Shown here piece after piece: positions 1 through 62,981 of a stretch of 62,981 bases of DNA. A model generated the notes under the pieces. It did not search any database and was not told where the DNA came from. It saw only the letters and a list, made by a program, of their open reading frames with translations. The stretch spans positions 1 to 62,981 of the forward strand of contig JBGCFZ010000282.1 of the NCBI GenBank assembly GCA_045110355.1, given 5' to 3'. This stretch comes from Lewinella sp. (lineage in GTDB: Bacteria > Bacteroidota > Bacteroidia > Chitinophagales > Saprospiraceae). The number at the start of each line of letters is the position of its first letter. The stretch's first letter is position 1. The translations under genes and the position numbers were made by a program.

Positions 1-1
1 T

Positions 2-1267
2 ACGGGCTTAATGGGAGGGCTTGGAGGTCGTTACATCGCAGCGGTAGGTATGGGAGCAATGGCGTTGAATTTCGTGTACTGGAATTTCGGCTTTCTGCGG
101 ATGAGCACCACTGGCATCACCGCCCAGGCTTATGGGAAGGAAGACGAAGAAGGGCAGATGCTCAGCTTGGTCCGGGCCGGAGGCCTGGCACTATTGTTGG
201 CAGGGTTATTGCTTTTGCTTCAATACCCTTTTGCAGAATTGATTCATTGGCTGCTGAACCTGCGGGTGGACCAGGTGGCACTGGTAGACGATTATTTTTA
301 CCTCCGCATCCTGGCAGCGCCAGCGGCGCTGTTGCAAATGGTCCTGTTCGGCTGGTTCTTCGGTCGGCAAAATGCCACTTTTCCTTTGGTCCTTACACTG
401 ATCGTTAATGTGGCGAACATGGCCTTGAGTTATTACCTGGTCCGGGCGCTGGGGTGGGGAATCAAAGGTGTCGCTCTGGGCACGGTGGCCGCACAGTACC
501 TGGGTTTAGTTATTGGTTTGTGCTTGTTGTGGTACGAATGCCAGCGCCACGCATTGCCCCTGAAAACAGCCCTTTTGCACCTGCGGCCGCGCCTGAGAAA
601 AGGGGGAAAGGGGAAAAGGGGAAAGGCAGGGCCAGAACTGCAAGAATTCTTGTCCATCAACCGCGACATCTTCATCCGCACGCTTTGCCTTACGCTCAGC
701 TTCGCCTTCTTTTACAACCGGGCCAATGCGCTGGATGTAGGCACCGCTGTGGTGGCCGCTAATGTCATTTTGTTGCAACTGGTCAACTGGCTGAGCTACG
801 GTGTTGACGGTTTCGCCTTCGCAGCGGAAAGTCTGGTTGGCCGCTTTCACGGTGCCGGGCAGCCGGAAAAATTACGACGCTTGCTTAAGTTACTGTTCGC
901 CTGGGGGATGGGGTTAGCAATACTTTATGCCCTGGTCTACGGCTTCGGGAATACCCATTTATTGGCCCTGTTCGCACCTGAAGACGCGGCCCCGGATACC
1001 TTGGTAGAAGCACTCCATTACCTGCCGATCGTTGTGGTATTTTGTATTTTGGCAACACCCTGTTATTTGCTCGATGGTATCTACGTCGGCCTCACGGCCG
1101 CTCGCGCCATGCGGCAAACGATGCTGTTGGCTTTCGCCGGTTACCTATTTGCCTACTATCTGGTAGGCCAGTACTATGTTAACTGGGGCTTATGGGGCAG
1201 CCTGCTTTTTTTCATGGTGTTGCGGGCGGTGATGCAGGGGTGGTGGCTGTGGCGGGGGAAGGTTTAG
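2..1267 (+). CDS. MATE family efflux transporter (DinF-like), 5' end outside window
   Basis: Multi-TM protein with FGFLRMSTTGITAQAYG and DIFIRTLCL...AANVILLQ...SYGVDGFAFAAESLVG motifs; frame is open from the window start. Confidence 0.9.
   Translation, partial: TGLMGGLGGRYIAAVGMGAMALNFVYWNFGFLRMSTTGITAQAYGKEDEEGQMLSLVRAGGLALLLAGLLLLLQYPFAELIHWLLNLRVDQVALVDDYFYLRILAAPAALLQMVLFGWFFGRQNATFPLVLTLIVNVANMALSYYLVRALGWGIKGVALGTVAAQYLGLVIGLCLLWYECQRHALPLKTALLHLRPRLRKGGKGKRGKAGPELQEFLSINRDIFIRTLCLTLSFAFFYNRANALDVGTAVVAANVILLQLVNWLSYGVDGFAFAAESLVGRFHGAGQPEKLRRLLKLLFAWGMGLAILYALVYGFGNTHLLALFAPEDAAPDTLVEALHYLPIVVVFCILATPCYLLDGIYVGLTAARAMRQTMLLAFAGYLFAYYLVGQYYVNWGLWGSLLFFMVLRAVMQGWWLWRGKV
575..593 (-). 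repeat. REP-like repeat (family 1) copy inside the MATE CDS
   Basis: ttgcacctgcggccgcgcc is the reverse complement of consensus GGCGCGGCCGCAGGTGCAA; followed by a GGGGAAAA-type purine run. Confidence 0.85.
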
Positions 1268-1413
1268 TGGTCAGTAACCAGGATTCAGTGGTCAGGAATC
1301 AGTATTTAGTGCTTAGGATTCAGGTTTCCGCAACGTGGTTCCCGAACCCTAAACCCTAAACCCTGACCACTGAATCCTGAACCCTAAACCCTGACCACTG
1401 AATCCTGAATCCT
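1262..1413. repeat. Inverted heptamer tandem array (AGGATTC/AGTGGTC arm versus GAATCCT/GACCACT/AAACCCT arm)
   Basis: 7-bp period visible directly; left and right arms are reverse complements. Confidence 0.85.
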
Positions 1414-1420
1414 ACCTTTA
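1413..1420 (+). promoter_or_regulatory. Bacteroidota -7 promoter-like box (TAccTTTA)
   Basis: Near match to TAnnTTTG, 4 nt before ATG 1425. Confidence 0.55.
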
Positions 1421-1424
1421 CCCC

Positions 1425-2528
1425 ATGTCATTAAGCCTCGCTGATTTCTTCATTATTGCTAGCATCCTTCAAGGGGTATGCATTGGGCTGACGATACTGA
1501 TCAGACCTGCTTACCAAAGCAAGGCCAACAACTATCTGGGGGCAAGTATTTTGCTGCTGAGTATTGTTTGCTTCCTGGGGTGGCAAAACTTCGGTTTTTT
1601 CTGGCTGGACTATCTGTGGTGGCATATTTGGGAATTGTTGGTGCCGGTTCCGATGTTTTATTACGTCTTACACGTATTGGACCACAGGTACCTGAAGGCA
1701 AAATGGCTGCCGTGGCTGTTTGTCCCGTTTGTAGTAAGTGTATCGGTAGGTATTTTCTTCGACCTCAGCTTTACGTTCAAGCTATTTGAATTGCCAATTT
1801 CGGCAGATGGGCCCGAGTATAAGTTGTACAATAAACTGGAAGATTCTATCTCCTTCTGGTTCAACGTATTTCTGATTGGCTGGGCCTTATTACTTGCCAG
1901 AGAAAGTAAGGGGCTGGTGCCGGAAAAAAGAAACTGGTTGATTCGTTTTATGGTTGCGATGCTAGTGGTGCTTGTCGTCTGGTACCTGTCGGTATTTGTT
2001 GGGGAGAGTTATGGTAGTGACCGGCCTGAGATTGCTATCTGGATCACCCTTTCAGCTTTTTTCTGGTGGATCTTTTACACGGGCGTTTATCAGCTACGTA
2101 TCCTGGACGACAAGGCAGAGATTCACGAAATCCTCAAAATACGTAAGCCCTCATTGGAGCGTGTAGCAACCGTGAATGAGCCGACGGAGGGTTATCCCGG
2201 GCAGTTGGCCCGATTGATGGAGGAAGAAGAGGTGTACCGCAATCCCGACCTCAGTCGAAATGTAATTGCCGAACGATTAGGCATAAGCGAAGGGTACCTC
2301 TCCCAGATCATCAACGGAAAGGTTGGTGAGAGTTTTGCCGACTACGTCAATGGCTTTCGCATCAATGCCGCCCGGGAAATGCTGACAGATCCAACTTTTG
2401 CGCCATATTCTCTTGAAGCAATCGGGATGGAGGCCGGATTTAGGTCCCGCAGTGTTTTCTACAGTACCTTTAAGAAAGCCACGGGAAGCACTCCTGGAGA
2501 TTACCGAAAAGCCCACAAAACGTCCTGA
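1425..2528 (+). CDS. Membrane-anchored AraC family transcriptional regulator
   Basis: Several N-terminal TM helices; C-terminal HTH YLSQIIN...F.DYVN.FRI..A...IGMEAGFRSRSVFYSTFKK.TG.TP..YR. Confidence 0.92.
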   Translation: MSLSLADFFIIASILQGVCIGLTILIRPAYQSKANNYLGASILLLSIVCFLGWQNFGFFWLDYLWWHIWELLVPVPMFYYVLHVLDHRYLKAKWLPWLFVPFVVSVSVGIFFDLSFTFKLFELPISADGPEYKLYNKLEDSISFWFNVFLIGWALLLARESKGLVPEKRNWLIRFMVAMLVVLVVWYLSVFVGESYGSDRPEIAIWITLSAFFWWIFYTGVYQLRILDDKAEIHEILKIRKPSLERVATVNEPTEGYPGQLARLMEEEEVYRNPDLSRNVIAERLGISEGYLSQIINGKVGESFADYVNGFRINAAREMLTDPTFAPYSLEAIGMEAGFRSRSVFYSTFKKATGSTPGDYRKAHKTS

Positions 2529-2636
2529 TTTCTTAGGTTTTAAGGATTCCGTACATGCGAGTAAGCTGATTTCTTGCGATGAAGTAGGAGCGTGCCGATG
2601 TTTGTCAACATCAAATAAGCGCTTTAATATTTATCA

Positions 2637-3422
2637 ATGCCACGCTACTTATTCTCAGCCCTGTTGCTCACTGTTTTTAGTAATCTTCCAGCGCAATCGT
2701 CCCCCGCTGAACCTATCTACCGTCATCAGCTTACCCTGACGGTTGGTGCTCACCACGGTTACGTAAAAGACCAGAATTTTTCTCCGTTAAATTATAAGGC
2801 CAGCGGGCTGCGCTTTGGCCTTGGCTACGGACGGACCACTAAATCTGGACACTTGTTGAGCGCAGAATTAGGACTGGGGCTAACCAAGTTGAAATCCCGG
2901 GCCTCCAAATATCATACAACTGAACGATACCTGATCGACCTTTCTCTGGGCTATCTACGGGCAGTAGGACCTGCAGAGGGAGACCGGCAGATCCGCCTTG
3001 GAGGCAAGTACCGAAGCTACATTGATGTTAGCATTTTTGAAGGAACGGAAGCGATTTCATTTTTTGCCCTTCATGGCTTTGAACTGGCGGGAGATGCCGC
3101 ATGGCGAACGGGAGATCGTCACCGGCTGAAGGTGGCCGGGTCTTTACCCGTCTTCGGCCTGTTGGTGCGACCGCCTTATACCGGTTGGGATAAGTTCATT
3201 AGCGATAACGATACCGCGCTGCTTCGGATACTGACCCGTGGGAAATGGACTTCCCTCAACGATTTTACCGGCCTCCGTGCCTCAATTGGTTGGGAGTATC
3301 GTTTCAACGAAAAGTGGACGATGGAAGCTGGCTATGGCCTGAGTTACTACAGTACCCAGCGTCTTGATCCCGTTCGTATCCTAAATAACCAGTTTACCGT
3401 TTCGGCCACACGCAAGTATTAG
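2637..3422 (+). CDS. Exported hypothetical protein, probable outer-membrane beta-barrel
   Basis: Signal peptide, amphipathic beta-strand pattern, terminal aromatic residue. Confidence 0.65.
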   Translation: MPRYLFSALLLTVFSNLPAQSSPAEPIYRHQLTLTVGAHHGYVKDQNFSPLNYKASGLRFGLGYGRTTKSGHLLSAELGLGLTKLKSRASKYHTTERYLIDLSLGYLRAVGPAEGDRQIRLGGKYRSYIDVSIFEGTEAISFFALHGFELAGDAAWRTGDRHRLKVAGSLPVFGLLVRPPYTGWDKFISDNDTALLRILTRGKWTSLNDFTGLRASIGWEYRFNEKWTMEAGYGLSYYSTQRLDPVRILNNQFTVSATRKY

Positions 3423-3493
3423 TAGTAAAAGCTTTAGGACTACGTCGCATCATTCTGGCACACCGACAATCTTCTCTCCACAAAAAAATAACA

Positions 3494-4531
3494 ATGAAAA
3501 AGCTAGTATTTCCCATCCTTCTTTTTGCGGCCCTGTTCATCAGTTGCCAAAAAATGATCCTCGGTGAAGACGAGGTGAATACCCCAAAAAACAATTTTGA
3601 TATTTTCTGGGAAGACTTTGATCGCCATTATGGTCTCTTTACTGTTCGGGAGTGGGACTGGGACAGTATCCGGACGGAATACGAAGGTAGGGTTGTGCCC
3701 GAAACGACCGACGAAGAACTGTTTTCCATTTTTAGTGAGATGATCGATTACCTGGATGACCGGCACACTTTTGTCTACTGGCCAGGCAGAAAGTTTTTTG
3801 CCTCTGGGGATGCCGGCCGGGATCAGGTTCGGGAAGAATTCAGCCTTGATCTGATTACGAATGATTACGTAGAGGTGAGAGACTCATCATCTCTCAATGG
3901 ATACCTCTACGGTGATTTTCGCGGGCGGGACATTGGTTACCTCCACCTTGCGGGCATCGACATGAGCGATCCTAATATCACGGATCGAATCCTAAGAGAC
4001 ATCGGCCACCACCAGGCCATCATTCTCGACTTGCGAAACAATACCGGAGGAGACGATAAAACAGGCGCAGAAATTGCCGGACGCTTTATTCAGGAAGAAA
4101 AATTATGCTACACGGTGCAGGAACGAAACGGACCGGAACATACTGATTTTGCTAGGAAGAAGGAATATTTTAGTCGGAGAATCGGTGTGGAGAATTTTAA
4201 CAGACCGGTGGTGGTATTGACTGATCAGGTAACCATCAGTGCGGGTGAGGTCATGCTGCTTTACCTCAAACCAATTCCGACGGTAACCCAGATTGGGGAC
4301 GTTACATCAGGCGATTTCTCCGACACGGGCATGCGCCGCTTCCTGCCCAATGGTATGCAGTACCGCTACTCAATAATGAAATTCCTGTTGCCCGACGGTA
4401 CAAGTCTTGATGGCATCGGGCACATTCCCGACATCTATGCCCGGAATTCGGTAGATGACATCGCTGCGGATAATGATGTGGTATTGGAACGGGCATTTAC
4501 TTTCTTGTTCGAAGAATATGGAATCCGTTAG
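3494..4531 (+). CDS. S41 family peptidase lipoprotein
   Basis: Lipobox FISC; IILDLRNNTGG; T.SAGE catalytic Ser motif; G.G..PD. Confidence 0.9.
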   Translation: MKKLVFPILLFAALFISCQKMILGEDEVNTPKNNFDIFWEDFDRHYGLFTVREWDWDSIRTEYEGRVVPETTDEELFSIFSEMIDYLDDRHTFVYWPGRKFFASGDAGRDQVREEFSLDLITNDYVEVRDSSSLNGYLYGDFRGRDIGYLHLAGIDMSDPNITDRILRDIGHHQAIILDLRNNTGGDDKTGAEIAGRFIQEEKLCYTVQERNGPEHTDFARKKEYFSRRIGVENFNRPVVVLTDQVTISAGEVMLLYLKPIPTVTQIGDVTSGDFSDTGMRRFLPNGMQYRYSIMKFLLPDGTSLDGIGHIPDIYARNSVDDIAADNDVVLERAFTFLFEEYGIR

Positions 4532-4545
4532 GGGCAGAATGATCA

Positions 4546-4564
4546 GGCGCGGCCGCAGGTGCAA
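4546..4564 (+). repeat. REP-like repeat (family 1)
   Basis: ggcgcggccgcaggtgcaa. Confidence 0.9.
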
Positions 4565-4569
4565 GGGAA

Positions 4570-4696
4570 GGTTGTAGGAATTAGTCTTCCGGACTAAGTC
4601 GTAGGATTTAGCGGTCAGCCCTCAGGAGGGGATGACTACTGAATCCTAAACGCTGAAAACTGATTTCTAATCCCTGAAACCTGCACCCTGAAACCT
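4570..4696. repeat. Degenerate inverted heptamer array
   Basis: aggatttagcggtcag versus ctgaatcctaaacgctgaaaactga...cctgaaacct. Confidence 0.6.
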
Positions 4697-4703
4697 ACCT
4701 TTG
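4696..4703 (+). promoter_or_regulatory. -7 promoter box TAccTTTG
   Basis: Exact TAnnTTTG, 4 nt before the cysQ ATG. Confidence 0.65.
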
Positions 4704-4707
4704 TCCC

Positions 4708-5511
4708 ATGACCGACTACCTGACACTTGCCGCCGAAGTAGGCGAGATCACCCGCCTCGCGGGTGCTGCCATTATGGACATCTACGCTACCGAAGATTTT
4801 GGCATTGAGCATAAAGCGGACGATAGTCCGCTTACCCGGGCTGATAAAGCCGCCAACGACGTCATCGTTGCTGGCCTCGAAGCACTTGATTTTAAAGCCC
4901 CCATCATCTCCGAAGAAGGCAAGGAAATAAGCTATGCTACCCGGTCACAATTTACCCGCTTCTGGCTGGTGGACCCCCTGGACGGAACCAAAGAGTTCAT
5001 CAAGCGCAACGGAGATTTTACCGTCAACATCGCGCTGGTGGAGAACGGGAAGCCCATCCTCGGAGCGGTTTATGTACCGGTGACCAATGAGTTGTTCTAC
5101 TCCGCTCCCGACCTGGGAGCCTGGGAAGTGAAGGAAGCTGGTGGTAAGCCCAGCCGCATCTTCGCTGCTGCTTTTACTTTGCAGGACGTAAACCTGCGGC
5201 TCGTCGCCAGCCGCAGCCACCTCAACCAGAAAACCCAGGATTTTATCGACCAGTTCGATCGCCCTGAATTGGTACAGCGCGGTAGCTCGCTCAAGATAAT
5301 GGAGCTGGCACGGGGAAACGCCCACATTTATCCCCGTCTGGCACCCACCATGGAATGGGACACCGGTGCCGCCCACGCCATCCTGTTGGAGGCTGGCGGT
5401 AAGTTGGTGGATGATGGTACCGGCAAAGAACTTCGGTACAACAAAGAATCTTTGCTCAACCCACACTTTATCGCCTACGGTAATGTGCGGGAGGAATTGT
5501 TAGCGTGTTAA
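4708..5511 (+). CDS. cysQ: 3'(2'),5'-bisphosphate nucleotidase CysQ
   Basis: K.D.SPLT.AD, ISEEG, FWLVDPLDGTKEFI, GSSLK, EWDTGAAHA. Confidence 0.95.
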   Translation: MTDYLTLAAEVGEITRLAGAAIMDIYATEDFGIEHKADDSPLTRADKAANDVIVAGLEALDFKAPIISEEGKEISYATRSQFTRFWLVDPLDGTKEFIKRNGDFTVNIALVENGKPILGAVYVPVTNELFYSAPDLGAWEVKEAGGKPSRIFAAAFTLQDVNLRLVASRSHLNQKTQDFIDQFDRPELVQRGSSLKIMELARGNAHIYPRLAPTMEWDTGAAHAILLEAGGKLVDDGTGKELRYNKESLLNPHFIAYGNVREELLAC

Positions 5512-5512
5512 G

Positions 5513-5950
5513 ATGAAATGGCCTATGCGGATAGAACCTCTGAAAACCGAGCACTTTGCCACCATTAGCCCATGGTTCGAGGATGCAGAAACCCAGCGTC
5601 GGCTGGGAGGTTTCTATCCCCTTCAAGAACAACTGCAAAGCCTGATTAGTGATCCAGATAAGCACGCCTGGCTGCTTTGGCAGGAAGAAATGCCCGTTGG
5701 GTTGATCGAGCTGGAAAAAGAAAAGAATACTGCACACGTATTGATCTTGGTTGCTCCTGATAAAAGAGGGCAAGGGCTTGGACATAAATTGGTGACAGTG
5801 TTACCACCGCTTGCAAGAAAGATGGGTACCCAAACCCTTCGTGCTTGTGTTGCCACTAGTGGCGTGGCTTCCCGCCGCTGTTTTCTGGCCGCCGGTTATG
5901 CTGAGCAGGGAGAGGAAGATGGGTTCGTATGCTATGACCTGTCAGTCTAA
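5513..5950 (+). CDS. GNAT family acetyltransferase
   Basis: Motif A VAPDKRGQGLG; motif B ASRRCFLAAGY. Confidence 0.85.
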   Translation: MKWPMRIEPLKTEHFATISPWFEDAETQRRLGGFYPLQEQLQSLISDPDKHAWLLWQEEMPVGLIELEKEKNTAHVLILVAPDKRGQGLGHKLVTVLPPLARKMGTQTLRACVATSGVASRRCFLAAGYAEQGEEDGFVCYDLSV

Positions 5951-5989
5951 ACCCATTTCCGCAGAATACCGATCTTTGCAACCTGCAAC

Positions 5990-6754
5990 ATGAAACCACT
6001 CTCCATCATCTATACCACCTTCAACGAGCTCGATATCATCGAACGCTCGCTGGAGAGCGTGGCCGACTGGTCGGATGACCTGGTGGTAGTCGATAGTTTC
6101 AGCACCGACGGCACGGCCGAGCTGCTGGAGGCCCGGGAGGACGTCATTCTCCGCCAGCGGAAATACGTAGGCCCTTCCGATCAGAAGAATTGGGCCATTG
6201 AGCAGGCCAAACACGAATGGATCCTTCTGCTTGACGCCGACGAACTAGTGACACCGGAACTACGAGCAGAAATCAATACCCTACTGGCATTGGGTACCAT
6301 TCCCCAGGACGCCTACTGGATTGGCCGCGACAACCACTTCATGGGGAAACGGATGTACCACACTGGCCTGGCCGGGGATAAGGTCATCCGTTTCTTTCAC
6401 CGGGACCGCTGCCGGTACAACACTAAGCAAGTCCACGAAGAGATCGAGACGGAAGGCATCAGCGTTGGCCGGTTGAAGGGCCGGATGAATCACTTCACCT
6501 TTAAGGACTTCGATCATTTCCTGGACAAAACCCGTCGCTACGCTAAATGGTCGGCGCAGGATTATGGTCCCAAAACGCCTAGGGTAGGGCTGTACCACCT
6601 TTTCGTGAAACCCTTGTACCGCTTCTTTAAGCACTACGTTATGCAGGGTGGTTTCCGGGATGGTAAGGAAGGATTGATCATGAGCGCGGTATTGGCCTGG
6701 GGGGTGTTTTTACGGTATGGGTATATGCTGGCGGGACGAATCATTGCAACCTAA
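5990..6754 (+). CDS. Glycosyltransferase family 2 (LPS beta-1,4-glucosyltransferase-like)
   Basis: VVDSFSTDGT, WILLLDADE, VHE motifs. Confidence 0.92.
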   Translation: MKPLSIIYTTFNELDIIERSLESVADWSDDLVVVDSFSTDGTAELLEAREDVILRQRKYVGPSDQKNWAIEQAKHEWILLLDADELVTPELRAEINTLLALGTIPQDAYWIGRDNHFMGKRMYHTGLAGDKVIRFFHRDRCRYNTKQVHEEIETEGISVGRLKGRMNHFTFKDFDHFLDKTRRYAKWSAQDYGPKTPRVGLYHLFVKPLYRFFKHYVMQGGFRDGKEGLIMSAVLAWGVFLRYGYMLAGRIIAT

Positions 6755-6796
6755 GCCCACAATGCCCATCTTTGCGAAAATTCAACTTCCCCAGTT

Positions 6797-8044
6797 TTGT
6801 CACACCCTCAGATCACGATCATTGGCGCCGGCGCAGCCGGCCTCGTCGCCGCCATTGAATTAGAACGAGCGGGCCATCGTCCGCTCCTGCTCGAAGCCGC
6901 CGACCGCGTCGGCGGGCGCCTAAAGACGGATGTAGTCGAAGACTTTCTCCTTGACCGGGGCTTTCAGGTCCTGTTAACGGAGTATCCTGAAGTAAAGCGT
7001 TACCTCGATCTGGAGGCGCTGAAGGTGAAAGCTTTTAGGCCCGGCGGGCACGTCCATACCCGCCAGTTGAATTTTCGCTTTGCGGATCCGATGCGGGAGC
7101 CGGCGCAGATTGTCCGATCCACCCTTTCACCAATTGGGACCTTGTCAGACAAGATTAAGCTGGCCCGGCTGGGGCTTAAGCTTCGGGCTTATTCCGTTGA
7201 AGATTGCTTTAGTAAGTCCTATAAAGAGCAGCCAACAATTGACTACCTCTGGTCATTGGGGTTCAGCGAGCAGATCGTGGAGCGATTCTTCCGGCCGTTC
7301 TTTGGCGGCATTTTCCTGGAACAGGAACTACGGACGCCGGCCGCACTCTTTCGATTCATCTTTAAGATGTTCGGCCATGGGGGGGCGGCACTGCCAGCAG
7401 ATGGCATTGAAGCGGTTGCTAAACAACTTGCGGGGCAACTGAAGCAAACAGAAATTCGCTGTAATACTCCCGTTTCCGGCGTAGCCGGTAACGTTGTTAC
7501 ACTGGCAGACGGCACGGAAATTGTCTCTCCGGGTGGCGTCATTATTGCTTGTCCTCCGGAAAAGCTGCTGCCGCAAATGACTGGCACATCCGTTGCCTGG
7601 AAGTCGACGACCAACCTGTATTTCTACAGCAGTCGTCGGCTGAAGGAAAATCGGCTCATCAACCTGGTTTCTGACCCTACCAGCCTGATCAATACTTATG
7701 CGGTCCTCGACGAGGTAGCCCCTTCCTATAAACTTAAAGGGCAGGGCGGGTCGCTGATCTCCGTAACGCTTCGGGAGGCCATCACCCGTGACAGCCAAAT
7801 TGGACAGGCAGAGCAAGATCTGCTACGACACAGCAGATTGGGCAACGATAGCCTCCGTTTTTTGCATCGGTACGATGTTAAGCATGCCTTGCCTGATCAG
7901 CAACACGTTACTTACACCTATGATCCTTCTCACGCCCGCCTGGCAGACCGGATTTTTCTGGCCGGAGACCACCAGCTCAATGGATCGCTGGACGCTGCCA
8001 TGCGCAGTGGACGCCTGGCAGCACTCGGGCTACTTAATGCTTGA
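6797..8044 (+). CDS. FAD-dependent oxidoreductase (amine oxidase/phytoene dehydrogenase-like)
   Basis: IIGAGAAGL...EAADRVGGR, DRGFQVLLTEYP, LAGD...GSLDAAMRSGRLAA. Confidence 0.9.
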   Translation: MSHPQITIIGAGAAGLVAAIELERAGHRPLLLEAADRVGGRLKTDVVEDFLLDRGFQVLLTEYPEVKRYLDLEALKVKAFRPGGHVHTRQLNFRFADPMREPAQIVRSTLSPIGTLSDKIKLARLGLKLRAYSVEDCFSKSYKEQPTIDYLWSLGFSEQIVERFFRPFFGGIFLEQELRTPAALFRFIFKMFGHGGAALPADGIEAVAKQLAGQLKQTEIRCNTPVSGVAGNVVTLADGTEIVSPGGVIIACPPEKLLPQMTGTSVAWKSTTNLYFYSSRRLKENRLINLVSDPTSLINTYAVLDEVAPSYKLKGQGGSLISVTLREAITRDSQIGQAEQDLLRHSRLGNDSLRFLHRYDVKHALPDQQHVTYTYDPSHARLADRIFLAGDHQLNGSLDAAMRSGRLAALGLLNA

Positions 8045-8170
8045 TTGGTGATTCATGATTGGTGATGCATGATTACGAATTATGGTGAATCGAGGCCTAA
8101 CTTAGCGAGTGAGGAACCCACAATCAACAGTCATCAATCAGCAATTAAGAATTAACCATTAAGAATCAAC
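8042..8170. repeat. Inverted heptamer array (TGATTGG/TGATTCA versus AATCAAC/AATTAAG)
   Basis: 7-bp periodicity with complementary arms. Confidence 0.65.
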
Positions 8171-8661
8171 TGTCAACCACCTGGCTGCATACCAGTTTCG
8201 GAATCTTTCAACTCTCCGCCACGGAAGCGGGATTGACGGAAACCCGGATCACAGATATTGATGTGCCTGAATCGATACCGCCGCCAACCAACCGCCATTT
8301 GCGCGCTGCTGTTAGTCAGCTGAAGGCGTATTTTGCCGGTGAGTTGCGGGAGTTTGATCTGGCATTGGACTGGGGAGAGGCTACGCCCTTTCACCAGGCC
8401 GTCTGGACGGAGTTGTGCAACATCGAATACGGCCGTACCTGCAGCTATCAGCACATTGCTGATCGGGTAGGGGACCCCAAGGCAAGTCAGGCAGTGGGGC
8501 AAGCCAATCGCCGAAACCCCATCGCCATTATTGTGCCCTGCCATCGGGTCATTGCTAAGTCGGGCGACCTGCAGGGCTATTTTTATGGCCTTGATTTTAA
8601 ACGACGTTTACTAGCGTTGGAGAATCCGAAAAGTTTTGCGGAACAGGGGAGCCTTTTTTAG
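8170..8661 (+). CDS. ogt: Methylated-DNA--protein-cysteine methyltransferase; probable non-canonical start (CTG 8170)
   Basis: NPIAIIVPCHRV active site; the in-frame segment upstream of TTG 8233 (STTWLHTSFGIFQLSATEAG) matches the usual N-terminus. Confidence 0.9.
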   Translation: MSTTWLHTSFGIFQLSATEAGLTETRITDIDVPESIPPPTNRHLRAAVSQLKAYFAGELREFDLALDWGEATPFHQAVWTELCNIEYGRTCSYQHIADRVGDPKASQAVGQANRRNPIAIIVPCHRVIAKSGDLQGYFYGLDFKRRLLALENPKSFAEQGSLF

Positions 8662-8735
8662 TCAGGTAGTCAAACAGTCCGGTAGTCAGATAGTCAACGG
8701 AATATTGTTTGGCTCCCTGACTCGCCGACTGAAGA

Positions 8736-8827
8736 GGCGGGGCCGCAGGTGCAAAGAATTGGTTAAAGAAGCAAAGACCGTACGCTTACCCTGCTTTTTC
8801 AACTTTTTATGCACCTGCGGCCGCGCC
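8736..8827. repeat. Inverted pair of family-1 repeats (REPIN-like)
   Basis: ggcggggccgcaggtgcaaa (8736) and tgcacctgcggccgcgcc (8810-8827), with a partly complementary spacer. Confidence 0.88.
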
Positions 8828-9139
8828 TGAAAAAAAGCTGGTCGCATAATTGTATGCACCTTCCCGCCCTGTTTTTCTCATTTTTCCATTCCATTCCCCC
8901 CTTAATCGCGTATTTTTTGGCCAACGGACGAACTTTCACAATGTGAAGGTCAAAAACCAGCCCTAAATGTTCGTTATTTGCCCGCCAAGACGTAATGCTC
9001 GAACTCAACTGGTATCTTGGCGTTACTACTTTAATAGCTTTTTTGGACTTTTGCTCATCGTCCAAACTGGCGCTAATAGCAGTCAATTAAGATACCTGCT
9101 GAATAACTAAACTAATCCAAACCAACGCCCTTCGCCAAC

Positions 9140-10441
9140 ATGGAATCCCTTAAACAGAAATTTGCTGAAAAAGCACTTGCCCTTTACACCGAACTTCGTG
9201 CCATCAATAAGGAACATGGCGACCAAAAAGTAGACGAAGTAAAGCTAAGCCAGGTAACGGGTGGAGCCCGAGGCATCAAAATGATGCTGTGGGAGACCAG
9301 CCAGCTTGACGCCATCAAAGGGATTCGTTTTCGGGGATACTCTATTCCTGAGATTAAAGAGCTGCTGCCAAGCGGCCCCCAGGGTGAACCTAAGCCAGAA
9401 GGCCTTTTCTGGCTGATGCTTACCGGAGAAGTACCCACTGTAGATGAAGTGGATGCGCTGACCAAAGATTGGCAAAGCCGCGCGGAAGTTTCTGACCAGG
9501 TTTTCAAGACCCTGGAAAGCTTACCCGCTGATACGCACCCGATGACGCAATTCACCATCGCCATCATGGCGATGCAGCCCGACAGCGTATTTGATCGCCG
9601 CTACGGAGAGGGAATGCCGAAGACCGAGCACTGGGATGCTGTCTATGAAGACAGCATGAACCTGATTGCCCGCTTGCCTCGGGTAGCAGCTTATATTTAC
9701 CGCCGTTCGTTCAAAGACGGTAACCATATTGCCCCCGATACCAGCCTGGACTGGAGCGCTAACTTCGCCCATATGCTTGGCAGTGATGACGAAGACTTCC
9801 GTAGTCTGATGCGTCTCTACCTCACCATTCATGCCGATCATGAAGGTGGCAACGCTTCGGCCCACACCGTTAACCTCGTCTCTTCCACACTGGCCGACCC
9901 TTACCGGTCTTTTGCTGCCGGTATGAACTCTCTGGCTGGCCCTCTGCACGGATTGGCCAACCAAGAGGTGATCAAGTGGATTTTCGAGATGATCGAAAAA
10001 CTAGGCACTAAAACTCCTTCCAAAGAACAAATCCAACAATACGTCCAGGAAACATTGGATGCTCGCAAAGTAATCCCCGGCTATGGCCACGCGGTTCTTC
10101 GCGAGCCAGATCCGCGCTTTACGGCGCAACGTCGCTTTGCCGAAGAATACATTAAGGACAGTGAACTGATCGAAACGGTCTGGAAGATCTTCGATGTAGT
10201 TCCACCGATGCTTGAGGCCCTTGGCAAAGTCAAAAACCCATGGCCAAATGTCGACGCTCACTCAGGTGCTCTGCTGGTCCATTATGGCTTTAGTGAGTAC
10301 AGTTTCTACACGGTGCTCTTCGGTGTGAGTCGTGCGCTGGGTGTACTTGCTGCCGGCGTCTGGAGTCGTGCCCTTGGAATGCCACTGGAGCGTCCTAAAT
10401 CCGTCACCAGCGACTGGGTCAAAAGCCAAATCAAGAAGTAA
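9140..10441 (+). CDS. gltA: Citrate (Si)-synthase, eukaryote-like type
   Basis: GIRFRG, HADHEGGNASAH, LAGPLHGLANQEV, PGYGHAVLR, NPWPNVDAHSG, LERPKS. Confidence 0.95.
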   Translation: MESLKQKFAEKALALYTELRAINKEHGDQKVDEVKLSQVTGGARGIKMMLWETSQLDAIKGIRFRGYSIPEIKELLPSGPQGEPKPEGLFWLMLTGEVPTVDEVDALTKDWQSRAEVSDQVFKTLESLPADTHPMTQFTIAIMAMQPDSVFDRRYGEGMPKTEHWDAVYEDSMNLIARLPRVAAYIYRRSFKDGNHIAPDTSLDWSANFAHMLGSDDEDFRSLMRLYLTIHADHEGGNASAHTVNLVSSTLADPYRSFAAGMNSLAGPLHGLANQEVIKWIFEMIEKLGTKTPSKEQIQQYVQETLDARKVIPGYGHAVLREPDPRFTAQRRFAEEYIKDSELIETVWKIFDVVPPMLEALGKVKNPWPNVDAHSGALLVHYGFSEYSFYTVLFGVSRALGVLAAGVWSRALGMPLERPKSVTSDWVKSQIKK

Positions 10442-10550
10442 TTGATGATTCCGGATTATTGACGCTTAATTGTTGATTTGGTAGGATCCATCAATAGTTA
10501 TAAGTCAATAATCAGGAATCACCAATCAGGAATCACCAATCAAGAATTAA
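10441..10550. repeat. Inverted heptamer array (AATCAGG/AATCACC)
   Basis: tgattccggattattgac versus gtcaataatcaggaatcaccaatcaggaatcacc. Confidence 0.7.
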
Positions 10551-10555
10551 ACTGT

Positions 10556-10945
10556 ATGAACGTCCCCGCTAATCTCTTCTATACGGAAGAACACGAATGG
10601 GTCCTCATTGAGGGAAATATTGCCACCGTCGGCATCACGGATTATGCCCAGGATGCCCTGGATGAATTGGTCTACGTGGAAGTGGACACCGTCGGCGAAG
10701 AGTTAGGTCGTAACGAAATCTTTGGTACGGTGGAAGCCGTGAAAACCACGAGTGACCTTTTCCTGCCCCTGGCTGGTAAGATCATTGAATTTAACAGTGA
10801 ACTTAACGAGGACGAAGGAGACAACCCAACGCTGGTAAACGAAGACCCTTATGGGAAGGGATGGATCATAAAAATCGAACTCTCCGACCCAGAAGATCGT
10901 GAAGGGTTGCTTTCTGCTGAGGAGTACGAGAAAGCAATTGTATAA
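10556..10945 (+). CDS. gcvH: Glycine cleavage system H protein
   Basis: YTEEHEW, VGITDYAQ, lipoyl-Lys EAVKTTSD, DPYGKGWI; ATG at 10556. Confidence 0.95.
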   Translation: MNVPANLFYTEEHEWVLIEGNIATVGITDYAQDALDELVYVEVDTVGEELGRNEIFGTVEAVKTTSDLFLPLAGKIIEFNSELNEDEGDNPTLVNEDPYGKGWIIKIELSDPEDREGLLSAEEYEKAIV

Positions 10946-10954
10946 ATTTTTTCT

Positions 10955-11395
10955 TTGCCTCCACCAAAACTAAACTCAGCTGCATCTTCCCACCGTAATC
11001 GTCGCTTACAATGGTTAGTGACAGGCACCTACGCGCTTCTTCTGTTACTGGGAAGTGTGCTGCCAGGAAGTAAATTACCGTCAATTCCTGATTGGAGTAC
11101 ACTATTTTCTCCCGACAAAGTCGCTCATTTTGGTGCGTACGGTCTTTTTGCCTTATTATTGTCGGTCGTCTTTTCGGAACGCCGAATAAGATGGGCAATA
11201 CCTCTGGCTATTTTTGTTGCTGCACTTTTCGGAGGAGCAATGGAATTACTTCAGGGAATTAGTGGGACAGGACGCAGTTCCGACCCCGTTGACATGGTGG
11301 CCAACCTGCTTGGCGCTGTCGGCGGCGGACTGACTTTTCTCCTCTATCAACTACTCAAAACATGGTTGTCCACAACGGTGGAACCAAATGAATAA
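10955..11395 (+). CDS. VanZ family membrane protein
   Basis: DKVAHFGAY, MELLQ, R..D..DMVAN..G. Confidence 0.85.
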   Translation: MPPPKLNSAASSHRNRRLQWLVTGTYALLLLLGSVLPGSKLPSIPDWSTLFSPDKVAHFGAYGLFALLLSVVFSERRIRWAIPLAIFVAALFGGAMELLQGISGTGRSSDPVDMVANLLGAVGGGLTFLLYQLLKTWLSTTVEPNE

Positions 11396-11415
11396 CTTTT
11401 TTAAACTCAATAGTC

Positions 11416-12345
11416 ATGGATATCTCACTTTCCGGAGGTGCCCTGGCAGGAACTTTAGCGGCCATGCTGCTCCTCTTTATTGGACTCATTATCTTCATGA
11501 GAAATGTGTACAAGAAGCGGACAGAGAAGGCACTGCAGGGTGAATACCAGGCAGCCGACGAAGCGAATACCTCTTACCTGGCAAATCGTGCCAAGTACGA
11601 GCGACTCGACGTCTTCGGCCTCAGCTCCACTTTCTTCAACTTCGGCCTTGCGCTGGCAGTGGGGCTTTCCCTCCTCGCCTTCGGTTGGACGCAGTACTCT
11701 AAGGAAATCTACATCCCCGACGGTGCCCTCGATCTCGAAGATGAGATCGAAATGGAGCCGCCGCGGACGGCAGAACCCCCACCCCCACCTCCCCCCCCGC
11801 CACCCCCCGTTATCGAGGAAGTGCCGGAAGAGGAATTGATTGAAGAAGATCCACCGGAATTCGAGGATACCTCTATCGACGAGGAAACTGTAATGGAAGC
11901 TCCGCCGGAAATCGTGGAAGAGGCTGCACCGCCACCCCCTCCACCACCACCGCCGCCGCCGCCACCACCCGCAGTAGACGAGATCTTTAAAGTGGTAGAG
12001 CAAATGCCACTTTTCCCCGGCTGTGAAGACCTGGGTAGCTACGCTGAGAAAAAGCAGTGTGCCGACAAAAAGATGCTCGAATTCATCTACGGTAACATCA
12101 AGTACCCCGCAATTGCACGTGAGAACGGTGTAGAAGGTATGGCCGTTGTCTCTTTCGTAGTTGAAAAAGATGGTACTGTAACTGACGCCAAAGTTGTGCG
12201 GAACCCCGGTGCTAAAACCGGTGAAGAAGCACTTCGCGTGGTTGAATTGATGAACTCCAAGGGCCTCAAATGGAGCCCGGGTAAGCAAGGTGGACGGAAC
12301 GTACGTGTTCAGTTTAACCTTCCGGTGAAGTTCAAGCTCGAGTAG
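11416..12345 (+). CDS. tonB: Energy transducer TonB
   Basis: TM anchor, polyproline linker, C-terminal VEQMP.FPG...IKYP.IA.ENG.EG...F.LPVKFKL. Confidence 0.92.
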   Translation: MDISLSGGALAGTLAAMLLLFIGLIIFMRNVYKKRTEKALQGEYQAADEANTSYLANRAKYERLDVFGLSSTFFNFGLALAVGLSLLAFGWTQYSKEIYIPDGALDLEDEIEMEPPRTAEPPPPPPPPPPPVIEEVPEEELIEEDPPEFEDTSIDEETVMEAPPEIVEEAAPPPPPPPPPPPPPPAVDEIFKVVEQMPLFPGCEDLGSYAEKKQCADKKMLEFIYGNIKYPAIARENGVEGMAVVSFVVEKDGTVTDAKVVRNPGAKTGEEALRVVELMNSKGLKWSPGKQGGRNVRVQFNLPVKFKLE

Positions 12346-12364
12346 AAGCTTCACCCTCAAAATT

Positions 12365-12406
12365 AAAAAGCCGATGTTGTTCCTGATGGAACTTCATCGG
12401 CTTTTT
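12365..12406 (+). terminator. Intrinsic terminator after tonB
   Basis: aaaaagccgatg...catcggcttttt. Confidence 0.8.
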
Positions 12407-12491
12407 GCTTTTGAGCCAGTTCTTTGTTAGCTTATCAATAAAGCAACTTTTTCGCATTAAAAGATCGTTCCATTGTAAAAGACACCTAAAA

Positions 12492-13040
12492 ATGGACCCA
12501 AGAAAAATTAAACGCGCCAGCAGAAAGATCAGCCTGGTACTACGGCACCAGCCCGAAGCCATCGGTATTACACTCGATGATAACGGTTGGGCGAAAGTAG
12601 ATGAACTCCTCAGTCGCCTTTCGGCCACAGGTTATCCGATGAAACGTAAAGATCTGGAACTGATTGTTAGTGAAAATGACAAGCAGCGTTTTAGTTTCAG
12701 TACTGACGGACGGAAAATTCGCGCTAACCAGGGGCACAGCATTGATATAGACCTTCAGCTAGAACCAATCCCTCCTCCCGCAAAGCTCTTCCATGGTACG
12801 GCAACAACCTCCGTGGAGGCGATCATGAAGTCCGGCCTAAAGCCCCAGAAACGCCAACACGTTCACCTTAGCCTGGATTTAAAGACCGCTACAGCGGTTG
12901 GCAGTCGGCATGGCCGTCCCGTTATCCTTGAAGTAGATGCAGCAAGCATGGCTCGAGACGGACACAAATTCTATTGCTCGGCTAATGGCGTATGGTTGGC
13001 CGAAAGCGTGCCGGTTGAATACTTGTCAGTAGATTGGTAG
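12492..13040 (+). CDS. kptA: RNA 2'-phosphotransferase (Tpt1/KptA)
   Basis: SLVLRH, NDKQRF, IRANQGHS, LFHGT, RQHVHLS, NGVWL; ATG at 12492. Confidence 0.93.
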   Translation: MDPRKIKRASRKISLVLRHQPEAIGITLDDNGWAKVDELLSRLSATGYPMKRKDLELIVSENDKQRFSFSTDGRKIRANQGHSIDIDLQLEPIPPPAKLFHGTATTSVEAIMKSGLKPQKRQHVHLSLDLKTATAVGSRHGRPVILEVDAASMARDGHKFYCSANGVWLAESVPVEYLSVDW

Positions 13041-13083
13041 CACCTAAATAAGTGCAAAAAATCATCTGCTGATGGAGGCGCTA

Positions 13084-14550
13084 TTATTCCTCGGTCTCTT
13101 CAGTCTCCTCCGGCGGCGTTTCTTTAACGACGCCCGGTAATCCGCCACGAATCCATAGATCTCGTTGGGGGAAAGGAATTTCAATGCCCCTGGCCCGAAA
13201 GGCGGCGTCAATGGCAAAGCGTAGATCGCTTTTAATGTTCTCGACCCGGATAAAATCACGCGACCAGAAAAGCACCTCAAAATTCAGGGAGGAATCACCA
13301 AAATCAAGGAAGCGAACGAATGGCTTGGGGTTGTCCAGTGTCCGTGGGTGGTCGTCAGCAACCTGTTCCAGTATTTCTTTAACCAGGGCGGTGTCGGAGC
13401 CATAAGCAACGCCTACGGTAACGTGAAATCTGGCCTTGCGTTCGATGTGGCTCCAGTTGGTAACGTTCTCTCCAATCAGCTTCGAGTTGGGAACGAAGAT
13501 GATGATGTCGTCCCGGGTCTCCACGATACTGGTACGCGCCCCGATTCGGCGCACAGTGCCTACCTGATGGCCGGTGAGCTCCACCACGTCTCCTACCTTC
13601 ACGGATCGCTCAAAGAGAATAATGATGCCGCAAATCAGGTCGTTGAACGTTTGCTGAAGACCAATACCAATACCAACCAATAAGGCTGCAGCACCGGTCC
13701 AGATGGCGACCAGGTTGAAACCTGCCGTTTGAACTACCAGGAGAATACCGATCAAGTAGGCAAAATAAGTGAACAGTCGATTGATGGCAAACTGACTGCC
13801 TGTATCGATCTTACTCCGCTGGTAATACCCCCGAAGCAGGAAAGAAACAAAGAAATTGATGGCCAGGCTGATCAGCAGGAAAATGAAAATGGTATTCGCC
13901 AGGCGACCTACGGAAAATGGGATCGTTTTTTTCATGCCCGTAGGCAAGTTGAATAGGTCATACGGTGCCAGTCCGGTATCATTGACGATGATGATGATCG
14001 CCAACATGTAGAGTACTGGTTTGAGCCATTTGATCCTGTCAGGAAGACCAGCGCCAGCGGCAATGGAGCCTCCTGCCTTTTTAGCCCTCGACTTCTTACG
14101 GTGGAAACGTTGTGTCAGCACTTCTCCAAGCACCAGGTCAAGTACATTGGCCACTACGAAGGCGAGAAACGCCTTGATCAGCGTACTGATACGGACAATA
14201 AACTTCAACGGGTTGTCATTCGCCGCATCGGGATTCTCCATTTCGTACCGCTTAAGTTCATCGGCAGAGAGAAGAGATTCTTCAATTAGTTTATAATCAA
14301 GGTTGAAAACGCGCAGAACCACAACGATGAAAAAGCTGAACAGGAGTAGTTTGGTTACCCGCAACGTCCGCTCCCGGTTCTTACTGGAAGTAGTCTCTTT
14401 TCCAAAATACCAGGGAAAGACCTTTCTACGCAACAAGCGATAGATGCCCAGCATGAGCAGGGTGAGGACAACGATCTCCAGGGCCTGAAATAGGTTCACG
14501 CTGAATAGCCCCCGGTATTCCAGTAATATTATTTCGCTTAATTTTTTCAT
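13084..14550 (-). CDS. MscS family mechanosensitive channel
   Basis: GIGIGLQQTFNDLICGII.LFERSVKVGD, VPNS, VGVAYGSD, FGDSSL, IEIPFPQRD; start placed at MKKLSE. Confidence 0.92.
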   Translation of the reverse strand: MKKLSEIILLEYRGLFSVNLFQALEIVVLTLLMLGIYRLLRRKVFPWYFGKETTSSKNRERTLRVTKLLLFSFFIVVVLRVFNLDYKLIEESLLSADELKRYEMENPDAANDNPLKFIVRISTLIKAFLAFVVANVLDLVLGEVLTQRFHRKKSRAKKAGGSIAAGAGLPDRIKWLKPVLYMLAIIIIVNDTGLAPYDLFNLPTGMKKTIPFSVGRLANTIFIFLLISLAINFFVSFLLRGYYQRSKIDTGSQFAINRLFTYFAYLIGILLVVQTAGFNLVAIWTGAAALLVGIGIGLQQTFNDLICGIIILFERSVKVGDVVELTGHQVGTVRRIGARTSIVETRDDIIIFVPNSKLIGENVTNWSHIERKARFHVTVGVAYGSDTALVKEILEQVADDHPRTLDNPKPFVRFLDFGDSSLNFEVLFWSRDFIRVENIKSDLRFAIDAAFRARGIEIPFPQRDLWIRGGLPGVVKETPPEETEETEE

Positions 14551-14813
14551 AGCGGTTGTGCGAATGTAACCGGAATTTTCGGAACCTGCGTAGTGTCTCA
14601 GTCCATAAGCCAGGGCAAACGCATCAAAACAGAATGTATAACCATAAGGTTGATTTCCTGTTGGAACGACCGCAGGGAGCTGCCACATGCGGTAGCTAAA
14701 TCAAGAATCGAGTATCGCCAATCGCATATCGCCAATCAAAAACGTGGCAAACGAAGTTTGATGCGTTTGCCCTAGTCCATAAGCCTATCCATGTAGCTAG
14801 GGAGGTGGGATGA

Positions 14814-17477
14814 TTACCGCATCAATACTACCGTCCCCGACTCTCGCTGTAATTCTCCGGTAGTTAACCGTACTTCAGCCGTCCAGATATAGGCTGAGAT
14901 GCCAGCTACCTGTCCGTTGAGCATCCCATCCCAGCCCCGGCGACCGTCGTTTGGTGGAAAGTCATAATCTTCCCAAAGCAACTCTCCCCAGCGGGAGAGG
15001 ACTTGGAAAGATAGGACCCGCTCTACCTGGAGTGGATTGGCATAAATGGCAACGTAGTCATTGGTTCCATCGCCATTTGGCGTAAAAATATTAGGAACAT
15101 AAACCGGTATGCGGCCATCGACAGCCACAAAGGTCACCAGGCTGTCGGTGCAACCATAAAGATTATCGATGGCCAGGCTAATGGGCTGGCTACTGGGCGC
15201 ACTGACAGTTGGCGTGGGGCAGGTGGGACAGTCGAATAATTCAGCTGGGTGCCAGCGATAGGCTACAATTTGATCCGGCGGAACAAAGTAATCGGGAACG
15301 ACCTGAGCGCTTCCGGCAATTTCCTGGGGCACGAAGCTTGGCAGACGGGCCGGTCGGCGGGTAGCTTTCGGGAAAAAGAAATCGGGCTGCGTAATTTCAC
15401 AACCTTCGGCGTCTCTGATGCGCAGCGTGTAGAATTGGCCTTCGTTCAGGCTTTCAAAACCGGATCGGTCGAAGTAATTAACGCCATCAATGCTATAGGC
15501 ATAGGGCGGCCGGCCACCACCTGCGGAAGGAATAAGGGGAGGACGACGCACCTCTGTGCAGGTAATTACCACGGGCATCAGGGGGTCAGGATCCCTAAGG
15601 TTCAGTGTGCGTTCACTGGTGCAGCCTAGGGCATCGGTAACTCGTAGGGAGTAATTGCCAGCTGGAAGGTTGTCTGCCATTAGGCCTGGTGGGCTAATGC
15701 CCGTCCAGTCGTATTGATAAGGAGGCACGGTAGGCAGGTGAGTAACGGAGATGGCTCCGTCGTTCTGGCCGGCACAACTCGGGTTAGTAAGCCTGGGGTT
15801 AATAGCAGGCTCGAAAAAGTCAGCGCGTAGTACCTCGTTTACCGCAATGCTGCAAGCCCGGTCTTCAACGGAGATAAGATTATAATTACCGCCGCGGTCG
15901 ATGGGCCAGGCCTGCCGTCCGTCATTATTGAACTCCCGGGTTTCCAGCGGACCGCCGTTCAGCTGATAAGTAACGGTGATTGGAGCCGTTCCGGTAAGGT
16001 CAAGGATGATGGCCTGATCTTCTCCCCTGCAGGCCTGGAGGTCCTGAATTGGCAGGCTTAATGATGGCGGGACGCTGCTGAAAGTAGCGATGGACCGGCT
16101 AATTGCCTGCCCGCAGGCATCCGTTACCGTCAGGTCAATTGAAGTGGGTAGGGGAGGCGTTAATCGCGGAGCCGGTTCTGTACTGCCAAAACTCCACTGG
16201 TAGCGGAAAGGGGGCACTCCACCGCTTACTTCCGGCTGCAGGGTGGCCGTTTCGTCCGGGCAGTAATAGGCTTCGGCAAGTCCTACCTCAAGCGTAGCAG
16301 GCTCATTAATGATCAGCTCGATGGAATCGGTGTAACAAGCACAGGGGATGTCGAGATACAACCAGGCATTTTCAGGCCCTTCGGCTACGCCATCAGCGAA
16401 AGCAACAATGGGAATTTCTGCAAACATCGCACCAGGAGGAATAGTGATTTCTCCGGTGCCGGCGGTAAAGTCGGTGCCTTCCGTCGCCGTAGAATTATTA
16501 CCGATTCGGTAGGCGATGGTTTGGGCCCTGGCCGGGTTGCTTTCCGGGCCACGCTGTACGCGGAAATTGGTTGTGGCACAGCCCTCAAAAATAGTGGGCG
16601 TATTGATGGTGTCTCCACCCTCGCCAGCAAGTGAAACACTACCGCCCAGGTCAAAGCTTCCTGCTTCAAGGAATACCGCAGAGTCAAGGTCGCTGTCTTC
16701 AACATCCCCGACGACCATTCTGATATGGTAGGTCTGGCAGGTCTGAAGTTCTACCGTTGCCGTTAAGATGACGGTCTGTCCATCGTATTCAATGTCCAGG
16801 AACCGGGGGCCGGTTGTTGCGGCTCCACCGCAGTTGGCAATGCTCCGAACGCTGGGGAACTCGTTGTCGAGGTACAGCGCGCGGTTGGCGGAGTAGTTTA
16901 CGTTGTTGATGCTAACTGGCTGATTGGTGCCAGGGATGGTCGCGATGTTAACCGCATTATCATCAAAAGGACCGTTAAGGCCGGGCCCACTAATGAAGAA
17001 GCCGAATATGTCGTTGAAGGCCGCATCTACAAATTCACAATATTCCTCTGAAGCAAAAACATAGCGAAAAGTAACGGTTGGCTGTAGAGGAATGAAGTCA
17101 AATTCGAGACCGCTACGGTCAAATATTTCCCCGGTGCTGGCCAGGGAAAGGTCCGGGTCAGGCGTCAGGCCCTCGAGTTCACTCCCGACGTTGGTGTCGT
17201 CATTGGGTCCGGCGGCATCGGCGATTTTGCCAGTGGAAATAACAATCCCCCTGCCGAAGCCTACAATACTGTCCGGGCCAGAGAAAAAACCGATTCCATC
17301 GGGGTTGCTACCGATCTGACGGATGTTGAAGATTGTTTCGCACTCGCCGGAAGCGAATACGTCACGGACTAACCGGTCGGCCTCATAATCGGGGTCGAGC
17401 ATAAGCCCCTGGCCCGTAAGTAGCACGGGAGCCATGGCCAGTAAAGGCAGGCAAAAAATGTAGCGTAGTAACGACAA
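14814..17477 (-). CDS. T9SS type-B cargo protein with choice-of-anchor L-like N-domain, Calx-beta-like and SprB-like repeats
   Basis: FRYVFASEEY.EFV...FND.FGFFISGPG; DSAVFL; C-terminal VPNIFTPNGDGTND...RWG...WDG. Confidence 0.85.
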   Translation of the reverse strand: MSLLRYIFCLPLLAMAPVLLTGQGLMLDPDYEADRLVRDVFASGECETIFNIRQIGSNPDGIGFFSGPDSIVGFGRGIVISTGKIADAAGPNDDTNVGSELEGLTPDPDLSLASTGEIFDRSGLEFDFIPLQPTVTFRYVFASEEYCEFVDAAFNDIFGFFISGPGLNGPFDDNAVNIATIPGTNQPVSINNVNYSANRALYLDNEFPSVRSIANCGGAATTGPRFLDIEYDGQTVILTATVELQTCQTYHIRMVVGDVEDSDLDSAVFLEAGSFDLGGSVSLAGEGGDTINTPTIFEGCATTNFRVQRGPESNPARAQTIAYRIGNNSTATEGTDFTAGTGEITIPPGAMFAEIPIVAFADGVAEGPENAWLYLDIPCACYTDSIELIINEPATLEVGLAEAYYCPDETATLQPEVSGGVPPFRYQWSFGSTEPAPRLTPPLPTSIDLTVTDACGQAISRSIATFSSVPPSLSLPIQDLQACRGEDQAIILDLTGTAPITVTYQLNGGPLETREFNNDGRQAWPIDRGGNYNLISVEDRACSIAVNEVLRADFFEPAINPRLTNPSCAGQNDGAISVTHLPTVPPYQYDWTGISPPGLMADNLPAGNYSLRVTDALGCTSERTLNLRDPDPLMPVVITCTEVRRPPLIPSAGGGRPPYAYSIDGVNYFDRSGFESLNEGQFYTLRIRDAEGCEITQPDFFFPKATRRPARLPSFVPQEIAGSAQVVPDYFVPPDQIVAYRWHPAELFDCPTCPTPTVSAPSSQPISLAIDNLYGCTDSLVTFVAVDGRIPVYVPNIFTPNGDGTNDYVAIYANPLQVERVLSFQVLSRWGELLWEDYDFPPNDGRRGWDGMLNGQVAGISAYIWTAEVRLTTGELQRESGTVVLMR

Positions 17478-17676
17478 ATCTTAGTTTTTGGGCGGGGGAC
17501 TCGTTCAAAACACAATTTCAACCTACTTGCCAGCTGAAGCCTGAGCAAGGAATTATTCTTTCGAAAGGTACAACCAAAAGTAAACGTAAAAACAAGTATA
17601 CTTCGTGAGTCGGGAAAAGTATTCTTTCGGGCGTTTAGAATGCGGTGTAGTGGAGCCGGGCAACGGTGTAAGCATT

Positions 17677-17779
17677 GGGCGCGGCCGCAGGTGCAGAGGA
17701 AGAATTAGAAGCGCAGGGGAGATAAACGTCGGTTTTGCCTGCTATTATTGTCCCTTTGTCCGCACCTGCGGCCGCGCCC
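17677..17779. repeat. Inverted pair of family-1 repeats
   Basis: gggcgcggccgcaggtgca ... gcacctgcggccgcgccc. Confidence 0.9.
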
Positions 17780-17948
17780 TGATCTTTATGACCCGCTCAA
17801 AAGCGTTAAAACCTGTCGATTTTAACAATAACTTGGCTCAATACATATAAAATTTATTGTGATCGGACGCAATTCACTAAATTTACCAGATAATCTCACA
17901 TTGGAGTTGATGCTATTTACGGCCAATCATCATCTCAAAACTATTGTT

Positions 17949-20900
17949 ATGCACAAGAATTTATACTTCAACGCGTTCCGTTTACTTTTTTGCACGCTTC
18001 TTTTAACGACGACCATTTTTGCACAGGATCCAGGAAGTGGTGATCGACGACCTTGCCAGGAAGACGCCATCGTCAGTCTTGCTTTTTCCGGTGCTACGGA
18101 ATTAAATACCTGTACGGATGACGACATTATGGATCGCATTCGTTTTCAAGTCAACAATTTCAACCAGGCTTATGCCTATGTGGTGGTAGACCAAGGAGAC
18201 ATCATTCGCTCCATCGGCTTCAGCAATTTCATTAATTTTGATATGCTGCCTTCTGGCACCCTCCGGGTCTTTGCCTTTTCCAACTACGGCCGAATTACGG
18301 CCAGTGTTGGTGAAGACTTCAATACGGCAACCTTGTCCGTTCCTTGTGCGGGCCTTACTGCAAACTTCGTTACCGTCAACAACGGTACTTCCGGAGAAGT
18401 CGTCATCATGGCAGAGCAGGATGCTTATGATATTTGCCTGGATGATGAACCCGACCTGGTCACGTTTACGTCATCAGTACCCAATTCTTCCTTTGTTGTC
18501 GTCAGTGCTGCTGGTACGATCAATGCGATCAGCGAAACGGGCGTAATTGACTTTAATAATGCTACACCGGGAAATTGCAGGGCGTATGCCTTTGCTTCAC
18601 CGAATGGTGTGCCAGCAGCACCGGGTGATCCCTTCAGCGTACTCGATGGTATTTCAGGTTGTGGTATCGGCCTCTCCACCAACTTTATTGCCATCAACCG
18701 TTCAGAAGCTAACGGTGGTACCATCTTGACAACTGACGGAGAAGACAGTGTGCTTACCTGCCCCGGAGATGGCAACGATGACTTGATCGACTTCGCCATC
18801 ACTGGTGCCTCCGGGGGGAGCAGTCGCATCATTGTTACCGATGATCAAAACATGATCATTGGATTGCCAGAAGGCACTTCGGTCAACTTTGATGACGCTG
18901 GTGTCGGCGTTTGCCGTGCCTGGAACCTTGCCTTCACGGGAGATTTCATCGCTGTAGTCGGACAGAATATCCTTGAAGCACAGTTGGCCAGTGGTTGCCA
19001 GGACCTCTCCGATGGTTTCGTTGAAGTTCGCCGCGAAGTGCCAGTTGGAGGTACCGTTTTAACAATTGATGGACTAAGTGACGTACAGACTTGCCCCAAT
19101 GACGGCGAAGCTGACGTGATTGAGGTTTTTTGTACCGGAGCCTCTGGTGGATCAGTGATTTACCTGATAACCGACGGAAACGGTGACCTGCTTGGATCCA
19201 ATACGGAGCCAAGCTTTGATGTAGAAGGTGCGGGTACTGGTGCCTGCCGTATTTATGCGCTTACTTACCAGGGTAACCTCACACTTGAGGAAGGGGTGAA
19301 TGTTCCCACGGCGACTAATCTTGCCGACGACTGTTTTGCCCTCAGTGTTACGTTCGTAACTGTTAATCGGTTAGCGCCCGAAGGCGGCTTGATAACGACC
19401 GATGAAGGGCTGATAGCGTTGACCGTCTGCCCGGGTGATGGTATTGATGATAACGTTGGCTTCGTTAGAATCGGAGCGGATGTTACGGCTGATTACACTT
19501 ACGTTGTAACCGATGTCGATAACAATGTTCTGGCTATTCCGACGGATGATGTTGTGAATTTTGATGCAGCGCCTAATGGTATCTGTCGTGTTTGGGGCCT
19601 CAGTTATGTGGGCCACCTTACCATTGAGGAAGGAGATGATTTGTTAGCCACCGAGCTGTCAGATGGCTGTTTTGACCTTAGTGTGAATTTTGTAACCGTA
19701 ATTCGGGAATCTCCGGAAGGAGGCTCTATTCTTACGGTAGCGGGAGAAAGCAGTCTGCTTATTTGTCCTGGTGACGGAAATGATGACATCGTTGAATTTG
19801 CGGTAACCGGAGCTACCGGCCCGGAGAATCGTCTGATCATTACGGATGAGAATAATATGATCATTGGCCTGCCTGAAGGGCCAACGGCTAACTTTGATAC
19901 CGCTCCCGTTGGCGTATGCCGTGTTTGGAACGTGAGCTTTTATGGAGACTTTACGGCTGCAATTGGACAAGATCTCATGGTTGGTCCATTGACGGAAGGA
20001 TGTAACGATCTATCGGAGGACTTCGTAGAGATTCGTCGGGAAGTTCCAGCCGGAGGTACCATTCTGACGACTGATGGTGACAGTGAAGTGGAGACCTGCC
20101 CCGGTGATGGAAATGCTGATTTGATTGAGGTGGTGACCACCGATGCCTCTGGTGGAACACTGGTTTACCTCATTACGGATGCAGACAATGTCCTGTTAGA
20201 TTTCAGTGAAACGCCTAGTTTCGACGTTGAAGGTGCTGGCGTAGGTGCGTGCCGAATTTACTCCTTAACCTACCAGGGTACGCTTACGCTTACCCCCGGA
20301 ATGGATGTCACCACTGCAACGGACTTGGCTGACAACTGCTTTGCACTTAGTACGACCTTTGTTAATGTTATTCGTAGCATACCCGCTGGCGGTACCGTTG
20401 CTACCGAAGACGGAGAAACGGAAATTACTGTTTGTCCCGGAGACGGAATAGCTGATGAAGTAGTCTTTGTTAGTACCGATGCTGACCCTACGGCCAACTT
20501 TACCTTCGTGGTGACGGATGCGGACAACCTTGTGCTCAGTATTCCTACTGGTAATTCGGCCAACTTTGAGGATGCTCCTCTGGGAGCCTGCCGCCTTTGG
20601 GGGGTAAGTTATGCAGGTATGTTATTGATTGAGGCTGGAGACGACCTTACTGAGACCATCCTGTCAGATGCCTGTTTCTCCCTTAGTGACAACTTCGTAA
20701 CGGTATTCCGGGAACTGCCAACAGGTGGAACCGTTCAACTCGATAACGGTGCTACTGAAGCAACCGTTTGCCCAGGAGATGGGGTCAACGATGTTTTAAC
20801 TTTCGTAAGTGAGGGCTCCGTCGGAGATAACTTCACTTTTGTGATTACCGACGAGAATGGCAGTATTCTTGGGTTTCCAGCCAGTGCTTCCGTTAACTTC

Positions 20901-23900
20901 GAGGAAGTGCCTCCCGGCACCTGCCGGGTATACGGCCTGACCTATTCTGGCAGCCTGATTGCCAGTGTAGAGGATGATATCAATGGCGTGGACCTATCTA
21001 CAGGTTGTTCTGCTCTCAGTGACAACTTTATCACGGTGATCCGTCAGGACGCAACGACCGGCCCCATCAGCACTGAAGCTGGGGAGACGGAAATCCTGGC
21101 TTGTCCCGGAGATGCTTTCCCTGATCTTTTCCGCTTTGATTCTACGGGGACTACCCTGACGAACTTCAATTACCTGGTAACCGACGCCAACAACGTAGTC
21201 GCATTCGTTGCCTTTACGCATCAAATCGATTTCGAACAATTGCCGGTAGGTGTTTGTCGCGTCTACGGATTGGGCTATGACGGTATTATTGCGGCAAGCC
21301 CCGGAGATGTAGCCGGTGAAGATCCGCTGGCGACTCAGTGTTACGCACTCTCAGAAAACTTCGTTACCGTAACGAAAGAACTCCCCGAAGGTGGTACCAT
21401 CACGACAGTAGATGGTGAAAACGCAGTATCCGTTTGTTCAATGGACGGTATTGATGACATCGTTGAGGTGGTAAGCTCCGACGCCGTTGGCGCCGGATTC
21501 ACTTACGTGATCACTACCGACGAAAACATTATCCTGGAGATTGGTGCTGGCCCTCAGTTCAATTTTGACGAAGCTCCCTTCGGCGTTTGCCGAATCTGGG
21601 GCCTGTCTTACCAAGGTGAACTTACTGCGGTGGCTGGCGACGACGCCTCCACTGCGATGTTGGCAACAAGCTGTTTTGACTTGTCGGACAACTTCGTTAC
21701 CGTTACCCGAGAAGATATTTTGGGTGGAGAGGTTTCGCTGGGTTCTGGCGCTACGGAAGTTTCTACTTGTCCGTCTGATGGGATCGCTGATCTGCTTTCC
21801 TTCACCAACCTCGGCGCTACCGGTAACAATTACCAGTACGTAGTCACCAACGAAGAGAACGAAGTGCTGGCCTTAGTCGAAGGTAGCAGCTTTGATTTTG
21901 ACCCGGCTGGCCCCGGCGTATGCCGCGTATGGGGCTTCGCTTATGCTGGTGAGGTGGCTGTAATGGTGGGAGACACCGTTACGACTGATGATCTTGCTAG
22001 CGGTTGTTTCGCCCTTTCCGACAACTACATTACCGTTACCCGAGAGATCCCGGAAGGTGGCAGTGTAAGCCTGGACGACGGTACGAACGTCGTTGATGTG
22101 TGTTCCGGTGTGGAAGAGGAACCTGCCTTGCAGTTTATTACAACTTCAACTTCAGGCAGCTACACTTACCTGATCGCTCAGGACAGCATTGCCCTCACGG
22201 CGATCCCGTCAGACAGCTTCAACTTCAATATGGCGCAGGGCGGCATTTACCAGATCTTCGGCCTGGCGTTTGCTGGTGACCTGTCGATCAGCCCCGGACA
22301 GAATATCTTCCTAACGGACCTGTCCAACAGCTGTTTTGAACTCAGTGATACCTTTATCACCGTCGTTGTTACGGAAGTGGATGGTGCGACGATTCTTGGT
22401 AACGGAGCGGAAGAACTGTACTTCTGCCCTGAAAACCTCGATGATGGCTTTGCGCGGTTTGATAATACCAGCGGTACGTCCAGTGATAATTACACTTACG
22501 TAATTACAACGGCTACCATACAGCCCGTTATCCTGGCGGTGATGCCGGCTGACAGCTTCGAATTTGGTACCCTGCCCCTGATGGAGCTTCGGGTATACGG
22601 TATTTGCTGGAGTGGCGAATTCCTGGCCGGGCCTGGCTTTAGCCTGCTGAACAGTCAGTTGGCTACAGAGTGTGTCGATATTTCTGACAACTACGTTACC
22701 ATTTTCAACGATACGCCAGAAGCGGGAGAAATCAGCTTTGATAATGTTCCGGCTACGGATATTTTCTGTACGGTTAATGGAGATGGTTCGGTAAGCGTTT
22801 CTACGACGAGCGATAGCCAGACAGGCTATGCCGTGATTGTGACGGACACTTTTAACGTCGTTCAACTTGTCTCCACCGATCAGACAAATGTCCCCCTTGG
22901 CTCATTGCCCGAAGGCCCGTACAGGGTTTGGGGATTGGCTTACACTGGTAATGTGCTTGTAGAAGCAGGTGACGACATCACTACTGCCGTACTGGCCGAT
23001 AATTGCTACGAACTTACCTTGTCCTTCCTGGACGTAGAACAAGGCGGAAGCATTGATGCCGGAACTATCCTTAACCTGACAACGGAGGGAACGGGAGATA
23101 CGATTCGCTGGTGTGTTGCCGACGGTGATAACCCGATTGCTGTAGTAGACGCAAGCGTAAGCGGACCAAACTACAACTACATTGTCACGGATGCAGATGG
23201 TATCGTGCTTGTAGCTAACCTGCCTAGCCCAATCATTCCTTTCGAGCGCTTCGGGCCAGGAGAGTACCGCATCTACGGTTTCAACTACACTGGCATGAGC
23301 CTGGTGAATATTAATCAGAACATTAATACGACGCTGTTAAGTACGGCATGTGGCGCATTGACCAGTAACTTCCTTACTGTGATCTACATCGACCCCGATG
23401 CAGGCATGGTCACTACAGCCGGAGGTGAAACGGAAATTGAGGTGGAAATTGCCGGTAGCGGCACGGATGCTACGGCGATCGTTTCCTTCATGACGACTTC
23501 TGACTCCCTGGACAATTTCGTTTACGTAGTAACCGATGAAGACAATATGCTCCTCGCCATCAGCGAAAGTGCTACTATTGACTTTGGCCTTTCTGGCGTA
23601 GGCGTTTGTCGCGTTTGGGGCCTGGCTTACACTGGTGAGATCATTGCCGGGTTAAACGACAACGCACTGATGACTGAACTTACTGATGGTTGTTTCGACC
23701 TTAGCGATAACTTCGTTACCGTTACCCGCGTCGATGAAGTTGGCTTTGATGATCCTGGCCATGGCGATGATCATGGTGTCGTTTCTGCTCTGCAGATGAC
23801 CGCCCGACCTAACCCAACCAGCGGAAGCGTAATTTACCTCGACATCGAAAGCCTCGGTAATATGCCCGGTGGTATGGTCTACGTGCGCGACATTAATGGC

Positions 23901-24044
23901 GTTTCTTACTCCGTACAACCACTAGCTCGTGGTGGCCAGACGGCCACCCTGGCCCTGGACATCAGTATGCTCCCTCCCGGAATGTACTTCGCGCAATTGG
24001 CGACTGAGATGGGCATAGAGTCTGTACGCTTCATGAAGCAGTAG
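17949..24044 (+). CDS. Large secreted repeat protein (about 17 Cys-containing repeats of about 110 aa) with T9SS type-A CTD
   Basis: Signal peptide from ATG 17949; repeats CPGDG..D...CRVWGL.Y.G...C..LS.NFVTV.R; C-terminal PNPTSG...DISMLPPGMYF...RFMKQ. Confidence 0.88.
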   Translation: MHKNLYFNAFRLLFCTLLLTTTIFAQDPGSGDRRPCQEDAIVSLAFSGATELNTCTDDDIMDRIRFQVNNFNQAYAYVVVDQGDIIRSIGFSNFINFDMLPSGTLRVFAFSNYGRITASVGEDFNTATLSVPCAGLTANFVTVNNGTSGEVVIMAEQDAYDICLDDEPDLVTFTSSVPNSSFVVVSAAGTINAISETGVIDFNNATPGNCRAYAFASPNGVPAAPGDPFSVLDGISGCGIGLSTNFIAINRSEANGGTILTTDGEDSVLTCPGDGNDDLIDFAITGASGGSSRIIVTDDQNMIIGLPEGTSVNFDDAGVGVCRAWNLAFTGDFIAVVGQNILEAQLASGCQDLSDGFVEVRREVPVGGTVLTIDGLSDVQTCPNDGEADVIEVFCTGASGGSVIYLITDGNGDLLGSNTEPSFDVEGAGTGACRIYALTYQGNLTLEEGVNVPTATNLADDCFALSVTFVTVNRLAPEGGLITTDEGLIALTVCPGDGIDDNVGFVRIGADVTADYTYVVTDVDNNVLAIPTDDVVNFDAAPNGICRVWGLSYVGHLTIEEGDDLLATELSDGCFDLSVNFVTVIRESPEGGSILTVAGESSLLICPGDGNDDIVEFAVTGATGPENRLIITDENNMIIGLPEGPTANFDTAPVGVCRVWNVSFYGDFTAAIGQDLMVGPLTEGCNDLSEDFVEIRREVPAGGTILTTDGDSEVETCPGDGNADLIEVVTTDASGGTLVYLITDADNVLLDFSETPSFDVEGAGVGACRIYSLTYQGTLTLTPGMDVTTATDLADNCFALSTTFVNVIRSIPAGGTVATEDGETEITVCPGDGIADEVVFVSTDADPTANFTFVVTDADNLVLSIPTGNSANFEDAPLGACRLWGVSYAGMLLIEAGDDLTETILSDACFSLSDNFVTVFRELPTGGTVQLDNGATEATVCPGDGVNDVLTFVSEGSVGDNFTFVITDENGSILGFPASASVNFEEVPPGTCRVYGLTYSGSLIASVEDDINGVDLSTGCSALSDNFITVIRQDATTGPISTEAGETEILACPGDAFPDLFRFDSTGTTLTNFNYLVTDANNVVAFVAFTHQIDFEQLPVGVCRVYGLGYDGIIAASPGDVAGEDPLATQCYALSENFVTVTKELPEGGTITTVDGENAVSVCSMDGIDDIVEVVSSDAVGAGFTYVITTDENIILEIGAGPQFNFDEAPFGVCRIWGLSYQGELTAVAGDDASTAMLATSCFDLSDNFVTVTREDILGGEVSLGSGATEVSTCPSDGIADLLSFTNLGATGNNYQYVVTNEENEVLALVEGSSFDFDPAGPGVCRVWGFAYAGEVAVMVGDTVTTDDLASGCFALSDNYITVTREIPEGGSVSLDDGTNVVDVCSGVEEEPALQFITTSTSGSYTYLIAQDSIALTAIPSDSFNFNMAQGGIYQIFGLAFAGDLSISPGQNIFLTDLSNSCFELSDTFITVVVTEVDGATILGNGAEELYFCPENLDDGFARFDNTSGTSSDNYTYVITTATIQPVILAVMPADSFEFGTLPLMELRVYGICWSGEFLAGPGFSLLNSQLATECVDISDNYVTIFNDTPEAGEISFDNVPATDIFCTVNGDGSVSVSTTSDSQTGYAVIVTDTFNVVQLVSTDQTNVPLGSLPEGPYRVWGLAYTGNVLVEAGDDITTAVLADNCYELTLSFLDVEQGGSIDAGTILNLTTEGTGDTIRWCVADGDNPIAVVDASVSGPNYNYIVTDADGIVLVANLPSPIIPFERFGPGEYRIYGFNYTGMSLVNINQNINTTLLSTACGALTSNFLTVIYIDPDAGMVTTAGGETEIEVEIAGSGTDATAIVSFMTTSDSLDNFVYVVTDEDNMLLAISESATIDFGLSGVGVCRVWGLAYTGEIIAGLNDNALMTELTDGCFDLSDNFVTVTRVDEVGFDDPGHGDDHGVVSALQMTARPNPTSGSVIYLDIESLGNMPGGMVYVRDINGVSYSVQPLARGGQTATLALDISMLPPGMYFAQLATEMGIESVRFMKQ

Positions 24045-24070
24045 ATCATTTCTGTTTAGTAGTTCAAATG

Positions 24071-24110
24071 GAAAGACCCTCCCGAAACCAGTTTCGGGAG
24101 GGTCTTTTCT
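24071..24110. terminator. Bidirectional intrinsic terminator between convergent genes
   Basis: aaagaccctcccgaaac-ca-gtttcgggagggtcttt. Confidence 0.88.
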
Positions 24111-24158
24111 TATGGGCTACTTTATTTATACGGGACTCGGTCACCTTAATGGAGGATA

Positions 24159-25412
24159 TTATTTCTCCACTACAAACCCAAGTCGTTCAAAATCTCGGTA
24201 AAAATCGGGGTAGCTTTTACCTACCACTTCCGGGTCTTCAATCTTAATGGGGTGTAACAGCGCCAGCGGGGCCATCGCCATCGCCATCCGGTGGTCATGA
24301 TAGGTGGCGAAGGTGGGGGCTCCGGCGCTAAAATCTGCCTTCCCCTCCTGCGCGAATACCTGCTGACCGGGGCCAGCACCACTCATGTGGGCGGGAATCT
24401 TGTAGAGGGCGATGCCCATCTTACCGAGTTCGGCCTTCATGGCTGCTACGCGGTCAGTTTCTTTAATGAACAACGTTTGCAGGCCACTGTAGAGGGCCTG
24501 AACGCCAAGTCCGGCACAGGTGGCCATCAGCGTCTGGGCAATGTCCGGGCATTCAACGAAATCTTGTTCAAAGAGGGGAGGAACGGCAGCACCGGCAGCT
24601 TTCTCGATGCGGAGTCCGGTATCGTTGAAGGTGGTGACAACGCCAAAGCGTTCGTAGAGCTTTGCCACCACGGCGTCTCCCTGCACGCTGTCTGAGAAAA
24701 GGCCATCGATCTGAAGATCGGCGCTGTCGGCCAGGGCTGCTAGCCCGTAGTAGTAACTGGCGGCGGACCAATCGGCTTCAACCGTAAATTCTCGGGGGTG
24801 GTAAGCCTGGGGAAGGACGACGATCGTCTGGCCTTCCCAACTGCTCGTTACGCCGAAGTAGGCCATCAGCGAAAGGGTCATCTTGATGTAGGGGATGCTG
24901 ACGATCTCCCCGTCGAGCGTAAGGCGGAGTCCGTTGGGTAGGGTCGGCGCCAACATGAGAAGGCTGGAGATGTACTGGCTGCTGGTGTCGGCAGCAATGG
25001 TGATGGCATCGGCCTGGTCAAGTGAAGAATAGCCAATTTTGAGCGGAGGATACCCCTCTTTTTCGGTATATTCGATGTCTGCGCCCAATTCGAGAAGGGC
25101 ATCGACCAGTATGCCAATAGGGCGTTCCTTCATGCGTTGGCTGCCGGTGAGTATTTGATGGCCTGGCCGCCGGCTCAGGTAGCCGGTGAGGAAACGGAAG
25201 GTGGTGCCAGCGGGGCCAGCATCCAGTACCTCGTCGTCGCTGGCGAGCATGCCTTCAAGGCGCACGGTGTCGTCCGCTGCAGCAAGGCGATGAATGGGGA
25301 AGCCACCCGGTGTCAGTGCCCTGATGATCAAGGCCCGGTTAGCGATGGATTTAGAGCCCGTGAGGGCAATGTGTCCTTTGAGGGTAGGGTTGGGGTGGCT
25401 GAGTTGATACAT
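24159..25412 (-). CDS. aroA: 3-phosphoshikimate 1-carboxyvinyltransferase (EPSP synthase)
   Basis: GSKSIANRAL, AGTTFRFL, RMKERPI, SSQYISSLLM, IKETDR, DHRMAM, V.KSYPDF. Confidence 0.97.
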   Translation of the reverse strand: MYQLSHPNPTLKGHIALTGSKSIANRALIIRALTPGGFPIHRLAAADDTVRLEGMLASDDEVLDAGPAGTTFRFLTGYLSRRPGHQILTGSQRMKERPIGILVDALLELGADIEYTEKEGYPPLKIGYSSLDQADAITIAADTSSQYISSLLMLAPTLPNGLRLTLDGEIVSIPYIKMTLSLMAYFGVTSSWEGQTIVVLPQAYHPREFTVEADWSAASYYYGLAALADSADLQIDGLFSDSVQGDAVVAKLYERFGVVTTFNDTGLRIEKAAGAAVPPLFEQDFVECPDIAQTLMATCAGLGVQALYSGLQTLFIKETDRVAAMKAELGKMGIALYKIPAHMSGAGPGQQVFAQEGKADFSAGAPTFATYHDHRMAMAMAPLALLHPIKIEDPEVVGKSYPDFYRDFERLGFVVEK

Positions 25413-25670
25413 AGCTAAGTTGAATAAATTGTGCTTTAACCCTTTCCCAACCGCTCCCCGCGGGGGAGGGGCTTAGCCAAACGCTGCGCGTTTGATGGAG
25501 AACGTTAATGCTCGCGGATCGCAAAGGTAAAAATGTTGTTGTACGATTAGGGGCTGGAGAAAGACGAACGTTTCCATCATTTTTCGGTTTTACGTTGTAG
25601 AAAGGAGCATTTACGTGATCAATGGGCAAAGACTGGCGTCCGCCCACCTTGCTGATTAACTACCTGATGT

Positions 25671-25689
25671 TGCACCTGCGACCCCGCCC
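25671..25689 (-). repeat. Degenerate family-1 repeat
   Basis: tgcacctgcgaccccgccc. Confidence 0.6.
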
Positions 25690-25817
25690 CTTAGCACTCA
25701 GCAATTATCTTACGGTACGATCTATGCCCTGAAAGGAGAGCCCTAACTACTAAAAACTGATTAGCGAAAACTGCCTGCTGATCCCTGAATTCTGACCCCT
25801 GAATCCTATCTTACATC

Positions 25818-26903
25818 ATGCGCATTACCCGACTTGTTAAAACCGCTGCCGAACGTGCCGGAATAAACCGAACAGCTGCCGGGGCACCTCCGGGAACACT
25901 CGTATACACAGGTAAAAAAGAAATGGAAGAGGTGCATGTTCACCTTACCCACTACGATGCGGATCATTTTCATTGTAGTACGATGATTGGTGAAATACCG
26001 GAAGATAATGCGCCGGGAAAGACCACCTGGTACGATGTTCGTGGACTGCACCGGGTTAAGCTAATTGAAAAATTGGGTAAAACATATGGGATGCATCCGC
26101 TGGCGCTGGAAGACGTGGTGGACGTGCAACAGCGGCCCAAGATGGAAATCTATAAGGATGGTATCTTGCTGCAACTAAAGGCCTTTGATTTTGATCGGAA
26201 CACCCGGGATCTAAGCATCGAACAGGTGTCCATTTATCTGACCGATGAAACCGTGATCACCTTCCAGGAAGACGCCGGGGACCTTTTCGAGGCCGTTCGA
26301 AAACGGCTGGAATCGTCAAGTGGCCGTATTCGCAGCAAAGGGCCGGATTATCTGGCGTATGCGCTGATTGACAACATTACGGATCGTTACTTCTCGGTAC
26401 TTGATAACATTGAGGAAACGCTGGATGAGCTGGAAAATATAATACTGACCGATCCGGAGCCTCATACCAAATCTAAGATTCATGACCTCCGTCTAGCGCT
26501 TTTAACGATGCGTAAAAGCACGAGTCCGATGCGGGAAATGGCCGGAAAATATGGAGATACGGTGCACCGGTTGGTGTCGGAAGACACCCAACTTTATGTT
26601 CGTGACCTAAAGGACCACATCATTCAGGTGACGGACCTGGTGGAAACTTACCGGGACGTAACGAACGGTTTATATGACCTCTACGTCAGCGAAATCAGCT
26701 TCCGGATGAACAGCGTGATGCAAACCCTCACCATTGTCTCTACCATTTTCATTCCTCTAGGCTTTCTGGCCGGCGTGTTCGGGATGAATTTTGCCGTGAT
26801 GCCCGGCCTGGAGAACCCTTACGGATACTATATTTTCTGGGCGGCTATGGTGATGATCGCTGGGTTCCTACTGCTTTGGTTTCGGAGTAAAAAATGGATA
26901 TGA
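25818..26903 (+). CDS. corA: Magnesium/cobalt transporter CorA
   Basis: GAPPGTL, HPLALED...QRPK, GMN signature (GVFGMNF), two C-terminal TMs. Confidence 0.95.
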   Translation: MRITRLVKTAAERAGINRTAAGAPPGTLVYTGKKEMEEVHVHLTHYDADHFHCSTMIGEIPEDNAPGKTTWYDVRGLHRVKLIEKLGKTYGMHPLALEDVVDVQQRPKMEIYKDGILLQLKAFDFDRNTRDLSIEQVSIYLTDETVITFQEDAGDLFEAVRKRLESSSGRIRSKGPDYLAYALIDNITDRYFSVLDNIEETLDELENIILTDPEPHTKSKIHDLRLALLTMRKSTSPMREMAGKYGDTVHRLVSEDTQLYVRDLKDHIIQVTDLVETYRDVTNGLYDLYVSEISFRMNSVMQTLTIVSTIFIPLGFLAGVFGMNFAVMPGLENPYGYYIFWAAMVMIAGFLLLWFRSKKWI

Positions 26904-27000
26904 AGGGGTAAACGATAAAGGGGGCAGGGGCAGGGGACTAGGCTATCTTTCTCCCTTTTTCCCTTTCTACCCTTCCTTTGGGCGCGGCCGCAGGTGCAAA
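26904..27000 (+). repeat. Compound element: purine/pyrimidine inverted arms plus a family-1 repeat (26980-27000)
   Basis: G-rich arm, then ctccctttttccctttctacccttcc, then gggcgcggccgcaggtgcaaa. Confidence 0.8.
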
Positions 27001-27135
27001 AACCAGGACCAGAAAGCAGGCCATAAACCGTTAAAACCATCCACATTGTGCCTAAAAGTGGTCTGTTTGACAAACCTTTAATGAGCAAATGCGCCGTAAA
27101 TGCGTTCTTTACGACGAAAACCAACACTAAGCGAA

Positions 27136-28080
27136 ATGAATAAGAAGTCACTAACGATCGTTGCCATCCTATTGGCCCTGCTTTTTTTAGCCAGTCTTTT
27201 CTGGGGGATCAGCCGAAATAATGCCGCTGGGGAACTGACAGCCGCCAACACGGAGATCAGTGCAGAGGTAGATCAGCTCTCCTTATTACGAGCCAACCTG
27301 GAGAAGCAGGTGGACAGCCTTGGTTCTATTTATGAAACAGCCGTTGCGGACAACGAATCGCTTAAGGGACAGCTTGCCGAATCACAAGACGTTACCAAGC
27401 GTGCGCTCTACGATATGCGTAAAGCCCAAAAATCTCGCAAGAACGATAATGAAGTTGCTTATCAGATGCGTCTGCAGATAGAAGACCTTATTAACGCCAG
27501 GGCTAATCTTGAAACGAGCCTGCTGGCCCTGGAAGCGGAGAACAAAAAACTCAAGAAGGACAATGTCGTATTGCGACAGGACCTGAGTGATGCTAAAACC
27601 GCCGCATACAACTTCGAGAAGAAGAATGAAAATCTGGAGACCATGACCCAAAGTATGGAGAAACAGATTACGGAGATGACGCTTGGTGCCTTTAAGGCTA
27701 CAGCCATTCAGGTTGATATGTTCCGGGGGAATAAAGGAGATAAAGTCACCGCTGATGCCAGCCGGGTAAAGCGGATGAACGTTAGCTTTGATCTCACCGC
27801 CGTGCCAGATAAATATCTTGGCGTACGTCCCATTTACCTTGTACTTTCTGACCAGTCAGGGACGCCCGTTGTTTCAGAAAACCCCGTACGCGCTAAGGCG
27901 ATTGTGAACGGTGCTGCAATGGACCTCATTGCATTGGAAGGCCGGGATGTAAACGTGGAAAAAAACCAACGGATCAGCTTTACCCACGATCTTGACGTGA
28001 AGTTGAAGGCGGGATACTACCGTGCTCAAATTTTTACGGACCTGGGACTGCTGGGTGCTGCTAGTGTTAATTTACGATAG
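27136..28080 (+). CDS. Membrane-anchored coiled-coil hypothetical protein
   Basis: N-terminal TM, long heptad region, C-terminal beta domain; ATG at 27136. Confidence 0.75.
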   Translation: MNKKSLTIVAILLALLFLASLFWGISRNNAAGELTAANTEISAEVDQLSLLRANLEKQVDSLGSIYETAVADNESLKGQLAESQDVTKRALYDMRKAQKSRKNDNEVAYQMRLQIEDLINARANLETSLLALEAENKKLKKDNVVLRQDLSDAKTAAYNFEKKNENLETMTQSMEKQITEMTLGAFKATAIQVDMFRGNKGDKVTADASRVKRMNVSFDLTAVPDKYLGVRPIYLVLSDQSGTPVVSENPVRAKAIVNGAAMDLIALEGRDVNVEKNQRISFTHDLDVKLKAGYYRAQIFTDLGLLGAASVNLR

Positions 28081-28375
28081 TAACAAGTTGCCACATGCAA
28101 TTTTAGATAAATTGCGACAATACTTTGGCAGGCTCAATACATGATCTTTCATGTCAATCAGCCATCAATAATTCGCCCCAGGCGAATTATTGATGGCTCT
28201 TGCCAAAGAAAAATCGGCGATTGAGCTTATCGAAATCACTTTGTTTCTTTGTTCAGCGATTGCCTCACTTGAACCCTACAACCGATCAACGGGCAATTGT
28301 CAATTTGCGAGCTGTACAACCTGCAACCTGCAACTTGTTGTACCTTTGCCCCGCTTACCAAAAACCACTGATTAA

Positions 28376-29332
28376 ATGGTATTTCTAGAATTTGAGCGAC
28401 CACTGGAGAAACTCTACGAGCAACTGGAAAAAGTCCGGGAAGTAGCAGAAGACGGTGTTGTGGACATGGAGGAGACCATTCAGGAGTTGGAGACTCGCAT
28501 CAAGCAGACCCGTAAGGACATTTACAATGACCTTTCTGGCTGGCAGCGTGTCCAATTAAGTCGCCACCCTGAGCGCCCTTATACCTTGTTCTATATTGAG
28601 CAGATGTGCCGGAAGTTCGTGGAATTACACGGTGACCGCTACCACGGAGACGATAAAGCTATTGTAGGGGGTATCGGTAATATGGATGGACAAACGGTGG
28701 TGATCATCGGCCACCAGAAGGGGGTGAATACTAAAATGCGGCAATACCGTAACTTTGGTATGGCCAACCCGGAAGGCTATCGTAAAGCGCTTCGGTTGAT
28801 GAAAATGGCGGAGCGTTTTGGCTTTCCCGTAGTTACGCTGATTGATACGCCGGGAGCTTTTCCTGGCATCGAAGCTGAAGAGCGTGGGCAAGCAGAGGCC
28901 ATTGCACGAAACCTGATTGAGATGGCTCAATTGCGGGTACCAATTGTTAGTGTTGTAATTGGTGAAGGAGCCAGTGGCGGCGCGATAGGTATCGGGTTGG
29001 GAGACCACGTGATGATGTTAGAGAATACCTGGTATTCCGTTATCAGCCCGGAGAGTTGCAGCAGCATTTTATGGCGAAGCTGGGACTATAAAGAACAGGC
29101 CGCCGAAGCACTGAAGCTAACGGCAGAGGATATGCTGGGATTTGGTATCATTGACGAAATCGTAAAGGAGCCTCAGGGCGGTGCCCACTCCTCTCCGGAA
29201 GAAATGGCCAAGAGCCTTAAGCGACAATTGAAAAAGGCTATTGTAGCCTTACAGGAAAAAGATATCGAACAGGTAATTGAAGAGCGTATTGCGAAGTACT
29301 CGGCCATTGGACGAGTAGAAAACGCTGGCTAA
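28376..29332 (+). CDS. accA: Acetyl-CoA carboxylase carboxyltransferase alpha subunit
   Basis: [48 protein letters not shown]. Confidence 0.97.
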
Positions 29333-29889
29333 TGTCTATTTTTAAAAACATAAAGCAAAGGCTGTTCAACAAGCGGATGGAAGAGGAAACTTCCAACCAC
29401 AGAGCAAAGGGATCAGGCAACCAGGTGAACCTGAATACCGCGAGGTTGATAACAATCCTTTTTGTTGCGGACTCCGCTGAAGACCGCAAAGCAGTGGACA
29501 AATGGCGGGACGCTAATCGGCGGCCCGGTTGTAAAATCAAAGTGGTGGGCTTTTTCGAGCAGGAAGTTGGATCCGCTAGTTTCGACTTCGACATAATATC
29601 GGTGAAAGACCTTAATTGGTACGGAGTGCCGCAGGGAGATATCGTCAAAAAAGTCCAAAGTGATGACACCGATTTGTTATTACGACTGGGCCCCGCCCAG
29701 CACCCCGTTCTGGACTTTTTAGCAACAACCAAACCCGCTAAATTAAAGGTTGGTCCCTTTTCTAAAGACATCACTAATCCTTATCACTTGCAATTTGACG
29801 GTAGCCTCTCGGTTAAACTGAAAGACCAACTGGCAGCTATTGTGAAAATTTTCACCTTTACGAATGCAACGAGCACTTCCAAGGTTTAG
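29332..29889 (+). CDS. Hypothetical protein, co-transcribed with accA and dapA
   Basis: Coupled to accA by a TAATG overlap and overlaps the dapA start; KDLNWYGVP and AKLKVG motifs. Confidence 0.7.
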   Translation: MSIFKNIKQRLFNKRMEEETSNHRAKGSGNQVNLNTARLITILFVADSAEDRKAVDKWRDANRRPGCKIKVVGFFEQEVGSASFDFDIISVKDLNWYGVPQGDIVKKVQSDDTDLLLRLGPAQHPVLDFLATTKPAKLKVGPFSKDITNPYHLQFDGSLSVKLKDQLAAIVKIFTFTNATSTSKV

Positions 29890-30769
29890 CGGCACCGGCG
29901 TCGCTCTGATCACCCCTTTTCGTCCAGACAATACTGTAGACTTCCCCGCGCTGGGGAATATTATTGACTATGTCATAGCGGGAGGTGTTGACTACATCGT
30001 CTCTCTGGGAACAACCGGTGAGGCCATAACACTGAGCAGTCAGGAGTGTCGGGAGATTCTGGATTTTACCCTGCAACACGTAGATGGCCGAGTGGAGATC
30101 GTCGCTGGTTTTTTTGGTGGGAACTACACGGATAAGCTGGAAAAAGTAATCAGGAATTTCAATTTTGACGGCGTCGCTGGCATTATGTCCAGTAGTCCGG
30201 CCTACAGTAAACCCCCGCAGTCGGGAATATACGCGCACTTTATGCGGGTGGCAGATGCCAGCCCACTTCCGGTCATTATTTATAACGTACCCGGGCGGAC
30301 GAGTAGCAATGTGATGCCGGAAACCGTGCTTAAGCTGTCTGAGCATCACGAGAACTTTGCGGCCGTTAAGGAAGCCAGTGGTAAACTGGAGCAATCGGTC
30401 GAAATACTGAAGCATTGCCACGCGAACTTTGGGGTGCTTTCTGGCGAGGACCCGATTACCGCTGCAATAATTGCCCTGGGGGGACATGGTGGGATCAGCG
30501 TAATTGCGAATGCCTTACCCCAGCACTTCAGTGGTATGGTAAATGCGGCACTTGCCAGCGACTTCCCAAAGGCTCGTAAGTTAAACTTCGACATGCTTGA
30601 TATTCACCCGCTGCTCTACGTGGAAGGGAACCCCGTCGGTATTAAGGCTGCGGTGTCGATGTTGGGGCTTTGCCATAACCAGTTGCGTGTACCGTTGATG
30701 CCATTATCGGAACCAAATCGTGAAAAACTTAGGAAACTGTTGAGTTTGGTGCCCGATTTGAAACTGTAG
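29864..30769 (+). CDS. dapA: 4-hydroxy-tetrahydrodipicolinate synthase
   Basis: GVALITPF, LGTTGE, IIYNVPGRT, VKEASG, EGNPVGIKAA. Confidence 0.96.
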   Translation: MQRALPRFSGTGVALITPFRPDNTVDFPALGNIIDYVIAGGVDYIVSLGTTGEAITLSSQECREILDFTLQHVDGRVEIVAGFFGGNYTDKLEKVIRNFNFDGVAGIMSSSPAYSKPPQSGIYAHFMRVADASPLPVIIYNVPGRTSSNVMPETVLKLSEHHENFAAVKEASGKLEQSVEILKHCHANFGVLSGEDPITAAIIALGGHGGISVIANALPQHFSGMVNAALASDFPKARKLNFDMLDIHPLLYVEGNPVGIKAAVSMLGLCHNQLRVPLMPLSEPNREKLRKLLSLVPDLKL

Positions 30770-30806
30770 TGACGTACGGATACATGAACAAACCTTCATT
30801 CATCCG

Positions 30807-30814
30807 TACCTTTG
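30807..30814 (+). promoter_or_regulatory. -7 promoter box TAccTTTG
   Basis: Exact consensus, 4 nt before ATG 30819. Confidence 0.65.
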
Positions 30815-30818
30815 CATC

Positions 30819-32201
30819 ATGACAATTGACCAGATCTATACAGGGTGCCTTGCCCAGGGAGCTTACTACATTGAGAGCGCCGGAGAAGCAGCGATCATTG
30901 ACCCGCTGCGAAGCCCTGAGCCATACCTACGCCGTGCCAAGGAAGCTGGCAGTAAGATCAAGTACATTTTTGAGACGCATTTTCATGCTGATTTCGTAAG
31001 CGGGCACCTTGATCTGGCCGCTTCGTCGGGTGCTACCATCGTTTACGGCCCGGGAGCCAAGACGGATTACGAGAAGTATGAGGCTCACGATATGGAGGAG
31101 TTTAAACTCGGAGATGTAACCATCCGAGCCCTGCATACCCCCGGTCATACGCTGGAGAGTACCACCTATTTATTGCTCGATGAACAGGGGAGGCCCAAGG
31201 CTATTTTTTCAGGAGATACCCTCTTCATTGGTGATGTTGGCCGACCGGACCTCGCTCAGAAAAAAGGGGCATTGACGATGGAAGATTTGGCGGGGCTGCT
31301 GTATGACAGTCTTCGACGTAAGATCATGGTCTTGCCCGATGATGTGATTGTGTATCCCGCACATGGCGCAGGCTCCGCCTGTGGTAAAAAAATGAGTCGC
31401 GAAACGCAGGATACCCTGGGCAACCAGAAAGCTACCAACTATGCCCTGCGGGCTGATATGACCCGCCAGGAGTTTGTTAGGGAAGTAACGGAAGGTCTTT
31501 TGCCTCCACCAGCGTACTTCAGTGAGAACGTTAGAATGAATAAACAGGGATACGAATCTTTTGCCGAGGTAATGGACCGCGGCGCCGTAGCCCTCTCTCC
31601 CGCTGCCTTCGAGAAAGTTGCCAACGACCAGCGACCGCTGATTCTGGATGTACGGGATAAGGCTGATTTTGTCCGGGGCTTTGTTCCCAATAGCATCTTT
31701 ATCGGACTTGACGGTAGTTTTGCCCCCTGGGCGGGAGAGCTGATTCCTGATTTGCAGCAGCCGATATTATTAGTTGCAGCACCAGGTAGAGAAGCGGAGG
31801 CTGTGGAACGATTGAGTAGGGTGGGCTATGACCAAACGCTTGGCTACCTGGAAGGCGGAATTGCCGCCTGGAAGGCCGCTGGCGGTGAAATTGACACCAT
31901 TGATACAATTGGTGCAGAAGAGTTCAATGAGCCCTTCAGTCAAGGACAGGCTGCCCACATAATAGATGTGCGCAAGGTAAGTGAATACGAAAATGGCCAC
32001 CTTGCCAAAGCCGTCAATATCCCCTTGGCTTCCCTCAATGGGCGTATGAAGGAACTCATCCCGGAAAACAAATATTACCTCCACTGTGGTAGTGGGTATC
32101 GTTCCACAATTGCCGCTAGCCTGCTTAAATCTCGTGGATTCGATGAGCTGATTAATGTACAAGATAAGGTTGCAGACATCCTGGCACTGGAAACGGTATA
32201 G
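30819..32201 (+). CDS. MBL-fold hydrolase (persulfide dioxygenase-like) fused to rhodanese domains
   Basis: ETHFHADFVSGH, TPGHT, GDVGRPDL, PAHGAGSACG; C-terminal rhodanese HCGSGYRS. Confidence 0.92.
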   Translation: MTIDQIYTGCLAQGAYYIESAGEAAIIDPLRSPEPYLRRAKEAGSKIKYIFETHFHADFVSGHLDLAASSGATIVYGPGAKTDYEKYEAHDMEEFKLGDVTIRALHTPGHTLESTTYLLLDEQGRPKAIFSGDTLFIGDVGRPDLAQKKGALTMEDLAGLLYDSLRRKIMVLPDDVIVYPAHGAGSACGKKMSRETQDTLGNQKATNYALRADMTRQEFVREVTEGLLPPPAYFSENVRMNKQGYESFAEVMDRGAVALSPAAFEKVANDQRPLILDVRDKADFVRGFVPNSIFIGLDGSFAPWAGELIPDLQQPILLVAAPGREAEAVERLSRVGYDQTLGYLEGGIAAWKAAGGEIDTIDTIGAEEFNEPFSQGQAAHIIDVRKVSEYENGHLAKAVNIPLASLNGRMKELIPENKYYLHCGSGYRSTIAASLLKSRGFDELINVQDKVADILALETV

Positions 32202-32228
32202 ATCAATCACCTCGTTACCTAACGCGCA

Positions 32229-33932
32229 ATGGCTGGCTGGTTTCCTCATCCTAAAGACTACCGTACTACTGACTCGCTCTCTGATCTGACCGCAGGCCTT
32301 ACACTGGGTATTCTCCTGATTCCACAGGCCATGGCCTACGGAATGCTGGCAGGAGTAGACCCTGTATACGGACTTTATGCGGCCCTGATTCCCCTGGCAT
32401 TGTACACACTGCTGGCGTCAACTCCTCATGTTTCCGTCGGTCCTACGGCACTGGCCTCTTTGCTCTGCCTCAATGGTCTTTCTGGCATTGCGGATCCTGG
32501 AACCTCTGAGTACCTGGCCTATGCGGTACTACTCGGAGGACTTACGGGAGCCCTTCACCTGTTGTTTGGGTTACTAAGGTTGGGAGGCATTGTCAGCCTT
32601 CTCAGCCGACCGGTACTTTCGGGGTTCGTTTCCGCTGCAGCCGTGCTCATTATGGTTTCTCAACTCGATGCTCTTCTGGGAATTCCTTCCGTCGCTACCG
32701 GACAGTTCCATGTTTCCCTGTGGGGGCTGATGGCCGGAACTCCGAACCTTCATTTGCCAACAGCAGTACTTGGCGTTGGCGCTTTTCTCGCCTTACTGGC
32801 AGCCGGGCGCTGGCTGCCTCGCCGATTTCCGACTATGCTGATGTTGATCGTAGTCTCTACGGCAATTGTATCGCTGTTCGGAAAGGGGTGGGGGGTGGCT
32901 ACCGTTGAAGATATTCCGGCAGGACTTCCGGTATTTTCCATGCCGGTTGTCGAGCTAGATATTTTGAAACAGTTGTTTCCGGTTGCATTGGTTATGGCGC
33001 TGATTAGCTTTATTGAGACTTTATCGATCGGTAAGACTTTTGCCCCCAACCACAATTACTACAGAATTGCTCCCGACCGGGAATCTATTGCGCTTGGAAT
33101 AGCTAAAATCGGAGGAGCCTTTTTTCAGGCAATCCCTTCTTCTGCAAGCTTTAGCCGTTCTGCAGTTCTGGAAGAGGGAGGAGGTAAAAGTGCGCTAAGC
33201 AGTCTTGTTGCCTTGCTTTTATTACTCTTGGTCCTACTATTTTTCACTCCCCTATTCTATTTTCTTCCAATTCCTGTGCTGGCTGCCATCATTATTTATT
33301 CTATTCGGAATTTATTTGATCTGGGAGAAATGCGCAGACTTTGGAAGTTAGCTCCAAAGGAGTTCGCTACCTTGATGATCACCTTTGTTTTCACCTTGTT
33401 TGCCGGCCTGCAATACGGAATTGCCGGAGGGGTATTACTCTCTCTGGTATTCGTTTTTTGGCGGGCGGCCCGGCCGCATCTGGCTGAGTTGGGCCGTGTT
33501 CCGGGAACCAATGCATTCCGTAATCGGAAAAGATTTGAAGAAGCGGAAGTTGATCCTGCTATCCTTCTGGTCCGGTTTGATGCTGAGTTGTACTTTGGAA
33601 ATGCTGAGTACTTCCGGGATAGGATGGAGGCACTTGTCCGTGAACGGGGAGAGGCGCTTCGTGTAGTCATCATTGATGGTCATACAATTAATGACATCGA
33701 TACTTCCGGCCTTTTTGAGCTGACCCGTTTCCTGGAAGCACTGGAGAAGCAAAGTGTCAGCTTGTACCTATGCGGAATAATCGGCCCGGTACGAGACAAG
33801 CTTTTTGGCTGTGGCTTAATGGAGCGTATGGGGGCTGCCCATAATTTCCTGTCGATCCAGAGTGCACTGGATCATTTGGAAGACAATCCGGATGATCGCG
33901 GTTGGGATGCTCCGGCGGTACAGCACGGATAG
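32229..33932 (+). CDS. SulP family anion transporter with STAS domain
   Basis: DLTAG...IPQAMAYG.LAG..PVYGLY, SFSRSA, STAS LYFGNA...DIDTSG. Confidence 0.93.
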   Translation: MAGWFPHPKDYRTTDSLSDLTAGLTLGILLIPQAMAYGMLAGVDPVYGLYAALIPLALYTLLASTPHVSVGPTALASLLCLNGLSGIADPGTSEYLAYAVLLGGLTGALHLLFGLLRLGGIVSLLSRPVLSGFVSAAAVLIMVSQLDALLGIPSVATGQFHVSLWGLMAGTPNLHLPTAVLGVGAFLALLAAGRWLPRRFPTMLMLIVVSTAIVSLFGKGWGVATVEDIPAGLPVFSMPVVELDILKQLFPVALVMALISFIETLSIGKTFAPNHNYYRIAPDRESIALGIAKIGGAFFQAIPSSASFSRSAVLEEGGGKSALSSLVALLLLLLVLLFFTPLFYFLPIPVLAAIIIYSIRNLFDLGEMRRLWKLAPKEFATLMITFVFTLFAGLQYGIAGGVLLSLVFVFWRAARPHLAELGRVPGTNAFRNRKRFEEAEVDPAILLVRFDAELYFGNAEYFRDRMEALVRERGEALRVVIIDGHTINDIDTSGLFELTRFLEALEKQSVSLYLCGIIGPVRDKLFGCGLMERMGAAHNFLSIQSALDHLEDNPDDRGWDAPAVQHG

Positions 33933-34209
33933 GAAGGAGAAATACTTACTGAACCAACGTTCTCCACTTTCAGGCCGTCTTTCGTACCGTAACGATTGGT
34001 TGAGCTATTCCTCTTTGTTGTGAAAAACGATTCCTTCTATTCTGCCAGGGTAAGGGATGGAAGATCACCATTCACCCGACACAAAGTGGTTTGGAAAATG
34101 GTCTGGCGCTGAGCAACTGCGAGCGCTACGAACTGTAAGCTAATCATATCCCAAACCTTTGCGGTTTGCGTATATCTTTGCACCCTTTCCCCCCCAATAA
34201 CTGAAGAGA

Positions 34210-35136
34210 ATGAAAAAGATACCCCTGCTCCTACTTGCCCTTACTGGTTTGATATTTTCCGCATGCGGTGGGCTTGATGACGACAACCAGCCCCCCCAGG
34301 GAATTGACGATCGGCCAATTCTGGAAATTATGGATGGTAGCCCGGAGTTCTCGACGTTTGTTGAAGCGCTTACCCAGGCAAGATTGGATCTGACCATTTC
34401 GGGAGGGGCTATTTTTACCGTCTTTGCACCAACTAATGCAGCTTTTGCTGCCTCTGGTCTCGACCTGAATACCGTAGATTCAATTGAATTGGAGAACATC
34501 CTGCGCTACCATCTACAGGCCGGTGTCCTGCGTACCCGAGCGTCGTTTTTAGAAGGACAGCTTTATGTGAGCACTGCAAACACTGATAGCCCGGACAATA
34601 GCAGCGTACAACTTTTTGTCGAGCGCCTAGGAGATGACATACAACTTAACGGCAGCACCACCGTAGAAAACCCACAAATCCTCGGCAATAATGGAATTAT
34701 CCATCCCATCGATCAGGTGTTATTTCCACCTACAGTCGGAGATATGATTCGGCAAAACTCGCTGCTCTCCGAATTTTCCGCACTATTTGACGAGGCCAAT
34801 CCATTGGCTAGCGGAACTCCCCTGCTGGACTCCCTTACTTCCGGCAACCTGTTCACTGTTTTTGCCCCCATTAATAGTGAATTTATGCCTAACCCTCCGC
34901 TTAGTGATGCTCAATTACTTGAGGTCCTACTCTACCACATTGTTGGAGGCCGGAGTACGCGGTTTAATGATTTTCCTGGTACACTAACAACCTTGCAGGG
35001 AGACCAATTACTATTTACGGGAAGAACCGTTCGGACGACAAGTCCACAATCACTAACTCTGCGCTTCGAAGACATTCAGGCAACAAACGGTATCCTTCAC
35101 CTGGTGTCAGAAGTAATGTTGCCCGCAGGCTTGTAA
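34210..35136 (+). CDS. Fasciclin (FAS1) domain lipoprotein, 2 domains
   Basis: Lipobox FSAC; FTVFAPTNAAF, NGIIHPIDQVL, second TVFAP...NGILHLV. Confidence 0.92.
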   Translation: MKKIPLLLLALTGLIFSACGGLDDDNQPPQGIDDRPILEIMDGSPEFSTFVEALTQARLDLTISGGAIFTVFAPTNAAFAASGLDLNTVDSIELENILRYHLQAGVLRTRASFLEGQLYVSTANTDSPDNSSVQLFVERLGDDIQLNGSTTVENPQILGNNGIIHPIDQVLFPPTVGDMIRQNSLLSEFSALFDEANPLASGTPLLDSLTSGNLFTVFAPINSEFMPNPPLSDAQLLEVLLYHIVGGRSTRFNDFPGTLTTLQGDQLLFTGRTVRTTSPQSLTLRFEDIQATNGILHLVSEVMLPAGL

Positions 35137-35175
35137 GACAACCTGCAATAAACTCCTACAGGCATAATTGTTTTG

Positions 35176-35213
35176 ATATGGCCCGTCTTTGAAAATACGA
35201 AGCCGGGCCATAT
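35176..35213 (+). terminator. Hairpin, probable terminator
   Basis: atatggcccg...cgggccatat. Confidence 0.55.
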
Positions 35214-35548
35214 TAATTTTATTAACTTAATTGTTGTCTAAACTTATATTTAATTAGTTATTTGGAAAGAGTCTTGTTCTTGTTTAGACTTATATGTTGT
35301 TAATTATATTGATAGAAGGGTTATTCCTTTTTCGATCGCTTAGACGCATGGAAAACTCCGTTTGTTTGTTGCGAATTAAGGTTTTTTCACCTTTAACATT
35401 TTAAACGTTAAAAAATAAAATTAAGGTGGTGTCTCCGGAACTATTTATATCTGGTTTTCTTAGAAAAAGCAACAATAACCCAATCCATTAAACCCGCGGA
35501 AATGCCTAGGCCCACTTAACAGCGTGCATTCCGCCTTAAATAATTATT

Positions 35549-36925
35549 ATGCGTAACCTATCCACCGGATGGACAGTCATCCTTTTGCTTTTTATCTTCG
35601 GTTTTTCTTCTTGTGATGATGATCAGGATGTGCCCAACAACCCCGTAATCGGTACTGCCTTTGACGTTGCTTCAGGGGACGATCGGTTCACAGTGCTAAC
35701 GGCAGCGTTGGAGCGTACCGGCCTCGACAATGCCCTTGATGTACCTACCGCAAGACTTACTGTTTTTGCGCCGACTGATGCCGCCTTTGCTGCGTCAGGT
35801 ATCGACTTGAGTGCATTGTCTGACGAGGCACTCACCAACGTTTTGCTGTATCACGTTGTCCGTGGCCAGAGCCTCTTGTCCGCTACTATCCCAAGCGGAC
35901 GTACTCCGCTGGATACCGAAAATAAAACGGGGCCTGAGGGTAGTGCTTTGCCACTATTCGTAGACAATAACGGTGGTACCATTAATATTAATGAAAGTGC
36001 GACCGTAGTTGCGGCCGACGTACAGGTCGTGAATGGTGTGATCCACGGCATCGACCAGGTACTTTTGCCACCCTCCATCCTTGATCGGGCGCGGCTCGAT
36101 GGTCGTTTTACTACACTGATTGCTGCACTTGAGCGTACCGAGCTGGATGATGTAGTAGCCGGTGAAGGAGACTTTACTGTATTCGCTCCTACTGATGACG
36201 CATTTGCCGCCGCTAATATTGACCTGGACGCAGTAACTGACGAAGACCTGAAGGAATTATTACTCTACCACGTATTGGGACAGAGTATACCTGCCGGCCG
36301 TATTGCTTCCGGTAACAGCTTTGTGACTACCCTCAATACCTCAGGCCCGGACGACGAATCATTGTCGCTGTTGATTGATCTTTCTGACGGAAACGTCACG
36401 CTAAATGCTGACGCTGCGGTCGTAGTTCCCGACGTCTATGCCACAAATGGTGTGGTGCACGCCCTTGATAAGGTGCTGGCATACCAAAGCATCGTGGACT
36501 TTACCGTTAAAGCAGACGGAGTCTCTGAACTGGAAGCAGCCGTAGTGGCCGCAGGCTTGGTAGGAACGCTGAGTGCAGATGGACCATTCACGGTCTTTGC
36601 CCCGGTGAATGCTGCTTTTGAGGCAATTGCCGATACTGTTTCCACCCTGTCTGTGGAACGCGTGGCCAGTATATTAGCTGCACACGTTGCCAACGGCAAC
36701 GTCACCAGCGATGAACTGACGGAGACGATGGTCAGTACCTTGAACATGGACTATATGGTCAATCTACAAATCAACCCTGGGGCAGATTCTAATTCTACGG
36801 ACGATGACTTTTTCCAGATCGCCACTTCCGATTCAACGGCCGTTAACTTTATCCTGACGGACATCCAGGGGACAAACGGTGTTATTCACCTGATCGACGA
36901 AGTGTTGCTCCCGGCAAATTTTTAA
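35549..36925 (+). CDS. Fasciclin (FAS1) domain lipoprotein, 3 domains
   Basis: Lipobox FSSC; three TVFAP..AF / NGV.H.ID.VL units. Confidence 0.93.
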   Translation: MRNLSTGWTVILLLFIFGFSSCDDDQDVPNNPVIGTAFDVASGDDRFTVLTAALERTGLDNALDVPTARLTVFAPTDAAFAASGIDLSALSDEALTNVLLYHVVRGQSLLSATIPSGRTPLDTENKTGPEGSALPLFVDNNGGTININESATVVAADVQVVNGVIHGIDQVLLPPSILDRARLDGRFTTLIAALERTELDDVVAGEGDFTVFAPTDDAFAAANIDLDAVTDEDLKELLLYHVLGQSIPAGRIASGNSFVTTLNTSGPDDESLSLLIDLSDGNVTLNADAAVVVPDVYATNGVVHALDKVLAYQSIVDFTVKADGVSELEAAVVAAGLVGTLSADGPFTVFAPVNAAFEAIADTVSTLSVERVASILAAHVANGNVTSDELTETMVSTLNMDYMVNLQINPGADSNSTDDDFFQIATSDSTAVNFILTDIQGTNGVIHLIDEVLLPANF

Positions 36926-36982
36926 TGCCAGCAGGAGGTCCGTGAGCTAATAGACTCGTCTTCCGGCTCCCTTAAGCAATTT

Positions 36983-37002
36983 TTGCATCCTGCGTTCGCG
37001 CC
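36983..37002 (-). repeat. Degenerate family-1 repeat
   Basis: ttgcatcctgcgttcgcgcc. Confidence 0.5.
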
Positions 37003-37005
37003 GGA

Positions 37006-37045
37006 AAAAGCGTCGGGAAATCACCTTGGTTTTCCGGCGCTTTTT
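37006..37045 (+). terminator. Intrinsic terminator after the fasciclin gene
   Basis: aaaagcgtcgggaaa...tttccggcgcttttt. Confidence 0.75.
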
Positions 37046-37087
37046 AATTATTCGAACCGGCATTAAACCCATTTGCCCGCAAAGCGT

Positions 37088-37150
37088 TATCTTTGCATCA
37101 CAAGGCCGTTAAAAGCACCCGGAGGGAATCGTTTAGATTCCCTCTTTTTT
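37088..37150 (+). promoter_or_regulatory. rimP operon promoter (-7 TAtcTTTG) and leader terminator-like hairpin
   Basis: tatctttg at 37088; gagggaatc-gttta-gattccctc-tttttt at 37122-37150. Confidence 0.7.
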
Positions 37151-37173
37151 GTGCCATAACTACTCAGTTTTTT

Positions 37174-37190
37174 GGCGCGGACGCAGGTGC
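37174..37190 (+). repeat. Family-1 repeat variant in the rimP leader
   Basis: ggcgcggacgcaggtgc. Confidence 0.7.
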
Positions 37191-37222
37191 CGGGAATGGT
37201 TTAAACGCAAAGAGTACACCCG

Positions 37223-37693
37223 ATGGAAGAGCACATCACCGGAATGCTGGAAGAAATGTTCGCCACCAGCGAGGACTTTACGGACTGTTTTGTGGTCGAC
37301 ATTAACCTTAGCAACACCAAGCTAGATATTTTTGTCGACGCAGACTCGTCCATGACTTTTCGCAAGTGCCAACGCATCAGCCGTTTTGTGGAGGCTTACC
37401 TTGACGAGGAGCAACCACTGGGCGAGAAGTACACCCTCAACGTCAGCAGCCCTGGCGTCGGCCGGCCATTGAAGTTTCACCGCCAGTACGTGAAAAACGT
37501 CGGCAGGAATATGGAAGTGACGACGGAAGACGGTGGAAAGCATGTCGGAAAAATGACGACAGCCGAAGCGGACCACCTGGTCCTGGAAGCTAAAGTCCGA
37601 ATCAAAGAAGGCAAGCGCAAGAAAACGGTGGTGCAGGAAACGAAAATTTCCTACGCCGACATTAAAAAATCAATTGTAAAAATCAGTTTCTAA
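37223..37693 (+). CDS. rimP: Ribosome maturation factor RimP
   Basis: C.RISR...YTLNVSSPGVGRPL...QY.KNVGR; first gene of the nusA-infB cluster. Confidence 0.95.
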   Translation: MEEHITGMLEEMFATSEDFTDCFVVDINLSNTKLDIFVDADSSMTFRKCQRISRFVEAYLDEEQPLGEKYTLNVSSPGVGRPLKFHRQYVKNVGRNMEVTTEDGGKHVGKMTTAEADHLVLEAKVRIKEGKRKKTVVQETKISYADIKKSIVKISF

Positions 37694-37695
37694 CT

Positions 37696-39117
37696 ATGAA
37701 TCTAGTAGAAATCTTTAAGGACTTCAGCTCCGGAAAAGCTATTGACAGCCCCACTATGGTGCGGGTGCTGGAAGACGTATTCCGGACCCTGATCAAGAAG
37801 AAATTTACCACCGATGAAAATTTCAACATCATCGTGAACGCCAACCGGGGAGACCTGGAACTCTGGCGCGTTCGAGAAATTGTACCCGATGGTGAAGTGA
37901 CCGATGAACTGGCCGAAATTTCCTTTTCGGAGGCCCTGGCGGTCGATGAAGACTACGAAGTAGGAGAAGAATGCTACCAGCAACTCTTTCTCGAAGACTT
38001 TGGCCGTCGTTCGATCATGGCTGCACGGCAGACGCTTATCAGCCGGATCATGGACCTTGAGAAAGACGAGCTCTACCGCAGCTACACCGAACGCGTTGGC
38101 GATCTGGTGCTTTGCGAAGTACAGCAGATTCTCAAGCGTGAGATTCTGGTGATCGACGATGCCAACGGTCGCGAACTTGTCATGCCTCGGGTGGAAACCA
38201 TCCGCGGAGACTATTTCCGGAAGGGAGATATGGTTCGTGGCATTATTAAGGAAGTGGAGATGCGCAATAACAATAACCCCGTGGTTATCGTCTCGCGTAC
38301 CGACGAACGCTTCCTGGCTAAACTGATGGAACAGGAAGTTCCGGAAATCGAAGATGGTCTGATCACGATTAAGGGCATTGTCCGTATTCCTGGTGAACGT
38401 GCTAAGGTTGCGGTTGAAAGCTACGACGATCGTATTGACCCCGTCGGCGCTTGTGTCGGTATGAAGGGCTCACGTATTCACGGCATCGTCCGGGAACTGA
38501 ATCAGGAAAACATTGATGTTATTCCTTACACCAATAATACCTCACTCTACATTCAGCGTAGTCTGACTCCGGCAAGGGTTTCCAACATCGACCTTGATAT
38601 GGAAGGCCGCCGGGCGAAGGTTTACCTCGAACCAGATCAGGTCAGCCTGGCCATCGGTAAAGGCGGCACGAACATCAAGCTGGCCAGCCGGTTGGTGGAA
38701 TTCGAAATTGATGTCTACCGTAACAACGAAGTGGAGATCGACGATGTCGACCTGGAAGAATTCAAGGATGAAATCGAAATGTGGGTACTGGACGCCTTCA
38801 AATCCATCGGATGTGATACCGCCCGGTCCGTACTCGAGCTCAGCGTTGAAGACTTGGTTCGCCGGACTGACCTTGAGGAAGAGACCGTGTCCAACGTACT
38901 TCGTGTGTTAGCAGCAGAATTTGACGAAGAAGTTAAGGTGGTATCCGCTCCTGCAGCGGACGGACCTGCACCTGCGTCAACTGAAGCGCCGGCTCCCGAA
39001 GCACCTGCTGCTGAAGTTTCTGCCGAGGCAGTAGCCGAAGTTCCTACTGAAGTAGTTGAAGAAGCGCCTGCTGAAGCACCCGTTGCAGAGGCTCCCGCTC
39101 CTGCAGAAGAAGAGTAA
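37696..39117 (+). CDS. nusA: Transcription termination factor NusA with Ala/Pro/Glu-rich tail
   Basis: FGRR....ARQ, RIPGERAKVAV, DPVGACVGMKGSRI, SLAIGKGG.NIKLA. Confidence 0.97.
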   Translation: MNLVEIFKDFSSGKAIDSPTMVRVLEDVFRTLIKKKFTTDENFNIIVNANRGDLELWRVREIVPDGEVTDELAEISFSEALAVDEDYEVGEECYQQLFLEDFGRRSIMAARQTLISRIMDLEKDELYRSYTERVGDLVLCEVQQILKREILVIDDANGRELVMPRVETIRGDYFRKGDMVRGIIKEVEMRNNNNPVVIVSRTDERFLAKLMEQEVPEIEDGLITIKGIVRIPGERAKVAVESYDDRIDPVGACVGMKGSRIHGIVRELNQENIDVIPYTNNTSLYIQRSLTPARVSNIDLDMEGRRAKVYLEPDQVSLAIGKGGTNIKLASRLVEFEIDVYRNNEVEIDDVDLEEFKDEIEMWVLDAFKSIGCDTARSVLELSVEDLVRRTDLEEETVSNVLRVLAAEFDEEVKVVSAPAADGPAPASTEAPAPEAPAAEVSAEAVAEVPTEVVEEAPAEAPVAEAPAPAEEE

Positions 39118-39136
39118 TGACGGAATAGATATCGTT

Positions 39137-39167
39137 GAGCCGGAGGGGCTTCACTCCTCTCCGGCTT
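39137..39167 (+). terminator. Hairpin after nusA
   Basis: gagccggagggg...ctctccggctt; weak U tract. Confidence 0.45.
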
Positions 39168-39256
39168 GACTTTATGCAACTAACTGACTAGAAGGCTTGT
39201 TGAAAAGGTTGTGAAGAGGAAGCGTAACAGATACTGTTTTCTTCTCTCTGTACCTT

Positions 39257-39264
39257 ATCTTTGC
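39257..39264 (+). promoter_or_regulatory. Internal -7 promoter box upstream of infB
   Basis: tatctttg. Confidence 0.6.
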
Positions 39265-39402
39265 CTCGCTTTCCGGAAATTGTTTCGGAAATCTTCCTCT
39301 TAAAGCGGTGTTGGAAAGAGGAAACCACGGCTATTTAGGGTTTTTCTAAATCGCCCCGCGGCAGCACTCCGCGGTTAAATATTGCAGTGCTTAAAAGATC
39401 GA

Positions 39403-42339
39403 ATGAGTAAACGACTAATTAAAGTAGCGAACGAACTTAATGTGGCCACCTCGACAATCGTCGAGCACCTGTCCAGTAAAGGCTTTGACGTGGAGAACAA
39501 GCCCACGGCCAAGTTGACGCCGGATATGGAGAACGTGGTGCGTGAGGCGTTCGCAAAAGCACTGCAGGACAAGAAGAAGGCAGACTCTATGGAGTTTAAT
39601 ACTCGTCCTACGGCTACTCCTTTACCTCCGCCCCCGCCGCCAACTCCCGGCCGGACACTTCCTCCACCTCCACCCCCGCCAGCAGCTGCCCGGCCTACGC
39701 CGCCGCCACCCCCCGTGCCGGCTACACCTGCACCCGTGCAGCAAACGGCACCCCCGGAGCCCGTGGAAAAGGAAACACCTGCTCCTGAAGCAAAAGCACC
39801 GACTGCCCCCGAACCACCCAAAGCCGAGGTGCCTGCTACTCCGGAAGCTCCCGTGGCTCCTCCGGCGGCTCCAACGCCTGCGGCACCAGCAGCGCCTGCT
39901 AAGCCCGAAATTCCGGTTAGTGAAGGACGTAAAGCTCCTGGGCTGAAAGTATTGGGTACGATCGATCTCGACGCAGCAAAACGGGCCGGGAAACCATCCA
40001 AGAAAAAACCAGCGGCGAAAGCCCCTGCAAAACCAGCTGCCAAGCCAGCACCAGCTCCGAAAGCTGCTCCTGCGGCGGCTAAGGCTCCTGCTGATCCTCC
40101 ACCTGCAGAGAAGCCCGCCAGCGCTACACCTCCGCCTGCTGCTCCGGCCACGCCCGAAAAGCCAAATGTGATCCGTGCCGGTACCGGTACTCCCGAACTT
40201 CGTGGCCTTAAGGTCATGGGGAAGATCGACATTAAAAAGCCGGAGAAAAAGCCTACTCAAGAAGAGCAACGCCGTAAGCGCAAGCGTAAAAAGATTACCA
40301 CCACTCCAGGTGCGACCGGAAATTCTGGTGGTGGCCCACGTGGTCGTTCCGGCTCCGGAGGTGGATCAAATCGTGGTCGTACGGGTGGGAATAACCGCAA
40401 CAACGAGCCACGGGAAGTTTCCGCTAAGGAAATCGAAGATAAGATCAAAGCAACCATGGCCCGCCTGCAGGGCGGCGGTGGCAAAAAGAAACGTCAGCGT
40501 CAGCGGCGCGATAACCGCGAACGTATCCGTGAACGTCAGGAAGCCATCGAGGCCGAACGCACCACGGATAAGCTGCAGGTAACGGAGTTCATCACTGCCC
40601 AGGAACTGGCCAATATGATGGACGTAGGTGTTGGAGATGTAATCATGGCCTGTATGAATGCCGGCGTGATCGTTTCCATCAACCAACGTTTGGACGCAGA
40701 GATCATTGAACTGGTAGCAGAAGAATTCGAACACGAAGTTGAATTCATCTCCGCCGAAGAAGATGTTGAAGAGGAAGACGAGTGGGTAGATGATCCGGAA
40801 GACCTCCTGGAACGTCCGCCAATCGTTACCGTAATGGGTCACGTTGACCACGGTAAGACTTCCCTCCTCGATCACATCCGTAAGGCTAGTGTCACCGAAG
40901 GCGAAGCTGGTGGTATCACTCAGCACATCGGTGCCTACGAAGTAAAGAATAAGGACGGTAAGAAAATTACTTTCCTTGATACGCCGGGTCACGAAGCCTT
41001 TACGGCCATGCGTGCCCGTGGTGCAAAGGTGACGGATATTGCCGTGATTATCATCGCGGCTGATGATGACATCATGCCACAGACAAAGGAAGCCATCAGC
41101 CACGCTGAGGCTGCCAACGTACCAATGATCTTCGCCATCAACAAGATCGATAAAGCGGGAGCGAACCCCGACAAGATCAAAGGCGAACTGGCCACGATGG
41201 GTTACCCAATCGAAGAATACGGTGGTAAGTACCAGAGTCAGGACATCTCCGCACTTAAAGGTATCGGCATTGATGACCTGATGGAAAAGATCATGCTTGA
41301 AGCCGAAATTCTCGAACTGAAAGCGAACCCCGACCGTCCGGCCATTGCTACCATTGTGGAAGCCTCATTGGAGCACGGCCGCGGCTACGTTACTAAGATC
41401 ATCGTCAACCATGGTACACTCCGCATTCAGGACATCATCGTAGCCGGTGAGCACAGCGGTCGTGTGAAGGCCATGTTCAACGAACGGAACAAGCGGGTGA
41501 AAGAAGTCAGGCCAGGTAGCCCAACGCTCCTGCTCGGTCTCAATGGCGCTCCGCAAGCCGGTGAAATGTTGAAGGTGATGGAAAATGAGCAGGAAAGCCG
41601 CCAGTTGGCGAGCCGTCGTGCCCAAATTTCCCGCGAACAGGCCAACCGTGCCAGTAAGCGAATCTCTCTCGACGAAATTGGACGTCGTTTGGCACTTGGT
41701 AACTTTAAGGAGCTTAACCTCATCGTCAAAGGTGACGTAGATGGTTCTGTAGAAGCCCTGGCCGATTCCCTGATCAAACTCTCTCAGGAAACTGTTCAGG
41801 TAAACGTAATCCACAAGGCCGTTGGCCAGATCATCGATTCGGATATTCTGTTGGCTACGGCCTCGGAAGCAATCATCGTTGGTTTCCAGGTTCGTCCAAG
41901 TGGCTCGGCTCGTAAATTGGCCGAACGTGAAGGAGTCGAAATCAAGACTTACTCGGTTATCTACAAGGCAATCGAAGAAATTCGTGACGCCATTGAAGGC
42001 ATGCTCGAACCTACCAAGGAAGAGCGTACCGTTTGTCAGGTGGCCGTTCGGGAAACCTTCAAGATCTCCAAGATTGGTACCATCGCCGGCTGTTACGTCG
42101 ACGAAGGCAAGATTACCCGCAACACGCTTATCCGGATCATTCGAGATGGCATCGTTGTCTTCCCGCTTAAGGAAGGCGCAGTTGGTGAACTGGCCAGCCT
42201 CAAGCGCTTCAAGGACGACGTCAAAGAAGTCCGTGCCGGTATGGAATGTGGTCTTAACATTAAAGGCTTCAATGACATCAAAGAAGGCGATGTAATCGAA
42301 GGTTACGAGATTGTTGAGATCGCTCAGAAGATGAAGTAA
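39403..42339 (+). CDS. infB: Translation initiation factor IF-2
   Basis: [54 protein letters not shown]; ATG at 39403. Confidence 0.98.
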
Positions 42340-42366
42340 ACTTCATTTTCGCTACAGAAAATTGAT

Positions 42367-42400
42367 AAGCCCCATCCGAAGTATTTTGGATGGGGCTTTT
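42367..42400 (+). terminator. Intrinsic terminator after infB
   Basis: aagccccatccgaa-gtat-tttggatggggctttt. Confidence 0.88.
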
Positions 42401-42411
42401 ACATTTTTTTT

Positions 42412-42714
42412 GGCGAGGCCGCAGGTGCAAGGGAAGTTAGCGGGCAGGGTTGAAACGAAAACGAGGGGGGCTTCTTGATCCTGCGGATCATCGTTTTATC
42501 CCTGGACAAGAGACGGCCCTACGGGCTTGCTACGCTACCCTTCCCGGGGTTGACGCATACTCTTTAAGCATCGCTCCGACGGCTACCCGCCAGTCGACTT
42601 TGTGAGGCCCGTCGAGCCAGTTGTTGAATGTCTGTCAATACGTCGTACGATTAGGCGTTAGCCCAGCTACCTCCCCCTTGCTTTTAACCACTCCTTGCAC
42701 CTGCGGCCCCGCCC
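42412..42714. mobile_element. About 300-bp structured element bounded by inverted family-1 repeats (MITE/REPIN-like)
   Basis: ggcgaggccgcaggtgcaa ... ttgcacctgcggccccgccc with nested internal hairpins; no ORF. Mobility is inferred. Confidence 0.6.
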
Positions 42715-42762
42715 AGAAAATGGTCCTATGGTGCCTGATGTCGTCAAATTGTCCGACCTTAA

Positions 42763-42796
42763 CGAGCGAAGTGAGCAGCCTTGTGCGGTAGCTCTA
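42763..42796 (+). repeat. Family-2 repeat right arm
   Basis: cgagcgaagtgagcagccttgtgcggtagctcta aligns with 47278, 47527 and 62120. Confidence 0.8.
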
Positions 42797-42842
42797 TTAA
42801 TCAATCAAGGCCGAAGGCCGACCATCAATCTATCCTCTAAAC

Positions 42843-43523
42843 ATGTGCGGCCGTTACTCCATCGTCATCACTGAAGAACAACTCCGAAAACAATTCTCTT
42901 CGCAGCTCCAGTTGCCGATGAGCGGTCTGGCAAAGAACTATAACGTCGCCCCAACTCAATCGGGCCTGGTAATTACCGACCGGAACCCCGATCAGCTCGA
43001 CCTGTTCCGGTGGGGGCTGGTACCTTTCTGGGCAAAAGACCTGAAGATCGGCGCCCGGATGATCAACGCCCGCAGCGAAGGGATTGAAGCCAAGCCAAGC
43101 TTCCGCAAACCCATCCGTGAGCGTCGTTGCCTGGTCATCGCCGATAGCTTTTACGAATGGCAGCGTCATGATGGTGGAAAAACGCCGTACCGCATTTCAC
43201 CAGCCGATGGCAGCCTTCTCGTAATGGCAGGTATCTGGGAACAATGGCGACCAAAGGGTGGTGACCAGGACCCGGTATTCACCTATTCCATCATAACCGG
43301 TGCTCCGAATGCTGAAATGACGCCCATCCACGACCGGATGCCCATGCTGCTAACCAATGAAACGACCCAAAGCCATTGGCTGGACCGGAGCCTTCCCTTA
43401 CCAGATGTACTGGATCTGTTGCATACTCCGCCAGACGGTACGCTGGAATATTATCCCGTTGGGGCAATGGTCGGGAACGTGCGAAATAATGGCCCCGAGC
43501 TACACGAACGGTTGAGGGAATGA
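42843..43523 (+). CDS. SOS response-associated peptidase (SRAP/YedK/HMCES family)
   Basis: MCGRY N-terminus, YNVAPTQ, WGLVP.W, INARSE, FYEW, IHDRMP. Confidence 0.95.
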   Translation: MCGRYSIVITEEQLRKQFSSQLQLPMSGLAKNYNVAPTQSGLVITDRNPDQLDLFRWGLVPFWAKDLKIGARMINARSEGIEAKPSFRKPIRERRCLVIADSFYEWQRHDGGKTPYRISPADGSLLVMAGIWEQWRPKGGDQDPVFTYSIITGAPNAEMTPIHDRMPMLLTNETTQSHWLDRSLPLPDVLDLLHTPPDGTLEYYPVGAMVGNVRNNGPELHERLRE

Positions 43524-43610
43524 GAAAATTAATTAATGAAGGAAGGAGCGAGTTGAAATTTCACCGTATTATCCAGCTCTCCCCTCATTCACCCATCCTC
43601 TTATTCATCA

Positions 43611-44165
43611 ATGCTTAATTTTCGCATCCTTCCTGTCACTGCCGCTGAACACGAAACCATTCAACAGATTGCCCACGCTACCTGGCCGGATACCTTTGGG
43701 GACATCCTCTCCGAAGCGCAGATTGAATACATGTTGGGGATGATGTATAGCCTGGAAGCCATGCAGGAGCAGGTGGTTTTAGGCCATGTTTTTCACCTGT
43801 TGGTAGAAGAACAAACCGGCCATAAAAACAGCGACTACCCGGTAGGAGCGTCGGCAACAGCCCGTCGTTACGAGCCCGTCGCCTACGTAAGCCATCAGCT
43901 TAATTACAAGCCCGGAACCACCAAGATTCACAAACTGTATGCACTACCCTCCGTGCAAGGTAAAGGCTACGGTAAGGCCATGATCCATAAAGTTGAGGCC
44001 ATTGCCCGAGCTGCTGGACAGCAGACCCTCCGACTGGACGTAAACTACGAGAATAAGGCAGTGGGTTTCTACGAATACCTGGGCTTTGAGAAAGTTGGAC
44101 GGTATGACACCGACATCGGACATGGCTATTTGATGGAAGACTGGATAATGGAGAAGGCGTTGTAA
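43611..44165 (+). CDS. GNAT family acetyltransferase
   Basis: QIEYML...YS, KIHKLYALP..QGKGYG, A..FYE.LGF. Confidence 0.9.
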   Translation: MLNFRILPVTAAEHETIQQIAHATWPDTFGDILSEAQIEYMLGMMYSLEAMQEQVVLGHVFHLLVEEQTGHKNSDYPVGASATARRYEPVAYVSHQLNYKPGTTKIHKLYALPSVQGKGYGKAMIHKVEAIARAAGQQTLRLDVNYENKAVGFYEYLGFEKVGRYDTDIGHGYLMEDWIMEKAL

Positions 44166-44205
44166 TTTTGTTCTCCGTTTTTTTTTGCCGGAAAATCCAT
44201 GAAAT

Positions 44206-44658
44206 ATGCGCGCACTAATTCAAAGAGTCTCTTCCGCTTCCGTAACCATTTCCGGAAAAGTATCGGGTGAAATCGGCCCGGGGCTCCTGGTCTTGCTGGG
44301 GATCGAGGACGCCGATTCCCAGGAGGATATCGACTGGCTCTGTGGGAAGATCAGCCGACTACGGATATTCGGCGACGACGAAGGCTTGATGAACCGGAGT
44401 GTGATGGATGTCGACGGCGGCCTATTGGTCGTCTCTCAGTTCACCCTATACGGGAGTACGAAAAAGGGCAATCGACCTAGTTTTATTCGAAGTGCCAAGC
44501 CTCCGGTAGCTATTCCGCTCTACGAATCGTTTGTGAAAACGCTATCCTTTACTGCGTTGCGACCGATAGCCACGGGGGAATTCGGAGCAGATATGCAAGT
44601 AGCTTTGGTAAACGATGGACCAGTGACGATTTGGATCGATTCGAAAAACCGGGAATAG
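44206..44658 (+). CDS. dtd: D-aminoacyl-tRNA deacylase
   Basis: MRALIQRV, VSQFTL, GNRPSF, GEFGADM.V...NDGPVT. Confidence 0.97.
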   Translation: MRALIQRVSSASVTISGKVSGEIGPGLLVLLGIEDADSQEDIDWLCGKISRLRIFGDDEGLMNRSVMDVDGGLLVVSQFTLYGSTKKGNRPSFIRSAKPPVAIPLYESFVKTLSFTALRPIATGEFGADMQVALVNDGPVTIWIDSKNRE

Positions 44659-44671
44659 GGCAGGACTTAAA

Positions 44672-45493
44672 TTAAGAGACTTCTTGCCAGTCTCCCTGGC
44701 CGCTAACCGGCAGATCGGCCTCCTGGTCAATATAGGGATAACTGATGCCGGTAAGGAACAAACCTTCGGGATGGGCCAACTGAAAGTGTGGTTGCCGTAG
44801 GCCGGTTTCCAGCATTTCGGTGAAGGCTTGCCGGGAGAGGTGGCCATTACCCACCAACATCAGGTCGTTAACCAACAACCGAATCATGCCCCGCAGAAAT
44901 CGGTTGGCGACGAAGCGTAAGCGATACCTGCTGCCGGTAGCATGGCGATAAAGCGTCGCCTGGCGGAATTTTACGATGGTTGTATTGTGGCGGTCCGGGG
45001 TTTTGCAAAAGGCCCGGAAGTTCTGGTGTTCGTACAGTAAGGGTAGGGTAACTGCTACTGCTTTGGCATCAAAGGTCTGGAAATCGTACTGTCCGCTGAA
45101 GCGACCAAGGAAGGCATCTGGCTTGGCGTGGAGGAAGTAATCATAGGTGCGTTCAGTCGCATCGTACCGGGCCTGAGCATTGGGTGGAACGGGGATGGCG
45201 GCGTGCAGGGTGATGTCGTTCGGTAAGCGCTTGTTGACGATGAAAACGTACTTTTCCTGCAGCGGTCGGACCGCTCGCAGGTAGGCGTAGTACTGCGAGG
45301 CGTGCACGCCAGCATCCGTCCGGCCACAGCCACCGAGGATGATCTCGCGGCCATGGACTTCGCTCAGGCACTCCTCCAGGGTTTGCTGGACGGAGCGGAC
45401 GTTTCCGGGCTGGCGCTGCCAGCCGCGATAGGCCGTGCCGTCGTAGGCGAGGTGGAGGAAATAATGATGGTAATTGGGCGGGGAATCAGTCAC
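44672..45493 (-). CDS. truA: tRNA pseudouridine(38-40) synthase TruA family
   Basis: AYDGT.YRGWQRQ, GCGRTDAGVHA, ARYDA..RTY, ANRFLRGMIR, GLFL...Y. Confidence 0.9.
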   Translation of the reverse strand: MTDSPPNYHHYFLHLAYDGTAYRGWQRQPGNVRSVQQTLEECLSEVHGREIILGGCGRTDAGVHASQYYAYLRAVRPLQEKYVFIVNKRLPNDITLHAAIPVPPNAQARYDATERTYDYFLHAKPDAFLGRFSGQYDFQTFDAKAVAVTLPLLYEHQNFRAFCKTPDRHNTTIVKFRQATLYRHATGSRYRLRFVANRFLRGMIRLLVNDLMLVGNGHLSRQAFTEMLETGLRQPHFQLAHPEGLFLTGISYPYIDQEADLPVSGQGDWQEVS

Positions 45494-45529
45494 GGTGCAA
45501 AGGTGGTGAACATTACTGGGAACTGACCG

Positions 45530-46054
45530 CTAGAACCAGTCCATATCCGGAAAGTCGGCCAATGCTTCTTCCGTAGTAGGCATACCCTGGAATAAAACGG
45601 TACCGTTCTCCACAAGAATGATGCGTAGGTCAATGGACTGCTTGCCATTGAATTTTTTTACCAGCCAGTCATTCAATCGGTTGGCAGATTCGGGGACAAA
45701 GCCAAGTTCAATGGTCGCCTCCCAATGACGGGAGGGTAATGCGGCAAGCGGATCGGTGTATTTCGTTGATTCAAGGTAAGCCCCCTCAGTAAGTGGGTCG
45801 AGTGTAAGTTCTCCGTCTTCGTCATGGTAGAGGCGGAAATCCCCGGCACCATAATCCCCTTCTTCTTGCAGGGAGGCTTCATCAAAAACGTCGAAGTCAA
45901 CCAACAGCTCAGTAAATTCGGAGAAGCTAAAAGCATCTAGTGTTTTGCCTTCAGGAGCAGGCATAATTTCGGTGGTCTCCTGGTCGATGTCCGTCGTGCA
46001 TGCGAAAAATCCGCAGGCCATCAGGAGGAGGAATAGCAGGTAGAGTGGTTTCAT
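45530..46054 (-). CDS. Hypothetical acidic lipoprotein
   Basis: MKPLYLLFLLLMACGFFAC lipoprotein signal; the ORF-track extension upstream runs through a repeat and is likely spurious. Confidence 0.65.
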   Translation of the reverse strand: MKPLYLLFLLLMACGFFACTTDIDQETTEIMPAPEGKTLDAFSFSEFTELLVDFDVFDEASLQEEGDYGAGDFRLYHDEDGELTLDPLTEGAYLESTKYTDPLAALPSRHWEATIELGFVPESANRLNDWLVKKFNGKQSIDLRIILVENGTVLFQGMPTTEEALADFPDMDWF

Positions 46055-46157
46055 GAATGAGTGGTTTTTAGGGGTAAGACGTGAGGAAGATATCCGTTGG
46101 TTTGGATGCCTAGGACTCGATGAGTTGGGATGGAATATCGACGAATGTTCGTTTTTT

Positions 46158-46176
46158 GGGCGCGGCCGCAGGTGCA
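46158..46176 (+). repeat. Family-1 repeat
   Basis: gggcgcggccgcaggtgca. Confidence 0.9.
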
Positions 46177-46263
46177 GGAGGGTGTAATGGAGCATTGTGT
46201 TAAACAAGCATTTAACAACCAAATCGCGATACGGCGACTTCTCTTTTGGAACTAAAATACGAA

Positions 46264-46750
46264 ATGAAAATAATATCATGGAATTGCCAGGGGGCTTTTA
46301 GGAAAAAAAACGACCTGGTGTTGCGACTTAACCCGGATTTAGTAATTGTCACTGAATGTGAAAATCCTCAAAGGCTTAAATTTGGTGAATTAACGCCGAC
46401 ACCGCTTAGCTACTACTGGTATGGAAGCAACCAAAACAAGGGGATTGCGATTCTGTCCTATTCTGACTATAAAGTAGAGGTTCTGGACGCGTTCAATCCG
46501 GCTTTCAGGTACGTAATTCCAATACGCTGCGAAAGTAAAATCAACAGCTTTTTACTTTTTGCTATATGGGCAATGGAGGATAAAGACAACAGGCGTAGAA
46601 GTTATGTTGGACAAATCTGGGAGGCTATAAATCATTACGCCCACTTACTTAACGGTGATACAGTCCTTGTTGGGGACTTCAACAGTAATTCAATATGGGA
46701 CCTCAAGTCCCGGGTCGGAAATCATTCCGATGTAGTTCACACCGCACTTG
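46264..46750 (+). pseudogene. 3'-truncated EEP (exonuclease/endonuclease/phosphatase) family gene
   Basis: MKIISWNC, PDLVIVTEC and VGDFN present; the frame then reads through antisense tRNA-Asn (VGLEPTTRTLTGCRSTIEL) and lacks the IDY and C-terminal SDH motifs. Confidence 0.78.
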
Positions 46751-46756
46751 CTCTTG

Positions 46757-46828
46757 AGGTTTCCGTGGGGCTCGAACCCACAACCCGCACCTTAACAGGG
46801 TGCCGCTCTACCATTGAGCTAGGAAACC
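46757..46828 (-). tRNA. tRNA-Asn (GUU), atypical G1-C72 and U73
   Basis: GGTTTCC TA GCTC AATGGTA GAGC G GCACC CTGTTAA GGTGC GGGTT GTGGG TTCGAGC CCCAC GGAAACC T. Confidence 0.9.
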
Positions 46829-46941
46829 AAATAAAAGAGCTGGGGATCAATGAGCACTACGGCTCTATCAGTCCCTCGCCCCCTTGACCCAAGGCATACC
46901 AACGGTTTAACGCAAGGCCATTGGGTCAATATTATATTTTG

Positions 46942-47013
46942 CGGTAATGACGGGATTCGAACCCGCAACTTGTGGATAGACAATCCACTGCTCTACCGTT
47001 GAACTACATCACC
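46942..47013 (-). tRNA. tRNA-Asp (GUC), atypical loop UUGUCUA
   Basis: GGTGATG TA GTTC AACGGTA GAGC A GTGGA TTGTCTA TCCAC AAGTT GCGGG TTCGAAT CCCGT CATTACC G. Confidence 0.9.
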
Positions 47014-47044
47014 TTGCGGCAGCCCGCTGGGCTGCCTTTTCATA

Positions 47045-47113
47045 GGTTGCAGGTTTCAGGTTGCACTGGGGCAAACTTGTAACTTGTACTTTGCAACCTG
47101 CAACCTGCAACCT
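47045..47113. repeat. Inverted heptamer array (AGGTTGC versus GCAACCT) in a tRNA spacer
   Basis: aggttgcaggtttcaggttgca ... tgcaacctgcaacctgcaacct; the same unit occurs near 28313-28337. Confidence 0.8.
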
Positions 47114-47188
47114 GGTTGGTGCGGTGGGGCTCGAACCCACGACTCGCGGTGTAAAAGACCGCTGCTCTGCCAACTGAGCTACGCACCA
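47113..47188 (-). tRNA. tRNA-Lys (UUU), CCA encoded, loop CUUUUAC
   Basis: TGGTGCG TA GCTC AGTTGGCA GAGC A GCGGT CTTTTAC ACCGC GAGTC GTGGG TTCGAGC CCCAC CGCACCA A CCA. Confidence 0.92.
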
Positions 47189-47190
47189 AT

Positions 47191-47335
47191 GATAGATTTA
47201 TAGTAGATAGATTGATAGCGCTGCCACGAGTATTAGCTCACGCCGTTTGTATCACGACGTTCTATCAGCTTCGAAGTCGAGCGGTGCGAGCTGCCCTATG
47301 CAGTAGCGCTATTAATCTACCAACTATCAATCTGT
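47191..47335. repeat. Family-2 long hairpin element between tRNA-Lys and tRNA-Ile
   Basis: tagattgatagcgctgc / gtagcgctattaatcta and agctcacgccgtttg / cgagcggtgcgagct arms. Confidence 0.8.
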
Positions 47336-47342
47336 TTTATCG

Positions 47343-47416
47343 TCCCGATGGGTGGACTTGAACCACCAACCTTCCGCTTATCAGACGGGTGCGCTGACCA
47401 ATTGCGCCACATCGGA
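47343..47416 (-). tRNA. tRNA-Ile (GAU), U1-G72 wobble
   Basis: TCCGATG TG GCGC AATTGGTCA GCGC A CCCGT CTGATAA GCGGA AGGTT GGTGG TTCAAGT CCACC CATCGGG A. Confidence 0.88.
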
Positions 47417-47420
47417 ATTA

Positions 47421-47572
47421 GATGGATAGATTGATAGGCGGCCTTCGGCCTTTATAGATTTATAGTGCTGTCACGGGCAGTAACTCACTGTGTATCTATC
47501 ACCGTCCTACTCGGCGACTAAGTAGCCGAGCGGAGTGAGTGACCAATTGCGGTAGCGCTATCAATCTATCAC
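47421..47572. repeat. Family-2 long hairpin element between tRNA-Ile and tRNA-CAU
   Basis: tagatttatagtgctgtc / ggtagcgctatcaatcta and actcact / agtgagt arms. Confidence 0.78.
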
Positions 47573-47585
47573 ATCTGTAAAACTG

Positions 47586-47658
47586 TCCCGACGAATAGGA
47601 TCGAACTATTACCAGCAGCTTATGAGACTACTATGCTAACCAATTACAATACGTCGGA
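47586..47658 (-). tRNA. tRNA with CAU anticodon (elongator Met or Ile2), divergent
   Basis: TCCGACG TA TTGT AATTGGTTA GCAT A GTAGT CTCATAA GCTGC TGGT AATAG TTCGATC CTATT CGTCGGG A; lacks the three G-C pairs of initiator tRNA. Confidence 0.8.
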
Positions 47659-47774
47659 GGGTATGCTAGTCGGCCATTAATGGGCGCTAACAAGGAGCAG
47701 TTCTCATACTGCTAAAGGAGGAACGAGGGGGGAGGATTTATCCGGGGCATAATTATTAAGCCCGTTTCGGAGGC

Positions 47775-47840
47775 TTAGCAATTAATACCCCGGCGAATAT
47801 CTCGCCGGTCGAACCGTTTATTTTTGTTGATCAAAATCAT
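47775..47840 (-). CDS. Putative leader peptide MILINKNKRFDRRDIRRGINC of the tRNA array
   Basis: ATG..TAA 66-nt ORF with A at -3, -12 and -13; lies between a promoter-like box and the first tRNA; stop codon is inside a long hairpin. Confidence 0.5.
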   Translation of the reverse strand: MILINKNKRFDRRDIRRGINC

Positions 47841-48045
47841 GGTTGGATTGCTTTGTCTGGGGAGATAATGCTGCGAGGCAAAGGATAAGTTGCAGCACGG
47901 GGAAATAATTTATCGCAGCAGGCAGCAGTGAAGCTAATTAGGGGGATGGTGGCAGCTGTACCCAATCCTAAAACTATGCTTGCTCGCCCAGAGCGAGCGC
48001 CCGCACTGGAGCGAACGGACAGTGGTGTAGCCATTCAATTATGCG

Positions 48046-48915
48046 CTACTTGTCCCGGATCAGAAACTCGGCGACCGCCTGCTCGCTAAACTCCCATAAG
48101 CGGCGGGCAAGCTGTTCATTCCGAGCGATGCTAGAGGGCTTTTGGAGGCACTGATTTTCATCGAAGTACCTGCCAGAAACGTCCTTTACCTCGGGGCTGG
48201 CGGCCAAGTATACGGAGGTATCTGCTCCTTTCATTGGGGTAATGGCAAAGGGCTTATACATTGACCATACGGCGCTGGTGAGGGTACCAGCCTTTTTGTT
48301 GGCAAGGCGGGTGCCAACGACGCCGGGGTGAAGACAATTGGTGGTCAGCTCTTCGCCGAAACGACGGTCAAGTTCCATCGTGAAAAGAACGTTGGCCAGT
48401 TTACTCTGGGCGTAGTACTTCGAACCATTATAGGCTTTAGGACCATGTTCGCCTTCGAAACTGCCAAAATCAAGTCCTCCTTTTTTGTGGAGTGCACTAC
48501 TTACGTTGATGACCCTGCTGCAAAGCCGGCAACAGCGGAGGGCAGGCATGAGGGCCATGGTGAGTAAAAAATGACCCAGGTGATTGACACCGAACTGTAG
48601 CTCGTAGCCATCTTTCGTAAGTTCGAGACTATCGGTGTAACAACCGGCATTATTGATCAGGACGTCAAGCTTAGGGTGTTCCGCTAAGAACTCATCGGAG
48701 GCAGCCCGGATGGAGGCGAAGCTGGCCAGATCAAGGGGGAGCGTATCAATATTCTGATTGCCCGTTTTCTCGGTTATTGCCTGAGCGGTGCGTTGGGCCT
48801 TTACCTCGTCTCGACAAGCTAGGACCAAATGCGCACCCCAGCCAGCCAGCCGCTCTGCGGTGGCTCGGCCAATGCCGTCGTTTGCTCCCGTAATGAGGAT
48901 CGTTTTGTCTTTCAT
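48046..48915 (-). CDS. SDR family oxidoreductase (retinol dehydrogenase-like)
   Basis: ITGANDGIG, LINNAG, VNHLGHFLLT, YAQSK, LHPGVVGT. Confidence 0.93.
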   Translation of the reverse strand: MKDKTILITGANDGIGRATAERLAGWGAHLVLACRDEVKAQRTAQAITEKTGNQNIDTLPLDLASFASIRAASDEFLAEHPKLDVLINNAGCYTDSLELTKDGYELQFGVNHLGHFLLTMALMPALRCCRLCSRVINVSSALHKKGGLDFGSFEGEHGPKAYNGSKYYAQSKLANVLFTMELDRRFGEELTTNCLHPGVVGTRLANKKAGTLTSAVWSMYKPFAITPMKGADTSVYLAASPEVKDVSGRYFDENQCLQKPSSIARNEQLARRLWEFSEQAVAEFLIRDK

Positions 48916-49047
48916 GCCGTGTGAAGTACTTAACACGGAAAAGGGGGGCTAGGGTTTAGTCTTGACCGGTCGGTATAACTTAATGGTATATTAAAAGTTT
49001 ATAAGCTTGCTTATTGGGGAAAGAGCTTTTGCCTTATTAACCTCCCC

Positions 49048-49066
49048 TGCACCTGCGGCCGCGCCC
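49048..49066 (-). repeat. Family-1 repeat
   Basis: tgcacctgcggccgcgccc. Confidence 0.9.
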
Positions 49067-49133
49067 ACTTCCGAGCACTTTTAGACACGCGCTTAGAAAC
49101 GGCTAGGAAGAACATCAGCGAAGCAGAAAAAAC

Positions 49134-49676
49134 TTATAATACCAAACTAGCTTCCTTACGAATGGCCGCCTGGCCAACGCCAATGGCATCGTCTGGCTGT
49201 CGGCTGCTCATCAAACGCAGGCGACTGGCTACCTGCTCCCCACTATCGGCGCCTTCTGAGGCGCGAATGATCAGTTGGCTCACATTGTCGCGTGCCTGTA
49301 CCATGATGGACCAAAGTGCGTCACTCACATAAATCTGCTGGGTGACATTGTATTCAAATTCTTCTCGGATGGTCAACAAAAGATTGGCCGTATATGCCTG
49401 CGCACTGGCCCCCGTTGCCGGGTTAATGCGCAACAGAAGGTTGGGCACGTTGATTCGCTCCAACATCAGAGTCAGCCGTTCACAGGCCTGTAACCGCAGT
49501 GCGTTCGAGTTTTCTTTTTCATTTACCTGGGCTGTGGGGACTGGCGCTTCGGCCCGCTTTACCAGAGCAACGATTGTATCATTTAGTTGCTTGAGGGTGT
49601 TGTTGATGGTCGCAAAGAGGATGCCGGCAATGAGCGCAAAACCAAGAAAAAGTACCAGGAGGGTCGTCAGATCCAT
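49134..49676 (-). CDS. Membrane-anchored hypothetical protein
   Basis: N-terminal TM; LRLQACERLTLMLERI...IREEFEYNVTQQIYVS. Confidence 0.75.
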   Translation of the reverse strand: MDLTTLLVLFLGFALIAGILFATINNTLKQLNDTIVALVKRAEAPVPTAQVNEKENSNALRLQACERLTLMLERINVPNLLLRINPATGASAQAYTANLLLTIREEFEYNVTQQIYVSDALWSIMVQARDNVSQLIIRASEGADSGEQVASRLRLMSSRQPDDAIGVGQAAIRKEASLVL

Positions 49677-49823
49677 AATATTTTTTTTCTGATGGCCAGG
49701 AATTGTCATAAAACGACCTCCCTGCCACACAATACTGTTCGGATATCAACCAGAATCATACCCCGGTTGTTTAACCAGCACCAAAGGTAAACTTTGTAAT
49801 TTTGCCGAGTCAAAATCTATAAC

Positions 49824-50183
49824 ATGAGCGCCGACGTACAGACTGCTACAACTACTTCCCCGATTACGATCACTCCTAATGCCCTGGTCCAACTCAAAGA
49901 GTTGCGCGCAAACCTCAATGTTGACCAGGATCACTTCCTGCGCATTGGCGTGCGTGGCGGTGGATGCTCCGGGTTTGAATACCAGCTGGGCTTTGATCTT
50001 CCCGAGGATGACGATAAGCAGTATAAGATTGGCGACGAGGTCGTCCTGATGAAGCCGGGGCACGCGCTCTACCTGATCGGGATGGAGATTGACTGGGCCA
50101 CGGGCCTGGATAACCGTGGGTTTACTTTCAATAACCCGAACGCTACGGAAACCTGTGGCTGTGGAACCAGCTTCAGCGCTTAA
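49824..50183 (+). CDS. A-type Fe-S cluster carrier (IscA/HesB family)
   Basis: GGGCSGFEY, F.FNNPNA..TCGCGTSF. Confidence 0.95.
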   Translation: MSADVQTATTTSPITITPNALVQLKELRANLNVDQDHFLRIGVRGGGCSGFEYQLGFDLPEDDDKQYKIGDEVVLMKPGHALYLIGMEIDWATGLDNRGFTFNNPNATETCGCGTSFSA

Positions 50184-50186
50184 GTT

Positions 50187-50978
50187 TTGTCCGAATCAGT
50201 TTTTGGGTCTTTGCTCCCCGAACCCCTTTCCATAAGGCGGGGCGTTCCTTTTTATTACCAAAAGTCGGAAGCGGAAGTCGCTGACGACGTCTACGAACGC
50301 TACGATGCGTTGGTGACCCGACAGACGGCCCTCCATCTGGCCGATGAACTGCACGGGAATTATCCTTTTGATGCATTATTGAATTACGTATCGGATTGGC
50401 TCCCAGACAGCGACCAGCCGCTTGCGATCGCTGATCTTGGCTGTAGCGTGGGGCGAATTGCAGCTACCTTGGCACAGCAGCATGTTGATTGGGATGTGTA
50501 CGGTTTGGACCTCAGCTACCAGATGCTGCGCCAGGCCCGCGATTTCTGGACCCAGGGAGCCACCCTGCAGCCTAACCTGATTCGCTACGGCTGGGGAACG
50601 CCTGGCCTGACCGGCCATCAATTGAGTAACCTGCACTTTGCGCTGGCCCGTGCCGAAGCATTACCTTTCCCCGATTCATCGTTGGACGTGATCATCAATA
50701 CTTTCCTGATTGATCGGTTGCCCGGCCCGTTTTCTGCTTTCACCGAATGGCGGAGGGTCCTCAAACCAGGTGGCCGCCTCCTCACGGTGTCTCCGCTCAA
50801 CTTTCTCCAGCCGGATGGTTGGCGTACGGCACATCCACCCGTGAAAATCCTGGACCACCTCCGCCAGGCTGGCTGGAAGTTGGCAGATTGGACCGACCCT
50901 CTGCAACTGGATGAGCCAATGGATGCGCGGGGTAATGCGGTAACCTGGCAGTGCCTGGCATTTGTAATGGAGGGATAG
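50187..50978 (+). CDS. Class I SAM-dependent methyltransferase
   Basis: ADLGCSVG, GLDLSYQML, ALPFPDSSLD, RVLKPGG. Confidence 0.88.
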   Translation: MSESVFGSLLPEPLSIRRGVPFYYQKSEAEVADDVYERYDALVTRQTALHLADELHGNYPFDALLNYVSDWLPDSDQPLAIADLGCSVGRIAATLAQQHVDWDVYGLDLSYQMLRQARDFWTQGATLQPNLIRYGWGTPGLTGHQLSNLHFALARAEALPFPDSSLDVIINTFLIDRLPGPFSAFTEWRRVLKPGGRLLTVSPLNFLQPDGWRTAHPPVKILDHLRQAGWKLADWTDPLQLDEPMDARGNAVTWQCLAFVMEG

Positions 50979-51101
50979 AAGAGAGTTACTGAGCCGGTTG
51001 TTACGAAATTGATGATCTGCCTAAAATCCCCTACCTTTTCCATCGTTTAGCATTTTAAGGGACGGCCCTCACCGATTTACGCTTGGCTACACTATCTATT
51101 C

Positions 51102-53168
51102 ATGACCTACAATCCAACAAATCTATCTTGCCTTCGGGCCAGTATCATCAGCTGCCTATTACTGGTGTTAAGTGCCTGTGGTGCCCAACGGGCGACGACT
51201 TCTGCAGAACTCCCCTATAAGAAACTTATCCGTAATGCGGAGGTGGAAACCCGGGCGGGGAATTACCTGGCAGCAGCAGATAACTACCGCAAAGCATACG
51301 ACCAGAAGCCTCGTAAGAAAGAAATCCTTTTCAAAGCAGCGGAGCTGTTTGATCGGGTACGCGACTATAAAAAAGCGGCTAATGCCTATCAGTTTCTGGA
51401 AGCAGACGAACAGCGCTGGCCCTTGCTGGGCCTGCAGTATGGTCGGGCGTTAAAGCAGGATGGCCGCTACGAGCAGGCGCGCCGCCAGTTGGGCTTGTTC
51501 AAAGTGGCTTACAACGGGGCAGACCGCGCCATCGTCAATGAAATTGTCAATAATGAACTTATCGGGTTGCGCCTTGCTCAAGAGGATACCCCGGAGCCAG
51601 GAGCTGTAGATATTGACCGGCCGGGCCGGGGGGTAAACACCAGTGCCGATGAATTTGGACCAGTGGCTATTGCTGGAGATCAACTCTTTTTTACCAGTAC
51701 AGCTGGTGGGCAGAGTCGGTTGTACCAAAGCCGCCTGCAGGCTAAAGAGTGGACTAAAGCTACGGTGCCTCCGGGCTTTCCCGTTATTGCCGAAGGGGAG
51801 TTTGGAACGGGAAGTTTCAGCGAAGATGGGCAGGTGTTTTTCTTCACTATTTGTAGTGGCCTGACGGGGGAGGATGCGACGAACCGCTGCGAAATTTTCC
51901 GTGGATCCCGGAACACGCTGGGGGTCTGGAGCCAGCCAGAGCGGCTAAGTGCGGAGGTGAATTTACCAGAATCCAATAATACTTTCCCCTCCATATTTAT
52001 GGGGGCAGATGGGCTGATTGTACTTTATTTTGCCAGCGACCGCCCGGGAGGTAAGGGAGGGATGGACATTTACGTAAGTACGCAGGTGCGGGCAGATGAC
52101 CCTACGACTTTTTCTGCCGCCAGACCCCTTTCCCGAACGATAAACACGGTTAGTGATGAGGTGACACCCTTTTATGATCTGGAAAACGGTGTGCTTTATT
52201 TTGCCAGTAACGGCCACCCGGGTTTTGGAGGTTTGGACGTCTTTCGGTCGGCGGTCGATGCCCTGGGTGATTTTCAGCAGCCGGAAAATTTGGGAAGGCC
52301 GGTAAATTCGTCGGCTGATGATTATGGCCTCTCGCTGGCATTGGGTACCGGAAGAGGGTACCTGACGAGTAACCGGAGCTTTAATGAGGTAAAAACTAAT
52401 ACAACGGAAACGGACGTCTATACCCTGAATTTCCGTGCTGGAAGGGCTCGGCTTAAGGCGATGGTATACGATAATACGACAGGAGCAGAACTGGGAGGTT
52501 CAGAGGTTACGCTGTTGGAACTGATGCCCGATGGCGAAGTCAGGGAGTTGGAAAAAAGAATTTTTCCGACGGGAATTTATGATTTCAACCTACAGCCAGG
52601 AGGGAAATACCGGGTGATGATTCAACGCGAGGGGTACCAGGGGGCGACGTACCAGGTAGAGACCAGTAAGTCGGGATCTTCTCTGTACGGACAGCCCGTT
52701 TTTCTGCTGCGTAATGCCATAAAGAACGGGCAAGAACAGGAGCAAGGGGCGCGGCCGCAGGTGCAAAGTGGGGGGGATCAGCAAGTATTGCCAAGACCGC
52801 CAGCGTTGCCGGCTAAAAATAATGACCGACCGAACCCCGGGCTCGTTGGTCCGCCGCCTGCGCCAGCTCAACCCTTCCCTGCACCTGCGGCCGCGCCCAA
52901 AAATGCTGCGCCAGTGGCTTACCGCATTCAGATTAGTGCCCAACGTAATTTTGTTTCCGAGGACGGTAAGTACGAAAGTGTACGCGCGATTGGCAACTTG
53001 CAGGCGGAGCCCATTCCCGGCAAAAATCTGCAGCGGATTACCGTTGGCTATTTTACGGATGCTGCGACAGCTAAGAAGGCCCTGGCCCGCGTTCATTCCA
53101 GCGGTTTCCCATCGGCCTTTGCCGTGCGGTACGATAATGGGAAACGCCACGGCCTGGTGAGGTTGTAA
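51102..53168 (+). CDS. TPR-PD40-carboxypeptidase-regulatory-like lipoprotein with C-terminal SPOR-like domain (PorE-like N-terminal architecture)
   Basis: Lipobox LSAC; TPRs; LYFASDRPGGKGGMDIY, LYFASNGHPGFGGLDVF; C-terminal YRIQISA...VGYF....A.......GFPSAFAV. Confidence 0.82.
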   Translation: MTYNPTNLSCLRASIISCLLLVLSACGAQRATTSAELPYKKLIRNAEVETRAGNYLAAADNYRKAYDQKPRKKEILFKAAELFDRVRDYKKAANAYQFLEADEQRWPLLGLQYGRALKQDGRYEQARRQLGLFKVAYNGADRAIVNEIVNNELIGLRLAQEDTPEPGAVDIDRPGRGVNTSADEFGPVAIAGDQLFFTSTAGGQSRLYQSRLQAKEWTKATVPPGFPVIAEGEFGTGSFSEDGQVFFFTICSGLTGEDATNRCEIFRGSRNTLGVWSQPERLSAEVNLPESNNTFPSIFMGADGLIVLYFASDRPGGKGGMDIYVSTQVRADDPTTFSAARPLSRTINTVSDEVTPFYDLENGVLYFASNGHPGFGGLDVFRSAVDALGDFQQPENLGRPVNSSADDYGLSLALGTGRGYLTSNRSFNEVKTNTTETDVYTLNFRAGRARLKAMVYDNTTGAELGGSEVTLLELMPDGEVRELEKRIFPTGIYDFNLQPGGKYRVMIQREGYQGATYQVETSKSGSSLYGQPVFLLRNAIKNGQEQEQGARPQVQSGGDQQVLPRPPALPAKNNDRPNPGLVGPPPAPAQPFPAPAAAPKNAAPVAYRIQISAQRNFVSEDGKYESVRAIGNLQAEPIPGKNLQRITVGYFTDAATAKKALARVHSSGFPSAFAVRYDNGKRHGLVRL
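52746..52898. repeat. Inverted pair of family-1 repeats inside the CDS
   Basis: ggggcgcggccgcaggtgcaaa (52746) ... tgcacctgcggccgcgccc (52880-52898). Confidence 0.9.
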
Positions 53169-53235
53169 CCTTGCTTGTGATATGACCTGTCAGGAAACCG
53201 AAAGGAGGGCTGCGTGGTTATTAAAAATAAAAATC

Positions 53236-53550
53236 ATGGCTGAAAAGCAAACCACCTCCTTTCGCGACCTCATCAACGGTGATACACCGGTACTGATCGA
53301 CTTTTTTGCCACGTGGTGTGGCCCCTGTCATGCCTACAGCCCGATTCTTCAACAATTGAAAAAGGATGAGGGAGAAGATCTTCGCCTAGTGAAAATTGAT
53401 GTAGACCGCAATCAGGAAATTTGTCAGAAATTGAGCGTTACTTCTATGCCCACCACCATCATTTTCCAAAACGGGGAGATAAAGTTTCGTGCTGCCGGTG
53501 TACAAAGTATCGGCGTGCTGAAGGCTGAGTTGGCAAAGTTGCGTGCTTGA
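53236..53550 (+). CDS. Thioredoxin
   Basis: IDFFATWCGPC, KIDVD, SMPT; ATG at 53236. Confidence 0.95.
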   Translation: MAEKQTTSFRDLINGDTPVLIDFFATWCGPCHAYSPILQQLKKDEGEDLRLVKIDVDRNQEICQKLSVTSMPTTIIFQNGEIKFRAAGVQSIGVLKAELAKLRA

Positions 53551-53655
53551 TGCGTTAACACAGAATTTTGCTGCCCGATTCGCCGTTTCTAAAGATGGGA
53601 ATGATCATCTTTTTCCTGCTAATGCCCGCATGACCTTATATTGCGGCCGACAACT

Positions 53656-55230
53656 ATGAATTCATCCCTAAGTCCTACCGCAATTCTTGGCATCATCGCC
53701 GTGTATTTTGCGGTGTTGGTGCTCATTTCTTATCTGACTAGCAGAAAGGAGAACGACAATGAGTCGTTCTTTCTAGCGGGGAGGAAATCGCCCTGGCCAC
53801 TGGTAGCGCTTGGTATGGTAGGGGCCAGCCTTTCCGGGGTTACTTTTATCAGCGTGCCCGGTGCCGTTGGTGCCGGGGGGGCGAACGAGGCTTTCAGCTA
53901 CATGCAGGTAGTATTTGGCTATTTACTTGGCTATCTCTTCATTGCAGTCGTCCTCTTGCCGTTGTATTACCGGTTAGGCCTGACCAGTATTTATGAGTAT
54001 TTGAAGGGGCGAATTGGGCCGCACGCCTACAAAGTAGGCGCTTTTTACTTTTTGCTCTCCCGAATAATTGGTGCTTCCTTCCGACTTTTCCTGGTGGCGA
54101 TTGTACTCCAAGAATTTGTCACCGGCCCTCTGGGGGTGCCCTTTGGTGCTACGGTCGCAATTACGATTGCCCTGATCTGGCTGTATACCTTTCAGGGTGG
54201 AATTAAAACCATCGTATATACCGATACGCTACAGACGATTTGTATGCTGTTGGCTGCCGGGCTGACCGTTTATTACGTTGGCCAGGCCCTCGAAACTGAT
54301 CTTGGCGGAATGGTGGACTTGATTCGCAATAGCGACTATAGCCAAATGTTTTATTTTGAAGGTGGCTGGTCGGATCCCAATAACTTCTGGAAGCAGTTCT
54401 TTAGCGGCGCGCTGATCACTATTGTAATGACCGGGCTGGACCAGGATATGATGCAGAAGAACCTGAGTATGCCTAATTTCAGGGATGCTCAGAAGAATAT
54501 TGCTGCCTTTAGTATTGTGCTCATTTTTGCCAACTTGCTGTTTCTTTCACTGGGTGCATTACTTTACATTTATGCCACTAGTGTTGGTCTTGCTATTCCG
54601 GAGGCTTCGGACCAGATGTACCCCAGTATTGCCCTTCGACACTTACCTGCCGGTGCGGGAGTAGTATTTGTACTTGGACTTATTGCCGCCGCATATTCCA
54701 GTGCAGACAGCGCACTTACGGCATTGACGACCTCCTTTTGCGTTGATTTCCTCGGGATGAATGATGCGTTGCCAGAGGATAAAGACGATGCTACCTTAGC
54801 AGAAGATAAACGTAAGCGGCTCTACGTCCATATTGGCTTCTCCGTGTTGCTGTTTATTGTTATCCTTGCGTTTAAAGGGATCGGAGACCGGGCAGTAATC
54901 AACAGCTTATTTAAAGCGGCGGGCTATACTTACGGACCATTATTAGGCTTATTTGCCTTTGGCCTGTTTACCCGTTTGCGCGTACGAGAAGTGGTCCAAA
55001 TTGGCGGCTTGCAGTTGCCTGCGTTATTACTCGTTTGCCTGGCTGCTCCAATCATTTCGATGCTGACCGATGCCTATTCTGCCGAACTGATGGGAGGGTT
55101 CCAATTTGGTTTCCTCATCCTGGCGTTTAATGGCTTGCTTACTTTCCTTGGCTTGGTGGCACTCAGTGATTTCGGAGACTTTCAACCCCTTGATGAAAAC
55201 GTTGGAGATGGATCAGCGACCGGAGAATAA
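53656..55230 (+). CDS. Sodium:solute symporter family protein
   Basis: FFLAGRKSPW, ASLSGVTFISVPG, GGIKTIVYTD, GLDQDMMQK, AAAYSSADS. Confidence 0.93.
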   Translation: MNSSLSPTAILGIIAVYFAVLVLISYLTSRKENDNESFFLAGRKSPWPLVALGMVGASLSGVTFISVPGAVGAGGANEAFSYMQVVFGYLLGYLFIAVVLLPLYYRLGLTSIYEYLKGRIGPHAYKVGAFYFLLSRIIGASFRLFLVAIVLQEFVTGPLGVPFGATVAITIALIWLYTFQGGIKTIVYTDTLQTICMLLAAGLTVYYVGQALETDLGGMVDLIRNSDYSQMFYFEGGWSDPNNFWKQFFSGALITIVMTGLDQDMMQKNLSMPNFRDAQKNIAAFSIVLIFANLLFLSLGALLYIYATSVGLAIPEASDQMYPSIALRHLPAGAGVVFVLGLIAAAYSSADSALTALTTSFCVDFLGMNDALPEDKDDATLAEDKRKRLYVHIGFSVLLFIVILAFKGIGDRAVINSLFKAAGYTYGPLLGLFAFGLFTRLRVREVVQIGGLQLPALLLVCLAAPIISMLTDAYSAELMGGFQFGFLILAFNGLLTFLGLVALSDFGDFQPLDENVGDGSATGE

Positions 55231-55325
55231 GCACTTTTAGCGATCGGTATTTCGATTATAATCCCAGTTGTGAGGCCAAAAGTTGTTGATGTATCTTGCG
55301 CGCCCTAACCGAAACCTCCCCAAAT

Positions 55326-56330
55326 ATGTCCAAAATTCGTGCTGCCATTACCGGCGTTCAAGGCTACGTACCAGACTATGTGCTTACTAATGATGAGTTG
55401 GCTACGATTGTTGATACTAATGATGAGTGGATTACTTCCCGTACCGGCATCAAAACCCGTCACATCCTGAAAGGAGAGGGAAAGGGAACTTCCGTCATGG
55501 TAACAGAAGCCTTAAAGGGTTTGTTAGAGAAAACCGATACGGATCCGTTGGACATTGATCTGGTGATCTGCGCAACGGTGACTGGAGATTCTATCTTTCC
55601 TGATACTGCAAACATTGCTACGTATAACACGGGCATGAAGAATGCTTTTGGTTTTGACTTAAGCGCAGCCTGCAGTGGTTTTTTATATGCGCTTACTGTT
55701 GGTGCGAAGATGATCGAAGGGGGGACGCATAAGAAGGTCATCGTTGTTGGTGCTGATAAGATGTCGTCCATCATTGACTATACTGACCGTACAACCTGTG
55801 TCATCTTTGGTGATGGTGCTGGTGCCGTGCTACTGGAGCCAACTGAGGAGGAAGGCGTTGGTATTCTTGATTACCAGCACCATGGAGATGGCAGCGGAGA
55901 AAAATACCTCTACTTAGTGGCTGGAGGATCGCGCAAACCTGCCACCGTTGATTCGGTAATGGCCCGAGAGCACTTTGTGCGCCAGAACGGCCGACCTGTC
56001 TTTAAAGCAGCAGTTACAGGCATGAGTGATGTGGTGAAAAAAGTGATGAAGCGGAACAACCTTGATGCGGATTCACTGGATTGGCTCGTACCGCACCAGG
56101 CTAATATCAGGATCATTCAAACGGTGAGCAAAATGACCGATTTTCCGTTGGAAAAAATCATGGTGAATATCCATAAATATGGGAATACTACCGCTGGAAC
56201 CTTGCCACTATGTTTGTGGGATTACGAGCCTCAGCTGAAAAAGGGAGATGATATTATCCTTACTGCCTTTGGAGGTGGCTTCACCTGGGGTGCCCTCTAC
56301 TTGAAGTGGGCCTATGACGGTAAGGGGTGA
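55326..56330 (+). CDS. fabH: Beta-ketoacyl-ACP synthase III
   Basis: DTNDEWITSRTGI, AACSGF, FGDGAGA, VPHQAN, YGNT, FGGGFTWG. Confidence 0.97.
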   Translation: MSKIRAAITGVQGYVPDYVLTNDELATIVDTNDEWITSRTGIKTRHILKGEGKGTSVMVTEALKGLLEKTDTDPLDIDLVICATVTGDSIFPDTANIATYNTGMKNAFGFDLSAACSGFLYALTVGAKMIEGGTHKKVIVVGADKMSSIIDYTDRTTCVIFGDGAGAVLLEPTEEEGVGILDYQHHGDGSGEKYLYLVAGGSRKPATVDSVMAREHFVRQNGRPVFKAAVTGMSDVVKKVMKRNNLDADSLDWLVPHQANIRIIQTVSKMTDFPLEKIMVNIHKYGNTTAGTLPLCLWDYEPQLKKGDDIILTAFGGGFTWGALYLKWAYDGKG

Positions 56331-56443
56331 AAGTAGTCCCTGATTCTTATTGCAATAATCTCTGAACACGTAGCTTCACTTTGTGTTAGGCAGACATAGC
56401 ACTCAGATGTATTCCTTACACTAGGGGGCAATAAGATGATTGC

Positions 56444-57214
56444 ATGAACCGTGAAACGCTAAAAAAGAGCGGACTTTTGGAACAATACGTACTGGGACTG
56501 ACCAGTCGTAAGGAATCCCTTATGATCCAGAAATTATTGGAAGAGGACCCTGAGATTAAGAAAGATTTAGAGAAGCTCCAGCAGGAACTTGATGGTTATG
56601 TAGGTGAACAGGGACTTCAGGTGCCGGATGACGGGCGAAGCCCTCGTAGACAGGAGGATTTTGACGATCTGGATTATGAGATGATCACGCAAATGAACGC
56701 CCGGAACCATGCCCTCGTTAAATGGCGATATGGTTTGGGGGCACTATGCCTCTTTTTGCTGTGTCTCTGCGGATTTCTTTTCCGACTAAGTGAAAACAAC
56801 CATTCGAGCCTACTCGTCGAAAAAGCTGAGCATGCTCAGGATGAGACTTCTCATCACCTTGAATTAAAGCACGCACTGGAGAACATTCCGGAATGGCATA
56901 AGATCGCCACGCGGAAAATCGTAGCAAGTAATGGCCTTGTTCTCCTCCACAAGCTGGAAAACCAGCATGTCCTGTTACTCGATCTTTCTCATTGCGATAC
57001 CATTTCGAGCGGACATGCCTACCATGTGTTCTTTGATGGCGAGTTTGAGGAAGCACCTGAATTAGTTATTTCTGCAGAAGGTCGGGTAGGACTTCATCCC
57101 GTTGTACTGGAAAAAGAGACGGGCTCAGTGCAAATTTTTATCAGTGAAGTTGATTCAGCACCACCTACCAATGATGGTGATAAGATGCTGGTAGCAGATA
57201 TCTCCATCAGGTAA
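56444..57214 (+). CDS. Anti-sigma factor-like membrane protein (RskA-like)
   Basis: N-terminal SGLLEQYVLG motif, single TM, C-terminal SE...APPT. Confidence 0.6.
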   Translation: MNRETLKKSGLLEQYVLGLTSRKESLMIQKLLEEDPEIKKDLEKLQQELDGYVGEQGLQVPDDGRSPRRQEDFDDLDYEMITQMNARNHALVKWRYGLGALCLFLLCLCGFLFRLSENNHSSLLVEKAEHAQDETSHHLELKHALENIPEWHKIATRKIVASNGLVLLHKLENQHVLLLDLSHCDTISSGHAYHVFFDGEFEEAPELVISAEGRVGLHPVVLEKETGSVQIFISEVDSAPPTNDGDKMLVADISIR

Positions 57215-57831
57215 AGACCTGCTGATATACTTTGCCCAAACTTATAGTTTGTGGTGTAGTGGACTTAAGCATTAATAAGACTTGCAGGAGCTTAGTGTTA
57301 GGTGACTTTTCCAACTACTTCTTAGTAGACATATCGTACGCACAGTCAATAGAGGTGAAAATATTTGCTGCCCTCTGGTTTCGCAGGAATCGCGCCAGGG
57401 GCTACTTGTTTGGTGCGAAGTGGTCTGAAATGGTGCCCCGCATCGATTTGTAAAAAGAGATTGTTCAACCGGGGCTGCGGTGTCTTCAGGTGCCCTTTAA
57501 GCACGCTGAATCATAAAGTATTGATTTTTTCTATCTATTACTTGGATTTCTGCCAGGCAATTGAGTTATTTATGCTCTATTCCATGAGCAACTTAGTCAC
57601 CGCTTTTTTCACTTTTAATCTACTTACCAATGACTTTGTTGTACGCTTTCTTATTTGCTTGTGCTATCGGAGGAGGACTTAGCTTGTCTTCTGCCCTTTT
57701 TGATGGTGCGCGTAATTTTTAAACTGGAAGTTTTTTTCGATTTTTTCAGACGGATCAATATAATAAGCGAATATCTCCTGGCCTGATGCTTAACTTCTTT
57801 CCGGCCAGTCTGAGACGAAATTCTTCCCCAT

Positions 57832-57868
57832 ACGACCGCCCGTAGTTCTACGGGCGGTCGTTTTTTTG
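57832..57868 (+). terminator. Intrinsic terminator-like hairpin
   Basis: acgaccgcccgtag-tt-ctacgggcggtcgt followed by T tract. Confidence 0.75.
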
Positions 57869-57921
57869 TCGATTGCCGGAAGTGAAAACGTATCTTTAGC
57901 CGTAACACATTCATTTCTTAC

Positions 57922-60900
57922 TTGCAGCCACTTATTCCTCCTTTTGTTCAACAACGATTGCTTGCCGGAGAACTCTCCGGTGAGATAGTTGGTTTTACAC
58001 TAAATATCGATTTGTCGGGGTTTACTCCGCTCACCGAATCCCTGATGAAGGAAGGCCCCGTAGGTGCCGAACGGTTGTCTCATATCCTTAATGAAATTTT
58101 TGAACCGTTGGTCTCCCTGGCATATCAACGTGGGGGCTTCATCCCCTACTTCGCTGGTGATGCTTTTACTGCGGTTTTTCCGGGAAAGTTAGATAGGCTA
58201 CACGCTATGCACCTACTGCATACCGCGGAACTTACCAGAGGGATTTTTCAAAAGAGAGGAAACGAATTCGGTGATGGCTACACTATTGGCGTCAAGGCAG
58301 GGTTGGCTGCCGGAGGGATCAGCTACGGTATCGTTGGTGAAGACCTACGGGCTTTTTATTTCAGAGGGAGTGCTATTGATCAGGCTGCTTATTGCCAAAT
58401 GCAAGCTAACGATCAGGATATCGTGATCGACGAGGTGATGCATAGCCTGTTGGAAGATCAGATTATTGTAGGTGAGGAGATTGCTCAGGGAGCCTACCTA
58501 GTGGTGGGAGATATTAGTAGTGCGGTCAATGACGTGCATTACCCTTCCTTAAAGCTACCTGAAATCAATCCGGAGATCGCTACTACTTTTCTGCCACCTG
58601 AGGTGGTCCGATATGACCAGACCGGCGAGTTTCGTACCGTTGTTTCAGCCTTTTTATCGTTTGATGAAATCAGAAGCCATGAGGATCTTAATGAGTTTTC
58701 AACGATAATCCTGAAACAGGTAAACGATTTTGGTGGCTATTTTAAAGAAGTGGACTACGGGGATAAAGGCTCTTTGATGGTGGTCTTTTTTGGGGCGCCA
58801 GTCTCTTATGAGAACAATGCGGTCAGAGCTTTAGAGTTCTCGCTTACGGTAAAGGCTGAACTGGATGCACTTCGGGATGAAACGGCCATGGATTTTCGTT
58901 ACCGGATTGGCCTGACGGTAGGCACCGCCTTTACGGGTTTCGTGGGAGGCAAAGAACGGGTACAATACGCTTGCGTAGGGAACCGGGTCAACCTGGCGGC
59001 ACGTATTATGAGTTCGGCAGACTGGCACGACATCCTGGTGGACGAAGAACTGGCCAAAGCGCCGCATTTTAGGTTTCAACTCAAAGGCGATATTCATTAT
59101 AAGGGGATTTTGGCATCTGTACCGACCTTTATGTTGCAGGGGCGCAGGCAATCCCTGGGCAAACCGAACTATGGGGGAGAACTGGTTGGCCGGAAAAAAG
59201 AGGTGGATGAATTACTTCATTTCGCACAACCCATATTTAGCGGGCAGACTGCCGGACTTGCTTATGTTTTGGGAGAAGCAGGCATTGGTAAAAGTCGGCT
59301 TACCCACGAGGTCCACCGGCAACTGAACCAGCAAGCCCCCGTAAATTGGCTGCTGGCCAGCTCGGATCAAATTCTGCGGAAGTCTTTTAATCCTTTTACT
59401 TACCTGCTGAAACGAATGTTTCGTCAGAGTCTTGACCTGGGGATTGCACAGAACCAACGGCGATTTCAATTTAGAATCAGCCAACTAAAACAAGGTCTGC
59501 GGCAGACCGGCAGAGAGGATGCCGAGGAAGTCATCACCGAGCTGGAAAGAACGGACTCCATCCTGGCTGCTCAGCTGGGTATTGCCCCTCCACGATCGCT
59601 TTGGACACAGCTGGATGCCCAGGGCCGGTACCTGAATACGATCGCTGCGGTAGTGAATCTATTGGTGGCAGAAGCAATGATTCAGCCTACCATATTAGAG
59701 TTGGAGGACATCCACTGGATCGACGATGACAGCATCACGGTTGTTCGGGAGTTGGTCCGCAAAACCAATAACCTGCCCTTTCTCATCATTGCGACTTCTA
59801 GGGCAGAGGACGATGGAACCTATTCCCGGCTAATCTCTGAAGAGGAACGGGAAAAGATTAACCTGAATACCCTATCGGTAGAGATTTCGGCGCTTGATGA
59901 ATCTGCCGTCCGTAAAATGGCAGAAATTACCCTTGGAGCAGTCATTGGTGATGATTGCCTGCTCACCTTACTCCGGGCCACGAACAGTAATCCTTTCTAC
60001 CTGGAACAGGTACTGGAGTACTTCCGGGAAAATGAACTATTAGTCGAGGATGAAGACGGTGTACTGAACCTGAGTGATGAAAGCATTAAACTGTCTACTA
60101 GTATAACCTCGATCCTGACGTCACGTATCGACCGGCTGTCTGACATGGTGCGGGAAACCGTAAAAGCGGCCGCAGTAATCGGCCGAGAATTCGACATCCC
60201 CGTCCTTTCTGAAGTCATCCGCGAAGATAGTGGCCTGGCAACAGCAGAAGAAGCCATGACGATGCTACGTGAACAGATCGATGTAGCGGAAAAAGGACAG
60301 ATTTGGAGCGCAATGAATGAGTTGCGATATATTTTCAGACACAGTCTTTTACGAGAGGCCGTGTACAGTATGCAACTAACCACAAGATTGCAACAACTGC
60401 ACCGGCAAATCGCGCAGGCCATCGAAAAGCTCTACGATGAGAGCATTGAAGAGCGCTACGTTGACCTGGCCTTCCACTACGAACAGGCCGGAGCTAAGGA
60501 ACAAACGGTTCAGTACCTGAGTAAGGCCGCCAACTACGCCCGGTCTAACTTCCAAAACCAGCAAGCACTGGACCTGTACGAGCGACTGATAGAAAAGTTT
60601 GTCAATCAGCCCGATCAGGAAGTAACGGTCAATACCCACATCAACCGGGCTAAAGTTCTGGAAATAATCGGCAGATGGGATGAGGCACAAATCGCCTATG
60701 AGCAAGCACAGCGAATTGCTAAGACCAGCCGGGATATCGTTCTGCTGGGGCGTACCAATAATCACCTCGGACGCCTGCACACCCTCAAGGGAGATTATGA
60801 AAAGGCCATGGAGTTTTTGCGTATTGCTGCCGGCCTGTTTGAGTCAGTTGATGACATCTTCGGGATTGCGAAGACCCACAGTAATATGGGGAACCTCTAT

Positions 60901-61974
60901 TTCCGGACTGCGCACTATCAGGACGCGCTGACCTACTACCGTAAGTCTTTGAACAACGGGTTCAGCGAAGCAGGAACCTCCAGCGCTGCAGAAACAATCA
61001 GCCATCTCGGCCTTACCTACATGAACCTGGGTAATTATGCAGAGGCGATCAGCGTGGTAAAGGAACAAATTCCCCGGCATCAGGAGAATCAGGATAATAT
61101 GGGGCTGGCTTCGCTTCATACCAACCTGGGGATCATTTACTTCGAGAGTGGAGATTACGAGAAATCAAAAGAACACCACTACGCAGGCTTGGAACTTGCG
61201 AAAGAACTGGGCAATAAACGCCTGCAGGCCATTGGGCTTGGAAGCTTGGGGAGTGTCTTCGAACGTGAGGGAGACTATGAAGCAGCGATTGAACACTTTA
61301 CTAAAGACCTGGTAATCTGCCAGGAATTAGGAGACCGGCAAGGTATTGCAGTAGTTGAAGGCCTGGTTGGGGATCTGAACAGCGTTATGGGCGATTTTAC
61401 GATCGCCATCCAGCACCTGGATCGTAGCCTCAGCATCAGCCGGGAACTTGGGTACCGTAAAGGTGTGGCCAAGGCGGTCAATACCCTCGGAGACATCTAT
61501 TACCTGCAAGGGCAGCACGACATTTCTCTGATGTACTATGACCAAGCCATAGAGATCGCCCGCAGCACGAATAACCGGCTTGTATTAGGTTCCAGCCTGG
61601 AGGAAAAAGCAAGGGTGCTATTGGCGGATGGTCAACTGGAAGCCCTGCGAGCAGTGGAAGCTGAAGCATTAGCGATTGCAGAGGAACTGGGTAATCCTGA
61701 TTTGTTAATCGGAGTTCGTCTCCTTCATGCCCTTGCACTGGCGGCCTACGATCCGGCAAATACGGAAGAAGCCCTTCGGCAGGTCGAAGAAGTCCAGGCA
61801 GAAAGTGATATTAGCTCGGAGTTATGCGCCGAGGCAAGCCTTACCCGCTTCCGGATAAGTGGAGGAATCGACGACGATGCGCGGAAAACGGCATTAGAAC
61901 ATTACGAAGCACTTTACGCCGAGACACCTAAGTTTGTGTACAATCATTATTTGTCCATCTTGAGGGAGGAATAG
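57922..61974 (+). CDS. Soluble-adenylyl-cyclase-like protein: tandem class III cyclase domains, STAND NTPase and TPRs
   Basis: IDLSGFT...FAGDA (C1); GDKG...FGAP..YEN...VNLAARIM (C2); GEAGIGKS Walker A; LEDIHW Walker B; many TPRs. Confidence 0.9.
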   Translation: MQPLIPPFVQQRLLAGELSGEIVGFTLNIDLSGFTPLTESLMKEGPVGAERLSHILNEIFEPLVSLAYQRGGFIPYFAGDAFTAVFPGKLDRLHAMHLLHTAELTRGIFQKRGNEFGDGYTIGVKAGLAAGGISYGIVGEDLRAFYFRGSAIDQAAYCQMQANDQDIVIDEVMHSLLEDQIIVGEEIAQGAYLVVGDISSAVNDVHYPSLKLPEINPEIATTFLPPEVVRYDQTGEFRTVVSAFLSFDEIRSHEDLNEFSTIILKQVNDFGGYFKEVDYGDKGSLMVVFFGAPVSYENNAVRALEFSLTVKAELDALRDETAMDFRYRIGLTVGTAFTGFVGGKERVQYACVGNRVNLAARIMSSADWHDILVDEELAKAPHFRFQLKGDIHYKGILASVPTFMLQGRRQSLGKPNYGGELVGRKKEVDELLHFAQPIFSGQTAGLAYVLGEAGIGKSRLTHEVHRQLNQQAPVNWLLASSDQILRKSFNPFTYLLKRMFRQSLDLGIAQNQRRFQFRISQLKQGLRQTGREDAEEVITELERTDSILAAQLGIAPPRSLWTQLDAQGRYLNTIAAVVNLLVAEAMIQPTILELEDIHWIDDDSITVVRELVRKTNNLPFLIIATSRAEDDGTYSRLISEEEREKINLNTLSVEISALDESAVRKMAEITLGAVIGDDCLLTLLRATNSNPFYLEQVLEYFRENELLVEDEDGVLNLSDESIKLSTSITSILTSRIDRLSDMVRETVKAAAVIGREFDIPVLSEVIREDSGLATAEEAMTMLREQIDVAEKGQIWSAMNELRYIFRHSLLREAVYSMQLTTRLQQLHRQIAQAIEKLYDESIEERYVDLAFHYEQAGAKEQTVQYLSKAANYARSNFQNQQALDLYERLIEKFVNQPDQEVTVNTHINRAKVLEIIGRWDEAQIAYEQAQRIAKTSRDIVLLGRTNNHLGRLHTLKGDYEKAMEFLRIAAGLFESVDDIFGIAKTHSNMGNLYFRTAHYQDALTYYRKSLNNGFSEAGTSSAAETISHLGLTYMNLGNYAEAISVVKEQIPRHQENQDNMGLASLHTNLGIIYFESGDYEKSKEHHYAGLELAKELGNKRLQAIGLGSLGSVFEREGDYEAAIEHFTKDLVICQELGDRQGIAVVEGLVGDLNSVMGDFTIAIQHLDRSLSISRELGYRKGVAKAVNTLGDIYYLQGQHDISLMYYDQAIEIARSTNNRLVLGSSLEEKARVLLADGQLEALRAVEAEALAIAEELGNPDLLIGVRLLHALALAAYDPANTEEALRQVEEVQAESDISSELCAEASLTRFRISGGIDDDARKTALEHYEALYAETPKFVYNHYLSILREE

Positions 61975-62044
61975 CCAGGCCGCAGGCCTGGTTTAGACAA
62001 AAATTCGCTCTACTCCTTTTCTTAGTAGGCGGGCTTCTCCTTTA

Positions 62045-62205
62045 ATAGAATGATAGGCTACCGAATGGGATTGCTTGCTTCGCTCGTAAATATGTCCTTA
62101 CTACGAATTCGGGTGCCTACGAACGAAGTGAGCTGCCTTATGCGGTAGCACTACCTACTATTTACTACCAAGGGCGTAGCCCATCTATAAAAGGCCGCAG
62201 GCCTT
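62045..62205. repeat. Family-2 hairpin element plus small GGCC-GCA-GGCC hairpin
   Basis: gctaccg...gcttgcttcgctcgta / tacgaacgaagtgagc...cggtagc. Confidence 0.78.
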
Positions 62206-62868
62206 TTAGCCCTGCCCCGTCATCCGCAGTGCCTCCGGCACAGGAATACGTACGCCGTTGTTTTTGGCAACAACGAAGGCTCCCGTAACGCCCATCACCT
62301 TGAGGCGATCGCGTAATTGAGCGGCGTTGGCGTAGGTGCGAAACTGGCTGACGACGACTTTCTGTACCCCATTTTGTTCTTGTAGTTCCAAGGCATTACC
62401 GGTGGATAGATCTGGGTTCACCGTGTTCTTGGCGTAGGCCCCTAGTTGGACCTGGAAGATGACACCAGCTACTACCGTTTGTTGGTCGGTGTCGAGCCGG
62501 TCACTTGTTGCACTAGCTGCTGCAGCTGTAGCACGAGCGTTGGCATCAGCCACCTGCTGACGCAGCTGGTCGTTTTCCATCTGTGCGTTGGTAAGGTTAG
62601 CCCGCAGGGCCGTGATGTCCTGGTTGGCAGTTCCACTCTGCGTACGGTATTCGTTGAGCTGCTGCCGGGTAGTGGCCAACTGACCCTCCGTTATTTCACA
62701 ACCCTCTACGAGTTGGCGCAGGGCATCGGGATTTTTCTTGTAAGTGGCTGCCAGGCTGGCCCAATCACGGGCACCATCGGGCGAGGTCGCAGCAGCAGTT
62801 GTCTTTTTAGCACAACTGGAAACAGCCAGCAGTAAGGCAAGAGAGAGTAGAAGCGTTAGTTTTTGCAT
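62206..62868 (-). CDS. Coiled-coil lipoprotein with C-terminal SPOR-like domain
   Basis: Lipobox VSSC; heptad region; FQVQLGAY...F..Y..A......MGVTGAFVVA..NG.RI. Confidence 0.78.
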   Translation of the reverse strand: MQKLTLLLSLALLLAVSSCAKKTTAAATSPDGARDWASLAATYKKNPDALRQLVEGCEITEGQLATTRQQLNEYRTQSGTANQDITALRANLTNAQMENDQLRQQVADANARATAAAASATSDRLDTDQQTVVAGVIFQVQLGAYAKNTVNPDLSTGNALELQEQNGVQKVVVSQFRTYANAAQLRDRLKVMGVTGAFVVAKNNGVRIPVPEALRMTGQG

Positions 62869-62960
62869 GGTGGTATGGGTTGTTGAAACACTAAAGCTAA
62901 TACACATTTTTCAACGGGAGGTTGGGAGCATGTCAGACATTGCTTGTTAAAAAACTGATT

Positions 62961-62980
62961 TTGCATCCTGCGGCCGCGCC
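62961..62980 (-). repeat. Family-1 repeat variant at the window end
   Basis: ttgcatcctgcggccgcgcc. Confidence 0.7.
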
Positions 62981-62981
62981 T

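What the first reader, a model, noticed from the sequence alone, without database searches (positions are those of the whole stretch)
46757..47900. Candidate translation-sensing back-up tRNA operon: leader peptide upstream of five divergent tRNAs
Seen, minus strand, in order: a promoter-like box (cttatcctttgcctcgc, about 47873-47889), a 21-codon ORF absent from the ORF track (47840-47775), hairpins, then tRNA-CAU, Ile-GAU, Lys-UUU, Asp-GUC and Asn-GUU. The ORF reads ATG ATT TTG ATC AAC AAA AAT AAA CGG TTC GAC CGG CGA GAT ATT CGC CGG GGT ATT AAT TGC TAA. Twelve of 21 codons, and 7 of the first 8 (counting the start ATG), match an anticodon in the array, and every array anticodon has a matching codon. 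Established: leader-peptide attenuation couples ribosome stalling to downstream transcription in amino-acid operons, and stress-induced tRNA arrays exist (e.g. the cyanobacterial trn operon). Inference: loss or cleavage of these tRNAs stalls the leader ribosome and switches on replacement tRNAs. I know of no described tRNA array controlled this way. Caveat: Bacteroidota N-termini are naturally rich in A/T codons (Ile, Asn, Lys).
Basis: partly seen in the sequence, partly recalled or inferred. Interest (0 to 1): 0.88.

Follow-up and report, generated by a model that had tools for sequence, protein, structure and literature searches.

The report
Codon-matched leader gates spare tRNA genes
A tiny conserved 21-codon gene, rich in the amino acids carried by the five spare tRNAs encoded just behind it, likely works as a ribosome test track that switches those tRNAs on when these codons are read slowly, a control I could not find described for tRNA genes.

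Summary
The ORF (47840-47775) keeps 21 codons in 11 of 11 orthologous loci, window included. Three more spare-tRNA clusters in this genome have their own leaders: two match their arrays strongly, one weakly. The true pairing ranks 1 of 24. A composition-blind rule found leaders at 30 of 47 related arrays. Over 12 leader clusters with complete arrays, leader residues track array content (z 5.1; other frames null). All four clusters share an ECF-type promoter motif. The leader overlaps alternative helices, and two sister families end in true terminators with antiterminators.

Corrections: the promoter was misread. tRNA-CAU groups with Ile tRNAs, so the start-ATG match is doubtful. Matching is partly by amino acid, since Lys-CUU arrays have only AAA codons. 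This leader has no U-tract terminator, and there is no expression data.

Best reading (about 0.7): ribosome-mediated attenuation of back-up tRNA operons. No paper on this was found in nine searches. This scan noted the same idea earlier on other DNA (phages, an Asgard archaeon, Ruminococcus, unchecked).

The parts
47867..47893 (-). ECF-type promoter motif GCAACTT-N16-CATT (predicted; start of transcription about 47860 by analogy with sister arrays where a tRNA begins 7-12 nt after the motif)
   Evidence: GCAACT and CATT invariant in 9 of 9 aligned orthologs. Within 330 nt upstream of 7 of 31 tRNA cluster heads in the genome, about 0.05 expected; 5 of the 7 divergent clusters. Also upstream of an ECF sigma gene. 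Not enriched genome-wide: 26 hits vs 24 for the reversed pattern.
47775..47840 (-). 21-codon leader ORF; 11 of 20 non-start codons are Ile/Asn/Lys/Asp, 6 of them in codons 2-8
   Evidence: Same length, start and stop position in 11 of 11 orthologous loci, stop TAA or TAG.
47790..47808 (-). Helix A (segments 1:2, codons 11-17), predicted pause or anti-antiterminator hairpin, -13.6 kcal/mol
   Evidence: 92% of cells paired in 9 sequences, with one compensatory pair (CG in 5, GC in 4; possibly one event); slid controls 27-49%.
47742..47793 (-). Helix B (2:3), long hairpin spanning the stop codon and overlapping helix A by 4 nt; predicted read-through state, -27.1 kcal/mol
   Evidence: A B-type hairpin of -19.9 to -28.2 kcal/mol forms in 9 of 9 orthologs despite different sequences.
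47745..47763 (-). Helix C (3:4), weak alternative hairpin seen when segment 2 is blocked; no U-tract behind it
   Evidence: -6.6 kcal/mol here, -6.6 to -13.5 in orthologs.
47714..47741 (-). C-rich, G-poor tract, a candidate Rho loading site (inferred)
   Evidence: C exceeds G in the 40 nt after helix B in 10 of 10 loci examined; rho gene present.
47696..47713 (-). Small hairpin D (6 bp), formed in most ribosome positions; role unclear
   Evidence: Seen in the window, L056 and L162, and with a compensatory change in L161; absent from the other 7 of 11.
47585..47658 (-). tRNA-CAU with an Ile-type body (Ile2 or an anticodon-switched Met; unresolved)
47342..47416 (-). Divergent tRNA-Ile(GAU)
47113..47188 (-). 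Divergent tRNA-Lys(UUU) (CUU in most orthologous arrays)
46941..47013 (-). Divergent tRNA-Asp(GUC) with U at position 37
46756..46828 (-). Divergent tRNA-Asn(GUU)
47014..47584 (.). Spacers 47417-47584, 47189-47341 and 47014-47112 are copies of dispersed palindromic genomic repeats, not array-specific parts
   Evidence: Dozens of matches on other contigs; spacers differ among orthologs.

Best explanation
This is a spare tRNA operon behind a predicted ECF-sigma promoter, and it is likely gated by ribosome-mediated attenuation in a leader written with the amino acids that its own tRNAs carry. Shown: the anatomy, its conservation, the leader-array match, and that the tRNAs are spare in relatives. 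Inferred: (1) a stress ECF sigma starts transcription near 47860; (2) a ribosome starts at 47840; (3) if Ile/Asn/Lys/Asp codons are read fast, the ribosome reaches the stop, blocks helix B, and transcription ends at helix C plus the C-rich tract, probably with Rho because there is no U-tract; (4) if those codons are read slowly (tRNA cleaved, unmodified or uncharged, or the ribosome drugged), the ribosome lags at codons 2-11, helix B forms and RNA polymerase runs into the tRNA genes. The products would restore decoding of the same codons, closing a feedback loop. The genome spreads its back-up tRNA set over several such modules, each with its own matched leader.
For: Own genome: the 4x4 leader-by-array matrix ranks the true pairing 1 of 24. 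Matches are 11 of 20 (window), 17 of 24 (C280: Arg/Leu/Phe/Gln/Ala), 13 of 17 (C299: Pro/Ser/Phe/Trp) and 4 of 20 (C343). C343 has CAT-TTA-CTA in a row before His-GUG, Leu-UAG and Leu-UAA. Wider set: 30 of 47 arrays gave a leader by a composition-blind rule; over 12 leader clusters with complete arrays 0.628 vs 0.481 +/- 0.029, 0 of 100000 permutations, frames +1 and +2 z 0.8 and -0.1. Within families the leader changes with the array: Cys codons appear in the Pro/Ser/Phe/Trp-type leader where tRNA-Cys is present (L101, L100) and not where it is absent (L079); Gly replaces Phe in both leader and array in L115; the C343-type leader has a Ser/Trp/Cys-rich front before Trp/Ser/Cys/Ser tRNAs (L136). 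Two sister families end in strong hairpin-plus-U-rich terminators whose 5' arm is captured by the leader's 3' part when the ribosome sits at about codons 4-10, and released at the stop. This holds in 8 of 9 cases; L098 was mis-parsed. The commonest family shows a 2:3 versus 3:4 switch centred on the stop codon in many of 30 loci, read by eye. Precedent: tRNA cleavage stalls ribosomes at the hungry codon, and was linked to induction of the uORF-attenuated whiB7 (PMC10287673, passages).
Against: No RNA or ribosome data. The window-type leader has no canonical terminator, and helix C is only -6.6 kcal/mol; with helix A forced, the inner part of B still forms. In 4 complete arrays whose only Lys tRNA is CUU, all 8 Lys codons are AAA, which CUU cannot read; 7 of 10 window-family arrays are CUU-only. 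L162 has the window's exact leader but no Ile-GAU gene. The C343 leader is no better than chance overall (449 of 918). 5 of 12 clusters do not rank first for their own array: three with 12-16 amino acids and two wrong rule calls. 5 of the window's 20 codons are Arg, with no Arg tRNA in the array; 4 lie in helix A. In G008 the leader persists while the array has decayed. Fold results are equilibrium predictions with an assumed ribosome footprint.
Confidence: 0.7

Rival explanations
1. The leader is translated and codon-matched, but the ribosome-driven refolding controls processing or decay of the tRNA precursor rather than transcription termination.
For: The window family and the commonest family lack a U-tract behind the 3:4 hairpin; hairpin D forms in most states.
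Against: Two sister families under the same promoter motif have clear intrinsic terminators with antiterminators; the C-rich tract and a rho gene fit Rho-dependent termination.
Confidence: 0.12
2. It is a general translation-stress attenuator, like whiB7/wblC or topAI leaders, answering to antibiotics; the codon match is real but adds little specificity today.
For: Any stall before about codon 11 gives the same predicted fold. The leader has Lys-x-Lys and Arg-rich stretches of the kind where macrolides stall (recalled). AAA codons stand before Lys-CUU arrays. The cyanobacterial trn array is induced by translation antibiotics (PMC8421152, abstract and passages).
Against: A general sensor does not need different, array-specific leaders in one genome, nor residues gained and lost with individual tRNAs.
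Confidence: 0.13
3. The ORF is a by-product of an A-rich start region and a GC-rich hairpin; the array is controlled by the ECF promoter alone.
For: Ile, Asn and Lys codons are A/T-rich neighbours of one another; four Arg codons are explained by helix A.
Against: 0 of 918 N-termini reach the count; length and stop are kept in 11 of 11 loci, with TAA/TAG exchange; sister leaders at the same position use quite different codon sets; other frames show no match.
Confidence: 0.04

Closest known systems
Leader-peptide transcription attenuators of amino-acid operons (trpL, hisL; multivalent thrL and ilvGMEDA leader) and of pheST (recalled)
   Same: Short leader with control codons near its 5' end, overlapping 1:2 / 2:3 / 3:4 helices, stop codon inside the switch, output related to the sensed codons.
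   Different: The output is tRNA genes, not enzymes; four to sixteen amino acids are sensed per leader; the promoter is ECF-type; this family has no U-tract terminator.
Cyanobacterial trn operon / L-arrays (PMC8421152, PMC10272220; abstracts and passages read)
   Same: Spare tRNA arrays beside a housekeeping set, patchily distributed; L-arrays are reported in Bacteroidetes; induced under translational stress in Anabaena.
   Different: Anabaena's array is controlled by the repressor TrcR. 'leader', 'attenuat' and 'uORF' occur 0 times in both main texts. Here the set is split into small modules, each with a matched leader.
WblC/WhiB7 regulon (PMC7157823, passages)
   Same: A uORF attenuator senses stalled ribosomes; the regulon includes six tRNA genes and the ECF sigma gene sigR.
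   Different: There the uORF gates a transcription factor and is not matched to tRNA identity; here the leader sits directly on the tRNA operon.
T-box riboswitches, including ones reported upstream of tRNA genes in Firmicutes (recalled; not found)
   Same: tRNA status controls read-through.
   Different: A T-box binds the tRNA directly without a ribosome; no T-box match here.

Membership tests
Leader-peptide (ribosome-mediated) transcription attenuator | Short conserved ORF between promoter and regulated genes | tested here: met
   21 codons in 11 of 11 orthologous loci
Leader-peptide (ribosome-mediated) transcription attenuator | Control codons related to the downstream product | tested here: met
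   11 of 20; 0 of 918 N-termini; permutation z 5.1
Leader-peptide (ribosome-mediated) transcription attenuator | Mutually exclusive helices overlapping the ORF and placed so that ribosome position chooses between them | tested here: met
   Predicted A/B/C helices; one compensatory pair in A. Prediction only.
Leader-peptide (ribosome-mediated) transcription attenuator | Intrinsic terminator (hairpin plus U-tract) as the off state | tested here: not met
   None behind this leader; present behind sister leaders C299 and C343 and their orthologs
Leader-peptide (ribosome-mediated) transcription attenuator | Rho-dependent termination as an alternative off state | tested here: inconclusive
   C-rich tract in 10 of 10 loci, rho present; no 3' end data
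Leader-peptide (ribosome-mediated) transcription attenuator | Leader is translated and read-through depends on it | not testable with these tools
   No RNA holder listed
Stress-induced spare tRNA arrays (L-array / trn type) | tRNA genes supernumerary to a housekeeping set | tested here: met
   Housekeeping Lys-UUU, Asp-GUC and Asn-GUU found in G005 and G002 (22 regions of G005 and 18 of G002 fetched, not all tRNAs). Own assembly (86.9% complete) shows only housekeeping Asn. Housekeeping Ile-GAU not among those fetched.
Stress-induced spare tRNA arrays (L-array / trn type) | One long array, patchy distribution | tested here: inconclusive
   Here 5 genes; related arrays reach about 20; the array-type Ile tRNA matched 23 of 301 family genomes, a few being ordinary or contaminant tRNAs
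Stress-induced spare tRNA arrays (L-array / trn type) | Silent normally, induced by translational stress; TrcR control | not testable with these tools
   No expression data; TrcR not searched
T-box riboswitch | Stem I with specifier loop and T-box antiterminator | tested here: not met
   Rfam scan of 46300-48200 at E up to 5 gave only tRNAs and sub-threshold noise
SigH/SigR-type ECF regulon | Cognate sigma with the same motif in its own promoter | tested here: inconclusive
   ECF sigma on C399 carries the motif upstream; best NCBIfam hits SigM and SigH_actino are far below cut-off

The most novel reading that the evidence does not exclude
Saprospiraceae-type bacteria keep a modular back-up tRNA set in which each module is switched on by a ribosome failing to read a test gene written in that module's own codons: a self-indexing repair loop for the tRNA pool that counters anticodon nucleases, tRNA hypomodification or selective starvation, with an ECF stress sigma as the first gate. 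Unusual anticodon loops (U37 in Asp, C38 in most Ile-GAU) would make the spares independent of, or resistant to, what hit the housekeeping tRNAs.
Probability: 0.5. Interest if true: 0.9.

Novelty: new variant of a known kind. Interest (0 to 1): 0.8.

Why it matters
tRNA genes are thought to be set by promoters, growth-rate control or a repressor, not by a sensor of which codons are failing. If true, cells measure decoding of specific codon sets and supply exactly those tRNAs. That gives a function to 'cryptic' tRNA arrays and makes it testable in cultured type strains (Neolewinella persica and N. agarilytica carry this locus). It also offers natural codon-specific reporters of tRNA damage.

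Tried and rejected
Sigma-70 promoter scan: nothing useful at the leader. Counting the ECF motif genome-wide shows no enrichment (26 vs 24), so only its position is evidence; a looser scan for regulon genes gave mostly noise. Rfam: no non-tRNA family in the window region or six related loci. Expression: no RNA holder listed; the four runs laid were contigs holding only a relative's leader and unrelated tRNAs. Hairpin D as the regulated terminator: rejected, since it forms in most ribosome positions and is present in only 4 of 11 loci. Strict codon-anticodon matching as a rule: rejected for Lys-CUU; overall 482 of 524 amino-acid-matched codons are decodable under permissive wobble (21 of 30 rows, with 7 truncated arrays and 2 wrong leader calls dropped). 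CAU identity from leader content: inconclusive. A phylum-wide pattern search found 3 of 400 other genomes, not examined and not clearly tRNAs. C171 (Val), C205 (Tyr) and C302 (Ala, Trp) divergent tRNAs have no matched leader. PMC7776599 passages did not contain the promoter motif. No earlier scan notes on this genome or on look-alike DNA.

Full report
Observation. Eleven of 20 non-start codons are Ile, Asn, Lys or Asp. Among 918 crude N-termini (ORFs of at least 250 aa with A at -3, not an annotated gene set) none reaches 11 of 20, and one reaches 6 of codons 2-8. So the A/T-rich N-terminus caveat does not explain it. The unit lies downstream of a short-chain dehydrogenase gene, a context kept in 10 of 11 loci. 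Three of the four spacers are dispersed genomic repeats. Orthologous loci lie in named Neolewinella records (L076, L056).

Internal replicates. ARAGORN finds 52 tRNAs in the genome, with divergent ones in seven small clusters. Four clusters have a short ORF between a shared motif and the gated tRNAs. C299 has 13 of 17 codons Pro/Ser/Phe/Trp before those four tRNAs. C280 has 17 of 24 Arg/Leu/Phe/Gln/Ala before those five (Ala found at a relaxed threshold). C343 has CAT-TTA-CTA before His-GUG, Leu-UAG and Leu-UAA, but only 4 of 20 overall, which is no better than chance. The fourth is the window. The true pairing ranks 1 of 24 permutations (2.22 vs next 1.73). The Val, Tyr and Ala/Trp clusters have no matched leader.

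Promoter. It is invariant in 9 aligned orthologs. It stands before 7 of 31 tRNA cluster heads (about 0.05 expected), including 5 of the 7 divergent clusters and two housekeeping tRNAs that also have a TAnnTTTG box. It also precedes an ECF sigma gene, a DUF7873 gene, a PcfJ-like gene and a phosphoesterase-like gene. Genome-wide it is no commoner than its reverse (26 vs 24), so the claim rests on position and conservation. In other Saprospiraceae the motif often reads GGAACT...GGTT, like SigH/SigR promoters (recalled); the sigma's best hits are below cut-off.

Conservation of this leader. Eleven distinct loci, window included, keep ATG, 21 codons and a stop (TAA or TAG), while indels occur on both sides. 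Their arrays hold Lys, Asp and Asn, with or without Ile-GAU and CAU. Two arrays lacking Ile-GAU have leaders with 1 and 2 Ile, against 3-5 in those that have it. But L162 lacks Ile-GAU with a leader identical to the window's, and in G008 the array has decayed behind an intact leader. Among 47 same-genus genomes the promoter-plus-start pattern marked this locus in 8.

Co-variation test. An exact pattern for the array-type tRNA-Asp gave 47 loci among 185,579 species genomes, mostly Saprospiraceae. A rule blind to composition (longest ATG ORF of 15-60 codons starting 45-115 nt after G[CG]AACT[TA]) called a leader in 30; 17 gave none, several at contig ends. Two visibly wrong calls were kept. Leaders were clustered at 35% identity (15 clusters; 12 representatives with complete arrays). 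Own-array match was 0.628 against 0.481 +/- 0.029 (z 5.1, 0 of 100000). The same DNA in frames +1 and +2 gave z 0.8 and -0.1; on all 30 unclustered rows frame +1 reached z 2.6. Seven of 12 leaders rank first for their array. Asp is uninformative because it selected the loci, and clusters are not fully independent. In the genus-level set, 21 of 28 loci were called by a second rule: 0.445 vs 0.233 +/- 0.036, with ten rows from the window family and one wrong call. Single gains and losses are visible by eye: Cys codons with tRNA-Cys (L101, L100 vs L079), Gly for Phe (L115 vs L080), a Ser/Trp/Cys-rich front on the C343-type leader before Trp/Ser/Cys/Ser tRNAs (L136), and 10 of 14 codons Arg/Gln/Ala/Trp/Pro before those five tRNAs (L129).

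Limits of the match. Of 524 amino-acid-matched codons, 482 are decodable by an array anticodon under permissive wobble (21 of 30 rows). All 8 Lys codons before CUU-only arrays are AAA, so there the match is by amino acid; this is unexplained. In the window itself Lys-UUU fits. The CAU tRNA falls with Ile-GAU/UAU genes, not with the array Met genes (72 columns, rough support), so it is either Ile2 or a switched Met, and the start-codon match should not be counted.

Spare status. Two 100%-complete same-genus genomes that carry this array also have ordinary Lys-UUU, Asp-GUC and Asn-GUU genes (only part of their tRNAs fetched). The own assembly is 86.9% complete and lacks ordinary Lys, Asp and Ile-GAU, so it cannot show this itself.

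Switch. In the window, helix A (47808-47790, -13.6) competes with the base of helix B (47793-47742, -27.1); A-forced and free folds differ by 1.8 kcal/mol, and by 0-3.2 in 8 of 9 loci. With a modelled ribosome at codons 3-11, B forms; at codons 15-22, B is lost and a weak 3:4 hairpin C or other pairings form. A keeps 92% pairing with one compensatory pair. No U-tract follows C; a C-rich tract does in 10 of 10 loci, and rho is present. The commonest Saprospiraceae family shows the same layout around the stop codon, also without an adjacent U-tract. The C299 and C343 families have strong intrinsic terminators, and on truncated transcripts the leader's 3' part captures the terminator's 5' arm until the ribosome passes about codon 10-12 (8 of 9 cases); at full-length equilibrium the terminator always wins. 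The attenuation logic is therefore well supported for the system, while the exit step for this particular leader (Rho or processing) is inferred.

Comparison. It works like a multivalent leader-peptide attenuator (recalled textbook systems), but I do not file it as a classical intrinsic attenuator because the U-tract test failed here. The trn operon papers describe spare arrays induced by translational stress under TrcR, with no mention of leaders or attenuation in their main texts (PMC8421152, PMC10272220; passages and term counts; supplements not read). WblC is uORF-attenuated and activates six tRNA genes indirectly (PMC7157823, passages). tRNA cleavage stalls ribosomes at hungry codons (PMC10287673, passages). 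Nine full-text searches (listings and abstract starts) found no leader-peptide control of tRNA genes; the library misses most subscription papers. The scan's own notes report the same idea in phages, an Asgard archaeon, Ruminococcus and Burkholderia-type replicons. I had formed my reading before that call, did not test those notes, and do not count them as support.

Verdict. The feature is real, conserved and co-evolving with its targets. Regulated attenuation is likely (0.7) but untested. It is a new variant of a known kind, with interest 0.8.

Noticed in passing
window 46884-46929 (minus), Asp-Asn spacer: A hairpin with a conserved GCG(C/T)TAAACCGT core is kept before tRNA-Asn in 9 of 11 orthologous loci, even inside inserted repeats; it is not a dispersed repeat (two other chance-like hits in the genome) and has no Rfam match. 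It could be a tRNA relic or a processing or antitermination signal.
   Followed up: partly
L082:254-919 (G000 C399): ECF sigma gene with the same promoter motif upstream; an in-frame TTG 29 codons before the ATG and an overlapping 62-codon ORF recall the extended isoform of Streptomyces SigR (recalled). A small downstream ORF may be an anti-sigma (no Pfam hit).
   Followed up: partly
L079:271-343, L136, L129:776-850; G000 C343 just after the promoter: In several modules an initiator-like tRNA (CAU; anticodon CAA in L129; a decayed relic in C343) sits directly at the predicted transcription start, upstream of the leader, so it would be made without attenuation.
   Followed up: no
window 46941-47013 and related arrays: Array tRNA-Asp genes mostly have U37 (some C37), and most array Ile-GAU genes have C38 instead of A38; these would lose the usual position-37 modifications (inferred).
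   Followed up: no
L002 (G008): Leader and promoter are intact but the array has decayed to one Asp-derived pseudo-tRNA with anticodon GCC.
   Followed up: partly
G000 C171:29811-30990, C437 and C225 contig ends, C570:8783: The promoter motif also precedes DUF7873 (followed by a divergent Val-CAC and tRNA relics), a PcfJ-like gene and a calcineurin-like phosphoesterase, a possible translation or RNA-repair regulon.
   Followed up: partly
window 46246-46887 (+): A 213-codon endonuclease/exonuclease/phosphatase-like ORF (Pfam just under cut-off) runs convergently into, and overlaps, tRNA-Asn.
   Followed up: no
L047, L055: Arrays in Flavobacteriales and Chryseobacterium records (Gln, Lys, Phe, Asp, Asn, Ile-UAU) have short upstream ORFs rich in Lys but no ECF motif; not scored.
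   Followed up: no
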